Sequence record: OZ035743.1
Length of the DNA stretch: 64,000 nucleotides
Reading direction: 5' to 3' (one strand)
DNA from: Phapecoctavirus DIJ07P1
In this document: in pieces, positions 1 to 64,000 of the stretch
Layout: each line of letters begins with the position of its first letter
How positions within the stretch are numbered: position 1 is the first letter of the stretch
Program-made: the position numbers and the translations under genes
Notes under the pieces: generated by a model
Databases searched by the model: none
What the model was told of the DNA's origin: nothing
Seen by the model: the letters and a program-made list of their open reading frames with translations, nothing else

Positions 1-29
1 GTTAAGATAAAGTTTAGGAGGATTTTATT

Positions 30-326
30 ATGCCTAAACTAAAACGTGGTCGTGGAAGACCAACAGCCGAAATGCAACAGATTTACGCAATGGATGCGGC
101 GCAAGCAAGTGTAAAAGAATTATTTGCAGAGCATTATTTAGAAGCTATGCGGTATATTGTTGAACTTGTTAATGATAAGGATGCAGCAAAACCTCTCCGC
201 TTCCAAGCAGCTAAAGCTATTAAAGAGCAAGTAGAAGAATGGTTAGAAGAACATTATGAAGCTATGGAAGAAGAAACCCCTGCCGTGCAGAATACAGATG
301 ACGTTCCTAAAAAGATCGTAATCTAA
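30..326 (+). CDS. small basic hypothetical protein (KRGRGRP AT-hook-like N-terminus)
   Basis: ORF preceded by AGGAGG at 16-21; followed by hairpin terminators; no recognisable family. Confidence 0.35.
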   Translation: MPKLKRGRGRPTAEMQQIYAMDAAQASVKELFAEHYLEAMRYIVELVNDKDAAKPLRFQAAKAIKEQVEEWLEEHYEAMEEETPAVQNTDDVPKKIVI

Positions 327-341
327 TACCTCTCCTCTCTT

Positions 342-410
342 GGGGCTTTGCCCCTCCTCCTTGTTATTTTTAACACCCCTCTCCGAAAGGTTAGGGGCTT
401 TTTTATTTTT
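342..410 (+). terminator. tandem hairpins plus T-tract (intrinsic terminator)
   Basis: GGGGC-TTT-GCCCC at 342-354, then CCCCT...AGGGG at 376-397 followed by CTTTTTTATTTTT. Confidence 0.5.
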
Positions 411-415
411 AATGC

Positions 416-445
416 TTGCAATTGTATATCCTTTTGTGATAAGAT
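416..445 (+). promoter_or_regulatory. sigma70-like promoter TTGCAA-N18-TAAGAT
   Basis: -35 at 416-421, -10 at 440-445, read directly. Confidence 0.4.
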
Positions 446-488
446 CAGATATGAGGAGGATAAAATATGCGCAATTTTGTAGTTAAAA

Positions 489-704
489 ATGATTTTAACC
501 GTTCTTCTTATCATAAAGATAAAAAGAATGATTACACACGGGCTTGGAACTTGGAGGAAGAACTTTATGATGACAGAGAAGACGTGGGAAGAGATCCTAG
601 CGGAGGCTCAACAAATGGAAGTGAAGAAGATAGTTAATAATGCCCCTTCTCTTCCTAAAATAAAATTTTATGAGGAAGTAGAAGATAATGAATCTAAAGA
701 CTAA
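489..704 (+). CDS. hypothetical small protein (start uncertain; an alternative 57-aa ORF at 467-640 has the better RBS)
   Basis: GAGGAGG at 453-459 sits 7 nt before ATG 467 in another frame; no TM segment so not a holin. Confidence 0.2.
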   Translation: MILTVLLIIKIKRMITHGLGTWRKNFMMTEKTWEEILAEAQQMEVKKIVNNAPSLPKIKFYEEVEDNESKD

Positions 705-1080
705 AACTGTATTAGGTTTTGTTTTAATTGTCGTTCTTATTCTTGCTGGAATGTTTGCTTATAACAAGATACATGAGTCTGGCTACAAAGATGGTGTTGC
801 CTATCAAACGCAATTGTATCAAGCAGCCCAAGCAAAAGCAAAACAAGATTTTGATGTTCTTCAAAAAAGAGCAGATGAAGAAAGAGCATTATTAAATACT
901 CAAATAAACAACTTGTCTAAAAACAATGCACAATTAAAAGCAGATTTAGAGAAGAAGAAACAAACGATCAATGAGGATACAACGAATTATGCAAAAACTA
1001 ATTCTGGCAGTATGTCTTGCTTTGCCCCTAATGATGACGGGTTGTTCATCATCAACAAAAGTTTCCCCAGTTCTTATTGA
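688..1080 (+). CDS. i-spanin (Rz-like): N-terminal TM helix plus coiled-coil
   Basis: hydrophobic stretch VLGFVLIVVLILAGMFA then Q/A/K-rich helical region; overlapped by a lipoprotein ORF in another frame. Confidence 0.55.
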   Translation: MNLKTKTVLGFVLIVVLILAGMFAYNKIHESGYKDGVAYQTQLYQAAQAKAKQDFDVLQKRADEERALLNTQINNLSKNNAQLKADLEKKKQTINEDTTNYAKTNSGSMSCFAPNDDGLFIINKSFPSSY

Positions 1081-1315
1081 TGAGTGTAAGGCTGTAGCCA
1101 TAGAAAAGGTTAAAGGTCCAGATTCGGATTTGATGGATAAAGTATCGACACCTGTGCCATACACTAAAAATCAAATTGCAAAAGGGGTTAGTAGATCTGA
1201 AGTTGTTAACAACCAAACTCAAAACAACGCTCTTTGGGAGCAAGATAGACGAAAGGTTTTAGGTTTACAAACATATATTAAAACACTGCAAGAAAAAGGT
1301 ATTATTGCTGAATAA
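971..1315 (+). CDS. o-spanin (Rz1-like outer-membrane lipoprotein)
   Basis: signal peptide with lipobox LMMTGC; starts inside the i-spanin gene in a different frame and extends past it. Confidence 0.55.
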   Translation: MRIQRIMQKLILAVCLALPLMMTGCSSSTKVSPVLIDECKAVAIEKVKGPDSDLMDKVSTPVPYTKNQIAKGVSRSEVVNNQTQNNALWEQDRRKVLGLQTYIKTLQEKGIIAE

Positions 1316-1324
1316 GGAGGGAAT

Positions 1325-3400
1325 GTGGCAAAGAAAAAGGCAGCAGGTAGTTTAGCTGGAGTAGATATTGAAGTAAAGGCTCAACCAGGTAAACAGACTC
1401 TTGCAATGGATTTAATGCCAGAAGTTATGATTTATGGTGGTGCCGCTGGATGTGTTTCTGCTGAAACGGAATATCTTACAAAAGATGGTTGGAAACAGAT
1501 TAGTGAATATTCGGGAGAGGATATTTACCAATACAACCCTAAGAATAAGCGTTTAGAATTGGTAACACCTTACTTTGTAGAATACGATTTAAATGGAGAT
1601 AATCTATACAGAATAACAAATGGTGTAGGATTGTTCCAAGAACTTAGTATGGAACACCGTTTTGTATTCTATAAGAAAAAGAAATCAAAGAAACATTTCG
1701 AGATTCTTGTAGGAGATCTTATTGCATTACAGCAAATAGGAAAACCCCTGCAAGGTTATGTAGAAAATCCATTCGGTAAACGTGTTCCTTTTAACATACC
1801 TGGTAAAAAGAGCACTTACTTAAAAATACACGAGGTTATTTCAACAGATGATAAGAAATATTGTTTTGAGACTCCAAGCAGCTATATTGTCTTTAGACGT
1901 GGCGATCACTGCTTCGTTACTGGGAATAGCGGCAAGTCTCGTCTGCTATTGCTGAAAGCTTTAAAATACGCCTACAAAGACCCTTTGTTTGGTGGAATAC
2001 TTTTCCGTAAGAACACCACTGCTCACCGTAAACCAGGTGGTCTGTTTACAGAAGCAAAACGTTTGTATCTTCCTTTACAACCGCACGTAAAAGAAAGTAC
2101 AATGGATATCATTTTTGAAGCCACTGGTGGTGGAACCCTCAAATTTGACCATTTGGAAAATGATAACGTAACAGCAGAAACAAACCATCAGGGTACACAG
2201 TATTCAATGGTAGGTTTTGATGAGTTAACCCACTTCACGCAATATGAAATGCTCTATCTTCTGGGACGTATGCGTTCAGAATCAGAAACAAGCTTCATGT
2301 TGTGCACATGTAACCCCGATGCAGATAGTTGGGTTTTGAATTGGGTATTACCTTATCTCGATGAGGGCGGTTATCCTAGAGAAGATATGTGTGGTAAACA
2401 AAAATATTTCATCATTGTTAACGATGAACCTGTTTTTGCTGACACACCTGAAGAACTGAAAGAAAAATATCCAGAAAACTGTTTCATGGAAAACCCTAAT
2501 ACAGGGGAGACAGTTGTTATTGAACCACAAACTTTCGTATTTATCGGTGGGACAATATTTGATAACCCAGAATTGATTAGGCTTAACCCTAATTATTTAG
2601 CACAGCTTAAATCACAAACAGCAATCAAAAGAGCACAACTCTTGGACGGCTGTTGGTTTGCACGTATACAGAAAGAGTCTTTCTTCCAACGTGAATGGTT
2701 GCATAAGATATCTTATAAAGATGTTCCTAATAATCTTAAACTAATGCGAGCATGGGATAAAGCTGTTTCAGTTCCTACAGAAACTTATCGTTATCCAGAC
2801 TATACAACATCTGTCAAAATGGGTAAAGACCAAGATGGTAATATCTACATCTTTGGTGACTATGATTATGATGCTGTGGATGAGAAAAGTAAAATTTTCG
2901 GAAGGTTTCGAAGATTACCTGGGGAAAGGGATAACCTGATTCTAAATCAATGTAAGATTGATGGACCAGAAGTTACAGTAGTTCTTCCTAAAGACCCATC
3001 TGGTGCTGGGACAATAGAATATACAGAGTCTGCAAAGAAACTTATTCTAGAGGGTTTTGTTGTTAAACCAGATGCTATGCCAGGCAACAAGAAAAAGCTT
3101 CAGCGTTTTATGCCTTTTAGTAGTGCGTGTCAAAACGGTTTTGTTTATATTGTTGAAGATTCTTTCCCTAATGTGGAAACTTTAACCCACTTTTATAAAG
3201 AATTGGAATCTTTCAATGGTGAAAGATCTACAGCCACTATTAAAGATGACATTCCCGATGCTGCTGCTTCTTGTTTCAATACTCTGTCAAAAGAGAATAC
3301 TTTCAAAGCAGTAGCTATCCCTGCAACAACAAATGCTCCTACAGGATACAGTAGAATGAACAGCGGATTTCACCAACCGTATAGTGTCCGTAAAAGATAA
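1325..3400 (+). CDS. terL: terminase large subunit, intein-containing
   Basis: GTG start after AAGGAGG; split P-loop GGAAG/SGKS, Walker B VGFDELTHF, LCTCNPD motif, C-terminal nuclease-sized region. Confidence 0.85.
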   Translation: MAKKKAAGSLAGVDIEVKAQPGKQTLAMDLMPEVMIYGGAAGCVSAETEYLTKDGWKQISEYSGEDIYQYNPKNKRLELVTPYFVEYDLNGDNLYRITNGVGLFQELSMEHRFVFYKKKKSKKHFEILVGDLIALQQIGKPLQGYVENPFGKRVPFNIPGKKSTYLKIHEVISTDDKKYCFETPSSYIVFRRGDHCFVTGNSGKSRLLLLKALKYAYKDPLFGGILFRKNTTAHRKPGGLFTEAKRLYLPLQPHVKESTMDIIFEATGGGTLKFDHLENDNVTAETNHQGTQYSMVGFDELTHFTQYEMLYLLGRMRSESETSFMLCTCNPDADSWVLNWVLPYLDEGGYPREDMCGKQKYFIIVNDEPVFADTPEELKEKYPENCFMENPNTGETVVIEPQTFVFIGGTIFDNPELIRLNPNYLAQLKSQTAIKRAQLLDGCWFARIQKESFFQREWLHKISYKDVPNNLKLMRAWDKAVSVPTETYRYPDYTTSVKMGKDQDGNIYIFGDYDYDAVDEKSKIFGRFRRLPGERDNLILNQCKIDGPEVTVVLPKDPSGAGTIEYTESAKKLILEGFVVKPDAMPGNKKKLQRFMPFSSACQNGFVYIVEDSFPNVETLTHFYKELESFNGERSTATIKDDIPDAAASCFNTLSKENTFKAVAIPATTNAPTGYSRMNSGFHQPYSVRKR
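1451..1927 (+). other. mini-intein (159 aa) inside the terminase Walker A motif
   Basis: starts Cys43 with block-A-like CVSAETEYLTKDGWKQI, SMEH block-B-like, ends ...FVTGN followed by Ser; excision restores GGAAGSGKS. Confidence 0.7.
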
Positions 3401-3403
3401 TTG

Positions 3404-3432
3404 TTGACAAAAGTCACTTTAAAGTGTATTAT
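3404..3432 (+). promoter_or_regulatory. sigma70-like promoter TTGACA-N17-TATTAT
   Basis: -35 at 3404-3409, -10 at 3427-3432, upstream of portal gene. Confidence 0.5.
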
Positions 3433-3501
3433 AACTAGATAGGTGAGGTTGTATATAATACAGCCTTGCCTTAACGATTTTATACCTGACTGGAGGAACA
3501 A

Positions 3502-5067
3502 GTGTCAACAGGAAAAAGAACGTACACTAAAAAGTCAGAATACTGGGACAAAGGTGCTGCAAATAAAGCTGCTCTCTCTCCAACAAAAGAGGCAGAGAAA
3601 GAGAAAACGTTACTCCTGTCACCTGAAATAGGAACGATCGGATTAAACTCAATCAAAGCATTTACGAATTTCATGCAACCTTATGAGACTCGTTTCCCAG
3701 AATGTATTCGCACTTTTAAAGAGATGGGTGAAGACCCTGATGTAGCTACTGCTCTTGACGCTACATATATCTTTGTAGATAGAGCATTCTTTGATTTCAA
3801 GATAAAATACAATGTAAACTCGGCAAAGTCAAGAAAAGCTGCTAAGTTTATTGATTACATGTTACGCAATATGCAAGCCCCTCTACGTCAATATGTTAGA
3901 TCACTTTTGACATATAAGCAATATGGTTTTGCATTCGCAGAGAAAGTTTATGAGTTGGATGAAGATCCTAAAAGTCCTTACTTTGGGTATTGGCGATTGA
4001 CCAAACTGGCTTTTAGACCACAAGACACTCTTCACATGGCTCAACCTTTTACATATTCGGCAGACGGACGTTCTATTCTATCTGTTAACCAGAATATCAC
4101 CAATACAATGTTAGCTCCAGGTAATACAACTTTAGAAACTGGTATTAAAGAAATTCCTTTCAGTAAAGTTTTATTTGTTGGTAGTAACATTACAGAGAAT
4201 AACCCACTAGGAGTTAGTCCGCTTTTAGCTGTATATCGTAGCTGGCGTGAAAAATCTCTTATTCAGGAATTTGAGGTTATTGGGGTATCTAAAGATTTAG
4301 GCGGTATGCCAGTTCTTAAGGTTCCAAGTGACATTCTAAACAGGGCATCTTTAGATCCTGCTGGGGATGAAGCACAATCTCTTCGAGTTCTCCAAGCCAA
4401 CATCGCTAACCTGCACTCTGGTGAGCAAGCCTACATGGTATTGCCTTCAGACGTTTATGAAGGCACAGTGATGCGTCAATACGATCTTGTATTCCAAGGT
4501 GTTGATGGCACGGGTAAACAGTTTGACACTCAAGCACTAATCAAACAACGCAAGCTAGATATTTATAACCGCTTTGGTGCGGGTGTGTTGATTATGGGTG
4601 ATGGTGATGCAGGAAGTTTTGCGCTTTCTGACAACAAACAAACACTATTGTCTCATTTTATTGAGCGAGATGTAGATATTGTTGTAGAAGCTATAAACTC
4701 TCAACTGATCCCTCAAACACTACGACTAAACAATATCTTCCTTTCTGATGAAGATATGCCTAAGTTTGTCAGTGGTGAAATGGGTGATCCTGATATTGAA
4801 GTAAATGCTAAAGCTATTCAGCAGTTGGTAGCCTCTGGTGCAATACCTTTAACCCCAGAAGTTATTAACGAGTTCCTTGAAAAAATTGGTTTTGAATATC
4901 GTATCCCTGACGATATTGTTGCCAATAAAGAGAAATTCTTTGAATTCATGGATAACTATATGCCTGACAAAACTTCACGATCAGGAGATGGTTTAGCTAC
5001 AGCGGGAACTGGAACGTCTGATACTGTTTCTGCTTTAGATCCTTCAGCACAAAACCTGTCGAATTAA
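3502..5067 (+). CDS. portal protein
   Basis: 521 aa, directly downstream of terminase; GTG start after GGAGG; size and position typical. Confidence 0.55.
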   Translation: MSTGKRTYTKKSEYWDKGAANKAALSPTKEAEKEKTLLLSPEIGTIGLNSIKAFTNFMQPYETRFPECIRTFKEMGEDPDVATALDATYIFVDRAFFDFKIKYNVNSAKSRKAAKFIDYMLRNMQAPLRQYVRSLLTYKQYGFAFAEKVYELDEDPKSPYFGYWRLTKLAFRPQDTLHMAQPFTYSADGRSILSVNQNITNTMLAPGNTTLETGIKEIPFSKVLFVGSNITENNPLGVSPLLAVYRSWREKSLIQEFEVIGVSKDLGGMPVLKVPSDILNRASLDPAGDEAQSLRVLQANIANLHSGEQAYMVLPSDVYEGTVMRQYDLVFQGVDGTGKQFDTQALIKQRKLDIYNRFGAGVLIMGDGDAGSFALSDNKQTLLSHFIERDVDIVVEAINSQLIPQTLRLNNIFLSDEDMPKFVSGEMGDPDIEVNAKAIQQLVASGAIPLTPEVINEFLEKIGFEYRIPDDIVANKEKFFEFMDNYMPDKTSRSGDGLATAGTGTSDTVSALDPSAQNLSN

Positions 5068-5095
5068 AAATATTTAATATTTTTTAATTTTTCTA

Positions 5096-5124
5096 TTGAC
5101 AAAACAACAAATATCCTGTAGACT
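5096..5124 (+). promoter_or_regulatory. sigma70-like promoter TTGACA-N17-TAGACT
   Basis: -35 at 5096-5101, -10 at 5119-5124. Confidence 0.45.
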
Positions 5125-5160
5125 AAGATTTATGGGATATCTGTTTTTAAGAGGTTTCAA

Positions 5161-5640
5161 ATGGAACTCAATAAAGATACACTGTGGGAACTCTTCAAAA
5201 CCTTCGCTGGTTTTAAAGAGAATTCTGAATCCCAACAAGATTCTATACCATCTCAAAAACCTGAAACTCTAGTCAAACAAAATAAATTTGATGAAGAAAA
5301 GATGCAGGTTATTGAGGTCTTGTATTGTCCACCTGAAGAAGACGATCTCCACGGAGAGCGCATGTCTGATTTGGAAATCAGGAAGATGGTTGACAACTTC
5401 AATGAGAATATTACCAACATTAGTGGTAATCTTGGTCACATGAAGAACACCGATAAGTTTTCTCCAATTAAAGCTTGGGTAAATGAAGTCGATTGTTACA
5501 TTGGTGACGAACTCGTTGTGGAAGGAACTCCCCTCGTTAAAATCCAATTCAACGACCCTGAATTATATCAAGCTCGTAAAGACGGCGTTCTTAAAGGTTT
5601 GAGTATAGGCGCAATGGGCGTTAAAGTCAAGAAGGACTAA
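5161..5640 (+). CDS. head morphogenesis protein, function unknown
   Basis: position between portal and scaffold only. Confidence 0.3.
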   Translation: MELNKDTLWELFKTFAGFKENSESQQDSIPSQKPETLVKQNKFDEEKMQVIEVLYCPPEEDDLHGERMSDLEIRKMVDNFNENITNISGNLGHMKNTDKFSPIKAWVNEVDCYIGDELVVEGTPLVKIQFNDPELYQARKDGVLKGLSIGAMGVKVKKD

Positions 5641-5642
5641 TC

Positions 5643-6758
5643 GTGGCAAATACATATTTAACTAACGTAGACTTTTCTGGAAAAGCTACGGAAGAGTCAC
5701 TAGGTGCTCATATTGCTTACACTTTTGATTTTCAAGGTGGAGCGGCATCTGGTTACAATACCCCCCTTTTATTTAAGTCAGACGGATCTCCAGACATAAC
5801 TTTTGAAAAGTTAGAAGCTCTCACTAAAATGGGAGAAGATGTTACAGAGTTACGTAAAAGCTATATTCAACAAGTGATGGATCGCATTTCTGAAAAAGTG
5901 CGTGAAAAATTTGAAGCTGGTTGGGATTGGGTTTACGTTATTGATGCTGACTTCGATGCGAACGTTGCAATTTTCTGTTCAGATAACGGTATGTTCTCTG
6001 TTGGCTTTAAAGTTGACGGACTGAATGTTGAAGTTGAAGAGGTTGCTAAACCTGTTGTTCGTGTTACTGATTATCAAGTTGTTGATGGTGATGTAATGAT
6101 CTCCATTGATTTCTTTGAGGACGTTTTAGACGATGCTTTGAGTAATCTCGTTAAGAGTTCCTTGAAACAAAGTCAAGTTAAAGATTATTTAGTGAAAGCT
6201 CACGCTAAAGCTAATACAAACTCTGTGGATGCAGAGGCTAACCCCGCAGGTGATAAATCTGCAAACACAACTGGAATCAATAAAGGAGAAACCCCTTTGG
6301 AAAATATCAACAAAGAAGAATTCCTGAAATCTGCTGAATTCCAAGAACTGATGAAAGCACAGATCGCTGAAGCTGTAGAAAAAGCAGCCGCAGATGCACG
6401 TGCAGCCGCAGAACTTGAAGCACAGGAAAAAATCGCTAAGGCAGAACAGGAAGCAGAAGAACTTCGTAAAGCTGAACAAGCTCGTATCGAAGAAGAATAT
6501 ACAACTGTTGTTAAATCCTATTCTTTCGTAGAAGAAGACAAAGTTGAAGCTCTCGTTAAATATCTGGTAGACAATAAAGATATCGCTGAAACTATCGTCA
6601 AAGCATTCGAAAAAGCACGTGCAGAAGTGGACGCAGTTAAGAAAGAATTTGGAGCAGAACGTGGTGTTGATGTGATCAATACTCAACCTGTAGCTAAATC
6701 TTCTTCTGAACTGATTAGTCAGAAAGCTGCTGAACTTAAAAAAGCCCAGAAACAATAA
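5643..6758 (+). CDS. scaffolding protein
   Basis: C-terminal half is A/E/K-rich helical (AEAVEKAAADARAAAELEAQEKIAKAEQEAEELRKAEQ); sits before capsid gene. Confidence 0.5.
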   Translation: MANTYLTNVDFSGKATEESLGAHIAYTFDFQGGAASGYNTPLLFKSDGSPDITFEKLEALTKMGEDVTELRKSYIQQVMDRISEKVREKFEAGWDWVYVIDADFDANVAIFCSDNGMFSVGFKVDGLNVEVEEVAKPVVRVTDYQVVDGDVMISIDFFEDVLDDALSNLVKSSLKQSQVKDYLVKAHAKANTNSVDAEANPAGDKSANTTGINKGETPLENINKEEFLKSAEFQELMKAQIAEAVEKAAADARAAAELEAQEKIAKAEQEAEELRKAEQARIEEEYTTVVKSYSFVEEDKVEALVKYLVDNKDIAETIVKAFEKARAEVDAVKKEFGAERGVDVINTQPVAKSSSELISQKAAELKKAQKQ

Positions 6759-6777
6759 TCTTAGGAGATTAAATTAA

Positions 6778-7176
6778 ATGGCTAAAGGAATTACTTTATC
6801 TAACTCTCGCCAGGAATTCGGACACCTGGTTCTGGGTGGAGTGTTTAGCTCTGACCTTGGACACTGTGTACGTGAAGTTAACCTGGTTAAAACAGCAACC
6901 ATGAAAATTGGTTCTATCCTGAAAGCTGACAACACTGAAGCTGCTAAAGCTGAAGCTGCCGATGCTGCTAAAGTTCTGATTTGGACTGATGCTCTGTTCG
7001 GTATTGATGATGTAGCAGTAGGTGACACTTTCACCGCAGTTGTTGGCGTACGTGATCTTACTCTGAACCGCTTTGCAGTATACTACAAAGATGGCTCCCT
7101 GGTAGATGACGCTGGCGTAGCAGCACTGGAAACACATGATCTGAAACTGACCGAAAAAGTCGTTTTCACTTCTTAA
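6778..7176 (+). CDS. small capsid-associated protein (possible decoration protein)
   Basis: between scaffold and major capsid genes; host-like high-expression codon usage. Confidence 0.3.
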   Translation: MAKGITLSNSRQEFGHLVLGGVFSSDLGHCVREVNLVKTATMKIGSILKADNTEAAKAEAADAAKVLIWTDALFGIDDVAVGDTFTAVVGVRDLTLNRFAVYYKDGSLVDDAGVAALETHDLKLTEKVVFTS

Positions 7177-7197
7177 TTTTAATAGGAGATTAATATA

Positions 7198-8199
7198 ATG
7201 CCAGCAGTAATTTTAGATCAGGTTGTAGATTTCAGCCCTATGATCGAACTTCAGGATTCCCCTGATACACTGATTGCCAGCCTGAATCTGTTCAGTGTTG
7301 ACTATCATTCAACTACCGCTATTGAAATCGGTAAAGAAAAAGCTGAAGATGCTCTGATCTCCGCTCGTGAGCGTGGTGGTGAGCGTAACTTCCTGACCAT
7401 GAAAAATCCAGAACTGAAAGCGTTCCGCATTCCGTTCTTCCCTCTGGATAAAAACATCAAAGCTCAAGATATTCAATCTTTCCGTAGCTTTGCAATGGCA
7501 GGAATCAATGACTCTCTGCGCACAGACGCTGAAGTTGTTAACCGTTATATGTCCCAGATTCTGCGTGACGTAGCAAAAACCAAAGAGAAAATCTTTGCAG
7601 AAGCAGTTATGGGTCGTGCCTATAACGGCGTAGGTGGTGCAGCTAACTCTGCATACAACTGGTATACCGAGTGGAATGCTACCCAGAAATCTGTTGCTGT
7701 AGACTTTGCTTCTACCACTGTTTCTCCAGCAGCCACTATCGAACAAGAAGCTCGTGCTTACATCATCGATACTAAACAAGATGGCTCTACCGCTACCCGT
7801 ATCGTAGCTCTGTGTTCTCGTGAATTTTTCGCATCTCTGGTTAACTCTCCATTTGTTCGCCAGGCGTATCAGTATTTCCAGGGAACTCCTAACCTTCTGC
7901 GTGACCGCCTTAGCGGTAACATGGATGTTCAGGTGTTCGAATGGAACGGTGTAACTTACATTGAAGATATCCACGGTAACATCCCTGCTGGTGAAGCATA
8001 TGTTCTGCCTATGGGTATCGAAGGTATGTTCCAGGCGCACTACGCTCCTGCGGATACTCCAGAACTGGCTAACACCCAGGCTCGTGAACTGTATACCTTC
8101 ATGATCAGCCAGCACCGCACTATTCAGCTTCAGTCTGAATTCTCGCTGCTCGCAGTTAACACCCGTCCAGAACTGGTAGTTAAACTGACTACGGCTTAA
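7198..8199 (+). CDS. major capsid protein
   Basis: 333 aa, position after scaffold, strong CTG/CGT/GAA codon bias, terminator immediately downstream. Confidence 0.6.
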   Translation: MPAVILDQVVDFSPMIELQDSPDTLIASLNLFSVDYHSTTAIEIGKEKAEDALISARERGGERNFLTMKNPELKAFRIPFFPLDKNIKAQDIQSFRSFAMAGINDSLRTDAEVVNRYMSQILRDVAKTKEKIFAEAVMGRAYNGVGGAANSAYNWYTEWNATQKSVAVDFASTTVSPAATIEQEARAYIIDTKQDGSTATRIVALCSREFFASLVNSPFVRQAYQYFQGTPNLLRDRLSGNMDVQVFEWNGVTYIEDIHGNIPAGEAYVLPMGIEGMFQAHYAPADTPELANTQARELYTFMISQHRTIQLQSEFSLLAVNTRPELVVKLTTA

Positions 8200-8220
8200 T
8201 AGAACTCTGTTAAGATTAGA

Positions 8221-8253
8221 GGCTCGTCCGTGATGGGCGAGCCTTTTCTGTTT
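8221..8253 (+). terminator. intrinsic terminator after capsid gene
   Basis: GGCTCG...CGAGCC hairpin at 8221-8243 followed by TTTTCTGTTT. Confidence 0.65.
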
Positions 8254-8283
8254 ACAATAAGAGTTTACAACGAGGAGATTGAT

Positions 8284-8628
8284 ATGTCAAACCCAGAATT
8301 GAAACGTTACTTTAGTTATCACGAAATGATTCGTGATTTCGAATCGCTTTCACCACTGATCGATGCTGATAAAACATTAGTATCTGCGCCACCAATGTCT
8401 TTCTATCTGAAAGATGGTCGTATTGCATTAGGTGGAAACTTCATTCACTTCCTCACGCGTTTGAGAGAAGAAACAGGTATTCTTGTGCATCCTTTTGCAA
8501 GTGAAGAACACATGGGTTACTATCTTGTAAGTTACGAAGACTATGCACCTGTAAAAATCAAAGAAGAAGTTTTAAAAGTAGAAGCGGTAGACACTCCAGC
8601 TAAAAAACGTTCCCTTCGTAAAAAATAA
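8284..8628 (+). CDS. hypothetical head/connector protein
   Basis: likely start at internal ATG 8284 after GAGGAG, downstream of the terminator. Confidence 0.3.
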   Translation: MSNPELKRYFSYHEMIRDFESLSPLIDADKTLVSAPPMSFYLKDGRIALGGNFIHFLTRLREETGILVHPFASEEHMGYYLVSYEDYAPVKIKEEVLKVEAVDTPAKKRSLRKK

Positions 8629-8637
8629 GGTGGGCTT

Positions 8638-9186
8638 ATGCTGAATGCGGTAGAGTTGGCACCACTGATCCGAATTCTTGTTTATAACCCTTCTCAAGAA
8701 GTATTGCCAGATGCAATGCTGATTCAGATCATCCAAACTTGGATTGATATTATAGGGAATGAAGATAAGGATAAGTGTGCAGTATTGTGGAACAGCTTGA
8801 TTTCTGTTTTAGAGTATTTATGGAACAACGATGTTCTTAATAACAATACTCAAACAGGAGGAGCTATGTCCCGCAGAGAAAAGATGGGTGAAGTCGAAGT
8901 TGAAGTTAAATTTAACAACGGTCAAGTAACTTATAAGTCTCCGTGGGAAGATATCTATCATAATTATTTAAATGGTCTTATGGTCATTCCTGGGTGCACG
9001 GCAGGACGGGGAGCAACCAGTAAAGTTCTTATTGGTGGTGTTGATGCTCGTGAGATTGATCGAGTAAACAGTGATCCTAACTCTGTAAATGGTCTTGGTA
9101 ATGTTGCAAGTGTTGATCGTAATACCCGCAACGTTAATTATTTGCGAAATTACGGACCTGTTTCTTTTTATCGTAGGGACAAATAA
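8638..9186 (+). CDS. hypothetical head completion / adaptor protein
   Basis: position in head-tail joining block. Confidence 0.3.
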   Translation: MLNAVELAPLIRILVYNPSQEVLPDAMLIQIIQTWIDIIGNEDKDKCAVLWNSLISVLEYLWNNDVLNNNTQTGGAMSRREKMGEVEVEVKFNNGQVTYKSPWEDIYHNYLNGLMVIPGCTAGRGATSKVLIGGVDAREIDRVNSDPNSVNGLGNVASVDRNTRNVNYLRNYGPVSFYRRDK

Positions 9187-9674
9187 TGGAAAGTGAGATC
9201 TTACCAGGTGACGATACAGATTGGGAAACCATTATCAAAAAGATGATGGACCTTGAACAAGTTCAAATCGAAGCTGGTTTTTTAACAAACAAAAGGCATC
9301 CTGAATCAGATCTCACTATTCCTGCAATAGCAGCTATTCAACAATATGGTAATGAAACAAACAACATACCTGCTCGCCCTTTTATAACAGATGGTGCTGT
9401 TATCTCACAGAACAATATCGCTAAAAAGATGAAGCAGGTTTTTGCAAATTACCTAATGAACAATGTTGGGTTGGCTGTTTTTGAGCCTATAGCGAGAGCC
9501 TCTAGAGAAGGAATAGCTCAAGCGATTGCAATGCAACGTTATCGTCCTTTATCTCCTGTGACAATTAAGATACGACAAGATAAAGGCAACTATTCTAATC
9601 ATATCTTAATAGATACGGCATATATGATAAATGCAATCGAAACAAAAATCACAAAAAGCAAGTCTAAAAAATAA
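9186..9674 (+). CDS. hypothetical head-tail joining protein
   Basis: start overlaps upstream stop (ATAATGG). Confidence 0.3.
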   Translation: MESEILPGDDTDWETIIKKMMDLEQVQIEAGFLTNKRHPESDLTIPAIAAIQQYGNETNNIPARPFITDGAVISQNNIAKKMKQVFANYLMNNVGLAVFEPIARASREGIAQAIAMQRYRPLSPVTIKIRQDKGNYSNHILIDTAYMINAIETKITKSKSKK

Positions 9675-9675
9675 C

Positions 9676-9704
9676 TTGCATAAACTTTGTTTTTGATGTA
9701 TACT
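9676..9704 (+). promoter_or_regulatory. sigma70-like promoter TTGCAT-N17-TATACT
   Basis: -35 at 9676-9681, -10 at 9699-9704. Confidence 0.4.
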
Positions 9705-9719
9705 AAAAAGGAGATACAA

Positions 9720-10136
9720 GTGTTACTAGATCAATTTACTCTCCTTGATCTAACTGAATACCAAGGTCGTAGACGAGTCTACAAAGAGGCAGTTGGTTCA
9801 GTTATTGCTAACTTAGAAAGTAGTGTAGAATATGAACCATTTACTATTGAAGCGGCAAGCTTACAACCGATATCTGGTAAAACACTGAATGCACTACCCG
9901 AAGGTTACAGATCTAAGGCTCAATATAGTTTCTGGACTAAAACAGAGATGAAGGGGTTACAACAAGGAACAGAACAGTTATCAGATCAAATATTGATAGA
10001 TGGTAAATGGTATTCTGTTTATTCCCTTAAAGATTGGACCAGAACATCTTTCTTAGTCCATCATCACTGTGTTGCGATATTAGACGATCAAAACAACTCC
10101 TGGTCTTATGGAACAGAAGGAGGAAACTTTGGCTAA
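9720..10136 (+). CDS. hypothetical tail completion protein
   Basis: probable GTG start at 9720 after AAGGAG at 9707-9712 (track start 9687 lies inside the promoter). Confidence 0.3.
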   Translation: MLLDQFTLLDLTEYQGRRRVYKEAVGSVIANLESSVEYEPFTIEAASLQPISGKTLNALPEGYRSKAQYSFWTKTEMKGLQQGTEQLSDQILIDGKWYSVYSLKDWTRTSFLVHHHCVAILDDQNNSWSYGTEGGNFG

Positions 10137-10767
10137 TATTTACCAACAAATAGAAGCATACGAAAATGCCATCTACTTAAATATAGGTGGCTTCCTTCAA
10201 GAATTAGTGGGGTTGCCAGTCTATGTTATGGATAAGCCATTCATTAAACCGGATACTCCTTACCTAGCACTACGTATTATCACTTCCAGCGATTCTGGAG
10301 GTTGGTCTTACCGAAGCTCTATTCAAAATGACATGTATTCCTACGAGATGGATAATACCTACGAGATTGAACTTGTAGCCTATCGTGGAAGACCTACCAC
10401 TTTGATGAGCTATGTTCTGGCTGCTCTCCGTGGTGCAGAGGAATTAAAATACAAACATCTCTATTCTAAAGGTCTTGGTTTTTTAGGAGCCTCCAATATA
10501 GCTCAAGCCAATACAATTGTAGACGGAGATAAGACTGAATTAAGAGCGCGTATGGTTATGACGTTCAACACTCGTATGAGTATTGAAGATATTGCTACTA
10601 CACCAATAGAAGCAATCAACATGCACATCCGTTCATTCAGAGATAGTTACAATGATCCTATCCCTTTAGATTTAATTCTAAACAGGGTTTATGCAATTAC
10701 TTTGGTTCCAGGCGAATACTCGTCAGTTAATCAAAATGGATCATTATTTAACAACCCTACCGAATAA
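10108..10767 (+). CDS. hypothetical tail protein
   Basis: ORF track only; position before sheath gene. Confidence 0.3.
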   Translation: MEQKEETLANIYQQIEAYENAIYLNIGGFLQELVGLPVYVMDKPFIKPDTPYLALRIITSSDSGGWSYRSSIQNDMYSYEMDNTYEIELVAYRGRPTTLMSYVLAALRGAEELKYKHLYSKGLGFLGASNIAQANTIVDGDKTELRARMVMTFNTRMSIEDIATTPIEAINMHIRSFRDSYNDPIPLDLILNRVYAITLVPGEYSSVNQNGSLFNNPTE

Positions 10768-10801
10768 ACTCATTGGAATTAAGTTTCTAACAGGAGCATA
10801 A

Positions 10802-12175
10802 ATGGCAACTTTTCGTGAAAAGGTAGCAACCGTAACTTTACTGTATGGTGCTACATCAATTCGTGAAACCCAGTTCGATATTCCCCTGATCCTTACAGGT
10901 CAGAACGTAACTGGCGAAGCGATTCAATATTACTCTTCTTCCGATGCACTTTTGGAAGCAGGTTATGGATTAAATGATCCAGCGTATATTATGGCAGTCA
11001 AACTGTTTAACGGTTTGTTCCCACCAGATCAAGTCATGGTTGGTAAGCGTGAAGTTACAAACTTTACTCTAACTCCAATCGTAGAAGATAGTGCAACTTA
11101 CACAATTACCATCAAAAATGGTACCAAGAAAAAAGAATTTAAATTCATTGCTGATGACACTGCAACTGCACAAGAGATTGTAGTTGGTCTGACTGAAATG
11201 ATCAATGCAGATCTTGTTTATGGCCCACTGTTTACAGTAGCTAACAACGGTGCTGCAATGACTTTCACTCCAGTAGAAGGTAAGTTTGGTTCTATTGACA
11301 GCACAGGTTTCACTCAAGAAACTGTCTATGCTAATGCTATTACGGAAGATATTGCTGCTCTGCATGATATTGATAGTAGCTGGTTCTGGACCCTTTCAGA
11401 TTCCCATGAAACAGAAGATGTTCTAGCTTTGGCTGCATGGGTAGAAGAGAATGATAAAGTTTACTTCTTCTCTAGCTCTGAACCTGGAATTAAAACGAAA
11501 GCAGAAGATAACGTTCTGGAACGACTCAATGACCTCGGTTATAATAACACTTGCTTTGCTTTGTGGATGACCGATGCAGATTCTGTATTCCCAGAAGCGG
11601 CAGTTGTTGGTGCAATCTGTTCTCGTCAACCTGGTTTAACTACTCTTCACGGTAAAACACTGGTAGGTGTAGAGATCGAGAAACTGGATCAGACTTCGGA
11701 AAACAATATTGTTCAACAGAACGGTAACATCTATCGTAAAGAGCATGGAACTCTGTTCTATCGTGATGGATTGATGGTTAGCGGTTTCTTTGTTGACTAT
11801 GTTGTTCATGCTTTGTGGTTTAAAGCTCGCACAGAAGAATCACTGTTTACACTGTTTAAACAACAGTCTATGCTGGGTGGTGGTGTTCGTGCTACTTCAA
11901 ACGGTCTGGCTTTGATTCGACAAGCTGTTCTGGCTAACCCGATCCAAGTAGGTATCCTCAACGGTTCCATCGCTAATGAAGTTGTTACTTCTGAAGAGAC
12001 TGGTTTGCGTGTCGATCTGAAACCTATTGTTTATATTCCTTCTCGTGCCGATATGACCGATGCGCAAATCAATGCTCGTCTGGTTGATGGGATGAAGATT
12101 GAATATGTTTACGCTGGCTTCTTCCATTACGTTAAAGTTCAGGTCAACGTCCTGACTAACCGTACTGCAAACTAA
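10802..12175 (+). CDS. tail sheath protein
   Basis: 457 aa, followed by 159-aa tube, frameshifted chaperone and tape measure (P2-type order). Confidence 0.55.
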   Translation: MATFREKVATVTLLYGATSIRETQFDIPLILTGQNVTGEAIQYYSSSDALLEAGYGLNDPAYIMAVKLFNGLFPPDQVMVGKREVTNFTLTPIVEDSATYTITIKNGTKKKEFKFIADDTATAQEIVVGLTEMINADLVYGPLFTVANNGAAMTFTPVEGKFGSIDSTGFTQETVYANAITEDIAALHDIDSSWFWTLSDSHETEDVLALAAWVEENDKVYFFSSSEPGIKTKAEDNVLERLNDLGYNNTCFALWMTDADSVFPEAAVVGAICSRQPGLTTLHGKTLVGVEIEKLDQTSENNIVQQNGNIYRKEHGTLFYRDGLMVSGFFVDYVVHALWFKARTEESLFTLFKQQSMLGGGVRATSNGLALIRQAVLANPIQVGILNGSIANEVVTSEETGLRVDLKPIVYIPSRADMTDAQINARLVDGMKIEYVYAGFFHYVKVQVNVLTNRTAN

Positions 12176-12177
12176 TA

Positions 12178-12203
12178 CGGCGGGGGTTAAGCCCCCGTTA
12201 TCA
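12178..12203 (+). terminator. hairpin after sheath gene
   Basis: CGGGGG-TTAAG-CCCCCG at 12181-12197; weak T-tract. Confidence 0.4.
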
Positions 12204-12221
12204 AAATAAAGAGGATCTATA

Positions 12222-12701
12222 ATGGATAAAATGCTTACTGGCGTAATGGCCTACGACCCATCTCAAGTTATCCTTTCATTAGGTGGTTGGGAACCGTGGG
12301 GTTTTGCGGCTGATACTAAAATCGTTATTGCTAAATCTAACGATATTATCAACCCTTATTCAGGGACTGATGGGGACGTTTCATTAGCTTTGAGTCGTAA
12401 CCGTTTGGGAACACTCACAATGTCTTTGCAACGCACATCTCCAGCTAACGAAGTACTTGCAACATATGCACAAACAATGTATTCTACTCGTCAAGTAGCA
12501 TTCAGTGTTTACTTGGAAGACCCACGTGGCTATTACATTAGCACGATTGGATGGATTCAAAGTCAGCCTGAAGATACTATTGGCGAAATGATTACAGAGA
12601 ACCAATGGGTTATTGGTCTTAAAGATGCAAGCCTTCTGCGTAATGAAGTTGGTGTAGGTTTGAGCACCCTTAACTCAATCTCTGCTCTGACAATTCAATA
12701 A
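12222..12701 (+). CDS. tail tube protein
   Basis: 159 aa directly after sheath; terminator follows. Confidence 0.55.
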   Translation: MDKMLTGVMAYDPSQVILSLGGWEPWGFAADTKIVIAKSNDIINPYSGTDGDVSLALSRNRLGTLTMSLQRTSPANEVLATYAQTMYSTRQVAFSVYLEDPRGYYISTIGWIQSQPEDTIGEMITENQWVIGLKDASLLRNEVGVGLSTLNSISALTIQ

Positions 12702-12707
12702 TAAATA

Positions 12708-12735
12708 AAGGGCAGAAATGCCCTTTTTATCATTA
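12708..12735 (+). terminator. intrinsic terminator after tube gene
   Basis: AAGGGCA-GAAA-TGCCCTT followed by TTTTTATC. Confidence 0.6.
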
Positions 12736-12746
12736 GAGAGGAAAAT

Positions 12747-13229
12747 ATGTCACAAGAACAAGATAACACAATTCAAAAATATGCTCGACCAGAAGAAGTA
12801 GTTGAGATTCCGTTAGATGGAAACAGATCTGTTACTTTCCGTATTATGAAGTGGAGTCCATCTAAAGTGTTTGACAGGATTCCAGAATTGGGTAGTGTTC
12901 TGGTTGTTCCTATGACTATGTATAGCACAGCAACAATGTCCGCAGACGAAGACCTTGAGTCACGTATTGCTATGGCACTGATCCAACTTTTTGCTGGTTT
13001 AGAAGAAAAGAATTTAACTGTCTTTTTGCGTAAAATTTTAGATGAGGTTTATACTCAAGACGGTTATAACGTTGCAGAAAATTTTGATGAATTATTTATG
13101 GCTCACCCAGAACTAGTGTTAGATCTTACTGCTAAAGTTCTGGAGGTAAACTACGGCCCTTTTTTCAAACGAGGTTTCGGAAAACTGTTCACACAGCTTC
13201 AGGCGATGACGAGTTTAGCAGCAAATTAA
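12747..13229 (+). CDS. tail assembly chaperone (frame-0 product, gpE/gpG-like)
   Basis: between tube and tape measure; contains slippery heptamer near its 3' end. Confidence 0.55.
   Translation: MSQEQDNTIQKYARPEEVVEIPLDGNRSVTFRIMKWSPSKVFDRIPELGSVLVVPMTMYSTATMSADEDLESRIAMALIQLFAGLEEKNLTVFLRKILDEVYTQDGYNVAENFDELFMAHPELVLDLTAKVLEVNYGPFFKRGFGKLFTQLQAMTSLAAN
13160..13166 (+). other. -1 programmed frameshift slippery site T_TTT_TTC
   Basis: in-frame codons TTT TTC at 13161-13166; the -1 frame is open from 13166 through 13495. Confidence 0.6.
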
Positions 13230-13495
13230 CACCTGCGATTGAACATGCTATCGACACAGCAACGAAAACCCTTACTTTGAAGTGGTATGAGGTTATTCTT
13301 TGCAAAGTCGTTAAAGATACCTCGGAAACACTGAAAACATTGGATAGCTACGGTGTAGATTATCTTTTAAAACTATATGAGTATTTAACATACGAAGAGT
13401 ATGTTGAAGCCATGTATGTTAAAGACACTTCAATAAAGAGAAAACATCAAAACCAGACAAATAAAATGTCAGATTTGTTTAAGAAACTTGTTTAA
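13166..13495 (+). CDS. -1 frame extension of tail assembly chaperone (fusion product C-terminal part)
   Basis: frame 2 reads QTRFRKTVHTASGDDEFSSKLTPAIEHAIDTATKTLTLKWYEV... without stops; track ORF 13277-13495 is in this frame. Confidence 0.55.
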   Translation, partial: QTRFRKTVHTASGDDEFSSKLTPAIEHAIDTATKTLTLKWYEVILCKVVKDTSETLKTLDSYGVDYLLKLYEYLTYEEYVEAMYVKDTSIKRKHQNQTNKMSDLFKKLV

Positions 13496-13515
13496 TCCAA
13501 CACGAGGAACATACT

Positions 13516-15504
13516 TTGTTAGAAATTAACGCCTCCAAAATTAGTAACGTGGTTACGTTTAAGGTGGACAAGAACAGTCTCAAGGAAGCAAAAGATGCCG
13601 TGTTGAGTGTTCAGAAGTTTGCAAATAAAATGCAACCCACTATGAACATGACCAAGTTTAGACAACAAATGAAAGAGATTGAGCGTGAACTTAAGAAAGC
13701 TCAAACTCAAAGTCAAAAACCTATGCGAGCACCTACTCCCGCTGGAGCGGGTGCTCCTGTAGGCGGATCTGGCAGACCTAGAACTCCTAAAACCCCGCAA
13801 GGAAGAGAAGAAGAAAAAGCTCGTAAAGCTGCTGAACGCGAAGCTAAAGCAGCAGCACGTAGGGAAGACTTAGGTAATCTTCGTTTGCAGAACTTTAACT
13901 ATCGAGCAAGAGCATTTAGTAAAGCCAGTCCTGGCGCTATGCAAGAAGCTAGAGACGTTATGGGTAAAGCTGTAGAGCAATACAAAAAGGGTGAAATAAC
14001 TCTTCAACGTATGAACCAAGCTCTTGCTCACCAGTTGGATGCTTTACGCAGATCTCATCGTGAAAAGAATGCTGAAATAGAAGACGAGGTTCGCGGTCGT
14101 CGCCGTATTCGTAGAGAGTTAGAAGCAGAAGCTAAAATGCGTATACGTATGCGAAATCGTGAACTTAGGGATATAGAACGCAATCGTAAACGTGAATTAG
14201 CTCAACAAAGACGTGACCGTGATCGTCGATATGGACAATTAAAAGAAGGTGCAGCAGGTCTTAATCCACGCATGATTGCATCCTCTTTGATTGGTGCTGG
14301 GCTGTTTGCGGGTGGTTCTGTAGTTGGTAATACGTTGATGAATACTAACGAAAGAATTAAACTTGTAAGCCGTGGTGCTGAAAACGTTCAGACAAACGCC
14401 AACGCTATTTTGGCAATGACAGCTTGGGGTGAACAGAACGGTGTAGACTCTGCAAATATTATTAAGTCAATAGATAATATTAAAGACGTTCGTGAACGTC
14501 TTGGTAATACAGTTTTAGCCTCAAAATGGAATGAGAAAGAAGGGAAGTGGAAAGGCGGCGATAATGGCATAAATGACATTATGAACTTGTTTGGATGGAA
14601 TCCAGAACAGCTTAAACCTTTACAGAACGATCCTTTAGCTTTTATTCAGGCTACTGTTAATGAAGGTGAGCGTCGAGGTATGAACTCTGCTCAAATCGGG
14701 CGACTTCTTGAAAACCTTGGTGATGACCTTATGCACTACCAACGTATGTTTAGTAAAAACGGCGAAGGGTATAATGAAGTATTGAAAATGCTTCAAAGAA
14801 CAGGTGCAACATTAACTCAAGAACAAATAGATGCTTCTAAAGAGTTTACTCGTTTTGCTGCAACAGTTCAGCTTGTAGATCAAGGTATGCAGAACCATTT
14901 CTTAGAGGGTTTTGTGAAAGCCTTACCTAAAGATGATTCTTGGTTGGATAACGTTAAAGTGCTAGATCAGTTTGCCAAAGATTTAGGTGAAGAACTTGGT
15001 AAGACAACAGTGCAATTCGGAGGTTTTGCTAAAGAATTGGGAGATGGTTTCGGATCTTTTACCAATTGGCTTAAAGAAACATTCCCAGATACATTCGGAG
15101 ACAACACAGATCCTAATAAATCTATGGCACAAAAAGCATACGAGGCAACGCAAAGTGGAGACAGCAATCCTGTAGCAGATTGGTTGTACAATTTAACAGG
15201 TATTGATACACAAGATATTGGTCGTATGTGGAGAGGAGAACAAACAAGGACACGTGCTTTTGGATTTGGTAATCCTCTTGAAGATTTACGTGAATCAGCC
15301 TATACACCTAACGTAAGTTTGGCTCGTAATCAACCTGTTGTTGAGAATACGGTAGCAATACCAAGTGATCTTATCAAAGTTACGATCAGCCCTTCTTCAG
15401 AGTTTGGAAATATTCTTGATGCAAGAATTCAAAATAGCGGAAATAGCATTTTCCAACGTTTGTCTCTTTCAACTCTAAGTGGACAATCTAACACTGGTGG
15501 TTAA
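13516..15504 (+). CDS. tail tape measure protein
   Basis: 662 aa, long helical R/E/A-rich region; canonical position after chaperone pair; TTG start after GAGGA. Confidence 0.65.
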   Translation: MLEINASKISNVVTFKVDKNSLKEAKDAVLSVQKFANKMQPTMNMTKFRQQMKEIERELKKAQTQSQKPMRAPTPAGAGAPVGGSGRPRTPKTPQGREEEKARKAAEREAKAAARREDLGNLRLQNFNYRARAFSKASPGAMQEARDVMGKAVEQYKKGEITLQRMNQALAHQLDALRRSHREKNAEIEDEVRGRRRIRRELEAEAKMRIRMRNRELRDIERNRKRELAQQRRDRDRRYGQLKEGAAGLNPRMIASSLIGAGLFAGGSVVGNTLMNTNERIKLVSRGAENVQTNANAILAMTAWGEQNGVDSANIIKSIDNIKDVRERLGNTVLASKWNEKEGKWKGGDNGINDIMNLFGWNPEQLKPLQNDPLAFIQATVNEGERRGMNSAQIGRLLENLGDDLMHYQRMFSKNGEGYNEVLKMLQRTGATLTQEQIDASKEFTRFAATVQLVDQGMQNHFLEGFVKALPKDDSWLDNVKVLDQFAKDLGEELGKTTVQFGGFAKELGDGFGSFTNWLKETFPDTFGDNTDPNKSMAQKAYEATQSGDSNPVADWLYNLTGIDTQDIGRMWRGEQTRTRAFGFGNPLEDLRESAYTPNVSLARNQPVVENTVAIPSDLIKVTISPSSEFGNILDARIQNSGNSIFQRLSLSTLSGQSNTGG

Positions 15505-15511
15505 TAAAATA

Positions 15512-15536
15512 CCTCGCTTCGGCGGGGTTTTTTCGT
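15512..15536 (+). terminator. intrinsic terminator after tape measure gene
   Basis: CCTCGC-TTCG-GCGGGG stem with UUCG loop followed by TTTTTTCGTTT. Confidence 0.6.
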
Positions 15537-15541
15537 TTCCC

Positions 15542-15571
15542 TTGACACGAAGTTTCTATATGTGTTACAAT
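15542..15571 (+). promoter_or_regulatory. sigma70-like promoter TTGACA-N18-TACAAT
   Basis: -35 at 15542-15547, -10 at 15566-15571; followed by hairpin 15582-15600 plus TTTT. Confidence 0.5.
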
Positions 15572-15630
15572 AATCAATATGGGAAGATCTTGCATCTTCC
15601 TTTTGGCATTATCATTACTACGAGGTTATC

Positions 15631-16332
15631 ATGGCAGCAATGACTCCACAACAGTCGGTGAGAGCCGTCTATAAGGCAGAACAGGAAATCAACTCTACCG
15701 AGAATAAAAATACCTCGGCATCTACCGTAAAGGGTGATAATGGTTTCTGTATTTTAGCAAGTGTTTATAATAGTTCAAGCGATCAATACATTCAAAACTT
15801 TAAAGCAATTACTTTCGATTCAGTCCCTGAAATAGGTGTAACTCGTGAAGCAGACGTTACAAGTTTTCCTGTGGAATCAGGATCGGATGTAAGCGATCAT
15901 GTTCAGATAAAAAATAACAGATTTAAACTTTCAGGTATAATTACAGAAACACCAATTCGGCTTATGCGAGATCAATTATACAGTGCAGGTGTAAATGGAG
16001 CAAGGATTTCTCAAGCAATAGAATATCTAGACCAAATATTTGAGGCAAGACAACCAATAGTTCTTTTGACAGAACACAGAACTTTTGAAAATGTTATCCT
16101 CAAAGGTTATTCGTATGATTATAAATCTGAATTTGCTATGAAATTTGATTTAGAGTTTGAACAAATCCGTCTCGTTTCTAAGGCCACTACTAACGCTATT
16201 GCTGTAAAAACAGCACCAAATAAGTCAACTGGTGGTGATGTGAAAGGTCAAGTTGCTTCGAATGGTCCTAAGTCAGATATTACAGTAAGAACTGCTGAAG
16301 CTACTAATACCCCAACAAACAACGGAGGTTAA
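15631..16332 (+). CDS. hypothetical tail protein
   Basis: position after tape measure. Confidence 0.3.
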   Translation: MAAMTPQQSVRAVYKAEQEINSTENKNTSASTVKGDNGFCILASVYNSSSDQYIQNFKAITFDSVPEIGVTREADVTSFPVESGSDVSDHVQIKNNRFKLSGIITETPIRLMRDQLYSAGVNGARISQAIEYLDQIFEARQPIVLLTEHRTFENVILKGYSYDYKSEFAMKFDLEFEQIRLVSKATTNAIAVKTAPNKSTGGDVKGQVASNGPKSDITVRTAEATNTPTNNGG

Positions 16333-16334
16333 TA

Positions 16335-16748
16335 GTGACAACTTATTCTAAAACAACAAGGTCTACAAGTAATACAGGCTACAGTGCAGTTTATCTGGAG
16401 GACCATTCTACTTATTTTGCATGGTATCTGAAAACTGAAGAGTACCCTGATCAAACATATACAGTTACATTGGATGGAGTTGATTATGACATTCGTTTAA
16501 GGTGGAACACTAGGGACGAGTCTTGGCAATGTCAGATAGGATTATCTGGAGATGATCCAAGTATAAGTTTCAAAGTTACAAATGGTTTAGATCTTCTTAA
16601 ACCTTATAAATATCTTGAAAGTGTGCCAGATGGTCAATTGTATATAGTAGATACAGTTAAGATTAATGGTCGTCCTGGGTATACAACTACAGGTCGAGAT
16701 AAACGTTTTGTATTGGTTTATATTGATAACAAACCTAATCAGGCGTAA
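16335..16748 (+). CDS. hypothetical tail protein
   Basis: ORF track, tight gene packing. Confidence 0.3.
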   Translation: MTTYSKTTRSTSNTGYSAVYLEDHSTYFAWYLKTEEYPDQTYTVTLDGVDYDIRLRWNTRDESWQCQIGLSGDDPSISFKVTNGLDLLKPYKYLESVPDGQLYIVDTVKINGRPGYTTTGRDKRFVLVYIDNKPNQA

Positions 16749-16757
16749 GGAGATAAT

Positions 16758-17768
16758 ATGGCAGAAAGAGAGTATACAAAAGCTCCTGCCCCTAATTTAA
16801 ACAGGGCATACAAATTATTAATTGGTTCTGCCACAAACACAATACAGAAGAGAACTAAGAACTCGGCATTTAAATCTACAGTAGATTTGGATACCAAGTT
16901 AGGGACAACAGAAAAATCCTCTTCTAATTTGTATTTGTTGCAAGACCATCAAATAACCTTCAGTATTAAGAAAGATAATAACAAAGATCCTAACCAAGCA
17001 GAGATTGTAGTTTATAACCTTTCGGATGATACTGTTAACTATATAAACCGTGGTATCCGAAATAACTTGGCTGTTGCTTTAGCGGTAGGATACGAAGGTG
17101 AAGAGTTGGTTATGATCTTCAAAGGAACTATCCAGTGGGTTAGTGATACTTTTGACTCGGTAGACAGGAAAACCACTTTACACTGTTTGGATGGCGGTAT
17201 TAACATTGCAGAAGCAAGAACAAGTCGCAGTTATCCAAAAGGAACTAAAATCAAACGTGTTGTGACAGATTTGGTAAAGGATTTAGGAACTACAGAAGGT
17301 AATATACACGTAGACAATGATCAAACCTTATCTTCAGCAACAGCTATGTGTGGAAACACTTCACATTACCTAGAACATATTTGTAAAAGTATTGATCACA
17401 ATGTGTCAATACAAGATGGATCTGTTTATGTCACTCCTCGTTCACAAATGTCTAGTGCACGTAGCGCCTATATTAGCCCTGAAACTGGTCTGATAGGAAG
17501 TCCAGAACCATTCCACAACGATATAAAACCTACTAAAAAAGTTACCAAGTCCTCTAAGAAGGCAAAGAAACCTACAGACGGTGTTAAATTCAAATGCCAA
17601 ATGAATGGTGCAATATTACCAGAAAAAACAATCTGGTTAAAAAGCCGAGATTATGATGGTCCATTTAAAGTTGTTTCTGTTTCTCACAATGGTGATAAAG
17701 AGGGTAAAGAGTGGGTTACTGAAGTGGAGTGTGTATCCGTGTCTGAAATAATGACTAAGGAGAAATAA
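16758..17768 (+). CDS. tail/baseplate hub protein (gpD-like by position)
   Basis: 336 aa, immediately precedes gpV-like spike. Confidence 0.35.
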   Translation: MAEREYTKAPAPNLNRAYKLLIGSATNTIQKRTKNSAFKSTVDLDTKLGTTEKSSSNLYLLQDHQITFSIKKDNNKDPNQAEIVVYNLSDDTVNYINRGIRNNLAVALAVGYEGEELVMIFKGTIQWVSDTFDSVDRKTTLHCLDGGINIAEARTSRSYPKGTKIKRVVTDLVKDLGTTEGNIHVDNDQTLSSATAMCGNTSHYLEHICKSIDHNVSIQDGSVYVTPRSQMSSARSAYISPETGLIGSPEPFHNDIKPTKKVTKSSKKAKKPTDGVKFKCQMNGAILPEKTIWLKSRDYDGPFKVVSVSHNGDKEGKEWVTEVECVSVSEIMTKEK

Positions 17769-18502
17769 TGGATGCATTGAATTTTGTCACAGCAATGCGT
17801 GGCTTAATGACAGAACAATTAGCAGAAGTCCATACAGCCTTGCCAGTCCGTGTGACTGGCGTTAATTATGGTGCTAAAACTGTCACTTTAGAATCTATTG
17901 TTAAAAACACACGATCTAGTGAAGATGAAATAGATTATCCTACTTTTGAAGATGTTCCTTTTATGGTCAATGGCGGGGGGACAGGAAGAATCTCATTCCC
18001 TATTAAAGCTGGTGATTTAGGAACTGTTATATTTTCTGAAAGAGATCCTTCTAATGCACTGCAAACTAGTGGGGAAACCTCTTCATCATCCACTTTTATG
18101 CAGCCTTGTGGATTATACCCTATTTGTTTTATTCCCAAAATAGCTACAGGAACAGATTCAACAGAAGCTGTAGATTCTGAAAAGGTAGTTATTTCTAATA
18201 ACAAAAACACGTACGCTTCTTTCGACCCTACAGGTAATATTTCAATATGGAATAGTCAAGGGATGAAAATAGATATTACTACCTCTGGTATTACTATTAC
18301 AGATGGCACAGGGACTTTGGATTTAAAAGGTGGTAATTTAACTTTCAAAGGCGGCGTAGCAGATATTAATGGTCTTAAAATAGATCAGAACGGTTTGATG
18401 ACAGATGGTAATGGCATCGGATTCCATACTCACACGCACACGGTTCGTAACATTCAGAGCGGTAGCTCAAGTGCCGAGTCCTTAAAACCAACAGGAGCCT
18501 AA
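17768..18502 (+). CDS. baseplate central spike (P2 gpV-like)
   Basis: C-terminal NGIGFHTHTHTV matches the HxH metal-binding apex motif of gpV-type spikes (P2 gpV ...NGKVLHTHKH...). Confidence 0.55.
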   Translation: MDALNFVTAMRGLMTEQLAEVHTALPVRVTGVNYGAKTVTLESIVKNTRSSEDEIDYPTFEDVPFMVNGGGTGRISFPIKAGDLGTVIFSERDPSNALQTSGETSSSSTFMQPCGLYPICFIPKIATGTDSTEAVDSEKVVISNNKNTYASFDPTGNISIWNSQGMKIDITTSGITITDGTGTLDLKGGNLTFKGGVADINGLKIDQNGLMTDGNGIGFHTHTHTVRNIQSGSSSAESLKPTGA

Positions 18503-18503
18503 C

Positions 18504-19130
18504 ATGGGAATCCCTTTTGACTTAAAGCTTGGACCAAACAACGACCTCATCATGGACGATGGGGATTTGGTCCTCACCACAACCAGAACAGAAATTGCAG
18601 CACAAACTCTTGGGATAACTCTGAACACGTATCGTGGAGAGTGGTTTTTAAATACTAACTTCGGTGTTCCTTACTTACAAGAGATTATTGGTGTTGCTAG
18701 AAAGAAAGATATTGTAGACAGAATATTTTTAGCGGAGATTGCCAAAAACGTTTACATAGATACAATAAACAGTTATAAATCTGCTTATGATATGGACCAA
18801 CGTTATTACTCAATGACAGTTATGGTGACAGTTGGAGCAGATACAGTAACATCTATATTCAATACTCAACCTTCTGAAGAGTTTATTTACCCTGAAGCTG
18901 GTGAAGACAATGCAGCGATCACTTGTGAAGCTTACAGTATTGTTGAGAATTCGAATAGACTTTATCGCTTTATCAACTTTGTTGGTTTGCCACGTGATAC
19001 CTACTCTACTTGGTGGAATGAATGGTCTACAGAGTCAGCAGTGGAAAGAATCATGGTTAACGAAAAAGGTGATGCATTAGCTACAAACAATAATTTCGGT
19101 ATAACAGCTATGACAGGAGTAGAAGAGTAA
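18504..19130 (+). CDS. baseplate protein
   Basis: position after spike. Confidence 0.3.
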   Translation: MGIPFDLKLGPNNDLIMDDGDLVLTTTRTEIAAQTLGITLNTYRGEWFLNTNFGVPYLQEIIGVARKKDIVDRIFLAEIAKNVYIDTINSYKSAYDMDQRYYSMTVMVTVGADTVTSIFNTQPSEEFIYPEAGEDNAAITCEAYSIVENSNRLYRFINFVGLPRDTYSTWWNEWSTESAVERIMVNEKGDALATNNNFGITAMTGVEE

Positions 19131-19603
19131 TGGCAGATTTAACTACGATCAAAGTTTCTGATCTTACACAAACAACCTCTGTGTCTGATACAGATTTCTT
19201 TGTAACAGATCAAGCTGGAATAACAAAGAAAACTTCTTTGAAAGTGCTGTTGAGTGGTGCAGGGGTAACTAGAAACCGTTTAAATGCACGGGGAACAGTG
19301 ACTAGCACCTTGGCATTAGATATTAGTTCAGCAGAATATTTTTCGGCAACCTTATCTTCTGCAACGTGCACAATTAGTTTTACTAATATTCCAGTAGCAA
19401 CAAATGCAGTTTTAAACTTTACTTTAGCTTTGCGTCAAGGAAGTGGTGCAAATAAAGTCGTATGGCCTTCTTCTGTAAAATGGAGTTTTGGTCGTTCCCC
19501 AGTTTTGAGTTATCGTCAAGGTGCAACAGACACTTTTGAGTTTATCAGTTATGATAATGGAGCAACTTGGACAGGTAGCTTAGTTTTAGCAGGAGTTATT
19601 TAA
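19130..19603 (+). CDS. hypothetical structural protein
   Basis: start overlaps upstream stop. Confidence 0.3.
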   Translation: MADLTTIKVSDLTQTTSVSDTDFFVTDQAGITKKTSLKVLLSGAGVTRNRLNARGTVTSTLALDISSAEYFSATLSSATCTISFTNIPVATNAVLNFTLALRQGSGANKVVWPSSVKWSFGRSPVLSYRQGATDTFEFISYDNGATWTGSLVLAGVI

Positions 19604-22479
19604 TGTCAAGAGTTAAGCACAATATTGACAACACGTTTCAGTTGATTGAAGGGTTGGTTCAGTTTTTGGAAAGAAATACTGGGCTTACCATAGATCCTAC
19701 GGTTCAGCATTACATTATCAACCCACAAAACGTATTGGCGAACAACAGACACTTTATTAACTGGACAGCGCAGGAAGGGCAACCAAACGGTGACGCTACT
19801 ACCGAAGGTCAATCTGTGCTTATCACTGGTTTTGCTTATGCATATTTGGCTACAGGGGATAAAAAATATCTTGAATCTGCCGAGAAGTATTGGCAAGCCT
19901 ATATAGATCACTTCTTCGGGGGCCAACCTATTCCTGATCCTCCAGCTAAATATCGTCCCAACTGGATCATCAATGGTAAAGAACCACGTTTAGCACATTA
20001 CCCTCTCACAGATGATGGGTATCCTACGCATGGCGGGTTCAAAGGTAGCATGATGACTTGGATTAACGGAAGGACTGTTATTCCTAAAGGTGCACCGCAT
20101 TGGGGGGAATACTTAGATAAAGCTTGGTTTGCTTTCAATGGCAATCTTGGTTGGAACTCCGTTAACGCAACAGTTTATGCAACTAACCCAGATGGTTCAA
20201 CCAACTGGAAAGAATATGGAGATCAGTGGGACGTTGAATGGATTATAGATCGTCTAGGACGTAAAGTTGATTGGGACGGTAACATTTTATCTACAGGGCA
20301 CAGCTTCGCAGAATATGGAACAGTGCAACTTAAAAATGCTTCTGTGAACGGTGATTACAAATTCAACTACGCTACATGCAACCCTGTAGAACACGGTGGA
20401 TATCTGCTTAAGCGTAACGAGATGTGGCATAACCGTCCTGTAAACGTTCCGGTAGAGTTAGGTTATCAAGATAATGCTTCCGATGCTGAAACGTGGTGGT
20501 GTGATGCAAACTACCTGATGTATCAGATCACAGGAGAGAGAAAATACTGGCTTTGCTGGCAATCTTCTTTATTGTTGTGTCAAGACTACTCAAACATCGA
20601 TATGTTTGATAAATTCTTCCGTAGATCTACGACAGCAATAATTCCTTTTACAGATGGTATCTCGTATGATTACTCATACCCATCTACAGCAATACCTAAA
20701 TATTCTCGTGACGAGTTAGGATACACAGTAATTCGCCAAGATGTTGCAGCACAAACAACTCTAGAACAACAAGCAGTTTGGTTCAGAGTGGATCAGAATT
20801 CAAAACTGCGTATTGAGTTTCAAGGTGTAGATGATGCAGGGGAAGGTGTTCTTTTCCGTCCAGAGTTAGAATTAAGCAAGACTAAGAGTGAAACAGACAC
20901 AGTGACATATCGTTGTGGCTTACCTCTTGGTGCAGCTAATATGACTAAGATGGATATACCTTTATCCAATTTTATGCGCACTGAACCTCCTGGAGGTGGT
21001 GTATATATTATTGCTGAACCTAGAATCATTGTTGACTGGGGAAGCAATACTGTGATACAATATAAATATGCAACTGGTATTGCTGGGACAAATAGTGATC
21101 AGATAGTTTCTGCTAATATGGATTCAGATGGTGGTTTTACTATTGGGTTTTGGTTAACACCAACTAAAACAACCAATTTAAAATCTATTACGTATCGTTC
21201 ATACGCAGATGATTTTAACATCACTATTACGGATTCCGCAGGTTGGAGATGGTGGGCCATGTTAGAAAAAACAAATTCTGCATGGGTTACTAAAGCTTTA
21301 AGTCCTGCTGATTTCAAATTAAGTACTTGGCAACCTAATCACAATGACACAGAGACAAAACCTTCGTCAATAAACCTGACTGCTGTTGATCAGATTAACA
21401 TTGCATTGGATTCTGAACCTGCAAATGGTTTGACAGGGGCAATAGACTTTTATTGCGTTAACGATATCCCATCTTTGTATTCTTCAGCCACTGGCGATGA
21501 TTACACAATGTACTTCAGGGTTACAGTTTCATCTGAAAAGCCTTATACAGCAAAACTTGGAGATTGTACGATACTGGACTACAAACTTGATAGTTTGAAT
21601 TATACTCCAGGAATCATTCCATTTTCCAATATTAGTGATCCTAACACAGCATTATATGATGGTTGGCGTGGTATTCCTTACCCAGGTTATCAATACCCAT
21701 CCTTATATTGTTTTAAAGGGAGAGATATTGACTGGGTTCGTATGAACAACAGTATAGACTTTTTATATGATTCACAAATGTGGTTTTATAATAAGTTTGC
21801 CCCTGTGATGCCTGGGCCAATGGCACAAGCTTATGTTTGGGATCGTTGGGATGCTCATAAATACGGAAATAAAAATGAGTTCACAATGTATCATTGGAAC
21901 GATAAAGCTTGGGATGGTTATGAAGCACGAGCATTCTTCTGTGCGTGTCATACAGTATACGAACTGAAGCAGCGAGGAGCAGAAGTTCCTGCAAAACTTT
22001 TAACAGTTTGTAAAAACTGGATCAATTATCTGAAGTGGTTCCAAGATAACAACGAAGGAAGAACACCAACAATATTTTATCCCAACGGAGAAGTGGCTGC
22101 GCCTGTAGATGACTTTACAAGTCACATGTCTGCGCTCTTTATGGCGGGATGTGCTATAATGGGGATGGCTGGATATGATTCAGAAATTCCTAACATTAAA
22201 ATAGTAGCAGATCGCTGTTTTGAACTTATTCAGGAAAATTATATTGTTCTTGGTCCTAATCACGTTATGAATGGTTGTTGGAGTGCTGCTCCTAGACCAG
22301 ACAGTGATAACGGAGTCTTCTTTGGCTTCCACGCCGGAGAGTTGTTACGTGGTTTTGGGTTGTATGCCTTATACAAAAAACTTAATCCCCAAAATGCATT
22401 ACCTGTTTTGGATTCGAGCAATATTCCTGCACTTACTGTTTTGACAATGGCAAACATTAGTGTGGACGTTACCGAGTAA
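19603..22479 (+). CDS. large (958 aa) baseplate-module protein of unknown function
   Basis: long ORF, W/Y/N-rich; no motif recognised. Confidence 0.35.
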   Translation: MSRVKHNIDNTFQLIEGLVQFLERNTGLTIDPTVQHYIINPQNVLANNRHFINWTAQEGQPNGDATTEGQSVLITGFAYAYLATGDKKYLESAEKYWQAYIDHFFGGQPIPDPPAKYRPNWIINGKEPRLAHYPLTDDGYPTHGGFKGSMMTWINGRTVIPKGAPHWGEYLDKAWFAFNGNLGWNSVNATVYATNPDGSTNWKEYGDQWDVEWIIDRLGRKVDWDGNILSTGHSFAEYGTVQLKNASVNGDYKFNYATCNPVEHGGYLLKRNEMWHNRPVNVPVELGYQDNASDAETWWCDANYLMYQITGERKYWLCWQSSLLLCQDYSNIDMFDKFFRRSTTAIIPFTDGISYDYSYPSTAIPKYSRDELGYTVIRQDVAAQTTLEQQAVWFRVDQNSKLRIEFQGVDDAGEGVLFRPELELSKTKSETDTVTYRCGLPLGAANMTKMDIPLSNFMRTEPPGGGVYIIAEPRIIVDWGSNTVIQYKYATGIAGTNSDQIVSANMDSDGGFTIGFWLTPTKTTNLKSITYRSYADDFNITITDSAGWRWWAMLEKTNSAWVTKALSPADFKLSTWQPNHNDTETKPSSINLTAVDQINIALDSEPANGLTGAIDFYCVNDIPSLYSSATGDDYTMYFRVTVSSEKPYTAKLGDCTILDYKLDSLNYTPGIIPFSNISDPNTALYDGWRGIPYPGYQYPSLYCFKGRDIDWVRMNNSIDFLYDSQMWFYNKFAPVMPGPMAQAYVWDRWDAHKYGNKNEFTMYHWNDKAWDGYEARAFFCACHTVYELKQRGAEVPAKLLTVCKNWINYLKWFQDNNEGRTPTIFYPNGEVAAPVDDFTSHMSALFMAGCAIMGMAGYDSEIPNIKIVADRCFELIQENYIVLGPNHVMNGCWSAAPRPDSDNGVFFGFHAGELLRGFGLYALYKKLNPQNALPVLDSSNIPALTVLTMANISVDVTE

Positions 22480-22487
22480 GGGGTAAA

Positions 22488-24551
22488 ATGAAACAAGCTA
22501 TATTTACTGTCACGCGAGACAAGAGAGTAAATGCGAGTTCATTTAACTACACGACTGTTGATGGAACAGCAGTCGCTGGTAGAGATTATATTGCAAAATC
22601 GGGAACACTTGTGTTCCCTGATGATGCTGATTCTGCTACCATTGTGGTTGAAGTATTTGAACGACCAAAGAACTCAATAGATCTTAACTTCTCCCTCCAA
22701 GTTTCAGGGATTAGTCAAAATAACATGATGGTTGAAACGACCATCAATTGTATTATAACTACGATCCAAGAAAATACTACTCCAATAACTTGGACTACAA
22801 AAGACGTTAAAATGTTCTCTCCTATGTATTGGACAATAGATTCTCAAGCAACGGAAAGTTGTTCTATTGTATCTCATGGAGACTCTTTTACTGCAAGATT
22901 TGTAAACAGAACAGCAGCAGGTTTGGCAGGGGTTATCTGGAGCACAGTTGACAAATATGACCATAAAGGTGTTGGGTATTTACCCCACACAGATTTAAGT
23001 TCAGAGAAACTTTGGTTTAAAATGGAAATTAGTCAAAACATGCCAGGTTTTAAAGAAGAACCTTTGGTGCCAACTTTGACTGTAACCCTCCTGGATAAAA
23101 GTGTCCACTATGTTAGTTTAGGATTTTATGCTTCAGATATTTCAGAAGATGGTAAAACAGCCACAATCAAATTAGATTTTGGTAATATCTTCTCTGGTCC
23201 TAATAATGATATTCCTTTGGACATGAGTGCTGTAGATAATATTTTCTTCTCTTTGATTACAGCAAGGTATGAAGAAATAGAAGAGATTGTGCCTATTGAT
23301 AGTCAAGAGGCTTGGTTTACTTTCACTCTTCTTGAACCTACTTCTGGTTATAGTACGATGAAAGTCAGTAACCTTGTCCAGCCTGAACATGATATTCGCA
23401 TGTGCACATCTTATGACGATATGTATAACCTGACTCCAGAGAGAGTTATTTATAATACATATGCACTAGGTTATCGTGGAATGATTAACCATTACAATGG
23501 AATGTCTCACTATTATGAGTTCTCATGGAACGGAACATCTTGGGCTTTAAACAGATCTGTCTTCTTGAATCCCGCTACAGAAGCTTGGCTAAATAGTTTC
23601 CATTCTATAGCGAACGAGAAGGGTTACACAATAATGAACTCTTTAAGTTTTGAGTTGATGAGCACAGTTTGTCCTGTAGAATGGGTCCAGCATGATTGGA
23701 ACGATGCTCTTGCAGCAACAGGGTATGAGCCTCCTAGTTACGTATTGTCTCCAACTATTGACGAAGGTATGGAATATTTGCAAAATGTTATTAATAAAAT
23801 AGCATCTATTTCGCAAGCTAATAATATTCCAGTTGTCATTCAAATTGGTGAGCCTTGGTGGTGGTATAATACAGCGAGTAAAATGCCTTGTATATACGAT
23901 TACACTACTAAACTAGCATTCAACACAGAAACAGGTTTATTTGCACAAGATGTAGGAACAATAGATAATTATAAAACAGGAACACCGTTTGACGAATACT
24001 ATGCATTTTTGTCTCGTAAACTAGGATTAAGAGTTACAAAGTTTGCAACAGATACTAGATTAGCCTATCCTGGAGCTAAAGTTACATTATTACCATTTGT
24101 GCCATCCATTTTAGGTAACGGTATGATGGAGTTTGTTAACTTCCCTAAAGATTATTATATCCCAGAAAACTTCGACTTTTATTGTTCAGAATGTTATGAC
24201 TGGTTGTTGGAAGGTAAGATGGAAAAATCTTTTGACGCTATCACAATACCTAATGAACAATTAGGTTTTAGTTATGATAAGATACATTATCTTGCAGGAT
24301 TTGTTCCAGATGCTACTCTTGCACCTTTGTATGGCTTCGATCCTGAATCAAACTACCGAACGTATCTTTGGAAAATGATTATAGGCAATATAGTATTGAA
24401 CACCAACAAGTTTGACGGACTTACACAATATATATGGGCCTATCCTCAAATAATGCACGATTCAATCACGGTAGTTAATTCTCAATCCCAAGTGTTCTAT
24501 ATGGGTAACGTGCCTTTGAACGTTTATTTACAGGATACAGTATATGCCTAA
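22488..24551 (+). CDS. large (687 aa) baseplate-module protein of unknown function
   Basis: ORF track; no motif recognised. Confidence 0.3.
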   Translation: MKQAIFTVTRDKRVNASSFNYTTVDGTAVAGRDYIAKSGTLVFPDDADSATIVVEVFERPKNSIDLNFSLQVSGISQNNMMVETTINCIITTIQENTTPITWTTKDVKMFSPMYWTIDSQATESCSIVSHGDSFTARFVNRTAAGLAGVIWSTVDKYDHKGVGYLPHTDLSSEKLWFKMEISQNMPGFKEEPLVPTLTVTLLDKSVHYVSLGFYASDISEDGKTATIKLDFGNIFSGPNNDIPLDMSAVDNIFFSLITARYEEIEEIVPIDSQEAWFTFTLLEPTSGYSTMKVSNLVQPEHDIRMCTSYDDMYNLTPERVIYNTYALGYRGMINHYNGMSHYYEFSWNGTSWALNRSVFLNPATEAWLNSFHSIANEKGYTIMNSLSFELMSTVCPVEWVQHDWNDALAATGYEPPSYVLSPTIDEGMEYLQNVINKIASISQANNIPVVIQIGEPWWWYNTASKMPCIYDYTTKLAFNTETGLFAQDVGTIDNYKTGTPFDEYYAFLSRKLGLRVTKFATDTRLAYPGAKVTLLPFVPSILGNGMMEFVNFPKDYYIPENFDFYCSECYDWLLEGKMEKSFDAITIPNEQLGFSYDKIHYLAGFVPDATLAPLYGFDPESNYRTYLWKMIIGNIVLNTNKFDGLTQYIWAYPQIMHDSITVVNSQSQVFYMGNVPLNVYLQDTVYA

Positions 24552-24804
24552 AGAAAGTGGTTTTAAAAAGTTTATTCGCGGAATGTTCTGCACTTACCCT
24601 GGTAACGGGGTAAGCTCTACAAAAGTCTGGAACGCTGTAGGCATGTCTGTTATGACAGGCATGTTTATCTTTTTAGGAATAGAAAAAGAAATTCCTGAAT
24701 GGATGGGTTGGGCTTTTGTTTTCATGATAACACCTTCTCGCCTCATGAAAAATCTTATTGATTTACGTTGGGGCAGATCACAATCTACCAAAGAGGACGA
24801 CTAA
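24544..24804 (+). CDS. small two-TM membrane protein with charged C-terminus (holin-like topology)
   Basis: two hydrophobic segments (VWNAVGMSVMTGMFIFLGI, WMGWAFVFMITPS) and KEDD tail. Confidence 0.3.
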   Translation: MPKESGFKKFIRGMFCTYPGNGVSSTKVWNAVGMSVMTGMFIFLGIEKEIPEWMGWAFVFMITPSRLMKNLIDLRWGRSQSTKEDD

Positions 24805-26291
24805 TGGATGAATATGGTTTGACAGATGCGGGATTTGTAATCCCGACTTTTGACGATGTTCTAAACAACTATATGACAGCAGTAAAAAACACATTTGGTG
24901 CAGATGCAGCCACTTCGGAAGATACTGTGATCGGACAACTGTTTAGAATAATTGCATACACAGATTACACATTGTGGGAAGGTATGCAAGGGGTTTATAA
25001 TACTCAAACACTGGATGGTGCAGAAGGTATCTATCTTGACGAAATCTTTTCTAAACGTGGTTTCTATCGAGCAGGGGCAGCAGCAAGTACAGGTTATGCA
25101 TATGTTAAAAGTAATAACAAAGCAGCTTGGACTTACGAGTTAGGCACAGATATTTACTTCAACTCTGATAGCGATATGAACTACTATGTCAGCACACCAA
25201 CTATGTTGAATGCTAAGATTGCAGCTTATCAAATTTCTCGTGCTAATGCAACTGCTACAGGTGTTCCAAACATTACTTTTTATGCACAAAGTGCGATAGA
25301 TGGAGGACTAAACAGTAAAACACTTGCACCTGGTTCTTCTACATTTATAGCCGATCTTGAAACTTTTATCAAGGCAAACTTAACAGAGGCTGATCGTAGT
25401 CTTGTATTTTCTGATTCTGGTAACTTGTCAATTGGTTTTACTTCTTTAACCAGTGATACTCCAGTGGGACTAGTAACTCCTATCAAATTTTATGCTAGTG
25501 TTCCAGTTGGAACCAAATGGAGTGAAATTCCGGTAGTTGCAGCAGAGAAAGGATACAATCCGGTGGGTGTGGAGTCTATTACAGGGATATCTTCTACCTT
25601 TACAGGTTATCTTGATAGTGGTAACTTCTATTCGTTTTCTCCTGGTCGAGATGTTGAGACAGATGCAGAATTCCGCTCTCGTTTCAATGACAACGTTGAC
25701 GAAGCTAACGCAGGGACACGAGCAGCTATTGTGAAAGCTCTGTTACTTACAGATGGTGTTACTAAGGTGAAGATTTATGATAACCCTACGTTACATGATC
25801 AAGAACATGCTCCAGCTATGACTTTCCAGACTATAGTCTATGGAGGGAGTGCTGAAGAAGTTGCTGAAGTTATTTACAAAACTAAACCAATCAATAGTTT
25901 GACACATGGAACAACTCACATAACTGTTACAACGGAAGACGGAGGACAAGAAATTATTCGTTTTTCTCCTGGTGCTTCTGCTACGTATTCCGTAAAACTT
26001 GTTTATCAAACTGTCAACGGAACAACTTTAAGTGGAACAGAAAAACAAAATATTGTAGAAGCTTTACAAAACCTGCAAGCTTACTTTGAATTAGGTTCTT
26101 CAGTAACGAACGATCAAATCAAAGGTGTTATTTATGCAGCACTTGCTTTTGGACGCTTGACTTCTCTTCGTGTTTATGTTAAACTTAATACTGAGGATGA
26201 CAGTAAATATACAGAGAATAATATAGTTCCTGCTTATAATGTTGTCCCTTCTTTTGACCTTGATAACATTTCTTACGAGTATGGAGTGTAA
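24804..26291 (+). CDS. baseplate J-like protein
   Basis: ATG overlaps upstream stop (TAATG); position before gpI-like gene and tail fiber. Confidence 0.4.
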   Translation: MDEYGLTDAGFVIPTFDDVLNNYMTAVKNTFGADAATSEDTVIGQLFRIIAYTDYTLWEGMQGVYNTQTLDGAEGIYLDEIFSKRGFYRAGAAASTGYAYVKSNNKAAWTYELGTDIYFNSDSDMNYYVSTPTMLNAKIAAYQISRANATATGVPNITFYAQSAIDGGLNSKTLAPGSSTFIADLETFIKANLTEADRSLVFSDSGNLSIGFTSLTSDTPVGLVTPIKFYASVPVGTKWSEIPVVAAEKGYNPVGVESITGISSTFTGYLDSGNFYSFSPGRDVETDAEFRSRFNDNVDEANAGTRAAIVKALLLTDGVTKVKIYDNPTLHDQEHAPAMTFQTIVYGGSAEEVAEVIYKTKPINSLTHGTTHITVTTEDGGQEIIRFSPGASATYSVKLVYQTVNGTTLSGTEKQNIVEALQNLQAYFELGSSVTNDQIKGVIYAALAFGRLTSLRVYVKLNTEDDSKYTENNIVPAYNVVPSFDLDNISYEYGV

Positions 26292-26293
26292 AA

Positions 26294-26923
26294 ATGGCAG
26301 TGAGTGTTGACCATGTAACAACTTGGGCCAGTATCAATGAAGACGTTAAAAACCTTCTGATTGAAGATTTTAAATCTTCTCCTAACATTGTCAAGCTCCT
26401 CTACATCGTATCCAGTGAAAAGCAAAAGATAGATCAGGCAATGATCTATCTTGCTAAACACCGCTTGATCTCCACAGCCACAGGCAAATACCTAGATATC
26501 TTAGGAGAAGAAATGGGGATCGAACGTAATGGCTCTGATGATGAAGAGTATAGAACAATATTAAAAATCAGGGCTTACCGCGTAGCCTCCTCTGGGACTC
26601 GTGGTGACATAATTGATATCTTCGCCCGTTTCACAGGAACAGAGCGTGAAACGCTTAATACTTACGTAGGTTTGAATAAAACCTTTGATGTGTTTTTCTA
26701 CAACCTGTGTCTTCAATCTGATCAAGCTTTAGAGCAGTTGCTAAGTGTTTTCCCTATTATTAGTAGCTACCGTCTTGGAGCAAAAGCAGGATCAGCTTTT
26801 GGTTTTAGTTCTTATTATGCTACCAAACCGCCTCATGGTATTGGTGGTTTAGGTTCCCTGTACATGGAATCTACTGGGGATGAAACAGGACGCATGTGTA
26901 CGCTTCTCAAGCAAATAGATTAA
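26294..26923 (+). CDS. baseplate/tail protein (gpI-like by position)
   Basis: 209 aa between J-like gene and tail fiber. Confidence 0.3.
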   Translation: MAVSVDHVTTWASINEDVKNLLIEDFKSSPNIVKLLYIVSSEKQKIDQAMIYLAKHRLISTATGKYLDILGEEMGIERNGSDDEEYRTILKIRAYRVASSGTRGDIIDIFARFTGTERETLNTYVGLNKTFDVFFYNLCLQSDQALEQLLSVFPIISSYRLGAKAGSAFGFSSYYATKPPHGIGGLGSLYMESTGDETGRMCTLLKQID

Positions 26924-26932
26924 GGAGTTTAA

Positions 26933-27994
26933 ATGGCGAAGCCAATATATTATCCTGACTGGGCTACACAAACTGTAACGCTCCCAGGAACTTTAAACAC
27001 AAACAAAATTAGACCTAAAGAAACCATCCGCACAGTTGGTATGGATTATGGTCAAATCATGACTTGCGAAGAAATGAACTGGATTCTTAATAATATCGGT
27101 TTATGGATTCGCTATTTGGTGGATGACTTTCTTCCAACTTTACCTAATACCTACTTGCCTTTAGTTGGAACTAAGATTACAATGGCAGGTGATGCTACTG
27201 GTGAGGCTACTTGGAACGGTAACAAAGAAGTTACTTTATCTATCCAAGTTCAAGATAACAGTCATAATCACTTGTCGGCAAACATTACGGATGCCACTAG
27301 TTCAATAGTAACACCAAATGTGTTGGTAAAACGTGATGCAGGTGGTGCTATTTATGGTGGTGATGTTTATGTTAACGGTACTTCCACAACAGATCCTGCA
27401 ACCCTGTTTTTCAAGAACTTTGCAGGACAGACTAATGGTGAGATTTCTGCCGAATACCAAAGTGGAGGTCAGCTTTATATTTATCGTAGAAATCCTAGCA
27501 CAGGTAGTGTAGCCGCAGGTGTTCGTTTATATGATGCAGGTTATGTTCTAATAGACAATCCAAGATCAAACAATGGACAAGACACTTCTAACGGAAATGC
27601 CTTGGTTCGCTTAGATTATCTGAATTCTCGTTTGACTTCTCTTCAGAACACATTGCAAACGAATATTAATACTGTTCAAAACAACCTGAATAGTGTTAAC
27701 AGCAACCTCTCTTCCCGTATAAACAATGTAGAAAGTAATCATCAAAGTCAGATTACAAATAACTACAACTATGCTAATGGAACCTTTGTAAGAGATATTC
27801 GTTACACTAGCCAAGGTGTGTATTATCCACCAGGGAACGAAGTTTCTTGGACTTATATCTGTTCTTCTGGTTATGTTCTTTCTGGTATTATTGTCCAGGA
27901 AACAGGGCGTAGTTCTGCGGATAACATCGGTGGGGTTTATTTCAAACGCCTCCAGCGCAACGTTAACGGAAACTGGTACGATATCGGAGGCTAA
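26933..27994 (+). CDS. tail fiber protein
   Basis: 353 aa, N/S/T/G-rich, followed by probable fiber assembly gene. Confidence 0.4.
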   Translation: MAKPIYYPDWATQTVTLPGTLNTNKIRPKETIRTVGMDYGQIMTCEEMNWILNNIGLWIRYLVDDFLPTLPNTYLPLVGTKITMAGDATGEATWNGNKEVTLSIQVQDNSHNHLSANITDATSSIVTPNVLVKRDAGGAIYGGDVYVNGTSTTDPATLFFKNFAGQTNGEISAEYQSGGQLYIYRRNPSTGSVAAGVRLYDAGYVLIDNPRSNNGQDTSNGNALVRLDYLNSRLTSLQNTLQTNINTVQNNLNSVNSNLSSRINNVESNHQSQITNNYNYANGTFVRDIRYTSQGVYYPPGNEVSWTYICSSGYVLSGIIVQETGRSSADNIGGVYFKRLQRNVNGNWYDIGG

Positions 27995-28540
27995 ATGATA
28001 TTTACAAATTTTAAAAGATATATTCCCGAAGATCCCGAACTAAAAGAATTGGTAGAAGTAGAGAACATTCTTTTTCTTCGTTGCGATCAAGGTTACGATT
28101 GGTATGATTTACGTAGCACAGAATTCAATAACGATAAAATGAAAGTCGTTTTTGACGATCAAAATCGTATTGTGTTTTGGAACACTGATCCTACATTACT
28201 TTGCCCTGAAGACCTTTCTATAGCACAAGTGGACTTTAATATAGACACTTTTGAGGATATTAGAAACAAGGTTCTGGATTTAGAAACTTTGACTCTTAAG
28301 GATAAAGAGTATTCCCGTGAAGAGTTGATGACACAAGCTAGTGCAAAAATTCGCTCTTTACAAGAAACAGCGGTAGCACTTATAACACCTTTACAGTATG
28401 CTAAAGATTTAGAAATGGCTACTGAAGATGAATTAGCTTATCTTAAAAATCTTCAAGTTTATGTGGTTAAACTAAACCGTGTTCCGCTTCAAAAAGACTA
28501 TCCTTACACTATAGATTGGCCTACATTACCAACGGAATAA
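27995..28540 (+). CDS. tail fiber assembly protein
   Basis: 181 aa immediately after fiber gene, start overlapping stop. Confidence 0.35.
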   Translation: MIFTNFKRYIPEDPELKELVEVENILFLRCDQGYDWYDLRSTEFNNDKMKVVFDDQNRIVFWNTDPTLLCPEDLSIAQVDFNIDTFEDIRNKVLDLETLTLKDKEYSREELMTQASAKIRSLQETAVALITPLQYAKDLEMATEDELAYLKNLQVYVVKLNRVPLQKDYPYTIDWPTLPTE

Positions 28541-28549
28541 GGGATCATT

Positions 28550-28885
28550 ATGGAATTTCAAGAAGCATGGGGACTTGCAAAGGATGCAATAATCCCTTTA
28601 ATCGGAGTCATCTGGTTCTTTTTCAAACAAAAAATGGATAAATTCGGCTCTGATCTTGAGGAAATGGAGGAGAAAAGTCGAGAGCTAGAGAAGAAGTTGG
28701 TCTTTGTTGAATCAACTTATGCAACTAAAGCCGAACTTACCCAGATGCTAAATCAAATTAACTCTACATTAATGGCAAATAATAACACTCTTGAGCAAAA
28801 AATTGAAAAGATTATGGACCTCAAGAATGCGACTATCCAAATGATGCTAGATGACATAGTTAAACGTACACAGAATAAGGGGTAA
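28550..28885 (+). CDS. single-TM coiled-coil membrane protein
   Basis: N-terminal hydrophobic segment IIPLIGVIWFFF then helical region. Confidence 0.3.
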   Translation: MEFQEAWGLAKDAIIPLIGVIWFFFKQKMDKFGSDLEEMEEKSRELEKKLVFVESTYATKAELTQMLNQINSTLMANNNTLEQKIEKIMDLKNATIQMMLDDIVKRTQNKG

Positions 28886-28888
28886 TTA

Positions 28889-31800
28889 ATGGCAACATTC
28901 CCAACGTATCCAGCAACGTCTCTTGAACAGGGCGTAGATCTGGTTATTTTCTCGTCCAATCAACTTCATGATGTTATTAATGGAAGTGCGACAGAAAGTA
29001 TTGAGACAGAATCAGGGTTGATACCAACCCTGAGAAAAGCCCTTGTTGATAACTTTTTCTTTAAAAGCCCATTGGATTGGGCGCAAGGCACAAATGAAAC
29101 GGTTTTTAACCAACTACGTTATTTTCAGAATGGGGTATTGAGCGGTTATTATTATGCTCCTAATGCTACATTGGTAAACCCAATCCCTATGCAAGGTACT
29201 CCAGTAGGAGATAACAACTGGGTATTGTGGGGACTGAAAACAGAACAATTAGCAACAGAAGTCACCCCGTGGGTATATTCTGGTGCAACGGGTTATGAAA
29301 CAGTAATTAGTCCTCCTTATATTTTTGACAGTGCTATTGTTACTATCAACGGTGTTATTCAGGTTCTGGGGGAAGCTTTCCGTATAGAAGATAGTAAGAT
29401 CATCTTATCTGAACCTTTGGGACACGATCCTGCAACAGGACTGCCAAACAAGCTTTTTGCTTATATTGGTAAAATCGTAGCTTCAGCAGATACAGATCCT
29501 AATCTAGAGAACCGTCTTGTTAGTTTAGAAACAAAAACGGAAGAACTAACAGAAAGTATGGATAAAGTCCCTCTGCAAACTATTGCTCGTAAGTATGGTT
29601 TGTTAGATGATGAGGTGGCTTACGCAACAGCAGGTCAATCGTTAACAGGGATTAAAGCTCTGTATGATCCGGTAGCGCAGTCTTCCTACACATTACCTCC
29701 TAACATTACAGGCACTTTAACATCCTTGTCTGTTTCTGGAGTAATGACTTATTCTGGAGGATCTGTAGACCTTTCTGCACTGGCTGTTGAGCGTGGACAG
29801 TTTGTTCATTTGCCTACAAGCTTTGGTAATAATGTAACTCTGACAGCTAAAAATCAGACGATTGGACGTGGCGCTGGTCGTTATCGTTGGGCTGGAAGTT
29901 TACCAAAAAGTATTTTGGCTTCCGATACATTGGAGACGAGCGGAGGATTAGGTCCAAATGCATGGGTTCTGACTAATACAGAAGGACTGTTAACCCCTCG
30001 TGGTGGAACATACAACGATTTATTCGATGTTGTCTACTTGTCCGAATTTGCTAACAATACAACTACCTATACCACACCAGAAGCAGCTTTCCAAGCGGCA
30101 CTGTTAGCAGCAAAAGCTTCGAAAAGCAAGATTCTCGATGCTTACGGTTGCGATATGACTTTCACGACAAGCTCTTTTGATATTCAAGGTATCACTTTGC
30201 GTGGGGGTGTGTTCCGTGGTCAACGCGACTATCGTGTGCAAAATGCTACAGTAGAAGGCACAACTTTCCGTAACTCTCGTGTTATGTATTGGGGTGGTGC
30301 TGTGCGCATGTTCGATTGTTTGTGGGACGGTGCTCCTCGCGCAGGTCAAGTTGGTAGCTTGGTATTCCAAGGCAACCCAATATCAGGTACTTTTGAAATT
30401 GATAATTGTACTTTTAAAAACGGGTTGTATGGCATCCTTCAACAAGGAACAGGGGAACCAGTAACACGTGGTGTCTTCCGTAACCTTACCTTCATGGACA
30501 TGCAAGGTGATGCAATAGAACTGAACGTCATCAATAAACATTATGACGATGGTTGTGTGATTGAGAATATTTACCTGTCTAATATCGATGGGACTAATGC
30601 TCCTATTCCTCTGTCCAACTGGGGTATCGGTATTGGTGTAGCTGGTAAAGGACCATATGGTTACGGAATCCCTGATGATCAATATTGTAAGAATATTACA
30701 ATTCGTAATGTTTTTGCAAAACGTTGCCGTCAGATTGTCCACGTAGAAGTTGGTCGTAATATCTCTATCGAAAACATTCATGGTGATCCAGATCAAACCG
30801 TATCTGTTGGGACAGGTTTGGCAACTGGCGCAGTTGTAATGTACGGAAGTAAAGATTTTACGATTGATGGTGTTTATGGAGAGCCTAAAACAGACGGTAG
30901 CACACTTGCAAGTAATATCCGTATGATTTATTTGGAGTGGGGAACTAACGCAGTTCTGGACGAAGAGGGTAATCCGGTAGTTCCGGCACAGGGTAGACCT
31001 TCAAACCCATGCTTTAACTATTCTGTTCGTAACATTCACACCAAAACTGGGCGTGTTTTTGCAGGAGTTTCCGCTGGGCCAGGTTATGAAAACAGAGTCA
31101 GCTTTGAGAATATCCGTTGTGCTGCGTTGCAGTTGTTCGGTGTAGCTTCTTGGCTTTCAATGTCTAACATCACCTGTAATATCTTTGATTGTGTTGGTCA
31201 ACCTGAATCTGGTCCAGGAACATTTTATGATGGATTCTTCCGTAGAGAAAAATCTGTTCTTGAGATGGTTAACGTAAACTGTTACCCAGATGGCAAGACT
31301 ATGGTTACTGGTCGCCCACAGTGGAGCCGTTGCCGTTACTCTGATATTCATCGTGTCAACTGTAATGTTGAAGCTAATATGTATACCAATATCGCAGGTG
31401 GTATTGGAGCTATTGTAGGGACAACTGGCAAAGTTTATTACTTAGAGCCTAACCCTAGCCGAAACATTGACGGGATGCATTTCCCAACAGGGAAGGAGTT
31501 TGACAAAGGAGATATGATAGTCAAAGCGGATAATACGTTCTTCCTTGTAACAACAAGTGGGGCATACATTCCAGATATCCCAGCTTTCGGTATTCGAGCT
31601 ACACAAGCAGGAGATACCTTCCTGACACAGAACTTGACTCCTAATGGGACAGCAACAAACGCTTCTTGGTTGTATCACTATCCTCTGTCAGCAGGAACAC
31701 GTATCCGTATTCCTGGTGCTGGTGTAGGTGGAGCAGATTTGGACACAGTTATTACTCGTGCACCTTATCAAGATAATGATACGTGGACTAACCCAGTTAA

Positions 31801-31951
31801 AATAGACATTGCAGATCCAATTGTAACGCCTACGAGTGCTGGAGTTAGAATCAAAACCATACCTAACGATTCTAGTAATGTTTCTGTAGGTAATACTGCG
31901 GTTATTCGCCCAACACCAGTGGTAGATGTGCCAACAACCCAATGGAAATAG
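28889..31951 (+). CDS. tailspike with parallel beta-helix (putative polysaccharide depolymerase)
   Basis: 1020 aa; repeated Asn/Gly-rich coil-like motifs (NCTFKNG, ENIYLSNIDG, KNITIRNV, RNISIENIHG). Confidence 0.5.
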   Translation: MATFPTYPATSLEQGVDLVIFSSNQLHDVINGSATESIETESGLIPTLRKALVDNFFFKSPLDWAQGTNETVFNQLRYFQNGVLSGYYYAPNATLVNPIPMQGTPVGDNNWVLWGLKTEQLATEVTPWVYSGATGYETVISPPYIFDSAIVTINGVIQVLGEAFRIEDSKIILSEPLGHDPATGLPNKLFAYIGKIVASADTDPNLENRLVSLETKTEELTESMDKVPLQTIARKYGLLDDEVAYATAGQSLTGIKALYDPVAQSSYTLPPNITGTLTSLSVSGVMTYSGGSVDLSALAVERGQFVHLPTSFGNNVTLTAKNQTIGRGAGRYRWAGSLPKSILASDTLETSGGLGPNAWVLTNTEGLLTPRGGTYNDLFDVVYLSEFANNTTTYTTPEAAFQAALLAAKASKSKILDAYGCDMTFTTSSFDIQGITLRGGVFRGQRDYRVQNATVEGTTFRNSRVMYWGGAVRMFDCLWDGAPRAGQVGSLVFQGNPISGTFEIDNCTFKNGLYGILQQGTGEPVTRGVFRNLTFMDMQGDAIELNVINKHYDDGCVIENIYLSNIDGTNAPIPLSNWGIGIGVAGKGPYGYGIPDDQYCKNITIRNVFAKRCRQIVHVEVGRNISIENIHGDPDQTVSVGTGLATGAVVMYGSKDFTIDGVYGEPKTDGSTLASNIRMIYLEWGTNAVLDEEGNPVVPAQGRPSNPCFNYSVRNIHTKTGRVFAGVSAGPGYENRVSFENIRCAALQLFGVASWLSMSNITCNIFDCVGQPESGPGTFYDGFFRREKSVLEMVNVNCYPDGKTMVTGRPQWSRCRYSDIHRVNCNVEANMYTNIAGGIGAIVGTTGKVYYLEPNPSRNIDGMHFPTGKEFDKGDMIVKADNTFFLVTTSGAYIPDIPAFGIRATQAGDTFLTQNLTPNGTATNASWLYHYPLSAGTRIRIPGAGVGGADLDTVITRAPYQDNDTWTNPVKIDIADPIVTPTSAGVRIKTIPNDSSNVSVGNTAVIRPTPVVDVPTTQWK

Positions 31952-31977
31952 AGAGGGGGAATCCCCCCTCTTCTTCC
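31952..31977 (+). terminator. GC-rich hairpin after tailspike gene
   Basis: AGAGGGGG-AATC-CCCCCTCT; weak T-tract. Confidence 0.35.
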
Positions 31978-32007
31978 AATAGAATGGTCTAATAATAGGA
32001 GAGATAA

Positions 32008-34032
32008 ATGAATTTAACAAGACCTAATAGTGCGATAGCCGATCTAGTAGAAGCTACTTATCGAAAACGTCGCAGTTTTGAGGCAGGTTTTACATTACGT
32101 AATTCCCGTGAAGTTTTGCTGTTAGCGGCAGAAGGGAATTATTACCAATGGAAAGGAACTTTTCCTAAAGTAGTTCCAGCAAACTCTACGCCAGCCACCA
32201 CAGGTGGTATTTCTTCCCTTGCATGGCAAAGTGTTGGGACCGCTGATGATATAGCAATTATCAATGCCAAGTTTACGGCAATGCAGCAACAGATTGATGA
32301 TCTGTCGGAAACAATACCTGAAGCTGGTAAATCGGCTTATCAGATCGCACTTGATAATGGTTTTGTTGGAACAGAAGCACAATGGCTTGCTTCTTTGAAA
32401 GGGGATACTGGTGCTCAACTTAATATTAAAGGATCGTTAGCAAGCACTAGTGAACTACCATCTACAGGTAACGTTGCAGGGGATGGTTATATCGTAGGCG
32501 ATGTGATTTACGCTTGGGACGGTTCTGTTTGGAAACTTATTTCTTCTCTTGGACCAGAAGGGAAATCAGCTTACGAGGTATGGTTGGCAGATGGTAATAC
32601 AGGATCTGTTTATGACTTTCTTGCCTCTATAAAAGGTGATAAAGGAGACGTTGGTCCTACAGGTCCACAGGGTGCACCTGGTGTCAACGCTAATGGTTTT
32701 GATTACCGTGGAGATTTGCCTTCTACAAGTAACTTACCACAACCCAACTCTGAAAACGTAAGCCAAGCTTATTCTATTAATGGTAATCTTTATGTCTCTA
32801 ATGGGACAGCTTGGGTCAACATGGGTAATATTGTTGGTCCTCAAGGTCCACAAGGTGAGGCAGGTAAAGACGGTCTAGATGGAACAGATGGAGACGAAGG
32901 GAAATCTGCATATCAAAGTTGGCTGGACGCTGGTAATGAAGGGACAGAAGTAGATTTTATTGCCTCGCTTAAAGGTCCAAAAGGAGACAAGGGAGAGCAA
33001 GGAGAACGAGGACCACAAGGCGAATTAGGTCCACAAGGACCAGTGGGTGCAACAGGATCAGGTTTAGAGATTATCGGGGTTCTGAACAGCGAAGCTGAAC
33101 TTCCTCCGACTGGAGAAGTAGGTGATGCATATAAAATTAATAATGATTTGTATGTTTGGGTTCAAGATGCTACAGAATGGATGAATGTTGGCAGTCTTGG
33201 AGGAACATCAATTACAGCCAAAGGTCATGTTCCGAACAGCGAGGCTCTCCCTGTTTATAATAACTATGGTGATGCCTACTTAACTGAGGACACTAGTAAT
33301 CTTTACATCTATACCTACGATCAAGACACCAATTCCGCATCTTTTGTTGACATGGGGAGTATTAAAGGTGACAAAGGTGAAAAAGGGGATAAAGGAGATA
33401 AGGGTGATCCTGGAACAAACGGAACCAACGGTACTGATGGAACCAACGGTAAGGACGGCGCACAGTGGTTTGTAGCAACAACTAATCCAGTCACAGGAGA
33501 TGGTGTTATCAATGATTACGCCTTCAATACTACCACTGGGGCAGTGTTTAAGAAAACAGATTCTTCTACGTGGACACTTATAGGAACTCTTCCTAGTATA
33601 CCAGAAGCCCCTCAAGATGGCTTGACGTATGGTCGTTCTGATGGAAACTGGATCGAAATATCAGGATCAGATCCTACGGAAGCTATAACACCAACTAGAG
33701 TTACAGCAGGTTTCATGGAACTTGAAACAACTACTGCCAACTCTGGAGCATCTTGGACTCCTTCTGGAACTTCCAATATGTATGTTGTTACAGTAACTGA
33801 CGCTTTGACAGTTGGAGCATGGCCTGGTGTCACTGGCTCTACAAAACCTAAAGCGTTTTCAGCAATGATTTATTTGATTCAAGATACAACGGGACACACG
33901 GTTACACTAGATGCGTCTTATGGAGCACTAAATGATACAGAAATAGCAACTACTGCTAACGCAGTAACAATTTTGCAATTAACGTATCCTGGTGTGGGCG
34001 ATATCGTGGACATGGTTGTTGTAACACGATAA
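32008..34032 (+). CDS. tail fiber with collagen-like Gly-X-Y repeats
   Basis: KGDKGDVGPTGPQGAPG, GPQGPQGEAGKDGLDGTDGDEG, KGPKGDKGEQGERGPQGELGPQGPVGATG, KGDKGEKGDKGDKGDPGTNGTNGTDGTNGKDG. Confidence 0.6.
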   Translation: MNLTRPNSAIADLVEATYRKRRSFEAGFTLRNSREVLLLAAEGNYYQWKGTFPKVVPANSTPATTGGISSLAWQSVGTADDIAIINAKFTAMQQQIDDLSETIPEAGKSAYQIALDNGFVGTEAQWLASLKGDTGAQLNIKGSLASTSELPSTGNVAGDGYIVGDVIYAWDGSVWKLISSLGPEGKSAYEVWLADGNTGSVYDFLASIKGDKGDVGPTGPQGAPGVNANGFDYRGDLPSTSNLPQPNSENVSQAYSINGNLYVSNGTAWVNMGNIVGPQGPQGEAGKDGLDGTDGDEGKSAYQSWLDAGNEGTEVDFIASLKGPKGDKGEQGERGPQGELGPQGPVGATGSGLEIIGVLNSEAELPPTGEVGDAYKINNDLYVWVQDATEWMNVGSLGGTSITAKGHVPNSEALPVYNNYGDAYLTEDTSNLYIYTYDQDTNSASFVDMGSIKGDKGEKGDKGDKGDPGTNGTNGTDGTNGKDGAQWFVATTNPVTGDGVINDYAFNTTTGAVFKKTDSSTWTLIGTLPSIPEAPQDGLTYGRSDGNWIEISGSDPTEAITPTRVTAGFMELETTTANSGASWTPSGTSNMYVVTVTDALTVGAWPGVTGSTKPKAFSAMIYLIQDTTGHTVTLDASYGALNDTEIATTANAVTILQLTYPGVGDIVDMVVVTR

Positions 34033-34036
34033 CAGA

Positions 34037-34060
34037 AGCCCCGAAAGGGGCTTTCTTTTT
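34037..34060 (+). terminator. intrinsic terminator
   Basis: AGCCCC-GAAA-GGGGCT followed by TTCTTTTTAT. Confidence 0.6.
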
Positions 34061-34073
34061 ATGGAGGGTTTAA

Positions 34074-35840
34074 ATGTTTCCAATTCCAATATTTACTATT
34101 ATGACCAGCACTGGTGTCGTTCCTCTGCCAGCAGGTATTGTTAAAAAAGTAATCACTTTAGATTACCCAGATAATGCTGGTAATTCTAACAGCAGTTTAG
34201 CAATTTTGCTTAATGATGGTAGATTGTTTACTCAAGGCGCAAACCTTTTTGGTGAGATTGCAGATGGAACTCGTAGTGCACGATTCAATAATTTCCACTT
34301 AGCTTCTACTGTAGTAGCGGATGTGTTTACCGCAGATCGTTGTTTTGTTATTAAAACTAACAGTGGGGGATGGCAATATTCAGGATTGACAGCAGGGTTG
34401 GTAGGATCTATAGCAGCAGGTGGTACGGATGCATGTGTAACTACCTGGACCAGCTTTCCATCTGTAATAACAGGGACTATTTCTTTAGCCAATCTTAAAG
34501 AGGTTAAAGGAGGGTATAACAATACTCTCTGGTTAATGAATAGTGGTGTTCTTTATGGATCGGGTCAAAACACAGTGGGTAGTTTAGGTGCAAGCACTAC
34601 TAACGAAGTTTCTACTCCTCGTCAGATAACAAGCGCAGCAGTTGCTTTTGATGCAGGTTACAACCAATGCTCTTATGTCAACAATGTGGGAACCTTGCGT
34701 GTTTGTGGAGCTAGTAAAGGTTTAGCAGGTAATAATAACACAACAACAGCTTTTGTCAATGCCACAATATCCGCTACTGAAACAGTGTATGTCAAAGATT
34801 ACATCAATACAGTTTCCCAGACAATAGTTGTAGGAGATACCTCCGGTGGCACGGGTACAGTAAACTACTTATATGTTAGATCTAATACAGAAACAACCTA
34901 CACTAAACTGGATACCTTTGCAGCAGGTTTCTCAACATGGAAGTTTCCACCAAGCCGCCACTCTTTTTTCGTTGGGATCAATAATTCCTTGTGGGCTATT
35001 GGTAAGAACTACACTGCAAACTTAGGTTTGGGGTATGATTCTGCGAGCGGAGATCCACTCCAAGTGGGAAAACCAGTTAAACCTGAAGGAGTGGGTTCTT
35101 GGGATATAAACAAGCTCACAAGCGTTCATACGCTGAATATGGATGTTACTAACCAATTAGGTTATCAAGGAACCTTTTTCGTTTATAATGGAGATATGTA
35201 TTATTCCGGTATTTGGAAAGATGGGAAAGCCTCGTATCTGTTCAATAGTGGTCTAAACTATAATAAATTCACACCAATAGCAAGCTCCGTGATTACGGGC
35301 GATATTCTGGCAACTGGCTTAACTACAGATTCTTTAGGAATTTGTATTGTAGGTGGAACTAAACAGTTGACACATTCTGTTAGCCCAGAAGGAGGTAAAC
35401 TTTTCAATATTAAATACACTTCTTCTGCCCCTGCAAACATGACAATATCATCTACTGGTTTAATGACTTTCCATGCAGAAGGTGGTTTTGATGCAGGTAT
35501 GACAGCCTTAAACGCTGAAGGAACAACTTTATCAGATACCTCTGGAGGATATGCTTCAACATTGAGTGTTTACACCCCTAGCTTATCTGCGATGGATGTA
35601 GGAACAACACAAACAATGGTAGCAGAAATAACGCCAACAGGAGCAGCAAGCTTACCTGGTATGGTTGTTGAGTATTTCTCTAATGACCCTACGGTAGCAA
35701 CAGTTGACCCCGTTACAGGCGTTATTACAGCGGTTGCTGATGGAGGTTGTCGTATCGGTTGTAGAGCAACTTATCAAGGTGTGGTAACTGCCGAAGATAG
35801 TTCTTATCTCACAGTGAATGCTGTGGTGATTATGATTTGA
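34074..35840 (+). CDS. tail fiber/structural protein with C-terminal bacterial Ig-like (Big_2-type) domain
   Basis: C-terminal ...FSNDPTVATVDPVTGVITAVADGGCRI...VTAEDSSYLTVN resembles Big_2; G/T/S-rich body. Confidence 0.45.
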   Translation: MFPIPIFTIMTSTGVVPLPAGIVKKVITLDYPDNAGNSNSSLAILLNDGRLFTQGANLFGEIADGTRSARFNNFHLASTVVADVFTADRCFVIKTNSGGWQYSGLTAGLVGSIAAGGTDACVTTWTSFPSVITGTISLANLKEVKGGYNNTLWLMNSGVLYGSGQNTVGSLGASTTNEVSTPRQITSAAVAFDAGYNQCSYVNNVGTLRVCGASKGLAGNNNTTTAFVNATISATETVYVKDYINTVSQTIVVGDTSGGTGTVNYLYVRSNTETTYTKLDTFAAGFSTWKFPPSRHSFFVGINNSLWAIGKNYTANLGLGYDSASGDPLQVGKPVKPEGVGSWDINKLTSVHTLNMDVTNQLGYQGTFFVYNGDMYYSGIWKDGKASYLFNSGLNYNKFTPIASSVITGDILATGLTTDSLGICIVGGTKQLTHSVSPEGGKLFNIKYTSSAPANMTISSTGLMTFHAEGGFDAGMTALNAEGTTLSDTSGGYASTLSVYTPSLSAMDVGTTQTMVAEITPTGAASLPGMVVEYFSNDPTVATVDPVTGVITAVADGGCRIGCRATYQGVVTAEDSSYLTVNAVVIMI

Positions 35841-35902
35841 CGCAAGAAACTATTCCGGCGGATTGGGGATCGAAGTTCATTACAGGTTTGAAATATTACG
35901 AC

Positions 35903-35941
35903 TAATAAAAAAGGGAACCCGCAAAGGTTCCCTTTTCTTTT
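35903..35941. terminator. bidirectional intrinsic terminator at module junction
   Basis: AAAAAA-GGGAACC-CGCAAA-GGTTCCC-TTTTCTTTT between convergent gene sets. Confidence 0.65.
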
Positions 35942-35968
35942 ATAAAAACTCTTTATAAATCAATAAGA

Positions 35969-36856
35969 TCAGAACGGAATATCATCGTCGAAGTCCATTG
36001 GAGGTTCTTCTTGATTACTTGGAGTTGGTTCTGGTTGTGGTTCAGGTTTCTTAACTTCTTTCTTCTCTTCTTTCTTAGGCTGTTCTGCGGAACCACGAAT
36101 GGCAGCAGCAACTTTATCAGACAGAGCCAGAACTTTACGAGCAGAGTCGATCAGATCTTCTACAGATACAGTCTTAATGGTATGGTCTTTACAAGCATTG
36201 AGGATAGCGTGACCAACAGATGCCCCAAGATCATAATCATTAATATCAACACCACGAGATTCAGCAATTTCCGATTTCAGTGTGACAGTTGCAGATTGAA
36301 CAACCCCAGCGATATCGAAAGCATCGCCTTTAACACCATTACGAATCAGTTCCAGTGCACCATTTACTGCGTGACCAGTTTCCAGACCTACAGTATCACG
36401 TTTTTTATAGGACTGCTTAGGAGCAGCATCGTTGGAACCTTTATTACCAGAAGATTTGTTAGACTTCTGAACACCATCGGTAGACAATACTGTAATACGA
36501 GATTTTTTAGTATTGTAGTAAGTTTTACCGCCTTTATTATCAACGCGATCAATATCAATACTTACTTCTACACCTTTTTCAATAGTGATCCAATTATCAC
36601 CTTCTTTGACTTGCAGGTTTTCATAACCTTCTTTCAGTTCAATGTCACCAAGAGAAATCCAAACACCTTTCTCATCTGGTTTAGCACCTTTCTCTTTCAG
36701 AACAAGAGAGGCTCGGTGAGTTGAAACAATCGTTTTTCCTTCCCAATGAAAAGTTTTAGGTTCAGCGAATTTATCCAGTTTAACGTAGTCTACGATACCA
36801 GTTGCATAAGTTACGGTTTTGCCTTTACGATCAGTTTCAGTATTAATTACGGACAT
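35969..36856 (-). CDS. ssb: single-stranded DNA-binding protein with E. coli SSB-like acidic tail
   Basis: ends ...EEPPMDFDDDIPF; P/E/K-rich linker before tail; replication-module context. Confidence 0.55.
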   Translation of the reverse strand: MSVINTETDRKGKTVTYATGIVDYVKLDKFAEPKTFHWEGKTIVSTHRASLVLKEKGAKPDEKGVWISLGDIELKEGYENLQVKEGDNWITIEKGVEVSIDIDRVDNKGGKTYYNTKKSRITVLSTDGVQKSNKSSGNKGSNDAAPKQSYKKRDTVGLETGHAVNGALELIRNGVKGDAFDIAGVVQSATVTLKSEIAESRGVDINDYDLGASVGHAILNACKDHTIKTVSVEDLIDSARKVLALSDKVAAAIRGSAEQPKKEEKKEVKKPEPQPEPTPSNQEEPPMDFDDDIPF

Positions 36857-36872
36857 TATTATCTCCTCTACA

Positions 36873-37265
36873 TTACATTAATTTTGCACAGAAAGAGCGG
36901 AGTCTTTCCATATCATCTTGCTCTAACAGGTATTTACCTTTACCTATTCCAACTCCAATTTCACCATTAGGAAAATGAACTATTTGCACTGGGAAACCTC
37001 CGAGTTTAATTGTGGCAGCTTTGCCTTCTTCGTCTATAACGTTTCGGATTGTATCTTGCAGTGAAATGAATTCTTTGTTTGTAACAGTGGTTTCAATTAT
37101 TTCAGATGTTTCGACACGAGCAGTTAGCTTCTTGTTTCCACCTTGAATAACCAAAATTTGAAAATAAAAAGAGTTGTCAAGACCTACAACATTTTTCTCA
37201 ACTAGTGTCAAACTGGTGTAGTTTCCATAAACAGTTTCAACAGCTATCTTAGAACGTTCAGTCAT
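36873..37265 (-). CDS. hypothetical protein
   Basis: ORF track. Confidence 0.3.
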   Translation of the reverse strand: MTERSKIAVETVYGNYTSLTLVEKNVVGLDNSFYFQILVIQGGNKKLTARVETSEIIETTVTNKEFISLQDTIRNVIDEEGKAATIKLGGFPVQIVHFPNGEIGVGIGKGKYLLEQDDMERLRSFCAKLM

Positions 37266-37273
37266 TGAATGCT

Positions 37274-37303
37274 ATCCTATCATAAAATGTTTAATATTGT
37301 CAA
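37274..37303 (-). promoter_or_regulatory. sigma70-like promoter TTGACA-N18-TAGGAT (minus strand)
   Basis: reverse complement of 37274-37303. Confidence 0.35.
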
Positions 37304-37310
37304 GCTTTAA

Positions 37311-37904
37311 TTACCAAGGAATATCATCTTCTTCCAATCTGGTATCTACTTGAGGTGGACGTGGAACCTTAACCTCTTTCACAAAACGAAGATATGGGAA
37401 ACGTGTAGCAATTTTAATAACGTGTTTGGCATCTTCTCTAACATCTTTGTGCAAGAAGCAGATCCCTGTTTCCAAAGTTGTTTCAAAATCTTTAGAGTAA
37501 TAACAATCCTTCCCATCAAATGCAGCCTGGCAGATGGACAGATCAAACTCATTTAGAAAGGTTGTCATTACGCTTGGTTCCATAATCATAAGGTTGCAAA
37601 GCTGACCATCACGTTCAAACTCAAAAACGTGTTTAAGACCAGTAACACCCTCGTAGTTATCCGAAGCTTCTTTGTTTCCTAATTTACGAACATTAGTTCC
37701 CATCAAAGCAGATGCAATCAATTCTTGTATTTGCTCTTCTGATCGATGTGCAGGAAGAGACGTGTAAAAATCCAGATCACGTCCAGCAATATCAAGAATA
37801 CGCCAATCACGAACAGCGCCGCCAGCCAAGACAGAATTAGGATCAGCAATCTTTAATACGGTAAGAATTTCTTTGGCAATATTGATTTGTTTTGATTTAG
37901 TCAT
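37311..37904 (-). CDS. minimal nucleotidyltransferase (GGAVRD...DxD head domain) with acidic aromatic C-terminal tail
   Basis: LAGGAVRDWRILDIAGRDLDFY matches the CCA-adding/poly(A) polymerase head motif; ends EEDDIPW. Confidence 0.5.
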   Translation of the reverse strand: MTKSKQINIAKEILTVLKIADPNSVLAGGAVRDWRILDIAGRDLDFYTSLPAHRSEEQIQELIASALMGTNVRKLGNKEASDNYEGVTGLKHVFEFERDGQLCNLMIMEPSVMTTFLNEFDLSICQAAFDGKDCYYSKDFETTLETGICFLHKDVREDAKHVIKIATRFPYLRFVKEVKVPRPPQVDTRLEEDDIPW

Positions 37905-38115
37905 GGATACGCCCCACAGTTACTTTTACAACATCGTCCATATTAATCTCATCCCCCAAGACCTCAATAACACCTTCCTCATAAAGTCGAGCACATTCTT
38001 CCCACACTTCAGCTTCCGTCATTCCACCTGCAATCTTATTTGCAAGACCTTTAATAACATCTTCATTTTGTTCATCAACAAGAATTGAAACATTAAAGCT
38101 CACTAATTTACGCAT
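37897..38115 (-). CDS. hypothetical small protein
   Basis: ORF track. Confidence 0.25.
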   Translation of the reverse strand: MRKLVSFNVSILVDEQNEDVIKGLANKIAGGMTEAEVWEECARLYEEGVIEVLGDEINMDDVVKVTVGRIHD

Positions 38116-38292
38116 TGTTTTCTCCTTATACTTCTAAACGGAAAGTTTCTTTAGATACAAAATCGTATCCACCTTTTTCAAGCCAGTCATTGTAAACCTC
38201 ATCGGCTTGAGACTCTATCATAAAATACCGAGTGATAACTTCGTCTCCGACAATACGCACAATTTTATAGCAAATCATGATACCATTTCCCA

Positions 38293-38484
38293 TTAATCTT
38301 CCTCCAGATCAATTTCATTATAACAATGTATGCAGAAACCATCATTGTGCATATGTTGTTCATAGGACATATCTTTACCACAAGACCAACAACGGATATC
38401 CCCATCGTCCCATTCACGTTCTTCTTCACCTTCAAATTCATCTGGTAGATAAGGCATACCAAGACAATCTAAATCGTAATGCAT
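38293..38484 (-). CDS. zinc-ribbon small protein
   Basis: CWSCGKD...CIHCYNE Cys pairs. Confidence 0.3.
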   Translation of the reverse strand: MHYDLDCLGMPYLPDEFEGEEEREWDDGDIRCWSCGKDMSYEQHMHNDGFCIHCYNEIDLEED

Positions 38485-38491
38485 ATCTCCT

Positions 38492-38515
38492 CCTATAAAG
38501 GGGCAGAAGCCCCTT
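38492..38515 (-). terminator. hairpin terminator after DNA polymerase gene (minus strand)
   Basis: AAGGGGC-AGAA-GCCCCTT. Confidence 0.4.
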
Positions 38516-38532
38516 ATAAAACAATGAGTTAA

Positions 38533-41130
38533 CTAGTGACAGGACGCCCAGGAGTTACCCACATCATATCCGGCAGTAAGCTGAACATTAAGATTGTAAA
38601 ATTCTCCAGCCTTAGTAACAGCTAAAGCAGCAAGTTCACCTGCCCGACTATAGGCTGTAAACCATCCACCTTTGGGAGATTCATGAATGTTAGCCCAAAT
38701 TTGCCCTGTCTCTTTTTCCTTATTATGCTTCCATTCTTCAACTTTAGCAAGGCATTCTTTATCAATTTTCTTTTGTTCTTCAGGATCGTCTACTTTCTTC
38801 CAACCTAATGATTCAGGTGAAAACCATTTAAATTCTACAAGGTTACGAGAAACTTCAAGCTGGGCTTCATCGTGATATGCAATCATTTGTTGCACGAAGT
38901 CTTTATTCTTCCAGTCATCTTTAAAGAAGTCAACACTTAGCCCTTCTTCTTCGATCATGTCGTCATAAATAACCATTGCACGTTTAGCACAGATAACCCC
39001 ACCACTTTGGAACAGAGAGTTAAGAATCGCGTGAGCAGAACGAGTAGGAACCTTACGACCGTCAATACCCAAAACATACTGTTTACCAGTCTTAACCCAG
39101 AAATCGTTTAAACGTTCTTTAAGACGCGCCAGTGGGAATGCAGCTTCCCAGAAAGCATCGAACACCAGTTGCCCTGTGTATTTATCGCTACCAATTGTTT
39201 TAGCAACCTTGTCTGCTTGTGCACCATAAGTGATCCCGTATTTAACAGATTTCGCCGGACTACGTTCAAATTTACGCCCAATAGTATCTGTAATACGTTT
39301 TGCCATCATGGTATGAACATCGTTAGGCTTCTCTAACAAGAGAGCGTTACAGTATTCATGAGGCTCCGGTTCGTAGCGCCAACAATAATGCGACTCAATC
39401 TTTGCTTCCAAAGAGTCGAAGTCATAACCGATCTGGAAGTATTTAGGAACTTCTACACCAAACAAGTTACGCATCTCCCATCCAAACAAAGATGTGACAC
39501 GAGGGATATTGGCTACAGACCTATGCTTCATACGAGAGGTTGCAGCATCACATGTAGCGGCTGGTGTAGGAATACGCCCATCCGCCCTTACTGCGGCTAA
39601 GAAACCTTTATCGTATTCTTGATCTTCTTCATCTTCTTCCCAATCAGCACCGCCACCTAAAATAGAGTTCCTACGATGCTTATACGTTAAGTATTCTACA
39701 ATCTGAGTAGCATAAGGAAATTTCTCACCCAAAGCTTGCAGGTTAGGACAAATTTCTTTTTCCTGGCCTTTGGTAAAACATGGGTTAGTCAATACTTTAA
39801 GACCGCGACCTTTACCTTTTGCTATACGCTCTTGAATCTTCCTTTCCAAGGTTTCCGGTGTGCACTCCAGATGATCACAACGATCCTGACAAAAATTAGA
39901 AGATAGAGTTTGCTCAACGTAAGCTCGAATACCTTTCTGAAGTTCTTCCTCGCTCTTTTTAATCTTGGTGCCAGATTTAAGAGTCAAGTCTTTATCTTTA
40001 TATTCAGACGGTACCCAACCTAATCCTACAAGCCAGTTTTTAATATGGGTTGTATCGTTCAATGTTGCAGGGATGTTAGGATCACATAGAGGTTCATCTG
40101 CTGCAACTGGCAGTTTCCACTCTTTCCCCAACATAACTAACCACCAATCGCCATCCCTCTCTTCCAAATGACCATCATGTTTCTTAGCAAAATTAATCAT
40201 ATGGTTAGTTGGCTCTAAGTTCTTTTTAATTTGCAACTTAGGTGGAATAAAAGCCTTAAGATAACCTTTTGTTGCTGGTTTAGGTGGCAAAATAGGCTCA
40301 ACGAGTAAACGAAGACGCTCCATTTCTGCATCCAAAAAAGCAAGGTTCTCTTCTGCTTGCTTCATGTTAAAAGCAAACCCACGGTGTTCCTGGCGTGTAA
40401 TAATGTCTGCTACACGTTGTTCAAGTTCAAATGGACCTTCCCATTTATCATAATCGCCCCATTCTTCCATAAGGTAATTATATACGCTCGTATTGGCTTT
40501 GTTGTCATAGATACAGTAATAAAGCATATCCGCAGCAAAAGTCTTAAATCGATCTTCTTCTGGAATCTCTTTACGGAAATCTATTTTTACATCACCACCT
40601 GCCTTTCGAGAAAGTGCTGCCAAACTATGTCCTGATTTGCCCTCAATCTTTCGATCTGGGTTTAACACTTTACTCAAAATCAAGGAGTCAATAAGTTTTA
40701 CCTTATTTTTGCCCCACGTATTATATTTAACACTGTAATCTAAGCCATAAAACAGTTTTGTAGCCAACCAGTCATAGTTGATACCGTTGTGAGCCACAGC
40801 CATTTCAACTAGATATTCAGGCTTATCTTTAAAATAACCTTCATGATTAATAAAATCTGGGAAATCTTTTAGTTGAAAATGTGTGTAATCTTGCGCCACA
40901 TATTCTTTAAGAACATATGTGTATTTACCATCTGACTCTTCATAAGGACGCCCATCAAAGATGTATTTAGGGCCATCGTGGAAAGCTACTATTTCTCCTG
41001 TTTCATGGTTCTCTAAGACAATACAGTGCATTTGAAATGTGTCTTTGAGACGATAAGGACTAGCTAAATAATCGATAGTGTCATTATTCAACAATCCGTT
41101 TGCTTCAATATCCCATGTAAACTTACTCAC
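38533..41130 (-). CDS. family A DNA polymerase, T7 gp5-like, with 3'-5' exonuclease
   Basis: exo motifs DIEANGL and VAHNGINYDWLATKLF; pol motif A GYDFDSLEAKIESH, motif B RSPAKSVKYGITYGA, motif C AYHDEAQLEV. Confidence 0.9.
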   Translation of the reverse strand: MSKFTWDIEANGLLNNDTIDYLASPYRLKDTFQMHCIVLENHETGEIVAFHDGPKYIFDGRPYEESDGKYTYVLKEYVAQDYTHFQLKDFPDFINHEGYFKDKPEYLVEMAVAHNGINYDWLATKLFYGLDYSVKYNTWGKNKVKLIDSLILSKVLNPDRKIEGKSGHSLAALSRKAGGDVKIDFRKEIPEEDRFKTFAADMLYYCIYDNKANTSVYNYLMEEWGDYDKWEGPFELEQRVADIITRQEHRGFAFNMKQAEENLAFLDAEMERLRLLVEPILPPKPATKGYLKAFIPPKLQIKKNLEPTNHMINFAKKHDGHLEERDGDWWLVMLGKEWKLPVAADEPLCDPNIPATLNDTTHIKNWLVGLGWVPSEYKDKDLTLKSGTKIKKSEEELQKGIRAYVEQTLSSNFCQDRCDHLECTPETLERKIQERIAKGKGRGLKVLTNPCFTKGQEKEICPNLQALGEKFPYATQIVEYLTYKHRRNSILGGGADWEEDEEDQEYDKGFLAAVRADGRIPTPAATCDAATSRMKHRSVANIPRVTSLFGWEMRNLFGVEVPKYFQIGYDFDSLEAKIESHYCWRYEPEPHEYCNALLLEKPNDVHTMMAKRITDTIGRKFERSPAKSVKYGITYGAQADKVAKTIGSDKYTGQLVFDAFWEAAFPLARLKERLNDFWVKTGKQYVLGIDGRKVPTRSAHAILNSLFQSGGVICAKRAMVIYDDMIEEEGLSVDFFKDDWKNKDFVQQMIAYHDEAQLEVSRNLVEFKWFSPESLGWKKVDDPEEQKKIDKECLAKVEEWKHNKEKETGQIWANIHESPKGGWFTAYSRAGELAALAVTKAGEFYNLNVQLTAGYDVGNSWASCH

Positions 41131-41924
41131 TATTCCTCCTTTCTAATGTTCTCCAGAACCCACTGAAGTTCTTTTAAACTTAAACTTCTTACTCCCGCAG
41201 TTTTACTAGCTTCAGCTTTAAGTAACGGGTAAGCCTCAATGATACGCGTTTTAAGATCAGAAGTCAAGGCTTTTAAAAAATAGGTAGATGCTTCAGATAA
41301 AGAATCTTCTTCTGATAACACTTTACCTGCACTTGCTCCCGCTCTCCTAACGGCTATATCGTAGTCTTTACTGTTACCTAATACGAATAGTCGATTCTCT
41401 CCTAAAACAACGGGAGAACGCTTCTCGTTGCGTTTAATCCATATCTGGAATACACAAGGAACATCCCAAGGTTCTCCATGAAGAATAAAAGATCCTTTTG
41501 GACATTCTTCTTCGTAAAGAAGATGCATATGGGGATTTAGTTTGTGTGCAAAAAAGATTTTTTGAAATGTGCGAGGCAAGATAAAACAAATACCACCTTC
41601 GTTATCCAGCATTTCAGCACAATGGTTAAAGAATTTAATGGCAAGACTAGCATTTTTTCCAAATGGAGGATTACCGACAAAAGCAGTTACACTACCAACA
41701 GACTCAACAGATTGAGCTAAAAAATCTGCCTCAATACAATCTTCAAACTTAGGGTCAATATCAAAAGAAGTTATGTTTTTAAAACAAGAAGAGAAAGCTC
41801 CTTCTCCCGCAGATGGTTCTACGTAGTTAGCTTCCTCTCCAAAAATTTCTTTGATCTTATCACATAAGAACCCCGCATAAGCGGGGTTAGTGTAATATTG
41901 ATCAAGTGTGTTCAACTTGCTCAA
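41130..41924 (-). CDS. N6-adenine methyltransferase (gamma-class motif order)
   Basis: motif I EPSAGEGAF then motif IV VGNPPFGK; stop overlaps polymerase start. Confidence 0.5.
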   Translation of the reverse strand: MSKLNTLDQYYTNPAYAGFLCDKIKEIFGEEANYVEPSAGEGAFSSCFKNITSFDIDPKFEDCIEADFLAQSVESVGSVTAFVGNPPFGKNASLAIKFFNHCAEMLDNEGGICFILPRTFQKIFFAHKLNPHMHLLYEEECPKGSFILHGEPWDVPCVFQIWIKRNEKRSPVVLGENRLFVLGNSKDYDIAVRRAGASAGKVLSEEDSLSEASTYFLKALTSDLKTRIIEAYPLLKAEASKTAGVRSLSLKELQWVLENIRKEE

Positions 41925-41933
41925 TAGTCCTCC

Positions 41934-42365
41934 TTAGTTGTTAGCGAACTCAATAGTGAGGTCCACTTTACCATCATCAGAAATAACCATGTTTTTGGTA
42001 TTTTTAAAGATGATATCTACTTTACCTTCACTTACACGACAGAATGCAACACCATCTGCAACTTTATCAATATAATATTTGTAAGAAAGAATACCCACTT
42101 TACTACGACCAGCACCTTTTGTGAAAGAAGGGCTTACATCGAAACGGAAACCTTTAGAAGAAACAACACGGTAAGAACGTCCAGTTGGGATATGTTCAAT
42201 AACAGAGACATTGTTCTCAACAACTTTTACAGCAAACTCTTCAGGATGATCCTCAACAATCATGTGCGGAATGGCAAATGCCAACGCTTGTTTGTGTTTA
42301 ATAACACCAGCACCCAGAGCACCAGCAGCTTTAACTTTTGCATTCAGATCGATTGTCATACGCAT
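41934..42365 (-). CDS. hypothetical protein
   Basis: ORF track; own promoter upstream. Confidence 0.3.
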   Translation of the reverse strand: MRMTIDLNAKVKAAGALGAGVIKHKQALAFAIPHMIVEDHPEEFAVKVVENNVSVIEHIPTGRSYRVVSSKGFRFDVSPSFTKGAGRSKVGILSYKYYIDKVADGVAFCRVSEGKVDIIFKNTKNMVISDDGKVDLTIEFANN

Positions 42366-42398
42366 TTTTACTTCTCCTCTTGTTTGGTTGATGAGACA

Positions 42399-42427
42399 AG
42401 TATAAGTCCCTTCCGCAAAGTTGTCAA
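42399..42427 (-). promoter_or_regulatory. sigma70-like promoter TTGACA-N17-TATACT (minus strand)
   Basis: -35 at 42427-42422, -10 at 42404-42399. Confidence 0.5.
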
Positions 42428-42435
42428 CAGGTATT

Positions 42436-42460
42436 TTTAATAAAAGGGCCGAAGCCCTTA
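42436..42460 (-). terminator. intrinsic terminator after primase-helicase (minus strand)
   Basis: AAGGGC-TTCG-GCCCTT followed by TTTATTAAAAA on minus strand. Confidence 0.55.
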
Positions 42461-44236
42461 ATAGTTGCTATCCGTAGGCAAATTAGCAGGATTGTTGAAA
42501 TACTGCTCTTTGTCATGCAGAGTTGCAGTTCTAATATCATAGTAAAACTGCCCTGCTGGACCAGTCTCTGAGAACTCACGGTTTTTTAGGATAAAGCAAT
42601 GAGTCGTATTTCGTTCTACAGGGTCTTCAGCGGCTTTATCTCGTTCCAAAGCCAAGGTAATACCAGCACCTTTAGCCAAGAAACTACTACCCATTGCATC
42701 GTCCTCTGTTAAGTGTTCATTGCCACCATTAGCCGATTTCTTAACGTGTGAGATGACGATAATAGTTATAGCATACTCTTTCATGATGCGCTTCAACCAT
42801 GTTGCTAACTCTTCCTGGGCTTGAACATCCATACCAGAAAGCAAATCAGAATAAGGGTCGATAACAAGAATTGTTACTCCAAAATAGATGATCATCTCCA
42901 AAACTTTTTCTTTGATAGACTCCACATCTGCTCCACGATCATCACACACATAAAAACGTGGTGATCCATCTTCTCTTTCGTAAAAATCTAGAATTTTTTC
43001 TTTATTCTCTTCCAGGATTTGAAATTTCTCTTCCGGTGTTTTCCTATGTAGAGGAATGTGCAGGAAAGAGGACAACAGGTTACGAGAATATTTCTTATAG
43101 GTTGCTTCCAATGACAGAATACCGAGGGTATGTTCTGGGTGTGCAACGATAATATGTTTGGTGATCTCGTTCACCATCAAAGTTTTACCGATACTGGTCT
43201 TTGCCAGGATAACTGTAATCTCTTCCTCTACTAAACCACCACCCAGCATATTTGCAGCAACACGCATAAAAGGAGGCAAGGTAATCATCTTGGATTCCAA
43301 GCATTCTAATGCAGCTTCATACAAGACATTAGAAGCATAAACACCTGCTGGGGTGTATAGACGAGCACTCCAAAAAGCTTTTACGAAATCTTTTGCACGA
43401 CCTTCTTCCAGATACTGATTGGCATCCTTAAGATCCATCTGCATACGGTAGACTTTGTTACGAGGCAGCACCTTAACAATATTTTCAAATGCCTCATTAC
43501 CCGCTTTGTCATTATCCATGCAAACAATAATCTTCTTAAATTTTTCAAAGAAAGGATATTGTGCCTGAACTTGTTTATACATACTGGTTTCACCAGTTGT
43601 GCCACTAACTACTGCTGGAAGTTCATATTTGTTGTCCAAGTTTTCAGACAGCATCTGATAAGCTGCCAGAGCATCGTGTTCACCACCTGTAATTACAACA
43701 GTATGAGAACGGTCTGCAAAACGAATTTGTCCAAAAAGATCTACATCTTTACCTACTTGACCAATAGGTTTACTGAAATCTTTAGGATGAATACGACGCT
43801 TAAAACCAACCAATTCTTTACCGATAGTAGTCGGATATAAACAACTTTCTACTACCATCTGATCCCCTTCCTGACGGTATTCATAACGAACACCATAGAA
43901 AGATGAAACTTTTTCTTTAATACCTCGATAACCACGTGGGTTGGTTGATGTTTCTTGAACAATTTTACGATGAATCTGTTTATTAAATTCCGAACCCACA
44001 ATCTCCTCCTCTTCTTCTAAAACTTCACCATTTTCTCGTAACCATTCTACGCTAGGAATAGTGTATTCACACGCAAAGCACTTAGCACCTTTATGCTCTC
44101 CATTAGAATCTAATCCATAAACCATCAGGTTATTACGAGAGCGATCCTTGCCATTTTTCATGCAGCGCGGACAACCTGTATGCCCTTCCTTGCTAAGATC
44201 AACATCAAATCCATATTTAGTTATAATGTGCGACAC
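42458..44236 (-). CDS. primase-helicase, T7 gp4-like
   Basis: N-terminal zinc ribbon CPRC...CFAC, TOPRIM-like VVITGGEHDALAAY, Walker A ILAKTSIGKT. Confidence 0.8.
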   Translation of the reverse strand: MSHIITKYGFDVDLSKEGHTGCPRCMKNGKDRSRNNLMVYGLDSNGEHKGAKCFACEYTIPSVEWLRENGEVLEEEEEIVGSEFNKQIHRKIVQETSTNPRGYRGIKEKVSSFYGVRYEYRQEGDQMVVESCLYPTTIGKELVGFKRRIHPKDFSKPIGQVGKDVDLFGQIRFADRSHTVVITGGEHDALAAYQMLSENLDNKYELPAVVSGTTGETSMYKQVQAQYPFFEKFKKIIVCMDNDKAGNEAFENIVKVLPRNKVYRMQMDLKDANQYLEEGRAKDFVKAFWSARLYTPAGVYASNVLYEAALECLESKMITLPPFMRVAANMLGGGLVEEEITVILAKTSIGKTLMVNEITKHIIVAHPEHTLGILSLEATYKKYSRNLLSSFLHIPLHRKTPEEKFQILEENKEKILDFYEREDGSPRFYVCDDRGADVESIKEKVLEMIIYFGVTILVIDPYSDLLSGMDVQAQEELATWLKRIMKEYAITIIVISHVKKSANGGNEHLTEDDAMGSSFLAKGAGITLALERDKAAEDPVERNTTHCFILKNREFSETGPAGQFYYDIRTATLHDKEQYFNNPANLPTDSNY

Positions 44237-44248
44237 TTTGTTCTCCTG

Positions 44249-44527
44249 TTAAAATGGTTCGTTAGTCTCCATCATATATTCTGCTTCTAGTTCTTCCATA
44301 TGCTTTCTAAATTGGAAAGCAATTTCTGCTACAGTTACATTTAAATCTTTTTCAAAAACTTCTGTAGAGCCTTCATAAAAACGAATACCGTCAATTAAAA
44401 GCCCTCCGTGGTAATCCCAATCACTTTCACGAGAAAGCGGGTTAGGCTCTTCATAATAGTAATCCACCTCCACAACTAAGGCTTTCCCGTTACGAGTGGT
44501 GTATTCAAAATCAAAAGTGTTAATCAT
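44249..44527 (-). CDS. hypothetical protein
   Basis: ORF track. Confidence 0.25.
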   Translation of the reverse strand: MINTFDFEYTTRNGKALVVEVDYYYEEPNPLSRESDWDYHGGLLIDGIRFYEGSTEVFEKDLNVTVAEIAFQFRKHMEELEAEYMMETNEPF

Positions 44528-45471
44528 TATAGCTCCTCAAATAAAAGTCTACGACGCTCATTCAACACATCAATGTGATAATGAGTCCTGACATACTTAG
44601 CTAATGCTAATCCTTTCTCCATGCAAACATTAGGAGCACTTAATAAGTATTCCGTAATATCTTTCCACTCGGAAGGTGTTTCAGCAAAGAATAACAAATC
44701 TTTAAACTCTTGTGTATGATAATTCTCACGAGGAGAACAGATCAAAGGTAAACCCTTAGCACCTGCCTCAAGAATTTTAAGATTGCTTTTTGCATTATTA
44801 AACACGTTATCAATCAATGGCGCAAGACTGATTTGATGACCATCGTAAGATTCCATGTAGTTGGCATATGGTCTTACACCTTCATAAACACAAGTTGGTG
44901 CGACATTTTCTCTGATTACAGACCATTCACGACTACTTAAAACTTCAGAATCCCTACGAAAACCACATATTGTAAGATCTTTACCAAAATCAGGCAAGAT
45001 AGCCAAATCTTGTTTATGTGTTTCACTTCCAGCCCAGACTAATGGAGTTTTGGAGTAGCGATCACGGGTCAACACAAATTGACCTTCATCGTAAGGAAGT
45101 CCATTAGGGATTATGTGCACATTATCATTGTATTGTGAAAGTTCAACTTGCAAGGCAGGTGTCGTAGTTGTAACAAGGTCACTGTGCTCTAAAAACCATT
45201 TTAAATGTTCACGAATACCTGATTCAAAAATACCTTCTAACATGTGTCCTTTTGGAATAACTAAAGAGTCATCCAAATCCATAACCATTTTAAAGCCTAG
45301 GTTTTTAAGGGCTAAAAAGCCCTCTTTACCTTTTGTTGGCACTCCGTTAAAAACGAAAACGTTGTGTTTAGGTTGTGAAGAGAACTGCCTTGAGTAAGGC
45401 AGCACTACCCTATGGAAATCGCAGACACTATAATTGATTCCGTTACGATTGTCAAGAATTATTTGTCCCAT
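44527..45471 (-). CDS. glycosyltransferase-like protein, paralog A
   Basis: paralog of the adjacent gene (shared NLKILEAGAKGLPLICS, PLVWAG, HRVVLP blocks). Confidence 0.4.
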   Translation of the reverse strand: MGQIILDNRNGINYSVCDFHRVVLPYSRQFSSQPKHNVFVFNGVPTKGKEGFLALKNLGFKMVMDLDDSLVIPKGHMLEGIFESGIREHLKWFLEHSDLVTTTTPALQVELSQYNDNVHIIPNGLPYDEGQFVLTRDRYSKTPLVWAGSETHKQDLAILPDFGKDLTICGFRRDSEVLSSREWSVIRENVAPTCVYEGVRPYANYMESYDGHQISLAPLIDNVFNNAKSNLKILEAGAKGLPLICSPRENYHTQEFKDLLFFAETPSEWKDITEYLLSAPNVCMEKGLALAKYVRTHYHIDVLNERRRLLFEEL

Positions 45472-45478
45472 ACTTCAC

Positions 45479-46426
45479 CTACAAACTTTCAATAACCTGG
45501 CGTCGCAATTCGTTTGCATCTGCTAGATTATAGTGTGTTCGAACATGTTCCGCTAAGAACAAGCCACGATCTTCCCGATAGTTTGGATTGCGAAGAAGCT
45601 TAACAATTTCGTAATGCCATTCTGCTTTGTTCTCTGCGTAAGCAACAGCACGAGCATCTACAGGGTTAAAATAAGGTAATACCTTAGAACAAACAATCGG
45701 AATACCCTTTGCTCCAGCTTCCAGGATTTTGAGATTACTTTTACAATTATTAAAATCATTATCTACCAAAGGAGCTATAGCAATAGCATGACTTTCGTAA
45801 ACACTCATGTAATTATCTAAATCTTTTACAGCAGCTTTATATTTAGCGTTTGGTAAATTTCTGCGAATCTTAATCCACTCTTGTCCCGTGATGCTCTGTG
45901 ATGCTTCATATCCCGCAATAGTAAGAAGTTCATCATCGAAAGTATTAGAGACTAGTCGTAAGTCGGGTTCGTGACTAGCACCGCCAGCCCATACAACAGG
46001 GGTACCGGATGAACGATCATTTGACAAAGTGAATTGTCCACTATCAAAAGGAAGTGCATTTCGGATCACAACAACATTCCTATTTAAGTGACGGATCTTA
46101 TATGCCAAGTATTCCGTAGTCACAATAACCACATCAGCAAGCTTAACCATAGCCACAATAGCATGAGTGTTTGACTCGTATAAACTTGCCAAATAATGCT
46201 CTGGATTAAGTTGGTAAAAATCATCTAAGTCTACAACAATCTTAACACCTTGACGTTTCAAAGATAAAACGTATTCTGCACCTTTAGAGTGGATACGGTT
46301 AAACACAACAACATCTTTCTTAGGTTGAATATTATTGTTGTTAAATGGCATAACAATACGATGATAGTCACAACCGCTGTGAGGTTTTGCATCAATTTTT
46401 AGTTTAGACCATTTTTTATTTGACAT
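45479..46426 (-). CDS. glycosyltransferase-like protein, paralog B
   Basis: same length and conserved blocks as 44527-45471 (NLKILEAGAKGIPIVCS, PVVWAG, HRIVMP). Confidence 0.4.
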   Translation of the reverse strand: MSNKKWSKLKIDAKPHSGCDYHRIVMPFNNNNIQPKKDVVVFNRIHSKGAEYVLSLKRQGVKIVVDLDDFYQLNPEHYLASLYESNTHAIVAMVKLADVVIVTTEYLAYKIRHLNRNVVVIRNALPFDSGQFTLSNDRSSGTPVVWAGGASHEPDLRLVSNTFDDELLTIAGYEASQSITGQEWIKIRRNLPNAKYKAAVKDLDNYMSVYESHAIAIAPLVDNDFNNCKSNLKILEAGAKGIPIVCSKVLPYFNPVDARAVAYAENKAEWHYEIVKLLRNPNYREDRGLFLAEHVRTHYNLADANELRRQVIESL

Positions 46427-47099
46427 GTGCTAGTGCCTCCTCATAGGAAATTCGGATTTTCCCATTTTTAATATCCTCTAAAGATGCTTTATATTCTTCC
46501 CAGTTAATCCCAATAGCAGCTTCTTTCTCTTCTTTTGTCAGATTAGCAAAAGGCATAGGATTGTTTCCAAAAACATCGTCTGGGTGGATATAAGCCATGA
46601 TACGAAGTGGACAAGGTGTTGCCTGAATACCATGATTCAAACCAGCAGCTTTCAAACGGTGTCCCCATTCGGCATCTTCAAAACCATAACCGTGAGTGTA
46701 AGGGCGGAAATAACCCATCTTCTCAACAACGGCACGAGAATACATTGCAAATTGACACATTGCAAGTTCCCAGAGAATAACTTCTCCTTTGCTTCCAACA
46801 ACTTTATCTTTGAAGTACTCCGGCATACCAAAAAAATCCCATCCTCCAGAAACAGCTTGATCTACAAAGTATGTTTCCCATCCTTCCATGACTGGGTAGC
46901 AATCATCATCAAAAATAAACCAATAATCATAACCTTCTTCATAAAACTGGTGCATAAGTTCATTCCTGGCGTAAGCTACACCTTTACGATCTGGATCGTT
47001 GAATACTCGAAAATCTGCATGTGGATCTGTTACAAGATAGTCTTTAAGTGGACGGACACCTACAGTGATAACACCCACTCCGATTTTAATATTTTCCAT
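46416..47099 (-). CDS. GT-A-type glycosyltransferase-like protein (DxD motif)
   Basis: YWFIFDDDCYP acidic motif in a beta-alpha context. Confidence 0.35.
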   Translation of the reverse strand: MENIKIGVGVITVGVRPLKDYLVTDPHADFRVFNDPDRKGVAYARNELMHQFYEEGYDYWFIFDDDCYPVMEGWETYFVDQAVSGGWDFFGMPEYFKDKVVGSKGEVILWELAMCQFAMYSRAVVEKMGYFRPYTHGYGFEDAEWGHRLKAAGLNHGIQATPCPLRIMAYIHPDDVFGNNPMPFANLTKEEKEAAIGINWEEYKASLEDIKNGKIRISYEEALAHVK

Positions 47100-47107
47100 T
47101 TTCTCTC

Positions 47108-47671
47108 CTAGATAGTTTTACTGTGATCGTGACAGTGTAATAAATGATGTATAGACCGTTGAGGATTTGTTTGACCTAATCTGTAAATGTGAAACAGATA
47201 CATTCCCCGCATCAATCCTAACCTCTTTCCTTTTTCATGTAAAGTGCGAGAGAAAATTAGGTCGAATTGGATAGATTTTTCTTCGAAAGGAATTTCATTC
47301 CACAATGATTTTCTAAAAAGCAAAAAGAAACCTGCCAGAGGTGTTCCGAAAGGAACTTCTTCAACACTCACTTTATGATATTCTCTTGCAATCTTAGCAT
47401 ATTCTATATGGTTTAGAATATCTGGATCATCGTTAATTTGGTTAGAGAAAAGCTGATAACCACTACCTAACCTGTTACAAGTTGCACCTATTACATCAAA
47501 AGGCGGGTTTGACATAACAAGCTCTTCAAGCATAGATGGTTGATCAGGCAGGAGGAACATTGTATCGGTATCTCTTAAGCACACCCAACTATCATCTGGA
47601 AGAACGGCAATAGCTTCATTGATAGCCTTGCCGATATTTCCTGTCAGATAGGGAGTAATATAATAAATCAT
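47108..47671 (-). CDS. hypothetical protein, possibly nucleotide-sugar transferase-like
   Basis: VCLRDTDTMF acidic motif; weak. Confidence 0.25.
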   Translation of the reverse strand: MIYYITPYLTGNIGKAINEAIAVLPDDSWVCLRDTDTMFLLPDQPSMLEELVMSNPPFDVIGATCNRLGSGYQLFSNQINDDPDILNHIEYAKIAREYHKVSVEEVPFGTPLAGFFLLFRKSLWNEIPFEEKSIQFDLIFSRTLHEKGKRLGLMRGMYLFHIYRLGQTNPQRSIHHLLHCHDHSKTI

Positions 47672-47687
47672 TCTCCCCTCCGTTATA

Positions 47688-47879
47688 TTAACTGTCAGCT
47701 ACAATCCCACGTTTAATCATTTCTTGTTGGATTTGGATGACACGATCTCGTGCTTCCATATATTCTTTAAAAGATTCTTGGAGATGGTCACGAGCTACAT
47801 CCCGTAGTTTAATCAGCTTGTCGTTTGTCACTTCTTGAAGAGAGATCTCGCCAGTTTCATTGGTCCCAAGCGTTTTCAT
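47688..47879 (-). CDS. hypothetical small protein
   Basis: ORF track. Confidence 0.2.
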   Translation of the reverse strand: MKTLGTNETGEISLQEVTNDKLIKLRDVARDHLQESFKEYMEARDRVIQIQQEMIKRGIVADS

Positions 47880-48135
47880 TTACAACCTCCTTAATAGCTA
47901 CTGCACAGTTCTTACAAATACATTGACCTTTGTTCTTAGAAATTTCAATGTAAGGTTCATTTTCGTTTTCTCCGCGTCGTGAATCGTATATTACAGTATT
48001 GAAGCAGACAACGCAAATGTTTTTAATAACGACATATTTTTGCACTTTTTGTTTAGTGCGAAAATTGACTTCAATAACTTCTCCCATCAGTGAATCTCCC
48101 CTAAAATGTTGTTTTGAGACATTACTGCGGAGCAT
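47857..48135 (-). CDS. small Cys-rich (zinc-finger-like) protein
   Basis: CVVCFN...CICKNC. Confidence 0.25.
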   Translation of the reverse strand: MLRSNVSKQHFRGDSLMGEVIEVNFRTKQKVQKYVVIKNICVVCFNTVIYDSRRGENENEPYIEISKNKGQCICKNCAVAIKEVVNENAWDQ

Positions 48136-48371
48136 TCTACAGCATCATGAGTCCTTGCAAAACGCTCCCACAACACAACATCTACTTTAAGAACCATACA
48201 AGGATAAATACTGTCGTTGATCATATCAATACTGTATTTATCTACATCCTTTTCATCTTCCATAAACAAAGTAGCGTATGCTTCCAAATGCTTACGGGTG
48301 TAGTATACGTCCTCTTCGGTAAGACCGACAACCAGGTAACTTGCTACAACAACAGTATTATCTTCTTGCAT
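48087..48371 (-). CDS. hypothetical small protein
   Basis: probable start at internal ATG 48371, 1 nt past the upstream stop. Confidence 0.25.
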   Translation of the reverse strand: MQEDNTVVVASYLVVGLTEEDVYYTRKHLEAYATLFMEDEKDVDKYSIDMINDSIYPCMVLKVDVVLWERFARTHDAVECSAVMSQNNILGEIH

Positions 48372-48372
48372 T

Positions 48373-48894
48373 TTAACTCCCCTTTGGTAGATAGAAACCA
48401 TGCACTTTATCTCGATAAACAAGACGCATATCACGCTCCCAGTGTGTCTTTATATTCCGCTTCTTGAAGTATAGAGCACCTTTAGTAACATCTAAAACAG
48501 ACCGCAATTCAGGAAAATGTTTCTCTAAATAAAGTAAACGCTCCGCTATTGCTTTTGCTTCCTGCCACTTATCTTTCTCTGTTACGTTAAAAGTTTTCGC
48601 ATATGAGAATTGCCCTTTCTGGAACAAGACTCCTCTGACTGTGTTAGGAAAGTAGGCATCATTTCTTCTATTGATTACCACATTCCCAACGGCATTCATT
48701 CCTTTTTTACCCAGACCGCGACCTTCTGCGTAAATTGCACAAGCTAATAGAATTTTATCATTATATTGTTTTGTACATTTGTGAACTACTTTAGCGGTTT
48801 TTACGTTTGCAGCTTCGGCTTTCGCCACAACAGGTGTAAATGTAAAAGCAGTTAAGGATAGTAACGCAACTGTTACAAAGTTTTTTATCAGCAA
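48373..48894 (-). CDS. secreted SleB/CwlJ-like cell wall hydrolase (candidate endolysin)
   Basis: Sec signal peptide ending AKAEA; CAIYAEGRG...GMNAVGNVVINR matches the Hydrolase_2 signature. Confidence 0.55.
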   Translation of the reverse strand: MLIKNFVTVALLSLTAFTFTPVVAKAEAANVKTAKVVHKCTKQYNDKILLACAIYAEGRGLGKKGMNAVGNVVINRRNDAYFPNTVRGVLFQKGQFSYAKTFNVTEKDKWQEAKAIAERLLYLEKHFPELRSVLDVTKGALYFKKRNIKTHWERDMRLVYRDKVHGFYLPKGS

Positions 48895-48926
48895 ATTTTG
48901 CCTCCTTTTTAAGTTAACGAACTTCT

Positions 48927-48955
48927 AGTATAACACGATAGAGGCTTTATTGCAA
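48927..48955 (-). promoter_or_regulatory. sigma70-like promoter TTGCAA-N17-TATACT (minus strand)
   Basis: -35 at 48955-48950, -10 at 48932-48927; RBS AAGGAGG follows. Confidence 0.45.
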
Positions 48956-48993
48956 GAGGGGGATTTCTCCCCCTCAAAATCATTTGTTAATTA

Positions 48994-49596
48994 TTATGGA
49001 CATTCATACCATTCTTTTTTACCACCGAAGGCCATCACCACATCGCAAATATCCAGACCAGCTTTACCTACACCATATGCTTTCAGTTTCCATTCCCCAT
49101 CTTCACGAACCAAGGAAGCCACGTGGCAGATTGTGTTGCCAGCTACTTCAGGAGCCAGGAAGTCAAAATCCAGAATTTCCACATTGCGCTCGGAGTCGAA
49201 GATTTTAAGCATACCTTCAGAAGCATGACCAAAACGTTTCAGACCTGTATCATCATCAATGGTCAGAACAAAGGCAATCTCTTGTGCATCAGGAGAGATT
49301 TTAGCCAGAGTAATATCAATCTGCTCCATGCTGCCAGTTCCATCACGAACATCGTCACCAGCGAAGGTAGAACGTTCAGGATCAAACTTGTTAGCATAGC
49401 AAACCAGATGACGTGCAGACAGCATTTCAGGATTGCCAGCGGCATTGTGACGACAAACCAGTGCACTTACATCCAGATCCAGTTTAGAATCAGATTTCCA
49501 AGAGAATTCCAGGCGCAGTTCTTTCAGAGCCGGAGCAACTTTCTTCAGGGAAATTTTTTCGCTAGAGCCTTTTTTCAGGGAAATTTTATCAGTCAT
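48994..49596 (-). CDS. terD: TerD-family protein
   Basis: aligns by eye along its length to E. coli TerD (ISLKKG..ISLKK, LDLDVSA, GDDVRDGTGSMEQI, EGMLKIFD, DGEWKLKAYGVG). Confidence 0.85.
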   Translation of the reverse strand: MTDKISLKKGSSEKISLKKVAPALKELRLEFSWKSDSKLDLDVSALVCRHNAAGNPEMLSARHLVCYANKFDPERSTFAGDDVRDGTGSMEQIDITLAKISPDAQEIAFVLTIDDDTGLKRFGHASEGMLKIFDSERNVEILDFDFLAPEVAGNTICHVASLVREDGEWKLKAYGVGKAGLDICDVVMAFGGKKEWYECP

Positions 49597-49611
49597 CTTT
49601 TGTCTCCTCTA

Positions 49612-49881
49612 TTATTTAAGTGTAATACCAGTTACAGTCAATTCTACTTCCAAAAGCTTAGATGTGTTTTGGATTGATACTAATTGTGCATGATGGTTTA
49701 GTTCTACAGCAGAATAATCGTTTTCCCCATCATCTACTTTTAAATAAACAATGACTTCACTAAGGTCTAAACCATTTTCGTCAAATGCATTTTCATAGAC
49801 GAAAGTATCTCCTACATCCAAATCCTTAATGGTAAGGCATCGTTTATTTATTTTTTGCTCATCAATTTCGAAGTTTAACAC
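49612..49881 (-). CDS. small protein, paralog of 50903-51247
   Basis: shares F-I-EEK...DLGIG-TF-Y-A-ED-GLD and C-terminal V-L-VT-ITLK with the other copy. Confidence 0.35.
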   Translation of the reverse strand: MLNFEIDEQKINKRCLTIKDLDVGDTFVYENAFDENGLDLSEVIVYLKVDDGENDYSAVELNHHAQLVSIQNTSKLLEVELTVTGITLK

Positions 49882-50110
49882 TTCTTCCTCCTAATGTTAT
49901 CTCCGGTTTGTATATACGAAGAATTATAGCATTTTCATTTTCTTTGTCAACCCATTCTTCATAATCAGGCCATACATGAATCTCTACTCTACTTACAATA
50001 TCTTCCATTCGCACAGTCCCAATGAAATACTCTTTGAGACTGCGCATAATGAAAGCTTCTCTCTCGCGCCAATAATTTTCTATGACTTGAGAGGCAAGCT
50101 CGTCGATCAT
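49862..50110 (-). CDS. hypothetical small protein
   Basis: ORF track. Confidence 0.25.
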   Translation of the reverse strand: MIDELASQVIENYWREREAFIMRSLKEYFIGTVRMEDIVSRVEIHVWPDYEEWVDKENENAIILRIYKPEITLGGRSVKLRN

Positions 50111-50901
50111 TTTTTAGCACCTACTTTAACAACCCACTCTCCGAACTCTTCAGATAAGAGTTTGTCATAAAGCTCTGAATCTGTCAAGTCTAAATCTTTA
50201 ATGCCAATAAAACCAACATTATCATAAGCATTTGCCAGTTCTTTCAGGAAGCCAAACTTCTCATTACCAACGCCAACCATGAACCAATAAATAGGTTTAT
50301 TCTTATTCTCTTCAATAAGACGACGAACAGCACTAGGATCACCATTCTCACCATCCGTCTGGAAGAATACAACACCAGGGGTAACGTCAGCACCTGGTTC
50401 AGACACAGCTACAACCTTTTCACGCTCTACAGATACTGTTTCAGTTTTACCAAGCAGACGATTAAAGAAGCCTTTCTTTGGAGCCTCCTCTTGTACCACT
50501 TGTTTAGTGGTAATATATTTGGTAACAGTGCCAAAATACTCATCGTAGATATCTGCCATTACAGGGGCGTAATTTGTTCCACCTCCGATACGAACATTGC
50601 GCATACATTTACCAACATAGTCATCGTAAACGTCTGCTGTTGCTGGAGTAAGCTCTTGGGAACTCGTATTGAAGGCCCACATATCAATTTGTTGATTATC
50701 GTCGAACAGCATACCAAAAGGAAGCAGTTTACCTACAAAATCACTCACTACCCCACTAGAATATAGACCATGCATACTACCAGAAATATCTAGAGCACAT
50801 GCTACACGAAGAACAATCTTACCTTCATTCAGGTTCTTATTCTTTTTCAGAGAGAAAGCAAGGTTTTCTTGACGTTTTTTCAGGCTGATTTTCTCGGACA
50901 T
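50107..50901 (-). CDS. vWA-domain protein with TerD-like N-terminus (TerY-like)
   Basis: MIDAS motif LDISGSM, later GGGTNYAP and FFQTDGENGD; N-terminus ISLKK...SLKK resembles TerD start. Confidence 0.6.
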   Translation of the reverse strand: MSEKISLKKRQENLAFSLKKNKNLNEGKIVLRVACALDISGSMHGLYSSGVVSDFVGKLLPFGMLFDDNQQIDMWAFNTSSQELTPATADVYDDYVGKCMRNVRIGGGTNYAPVMADIYDEYFGTVTKYITTKQVVQEEAPKKGFFNRLLGKTETVSVEREKVVAVSEPGADVTPGVVFFQTDGENGDPSAVRRLIEENKNKPIYWFMVGVGNEKFGFLKELANAYDNVGFIGIKDLDLTDSELYDKLLSEEFGEWVVKVGAKK

Positions 50902-50902
50902 A

Positions 50903-51247
50903 TTATTTCTCCTTCTTAAGTGTAATATTGGTAACTTCTAAATCTACTTCCACCATATTTGTATCTGGCGGGATGCAATGAGTATAGCCTCGTTGTGCTA
51001 GTGATCCATTAATACAGATCGCACTGTTTGTGGAATTTTTAATGAACACCAAGTTACGGTAGGTATCCAACCCTGCGTCTTCATAGGCATCATAATACAT
51101 GAATGTGGCCCCTATGCCAAGATCTTCGAAAGCAATAGGTAAATCCTGACTTTTTTCTTCTTGAATATTGAATCTAAACACGCATACCTCCTCTACCAAT
51201 TTTGAAGCCCAAATCGTAAGCTTCCTTAGTGATCTTTTGTAACTCAC
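50903..51247 (-). CDS. small protein, paralog of 49612-49881 (likely GTG start near 51181)
   Basis: paralogy; GGAGG precedes GTG that overlaps the upstream stop. Confidence 0.35.
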   Translation of the reverse strand: MSYKRSLRKLTIWASKLVEEVCVFRFNIQEEKSQDLPIAFEDLGIGATFMYYDAYEDAGLDTYRNLVFIKNSTNSAICINGSLAQRGYTHCIPPDTNMVEVDLEVTNITLKKEK

Positions 51248-51737
51248 TTATAGGAAGTGTTACAAGAGGATCATCTTCTTCAATTTCCATCTTGTCATCT
51301 TCTGTTTCAATGAGAGTATTATGCACTTTGTGATAAGGGTTGTCAACACGTTTAAACTTATTCTTTTCTGTGCTGAAAAAACAATCTGGATCTTCTTCAC
51401 CATCACCCCAACCTTGGTTAGGATCTCCGTCAGATTGTTCTGTAGGGATTTCACCTGTAAAATACTCTTCCAGCACCATAGCGATACCGTCCCTTGGATT
51501 TGAGGAATGCATCAAATCACAAACCTTACTCCAATCCATAGCCCATTCGAATCGTTCGCGAACACCATTTTCATCCTCCTTTCCAGAGAAAACACAACCA
51601 TAACTATCATAGTTGCCATACATCTCTTCAATAACAACACCGTCCTTCAAAAGAAAGAGGTAGCAAGGTGATCCGTCGAAAGAAGTAGAAAGGGCAGCTT
51701 TGCCCGATTCTTTGCACAAAAAACTAAAACAACCCAT
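51174..51737 (-). CDS. acidic hypothetical protein
   Basis: ORF track. Confidence 0.3.
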   Translation of the reverse strand: MGCFSFLCKESGKAALSTSFDGSPCYLFLLKDGVVIEEMYGNYDSYGCVFSGKEDENGVRERFEWAMDWSKVCDLMHSSNPRDGIAMVLEEYFTGEIPTEQSDGDPNQGWGDGEEDPDCFFSTEKNKFKRVDNPYHKVHNTLIETEDDKMEIEEDDPLVTLPISELQKITKEAYDLGFKIGRGGMRV

Positions 51738-51940
51738 TACAAACCCTCCTTCAGATTATCAAGAGCTACAGTGGTTTCACAAAATTCTCCATAAGCTTTA
51801 TGATGTTCCAGAAAAGCTTCGGGTCCACCCCAGTCATTATCTTGTGTATTCCAACCATCAATAAAAGCATCTTCAATGATTGTGATCAGTTCTTGTCGGG
51901 TTAACTGGATAATATTAGGATCGTTATCGTAGTTAAACAT
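51737..51940 (-). CDS. hypothetical small protein
   Basis: ORF track. Confidence 0.2.
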   Translation of the reverse strand: MFNYDNDPNIIQLTRQELITIIEDAFIDGWNTQDNDWGGPEAFLEHHKAYGEFCETTVALDNLKEGL

Positions 51941-52105
51941 CTTCTTCCTCCTCTAAAATATGAAACCCGTAATTACAATAGTCCTGAAAGGTTTCGTGCG
52001 CAAGATCTTCTATATCCTCTTGAGACATATCATCTTCAATTTCGATATCCACAACCTCATTGCATCCACACCAAGCAGTTTCAATATTCACTCGTAATAT
52101 TTTCA

Positions 52106-52303
52106 TTACTCCTCCTCCTCATTGAAGTCAATATCTGCAAGGAGTTGGAATTTACGGAAGTTACGACAACCTTCATAAATATAACAATCACGACAAACTG
52201 CTAGAACACTTGGGGGATATATGCCTCCCATCGGTGCGAATCGTTTTTCGTCATCATAACGGACACCAATGTCTTCATCAATTATATAGATACGGATTCT
52301 CAT
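52106..52303 (-). CDS. small Cys-containing protein
   Basis: ORF track. Confidence 0.2.
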   Translation of the reverse strand: MRIRIYIIDEDIGVRYDDEKRFAPMGGIYPPSVLAVCRDCYIYEGCRNFRKFQLLADIDFNEEEE

Positions 52304-53412
52304 TTACCAAGCCCTCGTTTCACAGCAGCTACCATCCCGTCTTCCAAAGATTGAACTTCATTAATATAATCAACACGAGCAGCACGGGCTTCCGTATTGA
52401 TGCGGTTAGTTTCTTCCAACATCTTAACCAAGTTTTCCTGATCGTGACGCAGAGTTTCAATATCCAACACTTGACGGTTAGCCAGTGCTGCTGCTTCGAT
52501 CTGATTCTGTGTGGCAAGATCGCTACCCAGTTTAATTGCCAGGTTAAATTCATCAAGAACGTTATTCTGCGTCTCTGCTGCTTTCATTTGACGTAAGCTC
52601 TCGATATACATTGAGAAGTTAGCAGAGTAAGCAGGAATAACATTATTTACTATGTTACGCGCAGATCGCATTAAGCTTGCAGAAACTTTTTGCATACCTT
52701 GTACACGCGGTCCCATTTGGACACACAGTAGGCGCAATGCTTTTAAATCTGCAATACGAATCTCCAGAAGATCCAAAGTATCTCGGATCACTTGTCGCTG
52801 TTCTACTGCATCTTCTGGAAGAGCAGCCAAAGCTTGTTCTTCTTTTTCATAGGTTGCTGTTAGAAGCTGCATATCTCGGTTCAAACTTGCAGCATATTGT
52901 CCAATAGCTTGATGTAGCTTTTCAAGATATACCAAGGAATCTTCTTCTTTGCGAATATCCATTTGAAGGTTTTTTACCAACTCTTCAATACGGTTATTAA
53001 CATTATCAAACTCCCCAAACAGATCTTCTTTCATACCCATAACTTTTTTAATGAGTTTAGTAATACCCTTGCTTTGTTTAATAGAGTTTGGATCAAGTTG
53101 TTTTGCCTGTTTAATCAAAGCTGTGAGTCGTTCACTCATCTGATCGCCTTGATTACTACGTTGATGTTTTAATACCTCGGCATTCAAGGAACGCAAGGTT
53201 GTTCCTGCCTCTGCTCCAATCTCTTCGATCTCCTGTCGGGTCATAGAAGGCAAAACTGGAACTTCTTGCGGTGCCGCTGGTGCATAAACAGGACTGGCAT
53301 CTAACACGCTTGGAGCGAATACAGATTTACTTGCATCTGTTGTTGCAGCAAATACGCTCATTTCAGGTTTCTTCTGACAGCCAGTAGCTGCTTTTAAAAA
53401 TGGACTTGTCAT
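52300..53412 (-). CDS. TelA-like toxic-anion-resistance family protein (tentative)
   Basis: 370 aa, all-helical, size and Ter neighbourhood consistent with TelA/KlaB; no motif check possible. Confidence 0.35.
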   Translation of the reverse strand: MTSPFLKAATGCQKKPEMSVFAATTDASKSVFAPSVLDASPVYAPAAPQEVPVLPSMTRQEIEEIGAEAGTTLRSLNAEVLKHQRSNQGDQMSERLTALIKQAKQLDPNSIKQSKGITKLIKKVMGMKEDLFGEFDNVNNRIEELVKNLQMDIRKEEDSLVYLEKLHQAIGQYAASLNRDMQLLTATYEKEEQALAALPEDAVEQRQVIRDTLDLLEIRIADLKALRLLCVQMGPRVQGMQKVSASLMRSARNIVNNVIPAYSANFSMYIESLRQMKAAETQNNVLDEFNLAIKLGSDLATQNQIEAAALANRQVLDIETLRHDQENLVKMLEETNRINTEARAARVDYINEVQSLEDGMVAAVKRGLGK

Positions 53413-53999
53413 TCTTCATTCTCCTCTTCTGCATCTCTTATATATGGTGAAACACCGTACTCTTTAGCTACTTTAACCCAATCGTCCCATTTATACAACC
53501 ATAATTTTCCTTCGGTCCCTTCTTTATCTGATTTCAACCACATATTAGGTTGCTTACCTGGGTACATGCGATTAGGTTTACGATTATAACCTCTAACACA
53601 TCTTGTCGCAAACCTATCTACCAGAACAAGAACATATTTATATTCGTGGTTCAACGGCTCTTTGGAAGTGGCTTTAGGATTAGCCCCTAACTCTGCTGCC
53701 AGTTTTTGCCAATGAGCACCGTGTCTACTAAACTTACCCATACAACCATCAATAGCATGAGCAATTTCGTGCTTCATTGTATCCACGATCATATCTCTTG
53801 TAGAGTTCTTATGCAAGTGCCAATTTACAACAACAATTTTATCTCGGTAGTTGCACCAACCGAAAGAGTTATTCACTTTGTTTCTAACACAAGCTTTATA
53901 TCCTGCTTCACGTAACATGTTGTAGTAAACAGGAAAATCTTCTTTTATTTCCTGCATCACTTCCCACCACAAGAGTTGCAAGTCTCTCTCGGTATACAT
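53409..53999 (-). CDS. SprT-like zinc metalloprotease
   Basis: MKHEIAHAIDG...HGAHW (HExxH plus downstream His/Trp). Confidence 0.55.
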   Translation of the reverse strand: MYTERDLQLLWWEVMQEIKEDFPVYYNMLREAGYKACVRNKVNNSFGWCNYRDKIVVVNWHLHKNSTRDMIVDTMKHEIAHAIDGCMGKFSRHGAHWQKLAAELGANPKATSKEPLNHEYKYVLVLVDRFATRCVRGYNRKPNRMYPGKQPNMWLKSDKEGTEGKLWLYKWDDWVKVAKEYGVSPYIRDAEEENEE

Positions 54000-54002
54000 A
54001 AC

Positions 54003-54596
54003 TTACACCTTAAAAGTGAAATGCGTGGTCGTGGTTTCAAAATCAGGACCAGATAAACGTGCACTGAAATCTGAAATATTTGTAATTAAAAAGCTTTTAT
54101 GCATACCTAACACAGCTACGCTTTCAATATCTTCTACTAACATTTCAATCATGTTAGAAACATGGCTGAACGTAGAGTTTTGTTTTTTGATGGTGTAGAA
54201 AGAAAGATTCCCACCTGCTGTATAAGATACCTCTTCAAAATCTTTAATGGTATATTGTGTGCCATCAGTAAAGAAAATGGTAGCTTTATTAGTAGCACGT
54301 TTCTTGTTTTTTGGTCCTTTTTTACGTTTACTGCGAGTAGGCAAACCGTTTGGGAACACCATAGCTACAAATTCTTCAGCAGAAACCTCCTTACCGAAAT
54401 CATAACCATAAGAAACAGCGTCTATAAACTCGTCATCTTCATTTTTAAAATAATGGAAATAGGGCCAATTTGAGAGATTATCGAGCATCTTATGCTCATC
54501 CACAGCAGAGAACGTATCCCTCAAAGCACGTGTGATTTGCAAAGCATTAGGCAAACTTTTAACACCTGTAATGGAAGTACGAATAGAAATTGTCAT
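54003..54596 (-). CDS. hypothetical protein
   Basis: ORF track. Confidence 0.3.
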   Translation of the reverse strand: MTISIRTSITGVKSLPNALQITRALRDTFSAVDEHKMLDNLSNWPYFHYFKNEDDEFIDAVSYGYDFGKEVSAEEFVAMVFPNGLPTRSKRKKGPKNKKRATNKATIFFTDGTQYTIKDFEEVSYTAGGNLSFYTIKKQNSTFSHVSNMIEMLVEDIESVAVLGMHKSFLITNISDFSARLSGPDFETTTTHFTFKV

Positions 54597-54610
54597 TGTT
54601 TTTCTCCTTA

Positions 54611-55048
54611 TTAACGTCGCTTGCTACGAGATGAACTCTTTTTACTTAAAGGGCTATTGTAAGATTTACGAGTTGTATAGCTACTATTTGTTTTAAAAGT
54701 TTGTCTCGGCTTTTCATAAGTTTTTATCTCTTGTTTAGGCTTACTATAAAAATTAGTTTTCGGTTTAGGTGTATTATAATGTTTATTAATAATCGTTCTG
54801 TTATCGTTATAATCCCCACTGCTACGATTACTACCGCCACTCATCATATGCCCTAACAACATACCTGTAGCAAACTCACCAACACCGTTACTACTAGAAC
54901 CGCCACCATTGTTGATAATAGTTGTATCTCCGTCAGATCCTTGTTGAGCGTATTGTTGAGGAGGTTGTTGGTATTGTGCAGGATTTGTTTCATCCTCGCA
55001 AGCTGTTAAAAAGATACAACCAATTAAAATCAGGGCTAGTTTTTTCAT
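54611..55048 (-). CDS. lipoprotein (start at internal Met)
   Basis: MKKLALILIGCIFLTAC lipobox; Q/G-rich middle, basic C-terminus. Confidence 0.45.
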   Translation of the reverse strand: MKKLALILIGCIFLTACEDETNPAQYQQPPQQYAQQGSDGDTTIINNGGGSSSNGVGEFATGMLLGHMMSGGSNRSSGDYNDNRTIINKHYNTPKPKTNFYSKPKQEIKTYEKPRQTFKTNSSYTTRKSYNSPLSKKSSSRSKRR

Positions 55049-55231
55049 ATTTGCTTTCCTCGTTTTGGCTATTAATACATCTGTGTTTGAAATCTCCAGA
55101 GAAGCAATAAAGTTGCTCTCCATCTCGGTATAAACTCACTTTACTGCCGTTGATTACGCTTGTCAATACAAAAATTACAACAAACAACCCTATTGCAAAA
55201 CAAATATTTTCAAACACAACCAACAAGTATT

Positions 55232-55582
55232 TCATTTTAAAAATACCTCATCATCAGTTTCATTATCCCAGAAGAACAAGTCCCAACCATTCGGATCATT
55301 CCATTTAGCTGCTGGAGAAGTCCATATTTGCTCGATATCAATATTCAAAACTTCACCGTTTCGTTTTGAAACAGCTTTAGTTAATTCCCAACGGGATACA
55401 GGCTCCACTTCCCCTGAACCACTCCCACAACAAGCTACCACATTAGGAGGCAAATTAATTGGATCTTTGGTCACGATCATAACGCTTACCCCAGGGTAAA
55501 CTTTTGAAAGATAATCTAAAACGTAATCCACATCACCAGATAAATCCCAAACAAGTTCTTGAATTTCATCAAAATTATTCAT
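55232..55582 (-). CDS. hypothetical protein
   Basis: ORF track, RBS AGGAGAG. Confidence 0.3.
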   Translation of the reverse strand: MNNFDEIQELVWDLSGDVDYVLDYLSKVYPGVSVMIVTKDPINLPPNVVACCGSGSGEVEPVSRWELTKAVSKRNGEVLNIDIEQIWTSPAAKWNDPNGWDLFFWDNETDDEVFLK

Positions 55583-55592
55583 AAGTCTCTCC

Positions 55593-55618
55593 TATAAAAT
55601 AGCCTCCCGAAGGAGGCT
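55593..55618 (-). terminator. intrinsic terminator after terC (minus strand)
   Basis: AGCCTCC-TTCG-GGAGGCT followed by ATTTTAT on minus strand. Confidence 0.6.
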
Positions 55619-55624
55619 CATCTA

Positions 55625-56599
55625 TTAAACAGAAGCTTCTTCTTTTTCAGGGAAGATAAAGCTTGCAATAACACCAAGAGATAATGTGCCTAGAACAATC
55701 ATCAGACTTACGTTAGGGGAAATATCATGCGGGAGGAATGACCACTTGGCATGAAGTGTTTCACCGAACGGGTGATACATAAGTTTAGCACCAACAAACA
55801 CCAGAACCACAGCAACAGCTTTCTCTAAGTGAACCAGATATTTCACAGCTACACTTAACACAAAGAAAAGTGCACGTAAACCAAGAACAGCCATCAGCAT
55901 TGCAGAATAAACTAGCAGAGGTTCTTGTGTCACACCGATCACAGCCGGAACTGAATCAAAAGAGAAGACAATATCTGTAAGCTCAATAACAAACACACAA
56001 AGAAGAGCAGGAGTTGCATATTTAATACCATTCTTAATGGTGATGAACTTTTCACCATCCAGTGCATTGTGCACAGGCAGAACTTTACCTACTAAACGAA
56101 CAGCCCAATGTTTAGAGTAATCAATATCCTCTTCTTCGTCACCACCTTTGATGATAGCCACGGCAGACCAAGCTACAATCAAACCGAACAACACTTGGAC
56201 CGACCAATGAAGGTTAAACAAAGCGGTCCCTGCTGCAACAAAAATACCTCGGAAGACAATGGCTCCTGCAATCCCCCAAAGTAGAATCTTATGTTGGAGA
56301 TGTGTGCTCTTAATTCCAAAGCTTGCAAAAATTGCCATGAACACCATTAGGTTATCTACAGAAAGACTCTTTTCCAACACATAGCCACTTAGGAAAAGCG
56401 CGGCAAACTCTTTACCATGTTCTACCCAAATGAATGCGTAATACCCTAAAGCTAAAGCAATCCAAAAAACAGACCAAAGCAAAGCAGATTTAATTCCAAT
56501 TTCTTTATTCTCTTTATGACCAAAGAAATCGATACCAATAGACAATGCCAAAATACCAACTAAAACAACTACATCAATAATTGGGAAACCGAGTTGCAT
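55625..56599 (-). CDS. terC: TerC-family integral membrane protein
   Basis: multi-pass membrane protein with LSGYVLEKSLSVDNLMVF family signature. Confidence 0.8.
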   Translation of the reverse strand: MQLGFPIIDVVVLVGILALSIGIDFFGHKENKEIGIKSALLWSVFWIALALGYYAFIWVEHGKEFAALFLSGYVLEKSLSVDNLMVFMAIFASFGIKSTHLQHKILLWGIAGAIVFRGIFVAAGTALFNLHWSVQVLFGLIVAWSAVAIIKGGDEEEDIDYSKHWAVRLVGKVLPVHNALDGEKFITIKNGIKYATPALLCVFVIELTDIVFSFDSVPAVIGVTQEPLLVYSAMLMAVLGLRALFFVLSVAVKYLVHLEKAVAVVLVFVGAKLMYHPFGETLHAKWSFLPHDISPNVSLMIVLGTLSLGVIASFIFPEKEEASV

Positions 56600-56649
56600 T
56601 CTTTTCTCCTCTCTCTGCGGGGGAACTATTCCCCCGCTTCATGTGATAT

Positions 56650-56677
56650 ATCTTACTCTTTTTAAGAACTATGTCAA
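56650..56677 (-). promoter_or_regulatory. sigma70-like promoter TTGACA-N16-TAAGAT upstream of terC (minus strand)
   Basis: -35 at 56677-56672, -10 at 56655-56650; GC hairpin 56616-56637 in the leader. Confidence 0.45.
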
Positions 56678-56680
56678 CAC

Positions 56681-56902
56681 TTATTTTGTTGAATGAGAGG
56701 AAAAGATTCCTCGTAATACCGCCAGAATAAACGAAACACAAACCACGGTCCAGAAGGTTACTGGGACAGTGATATCTGCATGACCCATAACTTCAGCAAC
56801 ATAGTTGTAAGCCAGCAACAGTAACCAAGCTGGAATCAAACTAAGCATAAAAGCAATAACAAAAAAGCTTACCACTGCAACAATACCTGCAAAAACACCC
56901 AT
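56681..56902 (-). CDS. small multi-TM membrane protein
   Basis: 73 aa, two to three hydrophobic segments. Confidence 0.3.
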   Translation of the reverse strand: MGVFAGIVAVVSFFVIAFMLSLIPAWLLLLAYNYVAEVMGHADITVPVTFWTVVCVSFILAVLRGIFSSHSTK

Positions 56903-56914
56903 ACTAATCTCCTC

Positions 56915-57454
56915 TTAAAGTTTATAAATAGTCACATCGTGACCTGTTTTTACTAAAGTTTCTTCAATCATCACTTGGATGATAGCCCAATTACCTCCAG
57001 CATATCCAGCGCCAATCATAGGTAAGCCGATCTTACATTTTTGGTCACGGAGAAGCAAATCATTAGCCATAGCTATTAGTGCATCGTAAAGTGCATCATA
57101 GTCCAACTGACGACCTTTAGCATTGTATCCGTAACGGTATTGCCCGTATAGATTATATACCAAAGGGTCTGATTGTTCGTCTGGCACCCCTAAACTAAAA
57201 GAACCTAACTTACTTTGATCACCAGCCATTGTGTCTAAATCTGCCGCATATGCATAAGGGAATGCTCGTTTAATTTGCGGAGCAATTCCTGCTCCCATAT
57301 TACACATACAATTGCAACAATGAGCAATAACAGTTACTTCACCTGCTTTAGCGGCATCAATAAGATTACCTGTTTTCATTTTAAGCATTTTTAGCTCCTT
57401 ATTACAGAATGTGTTGTTTTGTGTAACGATCCAAGAATTCAAAGTTTTCAGCAT
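56915..57454 (-). CDS. macro-domain protein (ADP-ribose binding/processing)
   Basis: GNLIDAAKAGEVTVIAHCCNC..MGAGIAPQIKRAFP and GLPMIGAGYAGGNW resemble MacroD motifs; start probably internal Met. Confidence 0.5.
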   Translation of the reverse strand: MLKTLNSWIVTQNNTFCNKELKMLKMKTGNLIDAAKAGEVTVIAHCCNCMCNMGAGIAPQIKRAFPYAYAADLDTMAGDQSKLGSFSLGVPDEQSDPLVYNLYGQYRYGYNAKGRQLDYDALYDALIAMANDLLLRDQKCKIGLPMIGAGYAGGNWAIIQVMIEETLVKTGHDVTIYKL

Positions 57455-58229
57455 ACTTTGAAATTCGGTTGTAACCTTCTCCCAAACATCCGAAGAAAAG
57501 TTGCTCTACATAGTAGTGTGGCAATTGGCTAAGAATGATTTTGAAGTCTTCGTGATTTTGGCCCATAAGATACTTAATAGGACGAACAAGACACTGTGCA
57601 TCACGTTCTTCATTAATCATTTTAACAAACGCTTCTGGTGTATTGATGTAGTTAAAATTCAGTTTAGCTTCAGTATCTGCTTGATTACCTTCATATTTTG
57701 CAAAATACAAGAAGTAAACATCATTTTTAACTTGATTTTCATCAAGAATCTCAATCAGTTTGTCTTCATGAGTTCCGGTGATATTTACATCATCAATGAA
57801 CACAAGCTTCTTATCACCCCAGAATTCTTTGTTGCAGTAGAATGTATCCCCATCAATAAGTTTCTTACGACTAGCTTTATCCAAGAAACCATAATCGTTG
57901 ATATAGCTAACTTTACGATGAATAATATCCAGTTCTGCTGAACGACCTTGATCATATTGTGCTTGCAACATATTAAAGTAATTAATAAAATGATCTGTCA
58001 TCATTGTTGCAGCATTGTGCACATGGTTATAAGGAGAAGGGATGATAACAAATTGTTCCCCAATATGTTTCATTGCCACTTGAGCAAAAAACTGAAGTGC
58101 CAATTCTTTACCCATACGACGCGCAGCTTGGTTACTACCAAATTTCAATTTTGAATAGTCTTTGATATCAAAAGTAGCAGTTTCCAGGTCATCAAATTTA
58201 TTTGCAAAAATTTGAGTTTGATTACGCAT
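57402..58229 (-). CDS. type I phosphoribosyltransferase
   Basis: PRPP-binding motif KKLVFIDDVNITGTHE. Confidence 0.6.
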   Translation of the reverse strand: MRNQTQIFANKFDDLETATFDIKDYSKLKFGSNQAARRMGKELALQFFAQVAMKHIGEQFVIIPSPYNHVHNAATMMTDHFINYFNMLQAQYDQGRSAELDIIHRKVSYINDYGFLDKASRKKLIDGDTFYCNKEFWGDKKLVFIDDVNITGTHEDKLIEILDENQVKNDVYFLYFAKYEGNQADTEAKLNFNYINTPEAFVKMINEERDAQCLVRPIKYLMGQNHEDFKIILSQLPHYYVEQLFFGCLGEGYNRISKYAENFEFLDRYTKQHIL

Positions 58230-58899
58230 TTACAATTTCTCCTCTTTTAAGTTTCTCTAGTAAGTCGTTAGGGTTCTTAATATGACAGAAGTTAATCCCT
58301 ATGTCAACACATTTACCATCAAATTCTTCGCTGTCCCCAACATGTAAAATCTCTTCAGCCTTCAAAGGAATGCTTGAATATGTGGCGGTCCTAACAAAGA
58401 ATCTAGGATCTGGTTTACATAACAGATGTTCGTCTGAAAAATGCATAAATTCAAAACAATTCCAACTGTCGAACATACAAGCACGACGCAAAATATCCCC
58501 AGATATAAAATTAGTATTGCTTTTAATACTAAGATCATATTTACCAGACAAGTATAGCAAACAAACTGGCAAATCTAAAGCGATATGTGGAGGAAATTTA
58601 AGAAACCATTGCTCACACTCAAAACGCATTTGTGCAGATTCTACAGGGGTTAAACCTATCTTTCTTCCCAACATATTCCATGCATATGCTACACCTTCTG
58701 CACACCCATTTAGTGCAGCATTATCCATAATTTCTTTGGCATCTTTATATGCTTCTTTTGCCGCACGTTCAGACATTCTACCATATGTAGCAATAGTGTG
58801 CGTACGTGCATCTGCATAGTTTTGATTGGCAGAAATAAGAGTATTCCATACATCAAAAGAAATATGTTTTATTGTCATACTAGGCCCACCACGCATCAA
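58222..58899 (-). CDS. HAD-superfamily hydrolase
   Basis: motif I ISFDVWNTL, motif III CKPDPRFF, motif IV HVGDSEEFD. Confidence 0.6.
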   Translation of the reverse strand: MMRGGPSMTIKHISFDVWNTLISANQNYADARTHTIATYGRMSERAAKEAYKDAKEIMDNAALNGCAEGVAYAWNMLGRKIGLTPVESAQMRFECEQWFLKFPPHIALDLPVCLLYLSGKYDLSIKSNTNFISGDILRRACMFDSWNCFEFMHFSDEHLLCKPDPRFFVRTATYSSIPLKAEEILHVGDSEEFDGKCVDIGINFCHIKNPNDLLEKLKRGEIVNA

Positions 58900-59485
58900 G
58901 ATTTAAGTTACTGTCTACCACAACTTGTTCTATGTGGTAGCCTTTTATCTGTATCCCACTGTTCAAGAGCATATCATACGCTTCATTGAAACGCAACTTA
59001 TCTTCTGCGGAATATAAGCGAGCATTATAAAATCGGTAATCAATTTCTTCAGCATTAGAAGAAATACGGAAGAAGTTTGTTTCTACTTCGGGATCACTTG
59101 CTGAAGTCTTAATGTGAACTTCTCCATAATTTTCTTTACTTAGATCCATGAAAAGAACACAGGCAACATGTTTAAACATTCGTTCCAGTTTGTAACGAAC
59201 AACATTGAAACCTGCATTCTCAAGTTTTTCTACACACTGCAACATTAAAGTAGTGTCGAGATCGCTTTGATACTTTGTTAACATACGATCACGTTGAGAC
59301 TTTGTATCCCGATGTAAATCAATTGTTGTGCATTTGGCACCAATAATCTTAGCTGCTTTCATCAACTCTTCAGAACTAACGTTAGATAAAGTAAGATGAA
59401 AATGGGCTTTCCACACTTTTTTAGCAGGGACACCAAAAGATTTATCCCCACTATTCGGCATGTTGACTACTACACTATGTTGCAT
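58880..59485 (-). CDS. hypothetical protein
   Basis: ORF track. Confidence 0.3.
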   Translation of the reverse strand: MQHSVVVNMPNSGDKSFGVPAKKVWKAHFHLTLSNVSSEELMKAAKIIGAKCTTIDLHRDTKSQRDRMLTKYQSDLDTTLMLQCVEKLENAGFNVVRYKLERMFKHVACVLFMDLSKENYGEVHIKTSASDPEVETNFFRISSNAEEIDYRFYNARLYSAEDKLRFNEAYDMLLNSGIQIKGYHIEQVVVDSNLNLDAWWA

Positions 59486-59500
59486 TACTTATCTCCTCAC

Positions 59501-59725
59501 TTAAAATGGAAGTCTTTGAAGTTCATCTCCTCCAATATCAAGTAATTTAGCAACATCTCGATCAGAAAGCAACTCTTTTCTTTGTAAAATATCCACAAGG
59601 GTTGCAAGAATCTCCTTAACGTCCCGATCACTGTTCTTCAACAGTTCTCCTGCCGTCCCTACTCTATCTCCTACAGCAAAATATGTAACCATGAAACCTC
59701 CTAAGTTAATCTGATTGCCAACCAC
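59501..59725 (-). CDS. hypothetical small protein
   Basis: ORF track. Confidence 0.2.
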   Translation of the reverse strand: MVGNQINLGGFMVTYFAVGDRVGTAGELLKNSDRDVKEILATLVDILQRKELLSDRDVAKLLDIGGDELQRLPF

Positions 59726-60176
59726 TTGCCGTTTTGGTCCATAATCTTTGATTATCTGACCCTCTGAAAGGTTTTGTAGTTGGATTGTTTATTTCGTACT
59801 TTCCGTCTACAATAATGTCAATAAGATTTTTAATATACAAAGGCACTTCCTCAAAAGTATATCCTGTATACACCATTATATCTTTGCTTGACCCATAAAC
59901 GTCTCTAACCTTTTCTATAAGGCTTTTAACATTGTGAATATTCTGCGGATCTAATGGTTCTCCTCCTAAAATTGTTAAACCTTTTACAAATGGTCTTGAC
60001 AAATCTTTTAAAACTTGCTCTACATTTTCGTCAGTAAACGGTTTCCCATAAGAATAAGACCAGGCTTTTTGGTTAAAACAGCCACGACAACCGTGGCTAC
60101 AACCACTAACCCAGAGGGAGCACCTAACTCCCTCACCATTAATAAGATCTACAGGTTCATATCCTGCAAAATTCAA
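59706..60176 (-). CDS. nrdG: anaerobic ribonucleotide reductase activating protein
   Basis: radical-SAM cluster motif CSHGCRGC near N-terminus; 156 aa; downstream of nrdD. Confidence 0.8.
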   Translation of the reverse strand: MNFAGYEPVDLINGEGVRCSLWVSGCSHGCRGCFNQKAWSYSYGKPFTDENVEQVLKDLSRPFVKGLTILGGEPLDPQNIHNVKSLIEKVRDVYGSSKDIMVYTGYTFEEVPLYIKNLIDIIVDGKYEINNPTTKPFRGSDNQRLWTKTASGWQSD

Positions 60177-61987
60177 AGATGTTTCTCCCTTTGCAAAACT
60201 TCCTGCATTTTACCTTTGTTATAAGGCCGTGAATTAGGGGCAGAAAGATACCCTGATACACGCCTAACTACAGAAATAGTTTCTTCTTCATGGTTGCCAC
60301 AATCAGGGCACTCAAACCCTTTAGCCGTTGCCTTAAATTCTCCATGAAAACCACACTTAAAGCATTGATCCACGGGCTGATTAATACCAAAATAGTGAAT
60401 ATGTTCATAAGCGTAGTCTACTAAAGTCTCCAAAGCTTCTAAGTTATTCTTTAAGTTTGGTGTTTCGACATAACTTATGTTACCACCATTGCTAATCTGT
60501 GCAAAACCTGCTTCATAATCCCATTTTTCAAAAGGATTTGTTACCAACCATACAGGTTGGTGAAAAGAGTTGGTAAGATAGTCTCTTTCTACCAAACCTG
60601 GGTATTTTTCATTTAAAGCTGTTGCAAACTTATAGCACAAGGATTCTGCTGGAGTTCCATAGAGACTAAACGCCAACTTAGATCGTTCTTTAAACACAGC
60701 ACACACATCTTTCATATGTTGCAGAACGCTTTTACCAAGTTCCTTTTTATCTTTTTCTTCTGGATAAAGGATTTCCAAAGCTTCGGCAAGACCTACATAA
60801 CCAATACTAATAGAAGCATAACCACCTTCAAACAAAACACCAATTTCATCATTGGCATTTAAACGCGCTAAAGCCCCTTCCATGAAAAGAATAGGGTTTT
60901 CAGATGCTTTGGTATGTTTAATACGGTTTACACGTAACATGTGAGCATCGTAGGCTATCTCCATATGTTTATTAAGGAGGTCGGTGAAAGATTCTCCTTT
61001 ACTTCTCGCTTCCGCAGCAATCAGAGGCAAGTTGATAGAAACTACTCCAAGGTTGAATCGTCCATCATATTTTTCTCCTTGTTCGGTGGCATAGTACGAC
61101 AAAAAGGAACGACAACCCATACTCGTAACAGTACCATCTGCTGATCCCGTAACTTCTTTGTTCAAAGGAACAGAAATAAAATCTGGATAAATGCGATCAG
61201 CACAACATGCCAAAGCTTGTTGCTTAAGGTCATAGTTAGGATCACTAGGTTTCATGTTCACACCTTCTTGTAAAAAGAAAATAACTTTAGGAAATACAGG
61301 TGTTACATGATCTTTGCCTAGACCATTACTATGCACTTTAAGATAGTTAGCTGTGATCATTCTGCCAAAAACAGAGGTATCCAGGCCCATACTGATTGTA
61401 ATAAAAGGAGATTGTCCATTTACACTCATTAAAGTATTAACCTGATACAAGAGAGTTTGCATAGCATCATATACATCTTGTTCGGTCATTTCTAGGGCTT
61501 CTTTCCTTGCATAACAACCGTAGCGACGTTTAGTTATCTCCATGTTTTTAAGGAAACTAGCTTCAACATAAGGACTAAGACCTTTATCAATGTGCGCACA
61601 CGTCTGACCTCCATACTGACTGGAGGCAACAGCTTGGATGATTTGAGTTAGCACTGTAGTAGCTACTCCAATAGATTTTGGTTTTTCTATCTGTGCAGCA
61701 CCGATCTTAAAACCATTCTCTAACATATCTTGATAATTAACAAGACAACAGTTTGTAAGAGGAGAGAGCAGATAATCCAAGTCGTGAATATGTCCAAAAC
61801 CTTCTGTATGCCATTCTGACAAGTTTTTTGGCAGTATCTGTGTCATTGCCATATGTTTGCTTAAAATCCCCGCCAAGAGATCCCTATGCGTGTTAACGAG
61901 GTGGGAAGGTTTGTTTGCATTCTCTCTAGTGTATGTTTCTGAAGTGCGATCTAAAAAAGAAAAAACATCTTGGTACAAATCTTTCAT
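60173..61987 (-). CDS. nrdD: anaerobic ribonucleoside-triphosphate reductase
   Basis: 604 aa; C-terminal zinc ribbon CFKC...CPDC and glycyl-radical motif RRVSGYL. Confidence 0.85.
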   Translation of the reverse strand: MKDLYQDVFSFLDRTSETYTRENANKPSHLVNTHRDLLAGILSKHMAMTQILPKNLSEWHTEGFGHIHDLDYLLSPLTNCCLVNYQDMLENGFKIGAAQIEKPKSIGVATTVLTQIIQAVASSQYGGQTCAHIDKGLSPYVEASFLKNMEITKRRYGCYARKEALEMTEQDVYDAMQTLLYQVNTLMSVNGQSPFITISMGLDTSVFGRMITANYLKVHSNGLGKDHVTPVFPKVIFFLQEGVNMKPSDPNYDLKQQALACCADRIYPDFISVPLNKEVTGSADGTVTSMGCRSFLSYYATEQGEKYDGRFNLGVVSINLPLIAAEARSKGESFTDLLNKHMEIAYDAHMLRVNRIKHTKASENPILFMEGALARLNANDEIGVLFEGGYASISIGYVGLAEALEILYPEEKDKKELGKSVLQHMKDVCAVFKERSKLAFSLYGTPAESLCYKFATALNEKYPGLVERDYLTNSFHQPVWLVTNPFEKWDYEAGFAQISNGGNISYVETPNLKNNLEALETLVDYAYEHIHYFGINQPVDQCFKCGFHGEFKATAKGFECPDCGNHEEETISVVRRVSGYLSAPNSRPYNKGKMQEVLQREKHL

Positions 61988-62054
61988 TATTAATCCTTAT
62001 TTTGTGAGTAGAACTATTATTCTACCTCTTCCAACCGAAAAAAGCTTTGAGGGA

Positions 62055-62082
62055 AATCAAAAAAGGCGCAAAGTGCGCCTTT
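62055..62082 (-). terminator. intrinsic terminator (minus strand)
   Basis: AGGCGCA-CTT-TGCGCCT followed by TTTTTTGATTT on minus strand. Confidence 0.55.
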
Positions 62083-62090
62083 AAGTTTTA

Positions 62091-63506
62091 TCATTTGGAG
62101 AGGAATTGTCTTCCCATGATCTTACCGTTCTTCACAGCGGTCCCATCGTGTCCATTGTAATCCCAGGTTCCATCGATATTACGCAAGAAGCTATCACGAA
62201 CAGTATAGGCTTTACCGTTCTCTACTTTACTTTCTTCCACAATGATTGCCATAACAAGCTTATTTTCAATTTCGGTAGTAACCGATTCTTTGATACCCTC
62301 TGTAACTTCACGATCATATTGGATATAAACTCGCTCCTCGGTTACTTGCACGTCTACCACATTTTTAAATGTGTAGGTCTGTTGCGTAGTGTAGAGGACA
62401 CGAACGACACTCTTCTTACCTACCGGAGGCTTCTTACGAGGCTTACGGTAACGTGGTTTAGGGTTGTTAGTTGGAAGCCAACCAACAATATCCCGATCAT
62501 ATCCAACATGACCCCAAGTGAAATGCGTAGCCGATCCACTATCCGTAGTTCCGTCACGAAAGAGAACTTCTACGTGACCACCACAAGGGCGGTGTCCACC
62601 ATTATTATAGTTGTATTTTGCCGTGCGCGGGAGAATGAAGTATTCTTTAATCGCCCACTCTTCCAGATTGTCGATATTCCAAGTGAATACTGTTCCCTTA
62701 GCAACATCTGTTTGACCATTGTTGAAGCGAACCTGCACGAAATCTTCTGAAGGCATAACACCTGTGTTCGGCAGATATTCAAATGCAGTATCTTCCGCTA
62801 CAAACTGTTCTTCCTCTTGCTCCTCAATACTTGGCACAGGCGCAGCTTCATCGTATTTCGCAGCAAACATATTTTTAAATTCTTGAGCCGTGACTTCTAC
62901 AAGGCCGCGATCACCAGTAGCAGCAGAGTGTGGGCGTGGTAAATCCCCAACTTCAATATGCATTGCATCTAAGCCTGCTTGACGATCAAAGAAGATAACC
63001 TTGCGGAATTGTTTATCTTTATATTGTGGCAGTTCATACATACTTGGATCGATTGTCTTCAAACGTTCAGCATCTTCTGGCTTCCAGAAGCTTTTACCTG
63101 TTGCAAATCTAAAGTCTACCAGTAGTTTAACAACATCTCCTAATGATAAACTATCTGCATCTACGAAAACGTCTTCGATTCCCAATAACCCTGATTTCTT
63201 AAGAATCAGATCTAACATGTAACCTCCTGTGGTTTGTTCTGCATCTGGATAACGATCAACACTGGTGCTGGTTACACCGTTTATTTCACCAGTGGAGGCA
63301 TTGTAGGAAATATATGGGAAGGTCATATCGTTCATTGCAAAATCACCTGAACAGGTTGGATCATCTTCTCCCTCCCAACCATACACCTTCACAATACCTT
63401 CACACAATTTGTCATACACACCAGCGCGACGTGCTGCTTCAGCAACTTCCTGTTTACGGGCAAATTTATTAATCATGATTCCTCCTGTTAATTGCCATAG
63501 ATGCAC
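62091..63506 (-). CDS. hypothetical protein (471 aa)
   Basis: ORF track; no motif recognised. Confidence 0.3.
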   Translation of the reverse strand: MHLWQLTGGIMINKFARKQEVAEAARRAGVYDKLCEGIVKVYGWEGEDDPTCSGDFAMNDMTFPYISYNASTGEINGVTSTSVDRYPDAEQTTGGYMLDLILKKSGLLGIEDVFVDADSLSLGDVVKLLVDFRFATGKSFWKPEDAERLKTIDPSMYELPQYKDKQFRKVIFFDRQAGLDAMHIEVGDLPRPHSAATGDRGLVEVTAQEFKNMFAAKYDEAAPVPSIEEQEEEQFVAEDTAFEYLPNTGVMPSEDFVQVRFNNGQTDVAKGTVFTWNIDNLEEWAIKEYFILPRTAKYNYNNGGHRPCGGHVEVLFRDGTTDSGSATHFTWGHVGYDRDIVGWLPTNNPKPRYRKPRKKPPVGKKSVVRVLYTTQQTYTFKNVVDVQVTEERVYIQYDREVTEGIKESVTTEIENKLVMAIIVEESKVENGKAYTVRDSFLRNIDGTWDYNGHDGTAVKNGKIMGRQFLSK

Positions 63507-63969
63507 GAGGTTCGGCTATGGCTGTTGCATAAATATATGGATGACCTTGTGGGGACAATCTTGTTCCGAATGACCCTAATTCTAAACCATTCATGTCTTC
63601 CACGTCAAGACCAATATCTGTCTCTATGATTTGAGTTTGAACTTTGTAATACGTCCAAAAGAAATAGCGCATAGTTTCGGCATATTCTTTGACGGACGCT
63701 CCTGGATAAAACTCAATAATTTCCAACTTTAAGAAAATGTTAAAATGAGCATCATCCAACTCTTCTTCTGTTCGGTAGCAAGGTGTTAGAGCCATATAAG
63801 GATGATCTGTTGAAAATTCAAACCCATCTTTCTCCATCTGGAGGAAAGACTGCTCTGCACTGGCTACGTAGAACTTACCATTAGGATGCCCCAAGGGGCG
63901 ATCCTCTTTACCTTCTGGTAATGTATATGCAAGGATATCCGCATCTACAAGATAAGGGACTTCCAACAT
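63469..63969 (-). CDS. hypothetical protein (5' end may lie beyond the window)
   Basis: ORF track. Confidence 0.25.
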   Translation of the reverse strand: MLEVPYLVDADILAYTLPEGKEDRPLGHPNGKFYVASAEQSFLQMEKDGFEFSTDHPYMALTPCYRTEEELDDAHFNIFLKLEIIEFYPGASVKEYAETMRYFFWTYYKVQTQIIETDIGLDVEDMNGLELGSFGTRLSPQGHPYIYATAIAEPRASMAINRRNHD

Positions 63970-64000
63970 CTCCGCAAATCGCCCGTAGTAATCAATAGCT

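Follow-up and report, generated by a model that had tools for sequence, protein, structure and literature searches.

Ter gene clusters are common in bacteria, on plasmids and in large phages, and their mechanism is still poorly understood. Anantharaman, Iyer and Aravind reportedly described, in 2012, TelA, TerC, TerD and vWA proteins as the 'hub' of Ter stress-response clusters. In the terZABCDEF operon of IncHI2 plasmids, two of these components are joined in one polypeptide, the 413-aa TerF, in which a TerD domain is fused to a vWA domain. Abbreviated phage versions of such clusters, with roles proposed for them, have been described by Iyer et al. (2021, PMC7824862) and for phage phiKp34 (PMC8386662).

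The DNA analysed here, a window of 64,000 nt, is 99 % identical to genomes of Phapecoctavirus, i.e. phAPEC8-like coliphages of E. coli. It contains a co-directional Ter cluster with PRTase_3, Macro, TerC, SprT-like, TelA, vWA-TerF-like and TerD genes as assigned by Pfam (Table 1). At its distal end the order from 5′ to 3′ is small A, vWA-TerF-like, orf82, small B and TerD, all on the minus strand. Phage Ter clusters of this type are known, and sequence comparison places the region at the distal end of one in a phAPEC8-like coliphage; the arrangement reported here is a modest, lineage-specific variant of the known type. PRTase_3, TerC, TelA, vWA-TerF-like and TerD proteins encoded in one co-directional cluster are shared with IncHI2 terZABCDEF and with phage Ter clusters, and a bacterial cluster on a Caballeronia plasmid follows the same order with TelA, vWA, a DUF475 protein and TerD. 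In contrast to Ter stress-response clusters, TerB, TerA/Z/E and ATP-grasp genes are absent here. Moreover, one or two copies of a small gene, referred to as S and predicted to encode a beta-barrel, sit beside vWA and TerD. S is missing from the ter operon of IncHI2 plasmids, from the Caballeronia cluster examined and from many other phage Ter clusters. PADLOC models matched neither S nor vWA, TerD, TelA or TerC, and a weak SspF match of the SprT-like protein was the sole PADLOC match in the Ter set. Rfam and tRNA scans across the window found nothing. Judged by gene content alone, the cluster may have a Ter function as in plasmid ter operons, i.e. tellurite, phage or colicin resistance.

Table 1. 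Features of the Ter cluster and its distal end (positions in the 64,000-nt window).
Feature	Position	Strand	Remarks
Hairpin, GC-rich	48956..48975	-	8-bp stem, GAAA loop; 18 nt after TerD stop codon
TerD family, 200 aa	48994..49596	-	PF02342, E 3.2e-28; canonical TerD N-terminus ISLKKGSSEKISLKK
Small B, 89 aa	49612..49881	-	GTG start; paralog of A; phrog_11278
orf82, 82 aa	49862..50110	-	phrog_22387, function unknown; P2 in 3′ part
P2, consensus sigma-70 promoter-like	49923..49950	-	TTGACA, 16 nt, TGnTATAAT; 12/12 plus extended -10
vWA-TerF-like, stand-alone, 264 aa	50107..50901	-	PF10138, E 1.6e-37; MIDAS DxSxS (DISGS); N-terminal ISLKK...FSLKK
Small A, 92 aa	50903..51181	-	GTG start; phrog_11278; predicted SH3-like small beta-barrel; ortholog of phi92 gp174
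P1, promoter-like	51318..51346	-	TTGACA, 17 nt, CATAAT; 11/12
TelA	52300..53412	-	Ter cluster context, Pfam
TerC membrane protein	55625..56599	-	Ter cluster context, Pfam
Macro-domain gene	56915-57454		Between PRTase_3 and TerC; context
PRTase_3 (ComF-like phosphoribosyltransferase)	57402..58229	-	Type linked to Ter systems; Pfam

The vWA-TerF-like protein matches PF10138 with 130.1 bits (cut-off 29.4), and the MIDAS residues D38, S40 and S42 are invariant in the vWA alignment. It is homologous to the vWA part of plasmid TerF (tblastn, residues 4-257; PF10138), and both carry an ISL.K...SL.K motif before the vWA core. Unlike plasmid TerF, the phage protein is without a TerD domain: Pfam gave no PF02342 match in its 264 aa, and the N-terminal TerD domain of about 175 aa that defines a TerF-type TerD-vWA fusion is not present. 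Instead, the phage TerD is encoded by a separate gene, and S precedes each of the two. TerD itself matches PF02342 with 98.9 bits (cut-off 25.3) and aligns from residue 3 with solved TerD structures (2KXT, E 1.5e-15; 3IBZ, E 2.9e-14). An acidic Ca2+-binding motif, GDN(R/L)TG(E/A)GDGDDE, is known from the Klebsiella TerD structure. In the aligned segment of the phage protein, GDDVRDGTGSMEQ, D82, G88 and E91 are kept and the GDGDDE acidic run is not. A preliminary description of the locus had assigned TerD-type N-termini to both proteins. TerD is a full member of its family, and the vWA protein has in common with it a motif of about 20-30 residues only and not a TerD domain. When the two proteins were compared, profile-profile alignment (hhalign) joined the first 33 columns only (probability 58.6 %, E 9.6e-5), and BLASTP similarity was weak (E 0.013 on 29 residues). 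By their family assignments, the two proteins are not paralogs, as a copine-like vWA and a TerD beta-sandwich represent different folds.

The small proteins A and B, in contrast, are true paralogs, as had been proposed. Alignment of the products of 49612-49881 and 50903-51247 revealed significant similarity, with 27 of 89 residues identical over the full length without gaps (BLASTP, E 5e-12). Both match phrog_11278 (1.7e-49 and 3.8e-44), and their AlphaFold models (pLDDT 83 and 88) have an identical order of secondary-structure elements. The best structural matches of both models were SH3-like small beta-barrels (uL2 C-terminal domain, DtxR/IdeR SH3-like domain, FeoA, KOW/EF-P domain I and Tudor), and we predict such a barrel for the S proteins of 87-93 aa in general. 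A BFVD fold search returned only the paralog and small phage proteins without names, and phrog_11278 is an uncharacterised phage protein family without assigned function. Its member gp174 of phage phi92 is 64-65 % identical to small A and occupies the same site before vWA (gp173); phi92 differs in having a single S copy and neither orf82 nor B. The ORF of small A extends to 51247 and would encode 114 aa. Translation almost certainly begins with the GTG codon at 51181, because this codon lies 6 nt after AGGAGG, because the similarity to B and all homologs begins there, and because public records annotate a 279-nt CDS and all family members comprise 87-93 aa. The resulting 92 aa agree with the earlier estimate of about 93 aa. 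The stop codon of A is located 1 nt before the start codon of vWA, that of B 15 nt before the start codon of TerD.

Between vWA and small B lies orf82, which the preliminary description had passed over. In-frame indels and a dN/dS of 0.22-0.39 indicate that it is a coding sequence. The putative promoter P2 is located inside orf82, about 40 nt upstream of small B, and four diverged Phapecoctavirus-type loci show no change in its hexamers. P1 lies inside a 187-aa ORF, about 140 nt upstream of small A, and also occurs in phi92 and in locus L014. Support for P1 is weaker than for P2, and both are promoters predicted from consensus matches only. A three-gene duplicated unit was also considered and rejected, since orf82 and the 187-aa ORF upstream of A are not similar (E 0.057). 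Downstream of TerD, the GC-rich hairpin (minimum free energy of the 61-nt stretch -17.2 kcal/mol, z -2.5) probably marks the end of the B-TerD transcript; lacking a T-run, it does not qualify as a canonical intrinsic terminator.

An exhaustive profile search of 1.84e9 representative proteins portrays S as a very small, phage-restricted family. It yielded 20 matching clusters, all of them stand-alone proteins of 87-93 aa apart from two fragments and one spurious match. The latter, an FN3-repeat protein of 1191 aa (P0034), was dismissed as a homolog, its match being the sum of eight weak stretches. In all of the approximately 12 distinct loci examined, S adjoins vWA and/or TerD at a spacing of -8 to +32 nt, even across phages whose vWA proteins are only about 50 % identical. 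The related phages always have one vWA and one TerD gene, a count to which TerF-type plasmids are the exception, and 0, 1 or 2 copies of S. Five arrangements were found: S is missing, precedes vWA (S-vWA-TerD), lies between vWA and TerD (vWA-S-TerD), forms a tandem between them (vWA-S-S-TerD) or occurs once at each place, as in the window (S-vWA-orf82-S-TerD). At least two lineages have kept two copies. The tandem S1-S2 between vWA and TerD in loci L056 and L057 shows directly that the small gene duplicates alone, and the comparison of loci indicates that S alone, and not a two-gene unit, was duplicated in the window as well. S is absent from many phages having vWA-TerD (loci L015 and L019 to L028) and from Caballeronia, the one bacterial cluster examined, and is therefore not required for core function. 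On balance, we consider it slightly more probable than not that the locus is the end of a phage Ter cluster in which S was duplicated alone long ago and in which the S proteins would act as accessory partners of vWA and TerD.

Alternatively, S might be a fast-evolving phage 'moron' or host-takeover gene without functional tie to Ter that happens to sit at permissive places near vWA and TerD. Purifying selection acts on all genes (pN < pS); the rate of evolution is 4-8 times higher in S than in TerD (dN 0.4-0.5 versus 0.05-0.13). In favour of this reading, S is patchy among otherwise syntenic phages and gave no matches in Pfam, PADLOC and PDB-sequence searches. A strong predicted promoter of its own precedes copy B, and the same stretch harbours many other lineage-specific small ORFs, for instance orf82 and the 187-aa ORF. 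However, in the contexts examined the family was found nowhere else than beside vWA/TerD, its very short spacing to or 8-nt overlap with these genes persists despite the divergence of vWA, and the second copy has been kept in more than one lineage. We regard this reading as rather unlikely.

The origin of copy B has to be considered separately. The A/B duplication is old, given that synonymous sites are saturated, and it predates the split of Phapecoctavirus and Justusliebigvirus. The possibility that gene conversion had recently acted between the two junctions was rejected, as 14 of 27 codons at conserved residues are identical compared with 11.6 expected. In a neighbor-joining tree, A and the one copy of phi92 form a clade (bootstrap 94.5 %), and B has a clade of its own (76 %); deep nodes are poorly resolved. 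Rather than by a duplication within Phapecoctavirus, B could have been gained through recombination with a vWA-S-TerD phage, in one cassette with orf82 and P2. Consistent with this scenario, orf82 and B were found in Phapecoctavirus-type loci only, while in phi92 and 05F01 vWA is directly followed by TerD, and the closest grouping of B, a weak one, is not with A but with the 'middle' S of L008. Nevertheless, the bootstrap value of the latter grouping is only 27 %, no recombination breakpoints were identified, and loss of B in two lineages fits the data equally well. We regard acquisition as a cassette as unlikely.

The ISLKK...SLKK motif is the feature that had suggested an ancient tandem duplication of a two-gene module. 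TerD begins with MTDKISLKKGSSEKISLKK and vWA with MSEKISLKKRQENLAFSLKK. A double-motif regular expression, chosen after the data were seen, matched 2 of the 179 ORFs in the window, compared with 0.08 matches in shuffled N-termini. The two are TerD and vWA, each with the motif at residue 5, and the observation that either small gene is followed by a gene with this start was thus correct. The motif is also present in 36 of 44 distinct vWA-TerF-like proteins and 29 of 30 TerD proteins of phages and plasmids that have diverged widely. The bacterial stand-alone vWA from the Caballeronia plasmid has it as well, and in IncHI2 TerF it follows the TerD domain at about residue 178, between the two domains. 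Its occurrence in distant phages, bacteria and plasmid TerF argues that it was not made by local duplication in this phage lineage. Judging from this distribution, the TerD and vWA-TerF-like families have both inherited the motif as an ancestral signature, and it is not a duplication scar. A literature search, the scope of which did not include Anantharaman et al. 2012, found no mention of it.

Under the two-gene proposal, S and a gene with a TerD-type N-terminus were duplicated in tandem, and one downstream copy became or was fused to vWA. The direct position of both S genes upstream of an ISLKK-start gene, the sigma-70-like promoter ahead of each unit and the similar DNA at both junctions (ATTACACTTAA, a Shine-Dalgarno sequence, then ATG..GA.AAAAT...CCTGAAAAAA) are in accordance with such an event. 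Yet the likeness of the junctions results from the conserved C-terminal strand of S, the Shine-Dalgarno sequence and the motif. Codon identity is at the level expected from codon usage, and serine in the two ISLKK motifs is encoded by different codon families, AGC in one case and TCC in the other. Beyond the 33 shared columns, no homology connects the downstream genes, which fall into different Pfam families. S varies in number independently of the single-copy genes for vWA and TerD, and with orf82 lying between vWA and copy B the supposed units are not contiguous repeats. Of the earlier claim, the ancient duplication stands for S and falls for the two-gene unit, a highly improbable origin that the comparative data have already largely refuted.

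Returning to an accessory function of S, the proteins may be dispensable accessory or adaptor subunits that bind the phage vWA and/or TerD. Probably the two paralogs either have specialised on different partners or work together as a pair. Their role would be to tune a metal-dependent Ter complex close to the membrane. As the analogous plasmid ter operons suggest, such a complex may function in superinfection exclusion or in preserving the envelope of the infected host. A more specific version, which we consider quite improbable, is that ISLKK...SLKK forms a docking N-terminal beta-hairpin shared by TerD and vWA and that the S proteins are dedicated adaptors, A loading vWA and B loading TerD into one phage-built Ter complex. 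Loading by A and B would then replace the covalent TerD-vWA fusion of plasmid TerF. Contact might be made by beta-sheet augmentation via the most conserved S segment, the C-terminal strand V.L.V(S/T).(I/V)(S/T)LK, which resembles the ISLKK motif. Alternatively, the conserved GLD aspartate of S might be presented to the MIDAS site of vWA.

In summary, a gene was duplicated in one lineage within a phage accessory cluster of known type, which in itself is ordinary. The occurrence of the S family only beside vWA/TerD and the retention of two copies in some lineages point to an extra Ter subunit, and S is a possible handle on how vWA and TerD assemble. The shared hairpin motif offers a simple hypothesis, namely that TerD and vWA-TerF-like proteins may recognise a common partner or each other.

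Sequence and gene-order comparisons indicate that the element duplicated in this Ter-type cluster is the small gene S alone and that its duplication is old. The products of its two copies, A and B, are paralogs, as the preliminary description had proposed: BLASTP aligns them over their full length without gaps (27/89 identical residues, E 5e-12), and both match phrog_11278. Each copy precedes a gene whose product starts with an ISLKK...SLKK double motif, the A stop codon lying 1 nt from the start codon of vWA and the B stop codon 15 nt from that of TerD. The expected length of A, about 93 aa, was nearly right (92 aa), but its ORF start at 51247 was not. Translation almost certainly starts at the GTG at 51181, because AGGAGG is found 6 nt upstream, similarity to B and all relatives begins there, public records annotate a 279-nt CDS and all family members have 87-93 aa.

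Features of the S region and its surroundings in window coordinates
Feature	Position	Strand	Assignment or remark
NrdD and NrdG			Pfam
PRTase_3 (ComF-like)	57402-58229	minus	Pfam
Macro domain	56915-57454	minus	Pfam
TerC	55625-56599	minus	Pfam
SprT-like	53409-53999		Pfam
TelA	52300-53412	minus	Pfam
187-aa ORF	51174-51737	minus	phrog_14928
S copy A	50903-51181	minus	phrog_11278
C-terminal segment of A	50903-50945
vWA-TerF-like	50107-50901	minus	Pfam
orf82 (82 aa)	49862-50110		between vWA and B
P2, promoter-like site	49950-49923	minus	inside orf82, ~40 nt before B
S copy B	49612-49881	minus	phrog_11278
C-terminal segment of B	49612-49645
TerD	48994-49596	minus	Pfam
TerD residues ~80-92	49330-49370
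SleB-type cell-wall hydrolase	48373-48894		Pfam
Four glycosyltransferase-like genes	44527-47671	minus	consecutive, downstream of endolysin

The downstream genes had been described as a full TerD and a TerD-type N-terminus fused to a vWA domain. The TerD gene and both motif starts were confirmed (MTDKISLKKGSSEKISLKK in TerD, MSEKISLKKRQENLAFSLKK in vWA), but the vWA protein contains no TerD domain. Only these two of the 179 ORFs of the window carry the double motif, a pattern picked after the data had been seen. Profile-profile comparison of the two families aligned 33 N-terminal columns alone (probability 58.6 %, E 9.6e-5), which argues against duplicated downstream genes. TerD carries the motif as the canonical start of its structurally solved domain, and the alignment begins at residue 3 of 2KXT. 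Residues 4-257 of the phage vWA protein align, in tblastn against plasmids, to IncHI2 TerF from its residue 177. This TerF reads ARISLEKK...VSLAKKASVSLTK directly after its TerD domain, a domain that the phage protein lacks. A stand-alone bacterial vWA protein from a TelA-vWA-DUF475-TerD gene cluster on a Caballeronia plasmid starts with MITLEKRAAKVSIVLEK. Eight aligned vWA-TerF-like proteins all have L7, K9, L18 and K20, and ten TerD proteins all have the equivalent L7, K9, L17 and K19. The motif occurs in 36 of 44 distinct vWA-TerF-like and 29 of 30 TerD proteins from the full set of loci, and several of the inspected exceptions are near-variants. Judged from these alignments, the N-terminus that the two proteins share characterises both families and is ancestral to them, rather than being a duplication scar. 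At the place where canonical TerD carries its acidic Ca2+-binding run, GDNRTGEGDGDDE, the phage protein reads GDDVRDGTGSMEQ, so that TerD of this phage clade may have one degenerate metal site.

Every locus from annotated phages, from contigs encoding distant homologs of S and from 42 viral contigs retrieved via the vWA protein was scored by S, vWA and TerD HMMs. vWA and TerD were single-copy and adjacent, whereas S varied in number and position. Phapecoctavirus (the window, SF1-1, phiWec179, L012, L014) has the order S-vWA-orf82-S-TerD, and phi92/Justusliebigvirus and Klebsiella phage 05F01 have S-vWA-TerD. Six further contigs or contig pairs show vWA-S-TerD (L008, L009/L018, L010, L011, L058, L059), with which we grouped L007, a short S-TerD contig holding no vWA gene. 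vWA-TerD without HMM-detectable S occurs in L015, L019-L021 and L023-L028. The metagenomic phage contigs L056 (1180-1725) and L057 (4001-4546) provide a second two-copy arrangement, vWA-S1-S2-TerD, with tandem paralogs separated by 9 nt (35 % identity, E 2e-6); thus, the small gene duplicates on its own. The proposal of an ancient duplication therefore holds for S but not for a two-gene module, given the single-copy partners and the family-wide motif. Two insertions are lineage-specific, orf82 and, upstream of A, the 187-aa ORF; on comparison they showed no similarity to each other. The 187-aa ORF begins MGCFSFLC, has no Pfam match and is confined to loci of the Phapecoctavirus and phi92 types. 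In L058, a Band_7 (SPFH/stomatin-like) membrane-scaffold gene directly 3′ of TerD (2095-2574) is consistent with a membrane-proximal role of the module.

In a neighbor-joining tree of about 88 columns, Phapecoctavirus A and the single phi92 copy formed one clade (bootstrap 94.5 %) and Phapecoctavirus B a separate one (76 %), deeper nodes not being resolved. The A/B split thus predates the divergence of Phapecoctavirus and Justusliebigvirus, and either the phi92-like and 05F01-like lineages lost B, or B was acquired from a vWA-S-TerD-type phage. Recent duplication or gene conversion is ruled out, as the same codon is used at 14 of the 27 A/B-identical residues, near the 11.6 expected from local codon usage. 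DNA at the A/vWA and B/TerD junctions is visibly similar because both junctions contain the conserved C-terminal strand, a Shine-Dalgarno sequence and the ISLKK motif; in the two motifs Ser is encoded by AGC and TCC. Purifying selection acts on all genes, and S is fast-evolving, with dN between Phapecoctavirus variants of ~0.4-0.5 for S, 0.05-0.06 for TerD and 0.11-0.20 for vWA.

Promoters were called as consensus matches. P2 is a perfect sigma-70 consensus (TTGACA-16 nt-TGnTATAAT) whose hexamers and TG do not vary among four Phapecoctavirus-type loci with flanking DNA that has diverged by 20-40 %. Being kept within orf82, the same bases act as codons (W-V/I/L-D-K...) and as a putative promoter. 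Weaker 10/12 sites are located equivalently before S-TerD or TerD in phi92, 05F01, L008, L011 and L019. Upstream of A, the 187-aa ORF carries P1, an 11/12 site common to phi92 and L014, and a GC-rich hairpin lies 3′ of TerD. From these signals, transcription would proceed in two units, P1-A-vWA-orf82 and P2-B-TerD.

Word-index searches found about 22 S relatives, and an exhaustive search of 1.84 billion representative proteins gave 20 profile matches. All but three are stand-alone proteins of 87-93 aa, the rest being two fragments and an FN3-repeat match rejected as spurious. Pfam, PADLOC and PDB-sequence searches gave no match to S. Confident AlphaFold models of A (pLDDT 83, pTM 0.72) and B (pLDDT 88, pTM 0.79) share one secondary-structure pattern, and a BFVD search retrieved small unnamed phage proteins besides the paralog. 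The predicted fold is a small beta-barrel of a type common in binding modules, with no family-level assignment. The most conserved segment, the C-terminal V.L.V(S/T).(I/V)(S/T)LK, resembles the downstream proteins' (I/V)SLKK motif and is not assigned as a strand by DSSP in either monomer model despite a pLDDT of ~82.

Phapecoctavirus comprises phAPEC8-like Stephanstirmvirinae coliphages of ~150 kb, and the 3.4 kb around A and B, within a long co-directional gene run, are 98-99 % identical to >60 of their genomes. 'Campylobacter phage B15' (MG065650.1) also matches, with 98.7 % DNA identity over the 3.4-kb query, and 'Campylobacter phage C3' (MG065656.1) in tblastn to protein A only, at the phi92-type level of 62 %; the host labels of both look doubtful. 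Further matching records bear Klebsiella, Pseudomonas or Acinetobacter phage names. Elsewhere in the window, two of the glycosyltransferase-like genes (314 and 315 aa) are apparently paralogous, as both are assigned phrog_7162 in the SF1-1 record. Just upstream of TerC, the PRTase_3 and Macro-domain genes overlap, and their pairing hints that the phage Ter cluster includes a metabolite step related to nucleotides or ADP-ribose.

Wherever S was seen, its position ties it to vWA and TerD. This exclusive, tight linkage argues against the main alternative, that S genes are fast-evolving small phage genes unrelated to Ter in a permissive spot, which we consider unlikely. Phage-borne Ter clusters of the same composition are known (PMC7824862, PMC8386662), and their proposed benefit to the phage is superinfection exclusion or envelope/metal homeostasis during infection (PMC7824862). 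S proteins probably serve the vWA/TerD pair of the phage as accessory or adaptor subunits that can be dispensed with, and the Phapecoctavirus paralogs A and B are probably specialised.

Follow-up and report, generated by a model that had tools for sequence, protein, structure and literature searches.

In lambdoid phages, morons are inserted between core genes as units of promoter, gene and terminator, and the leader of T7 gene 10 carries a stabilising stem-loop at the 5′ end of the mRNA. In E. coli, mRNAs can be stabilised by 5′ secondary structures, as both RppH and RNase E require the 5′ end to be single-stranded (review PMC3997798, its refs 92-95). The promoter-early stem-loop (PeSL), described in T4-like phages, begins with an upstream stop codon surrounded by AT-rich DNA, which is followed by a promoter of sigma70 consensus, a stem-loop of the form polyG...polyC, a Shine-Dalgarno sequence and a start codon; in one subclass the stem-loop lies just downstream of the -10, and in a reporter assay one stem-loop of that subclass was as good a terminator as rrnB T1 (PMC2839356). 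Host homologues of the protein considered here are controlled by riboswitches (PMC10197570, PMC12153347), the expression platforms of which start folding only at ~155-175 nt (PMC12153347). In the related phage rV5, sigma70-consensus promoters and rho-independent terminators have been reported genome-wide (PMC3606486).

The DNA analysed here (the window) is a stretch of 64,000 nucleotides from a Phapecoctavirus, a phAPEC8-like phage of E. coli with 99.6% identity to phage ESCO13. It contains a terC gene, the product of which matched Pfam TerC (E = 3e-40) and NCBIfam TIGR03718, the TerC/Alx family (318.6 bits; cutoff 246.4), was 34% identical to E. coli Alx and was assigned to PHROG 7180 in the category 'moron, auxiliary metabolic gene and host takeover'. 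The gene is part of a cassette, made up of a host-type promoter, a leader hairpin, a strong ribosome-binding site and a hairpin after the stop codon, which is real and conserved. Its promoter and terminator are already annotated in relatives: the GenBank record of phAPEC8 has a 'host dependent promoter' at the site of the terC -35, and in phage Schickermooser the 3′ hairpin is annotated as a terminator by ARNold. The features of the cassette are as follows.

56672..56677, minus strand: -35 hexamer TTGACA, with TTGAC invariant in 10 diverged leaders
56650..56655, minus strand: -10 hexamer TAAGAT, with T1, A2 and T6 kept (TA...T invariant across lineages)
56642..56644, minus strand: predicted transcription start, an A, placed 6-8 nt after the -10 by sigma70 geometry
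56617..56637, minus strand: leader hairpin, GCGGGGGAA-TAG-TTCCCCCGC, 21 nt with a perfect 9-bp stem and a 3-nt loop
56606..56611, minus strand: Shine-Dalgarno GAGGAG, 6 nt before the ATG, within a purine-only tract
55625..56599, minus strand: terC/alx-type gene, an ORF of 324 aa with Pfam TerC and TIGR03718 matches
55594..55618, minus strand: 3′ hairpin AGCCTCC-TTCG-GGAGGCT (55618-55601) and the tract ATTTTAT (55600-55594)

The comparison set consisted of 18 full-length related terC loci, with 10 diverged leaders for the alignment of promoter and Shine-Dalgarno, and all of the relatives' loci were retrieved via terC itself. The scans of viral and metagenome contigs yielded few loci, 4-5 viral ones and 10 from metagenomes (7 of the latter usable as terC relatives), so that the covariation sample was 9-10 distinct sequences from ~4-5 lineages. 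A literature search found no published transcript maps of these phages, and the transcription start is therefore only predicted.

The terC leader resembles those of ompA (hp1), papA and T7 gene 10 in having a stable stem-loop at or within a few nucleotides of the 5′ end, as predicted for terC, and a strong ribosome-binding site behind it, and in both cases the sequence of the stem is free provided that it is paired. However, the 5′ end of terC mRNA is a predicted one, and 0-7 nt may be unpaired there, depending on the lineage. The order of elements is the same as in the PeSLs of the T4-like phages RB49 and phi1 (Arbiol et al. 2010; Comeau et al. 2014), and both are set among small accessory genes in a region that is mosaic. 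They differ in that the terC phage lineage belongs to Stephanstirmvirinae, the stem-loop is located after, not before, the predicted start, no sequences homologous to the leader recur in the window, and the recombination breakpoints observed do not fall at the motif. As with lambdoid morons, an accessory gene of host-derived type is bracketed by a promoter and terminator of its own, here predicted ones, whereas the terC phage is virulent, the cassette is not insulated upstream and the downstream genes would depend on read-through; among the loci retrieved via terC, none had an empty site. The yybP-ykoY/alx Mn2+ riboswitch is also a structured leader, the gene behind it encoding a member of the same subfamily (TIGR03718, originally named 'R_switched_Alx'), and GGGGGAAUAG of the terC leader superficially resembles GGGGAGUAG of loop L1 of the riboswitch. 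However, yybP-ykoY/alx leaders have 150-200 nt or more and a 3- or 4-way junction, whereas the terC leader has ~45 nt and one helix, with no multi-helix junction, L3 motif, alternative expression platform or covariance-model match.

A sequence-only reading of this locus had given terC its own consensus-like promoter, TTGACA-N16-TAAGAT at 56677-56650. It is present on the minus strand exactly as described and is a conserved promoter of the sigma70 type, from the sequence of which we infer that it is active. It matches the consensus at 10 of 12 positions, with a perfect -35, a -10 matching at 4 of 6 positions and a suboptimal 16-nt spacer. The -35 is located 3 nt past the TAA stop of an upstream ORF of 73 aa, and the DNA upstream of the -35 is AT-rich. 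The promoter core, the AGGAGA of the Shine-Dalgarno and the ATG were invariant across the related terC loci, and the core was kept where the spacer and the C-terminus of the upstream gene had diverged or been replaced. The spacing of 16 nt was found in all lineages but the alia type, whose spacer could be read as anything from N15 to N18. The region around terC is mosaic, with neighbouring ORFs varying in presence among relatives, and the promoter, structured leader and 3′ hairpin accompany terC in lineages that have other neighbour genes.

The hairpin between promoter and start codon was also confirmed, with a correction to the proposed length of 22 nt (56616-56637): position 56616 is one base too far, leaving 21 nt. 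It folds with an energy of -16.4 kcal/mol (z = -4.25), which none of 200 shuffled sequences equalled. It is followed by AGAGAGAGGAGAAAAGA-ATG, which has no T run. Nine distinct variants of the hairpin were found in the relatives, with 88.9% of cells paired and seven different stem sequences; both sides of the stem had changed in 5 of the 9 pairs, i.e. the changes were compensatory. The covariation score was 0.532 compared to 0.239 for shuffles, none of 500 of which reached the observed score, and the G.U pairs in the stem variants are possible on the sense strand only. In every lineage, both the MFE and the centroid fold contained the hairpin and left the Shine-Dalgarno open, and the U and G of the loop were invariant in 8 aligned variants. 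Across the 18 terC loci, the positions of both hairpins remained constant while the stem sequences changed. Such compensatory changes at a constant position mark the leader hairpin as a selected RNA structure. Pairing of the 5′ flank with codons 7-10, which appeared in two MFE folds, was dropped as it was not conserved in other lineages.

The 3′ end of the leader hairpin is 17 nt before the ATG in the window and 17-19 nt before it across lineages. The stem begins 8-14 nt past the -10, with only 8 nt in Klebsiella-type lineages, which would leave 0-7 unpaired nucleotides at the predicted start; the distance from hairpin to ATG is thus better conserved than that from -10 to hairpin. AGGAGA was invariant in 10 leaders, and the Shine-Dalgarno was unpaired in the centroid folds. 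In FBKp34, the promoter and leader hairpin have been lost together, while the 3′ hairpin is retained. The same design is found a second time in these phages, at the terminase-portal junction, where a conserved second promoter is followed by a 5′ hairpin with stems unrelated to those of the terC leader. The design is therefore not specific to terC.

The 3′ hairpin begins 6 nt past the TAA stop of terC and has 7 bp (5 of them GC), a UUCG loop and a folding energy of -17 kcal/mol. It was found in all 18 full-length related loci, and both sides had changed in 5 of 9 pairs. It is followed by AUUUUAU in the window and by 2-5 U, often interrupted, in relatives. The next ORF starts close behind it.

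55580..55592, minus strand: Shine-Dalgarno GGAG (55592-55589) and ATG (55582-55580) of the next ORF

This GGAG lies 8 nt and the ATG 18 nt past the 3′ hairpin with no promoter between, and no promoter for the next two ORFs (55582-55232 and 55235-54990) was found before 55166. We infer that the 3′ hairpin, if a terminator, must leak, because these downstream ORFs would otherwise be silent. The hairpin proposed after the stop codon is conserved, but its U tract is short and promoterless ORFs follow it, so that its description as a dedicated terminator is not supported as it stands; we take it for an intrinsic terminator of partial effect, a barrier to 3′ decay, or both. On the upstream side, no terminator-like sites were found on this strand from 62082 to terC, and read-through into terC is therefore expected. 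With a promoter that no terminator precedes and downstream ORFs that need read-through past the 3′ hairpin, the description of terC as an autonomous transcription unit was overstated.

We lean, with slightly better than even confidence, towards a combination of three elements: an internal promoter with a booster role, a hairpin that stabilises the 5′ end, and a second hairpin that partly terminates transcription or hinders decay. In this reading, terC is located within a long leftward block of early/auxiliary genes and has an expression cassette of its own, in which a host sigma70-type promoter right after the upstream stop codon would add terC transcripts to those arriving by read-through. 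The start of these transcripts would be a few nucleotides upstream of a highly stable GC hairpin, which could shield the 5′ end of the mRNA from RppH/RNase E 5′-end-dependent decay and could keep the neighbouring strong Shine-Dalgarno (GAGGAG) clear of competing structure. The UUCG-looped 3′ hairpin and its short U tract would end or stabilise most terC transcripts, with enough read-through remaining for the promoterless ORFs downstream. The net effect would be that an Alx-type TerC protein is expressed unconditionally and at a high level. The recurrence of the design before the portal gene argues for such a generic function at mRNA ends, not for sensing specific to terC, and the terC cassette is an ordinary phage expression signal rather than a metal- or pH-sensing leader.

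The geometry of the 5′ end speaks against a stabiliser, as a start 7 nt past the -10 leaves ~4-7 unpaired 5′ nucleotides in the Phapecoctavirus lineages. According to work from the Belasco laboratory, strong 5′ protection is reportedly limited to ~2-4 unpaired nucleotides, so that, from the predicted start, ~4-7 would be at or beyond the limit for strong protection. The better conservation of the distance between hairpin and ATG could instead reflect a role linked to translation.

The value of these results is mostly for annotation and engineering, and they bring no new regulatory principle. They provide covariation evidence that phAPEC8-like and related phages set stable hairpins just past host-type promoters, and these naturally varied, compact modules of promoter, hairpin and ribosome-binding site are candidate expression parts. 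The phage terC appears to be wired for unconditional expression, whereas the host alx is located behind a long Mn2+/pH riboswitch, which sharpens the question of why a lytic phage wants a deregulated TerC/Alx protein.

In an unlikely alternative, which nevertheless has several features of the locus on its side, the leader hairpin would supply the stem-loop of a composite, PeSL-type motif. It would terminate or attenuate transcription from upstream, leaving terC mainly under the control of its own promoter, and the motif could also be a recombination point for gene shuffling. The anatomy of the leader matches the published order of elements, no other terminator is present between the upstream genes and terC, the short distance from -10 to stem in Klebsiella-type lineages is in keeping with it, a true overlap of promoter and stem-loop occurs after terC in two of the loci (L019 and L021), and the region is mosaic. 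However, the stem lacks a U tract in every lineage, being followed by AGAGAGAGG in the window and by AGAGAG, UUCAAAAG, AUUAAAG or AAAGAG across lineages, whereas most of the terminator-like hairpins of this phage carry A/U-tract flanks and tetraloops. The stem would also be transcribed from terC's own promoter, and a strong terminator there would kill terC expression. A terminator function of the leader hairpin was rejected for either strand: the sense strand has no T run after it, and the antisense strand, which has no gene there, no more than a weak one. Membership of a true PeSL repeat family was rejected as well, as no homologous copies of the leader were found elsewhere in the 64-kb window (of a genome of ~150 kb), the best second match being 12 nt. 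Neither do the hairpins mark the recombination breakpoints of the terC allele swap seen in tuntematon, which lie inside the ORF.

It is very unlikely that the promoter match is fortuitous, with terC expressed solely as part of a long early transcript that reads through from upstream. The two hairpins would then be elements for processing or stability between cistrons, marking off a terC segment that stays stable once RNases have cut the transcript. Promoter-like sites are no more frequent in the region than expected by chance (41, compared to 38.5 +/- 6.6 in shuffled sequence), there is no terminator upstream of terC, the terC of FBKp34 is putatively still expressed without a promoter of its own, and an AU-rich stretch just 5′ of the leader hairpin resembles an RNase E target. 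A fortuitous match is, however, difficult to reconcile with TTGAC and TA...T remaining invariant amid diverged or replaced flanks, and with N16 being kept except in the alia type. On the sense strand, 6 of 33 TTGACA sites are intergenic, although intergenic DNA makes up 3.7% of the window (binomial p = 0.001), and the enrichment is confined to this strand, with 0 of 21 on the antisense strand. The hairpin also co-occurs with the promoter.

It had further been suggested that the structured leader could be regulatory, perhaps under Mn, pH or tellurite shifts. This receives little encouragement from a leader of ~45 nt with a single helix, without a match to the Mn riboswitch, the design of which is shared by the portal gene. 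In the Rfam covariance scan with RF00080 (yybP-ykoY), no match was found at E <= 10 in the window or at E <= 1 in 10 phage terC loci. As a control, the model found the E. coli mntP leader (41.6 bits) but missed the E. coli alx leader, so the negative scan is weak on its own, and a Mn2+ riboswitch was rejected mainly on length and architecture (~45 nt from predicted start to ATG, a single 9-bp helix).

That the leader hairpin is a specific cis-regulatory RNA, in the sense of this suggestion, appears quite improbable; it would then bind a protein of the phage or the host, or be a minimal element responsive to a ligand or to pH, and would tune the translation or transcription of terC during infection. 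Such a role would fit with selection on the leader structure, the invariant U and G in the loops of 8 aligned variants, an ATG distance fixed at 17-19 nt and the riboswitch control of the host homologues (TIGR03718; PMC10197570, PMC12153347), and hairpins with GGGGAGU are also found before terC in two unrelated phages. The C/U-rich 3′ arm could in principle pair with the Shine-Dalgarno, but with 5 bp at most this pairing is far outcompeted by the hairpin (-16.4 kcal/mol), and there is therefore no plausible switch. Moreover, a 21-nt hairpin in a ~45-nt leader cannot make a Mn aptamer with a 3- or 4-way junction, RF00080 gave no match even at E <= 10, the stem sequence varies freely and has an equivalent of unrelated sequence before the portal gene, and FBKp34 has lost the hairpin along with the promoter.

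Highly improbable is the further idea that the covarying leader hairpin replaced the host Mn2+/pH riboswitch, as a dedicated binding site for a factor of the phage or host, or as a minimal sensor, and sets the time or the level at which an Alx-type metal exporter is made in the infected cell; if it were true, the invariant loop U and G and the 17-19 nt to the ATG would reflect recognition, and the GGGGAGU-type hairpins before terC in unrelated phages would hint at convergence. These latter hairpins, found in a Vibrio N4-like phage and in Pectobacterium phage Wc4, are most likely generic G-rich/C-rich intercistronic or terminator hairpins.

The 1.8 kb around terC showed 99.6% identity to Escherichia phage ESCO13 and 97-99% identity to approximately 50 further Phapecoctavirus genomes (phAPEC8-like myoviruses, subfamily Stephanstirmvirinae). 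The terC product matched Pfam TerC (3e-40) and scored above the curated cutoff for the TerC/Alx family of NCBIfam, TIGR03718 (318.6 bits; cutoff 246.4), with 34% identity to Alx, the E. coli TerC-family protein. PHROGs places the gene in the category 'moron, auxiliary metabolic gene and host takeover'. It was compared with 18 full-length related terC loci, plus one with the leader and first 48 codons only, taken from GenBank phages, viral contigs and metagenome contigs; TerC protein identity to the window ranged from 99% down to 71%. The gene is mosaic between 56500 and 55660: tuntematon and one metagenome contig matched the window at 96-100% identity on either side of the gene, leader and 3' hairpin included, but at only 52-86% DNA identity (73% protein) within terC, with breakpoints inside the ORF, in the first ~30 and last ~10-25 codons. 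The elements of the locus, with the promoter hexamers and stop codon read from the sequence, are as follows.

56677-56672, minus strand: -35 hexamer TTGACA
56655-56650, minus strand: -10 hexamer TAAGAT, after a 16-nt spacer
56637-56617, minus strand: leader hairpin between promoter and ATG, a 21-nt perfect palindrome, GCGGGGGAA-TAG-TTCCCCCGC
56599-55625, minus strand: terC ORF, 324 aa
55627-55625, minus strand: terC stop codon TAA
55618-55601, minus strand: 3' hairpin AGCCTCC-TTCG-GGAGGCT, followed by ATTTTAT

The sequence-only reading had proposed a TTGACA-N16-TAAGAT promoter at 56677-56650 and a hairpin straight after the terC stop, and both are present. Its 22-nt GC-rich leader hairpin (56616-56637) also lies between promoter and start codon, but is 21 nt long, 56616 being one base off. 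Promoter-like matches in the region were not enriched (41, compared with 38.5 +/- 6.6 in shuffled sequence), therefore the case for the promoter must rest on context and conservation. On an approximate ORF map, 6 of the 33 sense-strand TTGACA sites were intergenic, where intergenic DNA makes up 3.7% of the window (p = 0.001), compared with 0 of 21 antisense sites, and the intergenic sites follow a common pattern, with AT-rich DNA upstream and, 16-18 nt downstream, a TAnnnT hexamer. In the phAPEC8 GenBank record, precisely this site is annotated as a 'putative host dependent promoter determined with MEME', and for the related phage rV5 a genome-wide scatter of sigma70-consensus promoters and rho-independent terminators was reported (PMC3606486). 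When 10 diverged leaders were aligned, no variation was seen in TTGAC, AGGAGA, ATG or the TA...T positions of the -10, while lineages differed in their spacers and in the final part of the upstream gene; the -35/-10 spacing was 16 nt in most. As an alignment pattern, this is the footprint expected of functional signals, and from context and conservation we predict with good confidence that the terC promoter is functional.

The leader hairpin, followed by AGAGA-GAGGAG-AAAAGA-ATG, had a folding energy of -16.4 kcal/mol (z = -4.25; 0/200 shuffles as stable) and was found in every comparison locus possessing the promoter. Seven stem variants were seen in all: GCGGGG(G)AA/UUC(C)CCCGC, GCGGGGAG/UUCCCCGC, GCGGAGGA/UCCUCCGC, AAGAGGGGG/CUCCCUCUU, AAGAGGGAG/CUCCCUCUU, GAGAGGGAG/CUCCCUCUU and AAGGGAGAG/CUCUCCCUU. 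In a loop-centred alignment of 8 distinct variants, 88.9% of cells were paired and 5 of 9 pairs had changed on both sides. The covariation score was 0.532, compared with 0.239 +/- 0.047 for shuffled alignments, none of 500 reaching it, and fell to 0.09-0.18 when the partner was slid by 1-3 columns. The window's stem is longer than that of most relatives by one G and one C, which amounts to the insertion of a compensated pair. The leader hairpin is thus very probably a selected RNA structure, and as its two wobble pairs, G.U when read on the sense strand, would become A.C on the other, the selected structure lies in terC-sense RNA. Phages that are otherwise nearly identical differ in the length of the G and C runs (most have G4/C4, the window G5/C5 and ZCKP1 G6/C5), which could reflect slippage in the homopolymer or errors in sequencing; in the window, the two arms changed in compensation.

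Across lineages, the stem starts 8-14 nt downstream of the -10 and its end lies 17-19 nt upstream of the ATG, so that a transcript starting at the predicted position, ~7 nt after the -10, would have 0-7 unpaired nt before the stem. The hairpin formed in the minimum free energy and centroid folds of all lineages, with the Shine-Dalgarno unpaired in the centroid folds. In FBKp34, promoter and leader hairpin were lost together, terC lying 28 nt after the upstream gene with its 3' hairpin kept. A similar arrangement recurs between the terminase and portal genes.

3404-3471, plus strand: second promoter-hairpin cassette, TTGACA-N17-TATTAT with a 14-bp stem 8 nt later

Its hairpin has a folding energy of -18.2 kcal/mol (z = -5.4). 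PsgM04F and PHB05 also carry a hairpin at this junction, similarly placed (8-11 nt downstream of the -10) but wholly different in stem sequence. Among ten sigma70-like promoters in the window, a hairpin just past the -10 was very stable in 2, moderate in 3 and absent in 5. The joint loss in FBKp34 and the recurrence at terminase-portal point to a generic function linked to the transcript 5' end. RppH and RNase E are well established to require single-stranded 5' ends (PMC3997798, citing Emory et al. 1992; Bouvet and Belasco 1992; Arnold et al. 1998), so that the leader hairpin should prolong mRNA life; we give the role of mRNA stabiliser an even chance.

On balance, we lean towards a booster promoter combined with a 5' stabilising hairpin and a 3' partial terminator or barrier. 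The internal sigma70 promoter would lift terC transcription over read-through, and the transcript would begin just before the stable leader hairpin, which should shield the 5' end, prolonging mRNA life, and leave the strong ribosome site, GAGGAG, accessible. Most terC transcripts would be ended or protected by the 3' hairpin, and an Alx-type protein would thus be expressed unconditionally and at a high level. Public annotation already covers two of the three features, the promoter in the phAPEC8 record and the terminator in the Schickermooser record. The leader hairpin and its covariation appear undescribed in the literature searched; the hairpin itself belongs to well-known classes, namely stem-loops that stabilise mRNA 5' ends and cassettes of the PeSL or moron type.

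PeSLs (promoter-early stem-loops) of the T4-like phages RB49 and phi1 combine a sigma70 promoter with a polyG/polyC stem-loop between the upstream stop codon and the downstream Shine-Dalgarno, sometimes just downstream of the -10 (PMC2839356), and were reported to terminate upstream transcription and mediate gene shuffling (PMC2839356, PMC4122927). The terC cassette has the same anatomy and element order, and could likewise attenuate transcription from upstream genes and assist gene shuffling. However, the stem lies inside terC's own transcript, no U tract follows it in any lineage examined, homologous copies of the leader are absent from the window, and in the only clear case of recombination nearby the breakpoints fall within the ORF; a PeSL-type attenuator is therefore unlikely. 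Most terminator-like hairpins of this phage have A/U-tract flanks and tetraloops, unlike the leader hairpin.

In bacteria, genes for proteins of the TerC/Alx subfamily are typically preceded by the yybP-ykoY Mn2+ riboswitch, which made a test for it worthwhile. Rfam scans at permissive thresholds found no yybP-ykoY match in the window or in 10 other phage terC loci. As a control, the yybP-ykoY model RF00080 found the E. coli mntP leader (41.6 bits) and missed the E. coli alx leader (1290-1580 of its locus) even at E <= 10, which fits the published description of the alx aptamer as a structurally distinct 3-way-junction variant (PMC12153347); the negative scan is therefore weak evidence, unreliable for alx-type leaders. 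Architecture is decisive in rejecting the riboswitch: the phage leader is ~45 nt with a single helix, whereas the host riboswitches are long with a multi-way junction, their expression platforms starting to fold only at about 155-175 nt (PMC12153347). A specific regulatory RNA tuning terC could draw on the invariant loop U/G positions and the fixed hairpin-to-ATG distance; it is nevertheless very unlikely, and the regulatory leader once suggested is not supported, the leader being short and single-helixed, with the same design at terminase-portal and no evident switch, because any pairing that the hairpin's C-rich arm could form with the Shine-Dalgarno instead is far less stable than the hairpin itself. 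GGGGAGU hairpins also occur 16-22 nt before the terC ATG in unrelated phages, the Vibrio N4-like PhiImVa-1 (~1455-1494 of its locus) and Pectobacterium phage Wc4 (~1420-1467), the latter with a T run and terminator-like.

terC had also been described as an autonomous unit, of which its own promoter and 3' hairpin stand. Insulation does not: the stop codon of the 73-aa ORF upstream lies 3 nt short of the -35 and no terminator intervenes. Further upstream on the same strand, a canonical terminator-like site is first reached at 62082-62062, before nrdD, and the one other match is weak (60170-60148, minus strand; 3 GC pairs, interrupted T tail), so read-through into terC is expected. That terC depends on read-through only, with no functional promoter, is highly improbable given its conserved hexamers. 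Downstream, the next ORF has a Shine-Dalgarno and ATG (55582) 18 nt past the 3' hairpin, and since the nearest TTGACA-type promoter is at 55166, ORFs 55582-55232 and 55235-54990 depend on read-through. The 3' hairpin region (-17 kcal/mol), annotated as an ARNold terminator in the Schickermooser record, was 88.9% paired over 10 distinct variants, with double changes in 5 of 9 pairs and a covariation score of 0.385 (0.212 shuffled; 0/500 reach it). It is likely to act as a terminator or barrier, and with promoterless ORFs downstream and a short U tract in all lineages (2-5 U), is best seen as a partial terminator and/or 3'-exonuclease barrier, which would set terC mRNA above the levels of the downstream ORFs.

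Two Klebsiella-phage-type contigs from metagenomes have a TTGACA after the terC stop and ahead of the 3' hairpin, whose loop contains a candidate -10, TTAAAT; this overlap of promoter and stem-loop resembles published PeSL subclasses. The reverse order, a GC hairpin followed by a sigma70-like promoter, was seen in intergenic DNA at 48975-48927 (minus), 42459-42399 (minus) and 15511-15571 (plus), for example GAGGGGGA-gaaa-TCCCCCTC then TTGCAA-N17-TATACT, and AAGGGC-ttcg-GCCCTT then TTGACA-N17-TATACT. A G-run/C-run hairpin, GAGAGGGGG-aatc-CCCCCTCTT (31951-31972, plus), lies right at the stop of a 1020-aa structural ORF, without a clear T tract or a promoter. Two genes upstream of terC, a Macro-domain ORF (57454-56915, minus), labelled 'phosphatase' in the annotation of relatives, has weak similarity to the DarG antitoxin (ADP-ribosyl glycohydrolase); in Schickermooser, a portion of the gene forms a divergent mosaic patch with 56-80% identity.

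Follow-up and report, generated by a model that had tools for sequence, protein, structure and literature searches.

The window analysed here is a stretch of 64,000 nucleotides of Phapecoctavirus DIJ07P1 (sequence record OZ035743.1). It derives from an E. coli Phapecoctavirus of the phAPEC8/ESCO13-like type and shares 99.6% identity with Escherichia phage vB_EcoM-Ro121lw and 99.5% with ESCO13. The three ORFs to which an earlier note on this DNA had drawn attention, encoding a macro domain, a phosphoribosyltransferase (PRTase) and a HAD hydrolase, are all present on the minus strand where that note had placed them. They are likewise annotated in these near-identical relatives and are genuine conserved genes. 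The features of the region, in the direction of transcription, are as follows.

58880..59485, minus strand: conserved protein "o201", upstream of the HAD gene and packed 1 nt from its start
58222..58878, minus strand: HAD-IA hydrolase, 218 aa from ATG 58878
58840..58854, minus strand: codons of HAD motif I (DVWNT), D-x-W-x-T in the aligned homologues and in 13 fusions
57402..58229, minus strand: PRTase_3 (ComF-like) type I phosphoribosyltransferase, 275 aa
57765..57806, minus strand: codons of the PRPP-binding loop LVFIDDVNITGTHE, PRTase residues 142-155
56915..57388, minus strand: stand-alone macro domain, 157 aa, ALC1/TARG1-like class, SCO6735/T4 Tk.4 (AdfM) type
56681..56902, minus strand: hydrophobic 73-aa protein, probably membrane, between the macro gene and terC
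55625..56599, minus strand: TerC/Alx-family integral membrane protein (TIGR03718, 318 bits against a cut-off of 246)
55601..55618, minus strand: intrinsic-terminator-like hairpin, AGCCTCCTTCGGGAGGCT followed by a T-rich tail, directly 3' of terC
52300..53412, minus strand: TelA-family Ter component (PF05816, 116 bits)
50107..50901, minus strand: vWA-TerF-like Ter component (PF10138, 130 bits)
48994..49596, minus strand: TerD-domain Ter component (PF02342, 99 bits)

The longest ORF of the HAD gene spans 58222-58899 and reaches TTG 58899; judged from the sequence context, its most likely start is ATG 58878, 1 nt past the stop of the upstream gene. The longest macro ORF is 56915-57454, in which the start is most likely ATG 57388 (157 aa), behind an AAGGAG Shine-Dalgarno motif and 13 nt past the PRTase stop. 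The three genes had been described as overlapping. This holds for HAD and PRTase, which share 8 nt (ATGCGTAA), the start codon region of the latter overlapping the stop of the former; with its start at ATG 57388 the macro gene is separate from the PRTase gene. The hairpin at 55601-55618 is the first terminator-like site downstream of another hairpin at 62062-62082, and terC is the final gene of the terminator-bounded unit that also carries HAD and PRTase. Conservation of the 73-aa hydrophobic protein is limited to Stephanstirmvirinae, and o201 is not among the conserved partners of HAD and PRTase.

All three family assignments were correct, as seen from Pfam, PHROG and PDB matches and from a 25-sequence HAD alignment; the homology searches, named at the time as a check that could refute the idea, matched the ORFs to the claimed families and not to unrelated ones. 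As to the conservation of catalytic residues, the second such check, the PRPP loop, the HAD residues D9 and T13 with motifs II-IV and a macro Gln are retained, while the HAD Asp at motif I +2 and the Lys and Asp residues of TARG1 and DarG are not.

The PRTase matches PF15610 (PRTase_3) with 144.2 bits (E 6e-42, cut-off 28.7) over profile positions 9-264 of 264 and phrog_13415 with E 2e-161. The Pfam family was presumably defined from the 2012 analysis of Ter systems. The PRTase fold is recovered in an AF2 model with pLDDT 93.7, and the loop fits the PRPP-binding pattern of a hydrophobic run, two acidic residues and T/S-G-x-T. Residues D146, D147, T151, G152, T153, H154 and E155 are invariant among 56 homologues. 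The intact and invariant loop supports the prediction of a PRPP-competent enzyme. The core is followed by a family-specific C-terminal helical domain of ~90 residues with invariant R216, K219, E251 and Y253, which sets the phage PRTase_3 apart from H. pylori ComFC (PDB 7p0h) and from the classical type I enzymes HGXPRT, UPRT, OPRT and PurF, with which it shares ~9-17% identity. Many GenBank records label this protein "orotate phosphoribosyltransferase". Searches of the literature turned up no experiments on either PRTase_3 or the Ter genes of phages.

The HAD protein of the window scores 19.5 bits against PF00702, below the cut-off of 26.4, while many of its homologues do carry PF00702. Its class is further backed by weak matches to TIGR02252 and TIGR02253 and by phrog_14393 (E 9e-121). 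As the earlier note had pointed out, motif I reads DVWNT (D9-V-W11-N-T13, in the string FDVWNTL), so that a Trp replaces the general acid/base Asp at +2. The nucleophile D9, T13 and motifs II (S120), III (K155) and IV (G181-D182...D187) are intact and invariant in the 25-sequence alignment, and the Trp occurs in at least 90% of these 25 homologues and in all 13 HAD-PRTase_3 fusions. The exchange is thus a family-wide trait, judging from these alignments, which renders simple phosphatase chemistry uncertain and argues against an ordinary phosphatase. An identical motif I, FDVWNTL, is found in P. horikoshii PH0253 (PDB 2om6, "probable phosphoserine phosphatase"). Like the REG-2-like proteins (TIGR02252) and the phage HAD, PH0253 belongs to HAD-IA and has its cap between motifs I and II, although its overall similarity to the phage protein is weak (E 4e-5); we know of no pairing of PH0253 with a PRTase.

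The association between the two genes extends far beyond this phage. We compared 48 PRTase-containing loci. Besides Stephanstirmvirinae they represent 12 or more further phage lineages (55-350 kb), plasmids of Rhizobiaceae, Bacteroidales and candidate-phyla MAGs, and one actinobacterium; the HAD gene lies directly 5' of PRTase_3 in 47 of them, across phages, rhizobial plasmids and bacteria. Of the 150 best representatives of the family, 13 are natural fusions of a DxWxT-type HAD to PRTase_3, and both proteins retain ~50% identity when enterobacterial phages are compared with jumbo phages. A tblastn search of 72,556 plasmids with the phage PRTase and HAD returned the Rhizobiaceae pairs, one Hymenobacter match and nothing else, and every plasmid match of the HAD was to a PRTase-partnered HAD. 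A close kinship to the PRTases and HAD of enterobacterial ter plasmids was therefore rejected, and R478-type ter clusters are not close relatives at the sensitivity of tblastn. We interpret this very strong coupling as an indication that HAD and PRTase_3 act jointly. To this extent the proposed short pathway stands: a PRTase step followed by a HAD step is what the neighbourhoods and fusions suggest. A similar logic operates in nucleoside natural-product pathways such as that of toyocamycin, where ToyH and ToyI provide the PRTase and phosphatase steps: a base and PRPP yield a nucleotide, from which a HAD phosphatase frees the nucleoside. The parallel is one of logic, with homology demonstrated up to the superfamily level, and unlike toyocamycin-type pathways the phage pair has no base-synthesis genes alongside.

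Besides HAD, the only families that recur as neighbours of the PRTase are TerD, TerC, vWA-TerF and TelA, and all four are encoded in the window. Ter (tellurite-resistance) operons are common among pathogens, and their link to phage, colicin and metal resistance goes back decades. Ter genes accompany the pair in six phage lineages and three bacterial groups, and likewise surround fusion proteins. This context of TerC, TelA, vWA-TerF and TerD in one gene block is the main functional clue at the locus and had been missed by the earlier note.

The gene pair and its Ter link are not a new kind of system, as both have already been predicted (2012, 2021). A "nucleoside-like metabolite" module of Ter systems, with PRTase and HAD phosphoesterase genes tied to TerD, TerC, TelA and vWA-TerF as here, was proposed by Anantharaman, Iyer & Aravind (2012, Mol Biosyst 8:3142), as summarised in PMC8115787 and PMC7824862. 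Aravind and co-workers predicted that a nucleoside- or nucleotide-derived signal is produced by Ter systems and recognised by TerD-type proteins, and that phages would use Ter either as a protection from stress or to shut out competing phages in a membrane-linked manner. Iyer et al. (2021, Viruses 13:63) note phage Ter systems in Acinetobacter phage ME3 and in "smaller tailed phages". Compared with the classical module, the phage version is cut down to one PRTase and one HAD. Classical bacterial Ter clusters also have an ATP-grasp enzyme and a C-C lyase; neither these nor multiple PRTases turned up in the ORFs that were scanned from 44.5 to 60.2 kb. The pair, unlike the Ter module as described, is also found without Ter genes nearby: in about half of the lineages that carry it, among them T4-like and jumbo phages, phages of Caulobacter and Rhizobium, and rhizobial plasmids on which the pair stands by itself, no Ter gene lies within 8-10 kb. 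Ter proteins are therefore not required for the cassette to work, and its association with them may be one of several uses.

The macro domain is of a different kind. It passes the Pfam Macro model PF01661 marginally (23.0 bits, cut-off 22), whereas its match to phrog_335 is strong (E 1e-55). T4 Tk.4, a member of the same PHROG, is 37% identical (E 1e-21). Among PDB entries SCO6735 ranks first (5e3b, E 5e-13), followed by BT1257 (2fg1), TARG1 (4j5q) and DarG (5m31), the latter two at E ~2e-6. Like the phage protein, Tk.4 and SCO6735 are stand-alone domains of the ALC1/TARG1 class of ~155 aa. SCO6735 cleaves thymidine-linked ADP-ribose on DNA and requires Gln85 (PMC9411070). This residue aligns with Gln83 of the phage protein (157-aa numbering), in a string NLYGQ that corresponds to NMIGQ in SCO6735 and NLYTQ in Tk.4, and both Gly-rich diphosphate loops are kept (MGAGIA and IGAGYAGG). 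Lys34 and Lys89 of SCO6735, proposed DNA binders, are not conserved in the pairwise alignment.

The fold is common to DarG (DarTG2) and human TARG1 as well, whose catalytic residues are described in PMC9411070. Neither the catalytic Lys (K84 in TARG1, K80 in DarG) nor Asp125 of TARG1 has a counterpart in the phage macro domain: in pairwise alignment ITKKR of TARG1 falls on YGQYR, which leaves both Lys positions without a Lys, and the GCGLD loop falls on GAGYA. The phage protein reaches 33.7 bits against the full-length DarG model NF048014 (NCBIfam, cut-off 250), covering model positions 2-147 of 338, and E 4e-10 against DarG of PADLOC; it does not qualify as a full-length DarG and is without the DarT-binding C-terminal domain. 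T4 Tk.4 has been reported as AdfM, an anti-DarTG2 factor that T4 needs on DarTG2 hosts (bioRxiv 10.1101/2025.11.20.689424). Assigning the phage macro domain to AdfM follows that report, being based on this one preprint and the 37% identity.

We consider it most plausible, with a probability of roughly 0.5, that the locus holds two functionally separate things: a HAD-PRTase_3 cassette belonging to a phage Ter system, and an independent macro domain of the AdfM type. HAD and PRTase_3 (57402-58878) would form one two-enzyme cassette that does the biosynthesis for a phage-borne Ter system, whose TerC, TelA, vWA-TerF and TerD lie in the same gene block. To judge from its intact PRPP loop and its fold, the PRTase most likely transfers ribose-5-phosphate from PRPP to a base-like acceptor, giving a riboside 5'-phosphate. 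The phosphorylated product would then be the substrate of the HAD, which in the simplest case would take off the 5'-phosphate and so set free a nucleoside-like molecule; this is the weakest step, since throughout the family a Trp stands in place of the general acid/base Asp. The pathway as a whole is a prediction. The macro gene (56915-57388) would belong to the T4 Tk.4/AdfM family of widely spread accessory phage genes. Its product most likely releases ADP-ribose by hydrolysis from thymidine of DNA, and perhaps also from Glu/Asp of proteins. In that role it would be an orphan DarG-like antitoxin directed against DarTG2-type defence. If the cassette is read in this way, the phage family has the predicted Ter biosynthetic arm in its smallest version, two small soluble proteins that are fused in some organisms, which would make it a tractable entry point to Ter biochemistry.

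A second reading, which we regard as possible but hold only tentatively, is that the DxW-HAD and PRTase_3 constitute a self-contained mobile generator of a non-canonical nucleoside or nucleotide for conflicts among phages, plasmids and bacteria, with or without Ter, and that the HAD performs chemistry other than simple 5'-dephosphorylation. If so, the product of the cassette would reveal the long-sought Ter metabolite.

It is rather unlikely that the pair serves counter-defence independently of Ter, by rebuilding a metabolite depleted by immunity or by making or consuming a nucleotide-derived immune signal or decoy. Many phages carry the pair without Ter genes, and in the window it is flanked by two antitoxin-like accessory genes, the DarG-like macro domain and o201; the latter matches "AbiEi" models of PADLOC, and a distant homologue of it adjoins Acb1 and NADAR genes. 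A NADAR gene is also present on a phage-like contig with a HAD-PRTase fusion. However, the bacterial chromosomal and plasmid homologues stand in Ter clusters or alone, which is atypical of anti-defence genes. The pair belongs to no known anti-defence family, PADLOC has no match for PRTase, HAD or any Ter protein, and we know of no defence system with a signal or target that fits its chemistry. NAD+ reconstitution of the NARP1/2 type, considered in view of a Nudix protein after the pair in Rhizobium phages, was rejected: the association is not recurrent, and the known NAD-salvage PRTases are, as far as we are aware, of a different fold.

Ordinary nucleotide salvage, in which the PRTase would act as an auxiliary metabolic gene product turning a standard base into a nucleotide for replication while the HAD trims pools, likewise appears unlikely. 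The pair lies just downstream of nrdD/nrdG, other phages have a thymidine kinase, a Nudix protein (annotated as NMN adenylyltransferase/Nudix) or PurA near it, and the orotate phosphoribosyltransferase label in GenBank points in the same direction. Yet a fused phosphatase would undo salvage, the PRTase family owns an invariant C-terminal helical domain, the recurrent neighbours are Ter genes and not genes of nucleotide metabolism, and the pair also stands alone on rhizobial plasmids.

The least probable reading, and a highly doubtful one, is the three-enzyme pathway originally suggested, in which the PRTase, the HAD and the macro domain would one after another process a single small molecule, either ribosylated or of the ADP-ribose type. 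In its favour, the genes run in one direction, are closely spaced and have no intervening terminator, and all Stephanstirmvirinae loci that were examined have the macro gene immediately after the PRTase. Elsewhere, however, the macro gene is absent or 6-8 kb away, and it adjoins the pair in no other phage lineage or bacterial locus. A Pfam scan of 10 longer multi-domain representatives found no macro fusion, whereas HAD fusions are common. Phages moreover carry the macro (Tk.4) family ~19 times as often as the PRTase (~2,980 against 156 phage records), and its characterised relatives target ADP-ribosylated DNA or protein, being DNA ADP-ribosyl-hydrolases that counter DarT (PMC9411070; bioRxiv 10.1101/2025.11.20.689424). 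The macro domain is outside the conserved HAD-PRTase unit, and its membership in the pathway is not supported; a lineage-specific functional link between macro domain and PRTase is conceivable within Stephanstirmvirinae.

The macro family is currently labelled "phosphatase" in ~3,000 phage genomes. It is probably an anti-DarT2 DNA de-ADP-ribosylase, to judge from its sequence relationships, and the label would be corrected to that effect.

The three ORFs described in the earlier note, from an E. coli phage of the genus Phapecoctavirus (Stephanstirmvirinae), were located on the (-) strand where it had placed them, and the families it had named for them were borne out by Pfam, PHROG, PDB and HAD-IA profile matches. 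Over the surrounding region, window 55200-59800, identity reaches 99.6% with phage vB_EcoM-Ro121lw and 99.5% with ESCO13. A fairly complete set of tellurite-resistance-type (Ter) genes, a context the earlier note had missed, occupies window 48994-56599 on the same strand.

Features of the locus
56915-57454 (longest ORF), (-): macro domain; Pfam Macro 23.0 bits, marginal against a cut-off of 22
57402-58229, (-): phosphoribosyltransferase (PRTase); PF15610 PRTase_3, "PRTase ComF-like", 144 bits, E 6e-42, unambiguous
58222-58899, (-): HAD hydrolase; PF00702 19.5 bits, under the cut-off of 26.4
Next gene after the small membrane protein o73, (-): TerC/Alx-family protein, Alx-type; TIGR03718 318 bits against a cut-off of 246
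Beyond terC, (-): TelA, PF05816
Beyond terC, (-): vWA-TerF-like protein, PF10138
Beyond terC, (-): TerD, PF02342
Beyond terC, (-): SprT-like metallopeptidase, 4-nt overlap with telA

The claim that the three genes overlap back to back holds for HAD and PRTase, which share 8 nt (ATGCGTAA), and probably fails for the macro gene, whose most likely start is the ATG at 57388, preceded by an AAGGAG site and 13 nt past the PRTase stop. For HAD the likeliest start codon is ATG 58878, a single base past the stop of the gene upstream. A strong terminator-like hairpin lies at 55618-55601 on the (-) strand; because from ~62.08 kb to this point the strand holds no other terminator-like hairpin except a weak site within the nrdG coding region, nrdD-nrdG-o74-o201-HAD-PRTase-macro-o73-terC probably form one transcription unit. 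A perfect 9-bp GC-rich hairpin (AAAGGCGCA...TGCGCCTTT) at 62062-62082, just upstream of nrdD, is terminator-like on both strands and encloses the block together with the hairpin at 55601-55618. In a PD06-like phage record (L007, 5177-7296) nrdD is split into two ORFs, which may reflect a frameshift, a sequencing error or an insertion; it is whole in the near-identical locus L011.

The short ribosylation pathway proposed for the three proteins is partly supported, in its HAD and PRTase steps. HAD lies immediately 5' of PRTase in 47 of the 48 loci that we scanned with iteratively built HMMs; these came from IMG/VR, GTDB genomes, GenBank phages, plasmids and metagenome contigs, and each contains a PRTase. 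The two genes stand alone as a unit on Rhizobiaceae plasmids, and the phage HAD, queried against 72,556 plasmids, matched only PRTase-partnered rhizobial HADs. In 13 of the 150 best family representatives both are joined in a single chain, where a D-x-W-x-T HAD forms the N-terminal part and a PRTase_3 with an intact PRPP loop the C-terminal part. These natural fusions make consecutive or coupled action very likely, and we put the probability that the pair is functionally coupled at about 0.9. One fusion has the order PRTase-HAD-PRTase, and there are also proteins of 538-1153 aa that hold PRTase_3 domains in tandem, two or three to a chain; fused and tandem forms are represented by P0253, P0276, P0295, P0303, P0307, P0327, P0350, P0354, P0359, P0368, P0377, P0378 and P0250 and by loci L053 and L056. 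Isolated pairs were seen on large conjugative plasmids of Rhizobium and Sinorhizobium (L045, 8346-9819; L046, 8370-9840); on pRL10 the pair is near repA, with no Ter genes nearby.

The catalytic residues, on whose conservation the earlier note had made its proposal depend, are conserved in the PRPP loop of PRTase and, apart from the general acid/base Asp, in motifs I-IV of HAD. Homologues of PRTase are numerous and their conservation is striking: the coliphage protein is 45-56% identical to those of Xanthomonas and metagenomic jumbo phages. Invariant columns include the PRPP loop (D146, D147, T151, G152, T153, H154, E155), a K29-F30-G31 motif and residues of the C-terminal third. The family is modest in size: a profile search of 1.84 billion representatives gave 860 clusters when E values up to 1e-3 were accepted and 255 when the limit was 1e-30. 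No solved structure was detectable by sequence; AlphaFold, given 56 sequences, produced a model of high confidence (pLDDT 93.7). The helical C-terminal ~90 residues appear to be peculiar to the family and could make up the acceptor site. We consider it quite likely that PRTase is an active PRPP-using enzyme.

HAD has weak TIGR02252/TIGR02253 HAD-IA matches, a phrog_14393 match at E 9e-121 and the FDVWNTL motif I that had been reported as DVWNT. In an alignment of 25 sequences from phage, rhizobial, Bacteroidales and actinobacterial partners, D9, T13, R25, S120, N121, K155, P156, H179, G181, D182 and D187 are invariant, so that all four motifs expected of a HAD with Mg-dependent phosphoryl-transfer chemistry, from I (the nucleophile) to IV, are intact. 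At least 90% of these HADs carry Trp at +2 from the nucleophile, and the general acid/base Asp is replaced across the family, beyond the window HAD. The suspicion of unusual, possibly non-phosphatase chemistry is reasonable. By sequence the sole solved relative is P. horikoshii PH0253 (2om6); its FDVWNTL motif is identical and it is itself without known function. The chances that HAD is the 5'-phosphatase of the PRTase product are about even.

When all neighbours across 26 diverse loci were clustered, the only recurrent families besides HAD were TerD (10 loci), TerC (8), vWA-TerF (7) and TelA (6). Six distinct phage lineages, Bacteroidales and candidate-phyla MAGs and an actinobacterium have Ter genes on the flanks of the pair, and TerD, TerC or vWA-TerF also border two of the fusion proteins. 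Within 8-10 kb of the pair no Ter genes were found in at least six other phage lineages, in the Caulobacter jumbo phages, in Rhizobium phages or in any of the rhizobial plasmids. In some Ter-less T4-like and jumbo-phage loci the pair adjoins a large protein of 467-531 aa, with an RNA ligase gene close by. This neighbour has DUF2828 and DUF7788 matches in L004 (8967-10562) and L006 (5152-6555), the loci from which these matches are known, and has 528 aa in L048 (10941-12527); it may signal an alternative partner system.

The Ter system has been described as ligand-binding TerB and TerD, membrane TerC, and sub-membrane TelA and TerF-vWA (Iyer, Anantharaman, Krishnan, Burroughs, Aravind, Viruses 2021; PMC7824862 section 3.4.10), and its "nucleoside-like metabolite" was first predicted in 2012, as cited in PMC8115787. 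Because it matches these predictions, the HAD-PRTase part of our finding belongs to a kind already known computationally. Literature searches turned up no experiments on PRTase_3 or phage Ter genes; the Ter-linked pair is of a predicted kind and biochemically uncharacterised. PRTase would join PRPP to an acceptor, and HAD would act on the 5'-phosphate, or on some other phosphoryl group, and so yield a free nucleoside-like molecule, which in phage DIJ07P1 might serve the Ter apparatus. That the product works with the Ter proteins in this phage is a tentative proposal, its odds slightly under even. As a minimal and tractable cassette the pair could help to identify the Ter metabolite; this, together with a corrected macro annotation, is the main value of the locus.

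The macro domain most likely falls outside the proposed pathway. It adjoins PRTase only in Stephanstirmvirinae; two other phages carry it at 6-8 kb from PRTase, and it is missing from the rest. Phage records with a homologue number 2,981 against 156 for PRTase. The ORF has a strong phrog_335 match (E 1e-55) and clear matches to solved macro domains (5e3b, E 5e-13). It is not DarG proper, scoring 33.7 bits against the NCBIfam cut-off of 250 and having no C-terminal domain. Its T4 homologue (37% identity, E 1e-21; PHROG 335 common to both) is tk.4, which lies between vs and tk.3; a 2025 preprint shows it to be the single T4 gene required on DarTG2 hosts and names it AdfM (10.1101/2025.11.20.689424). 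The best solved relative, SCO6735 of S. coelicolor, takes thymidine-linked ADP-ribose off DNA, rescues cells from DarT, is without the catalytic Lys and Asp of TARG1/DarG, and depends on Gln85 (PMC9411070). The phage protein likewise has G-Q at the aligned position and no Lys or Asp dyad, and its MGAGIA and IGAGYAGG loops are conserved. Phage orphan antitoxin-like ADP-ribosylhydrolases are established as counter-defence for NADAR proteins against DarTG1 (PMC11825919). We regard an AdfM-type DNA/protein ADP-ribosylhydrolase as reasonably probable; acting separately, it would strip ADP-ribose off phage DNA. The "phosphatase" label of the gene needs correction.

Four glycosyltransferase-like ORFs follow one another at window 44527-47671 (-), one with a weak, sub-cut-off match (19 bits) to the TET-associated glycosyltransferase family. 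Several database records probably carry wrong host labels or binning. A "Campylobacter phage" (MG065650.1) and an "Acinetobacter phage" (OP562383.1) encode a PRTase 99.6% identical to that of the window; the MG065656.1 protein matches at 64.7%, as is usual for related E. coli phages, and MG065682.1 is grouped with these records as doubtful. The PRTase of GTDB contig JAEZZU010000022.1 (L024), binned as a Proteobacteria MAG, is 100% identical.
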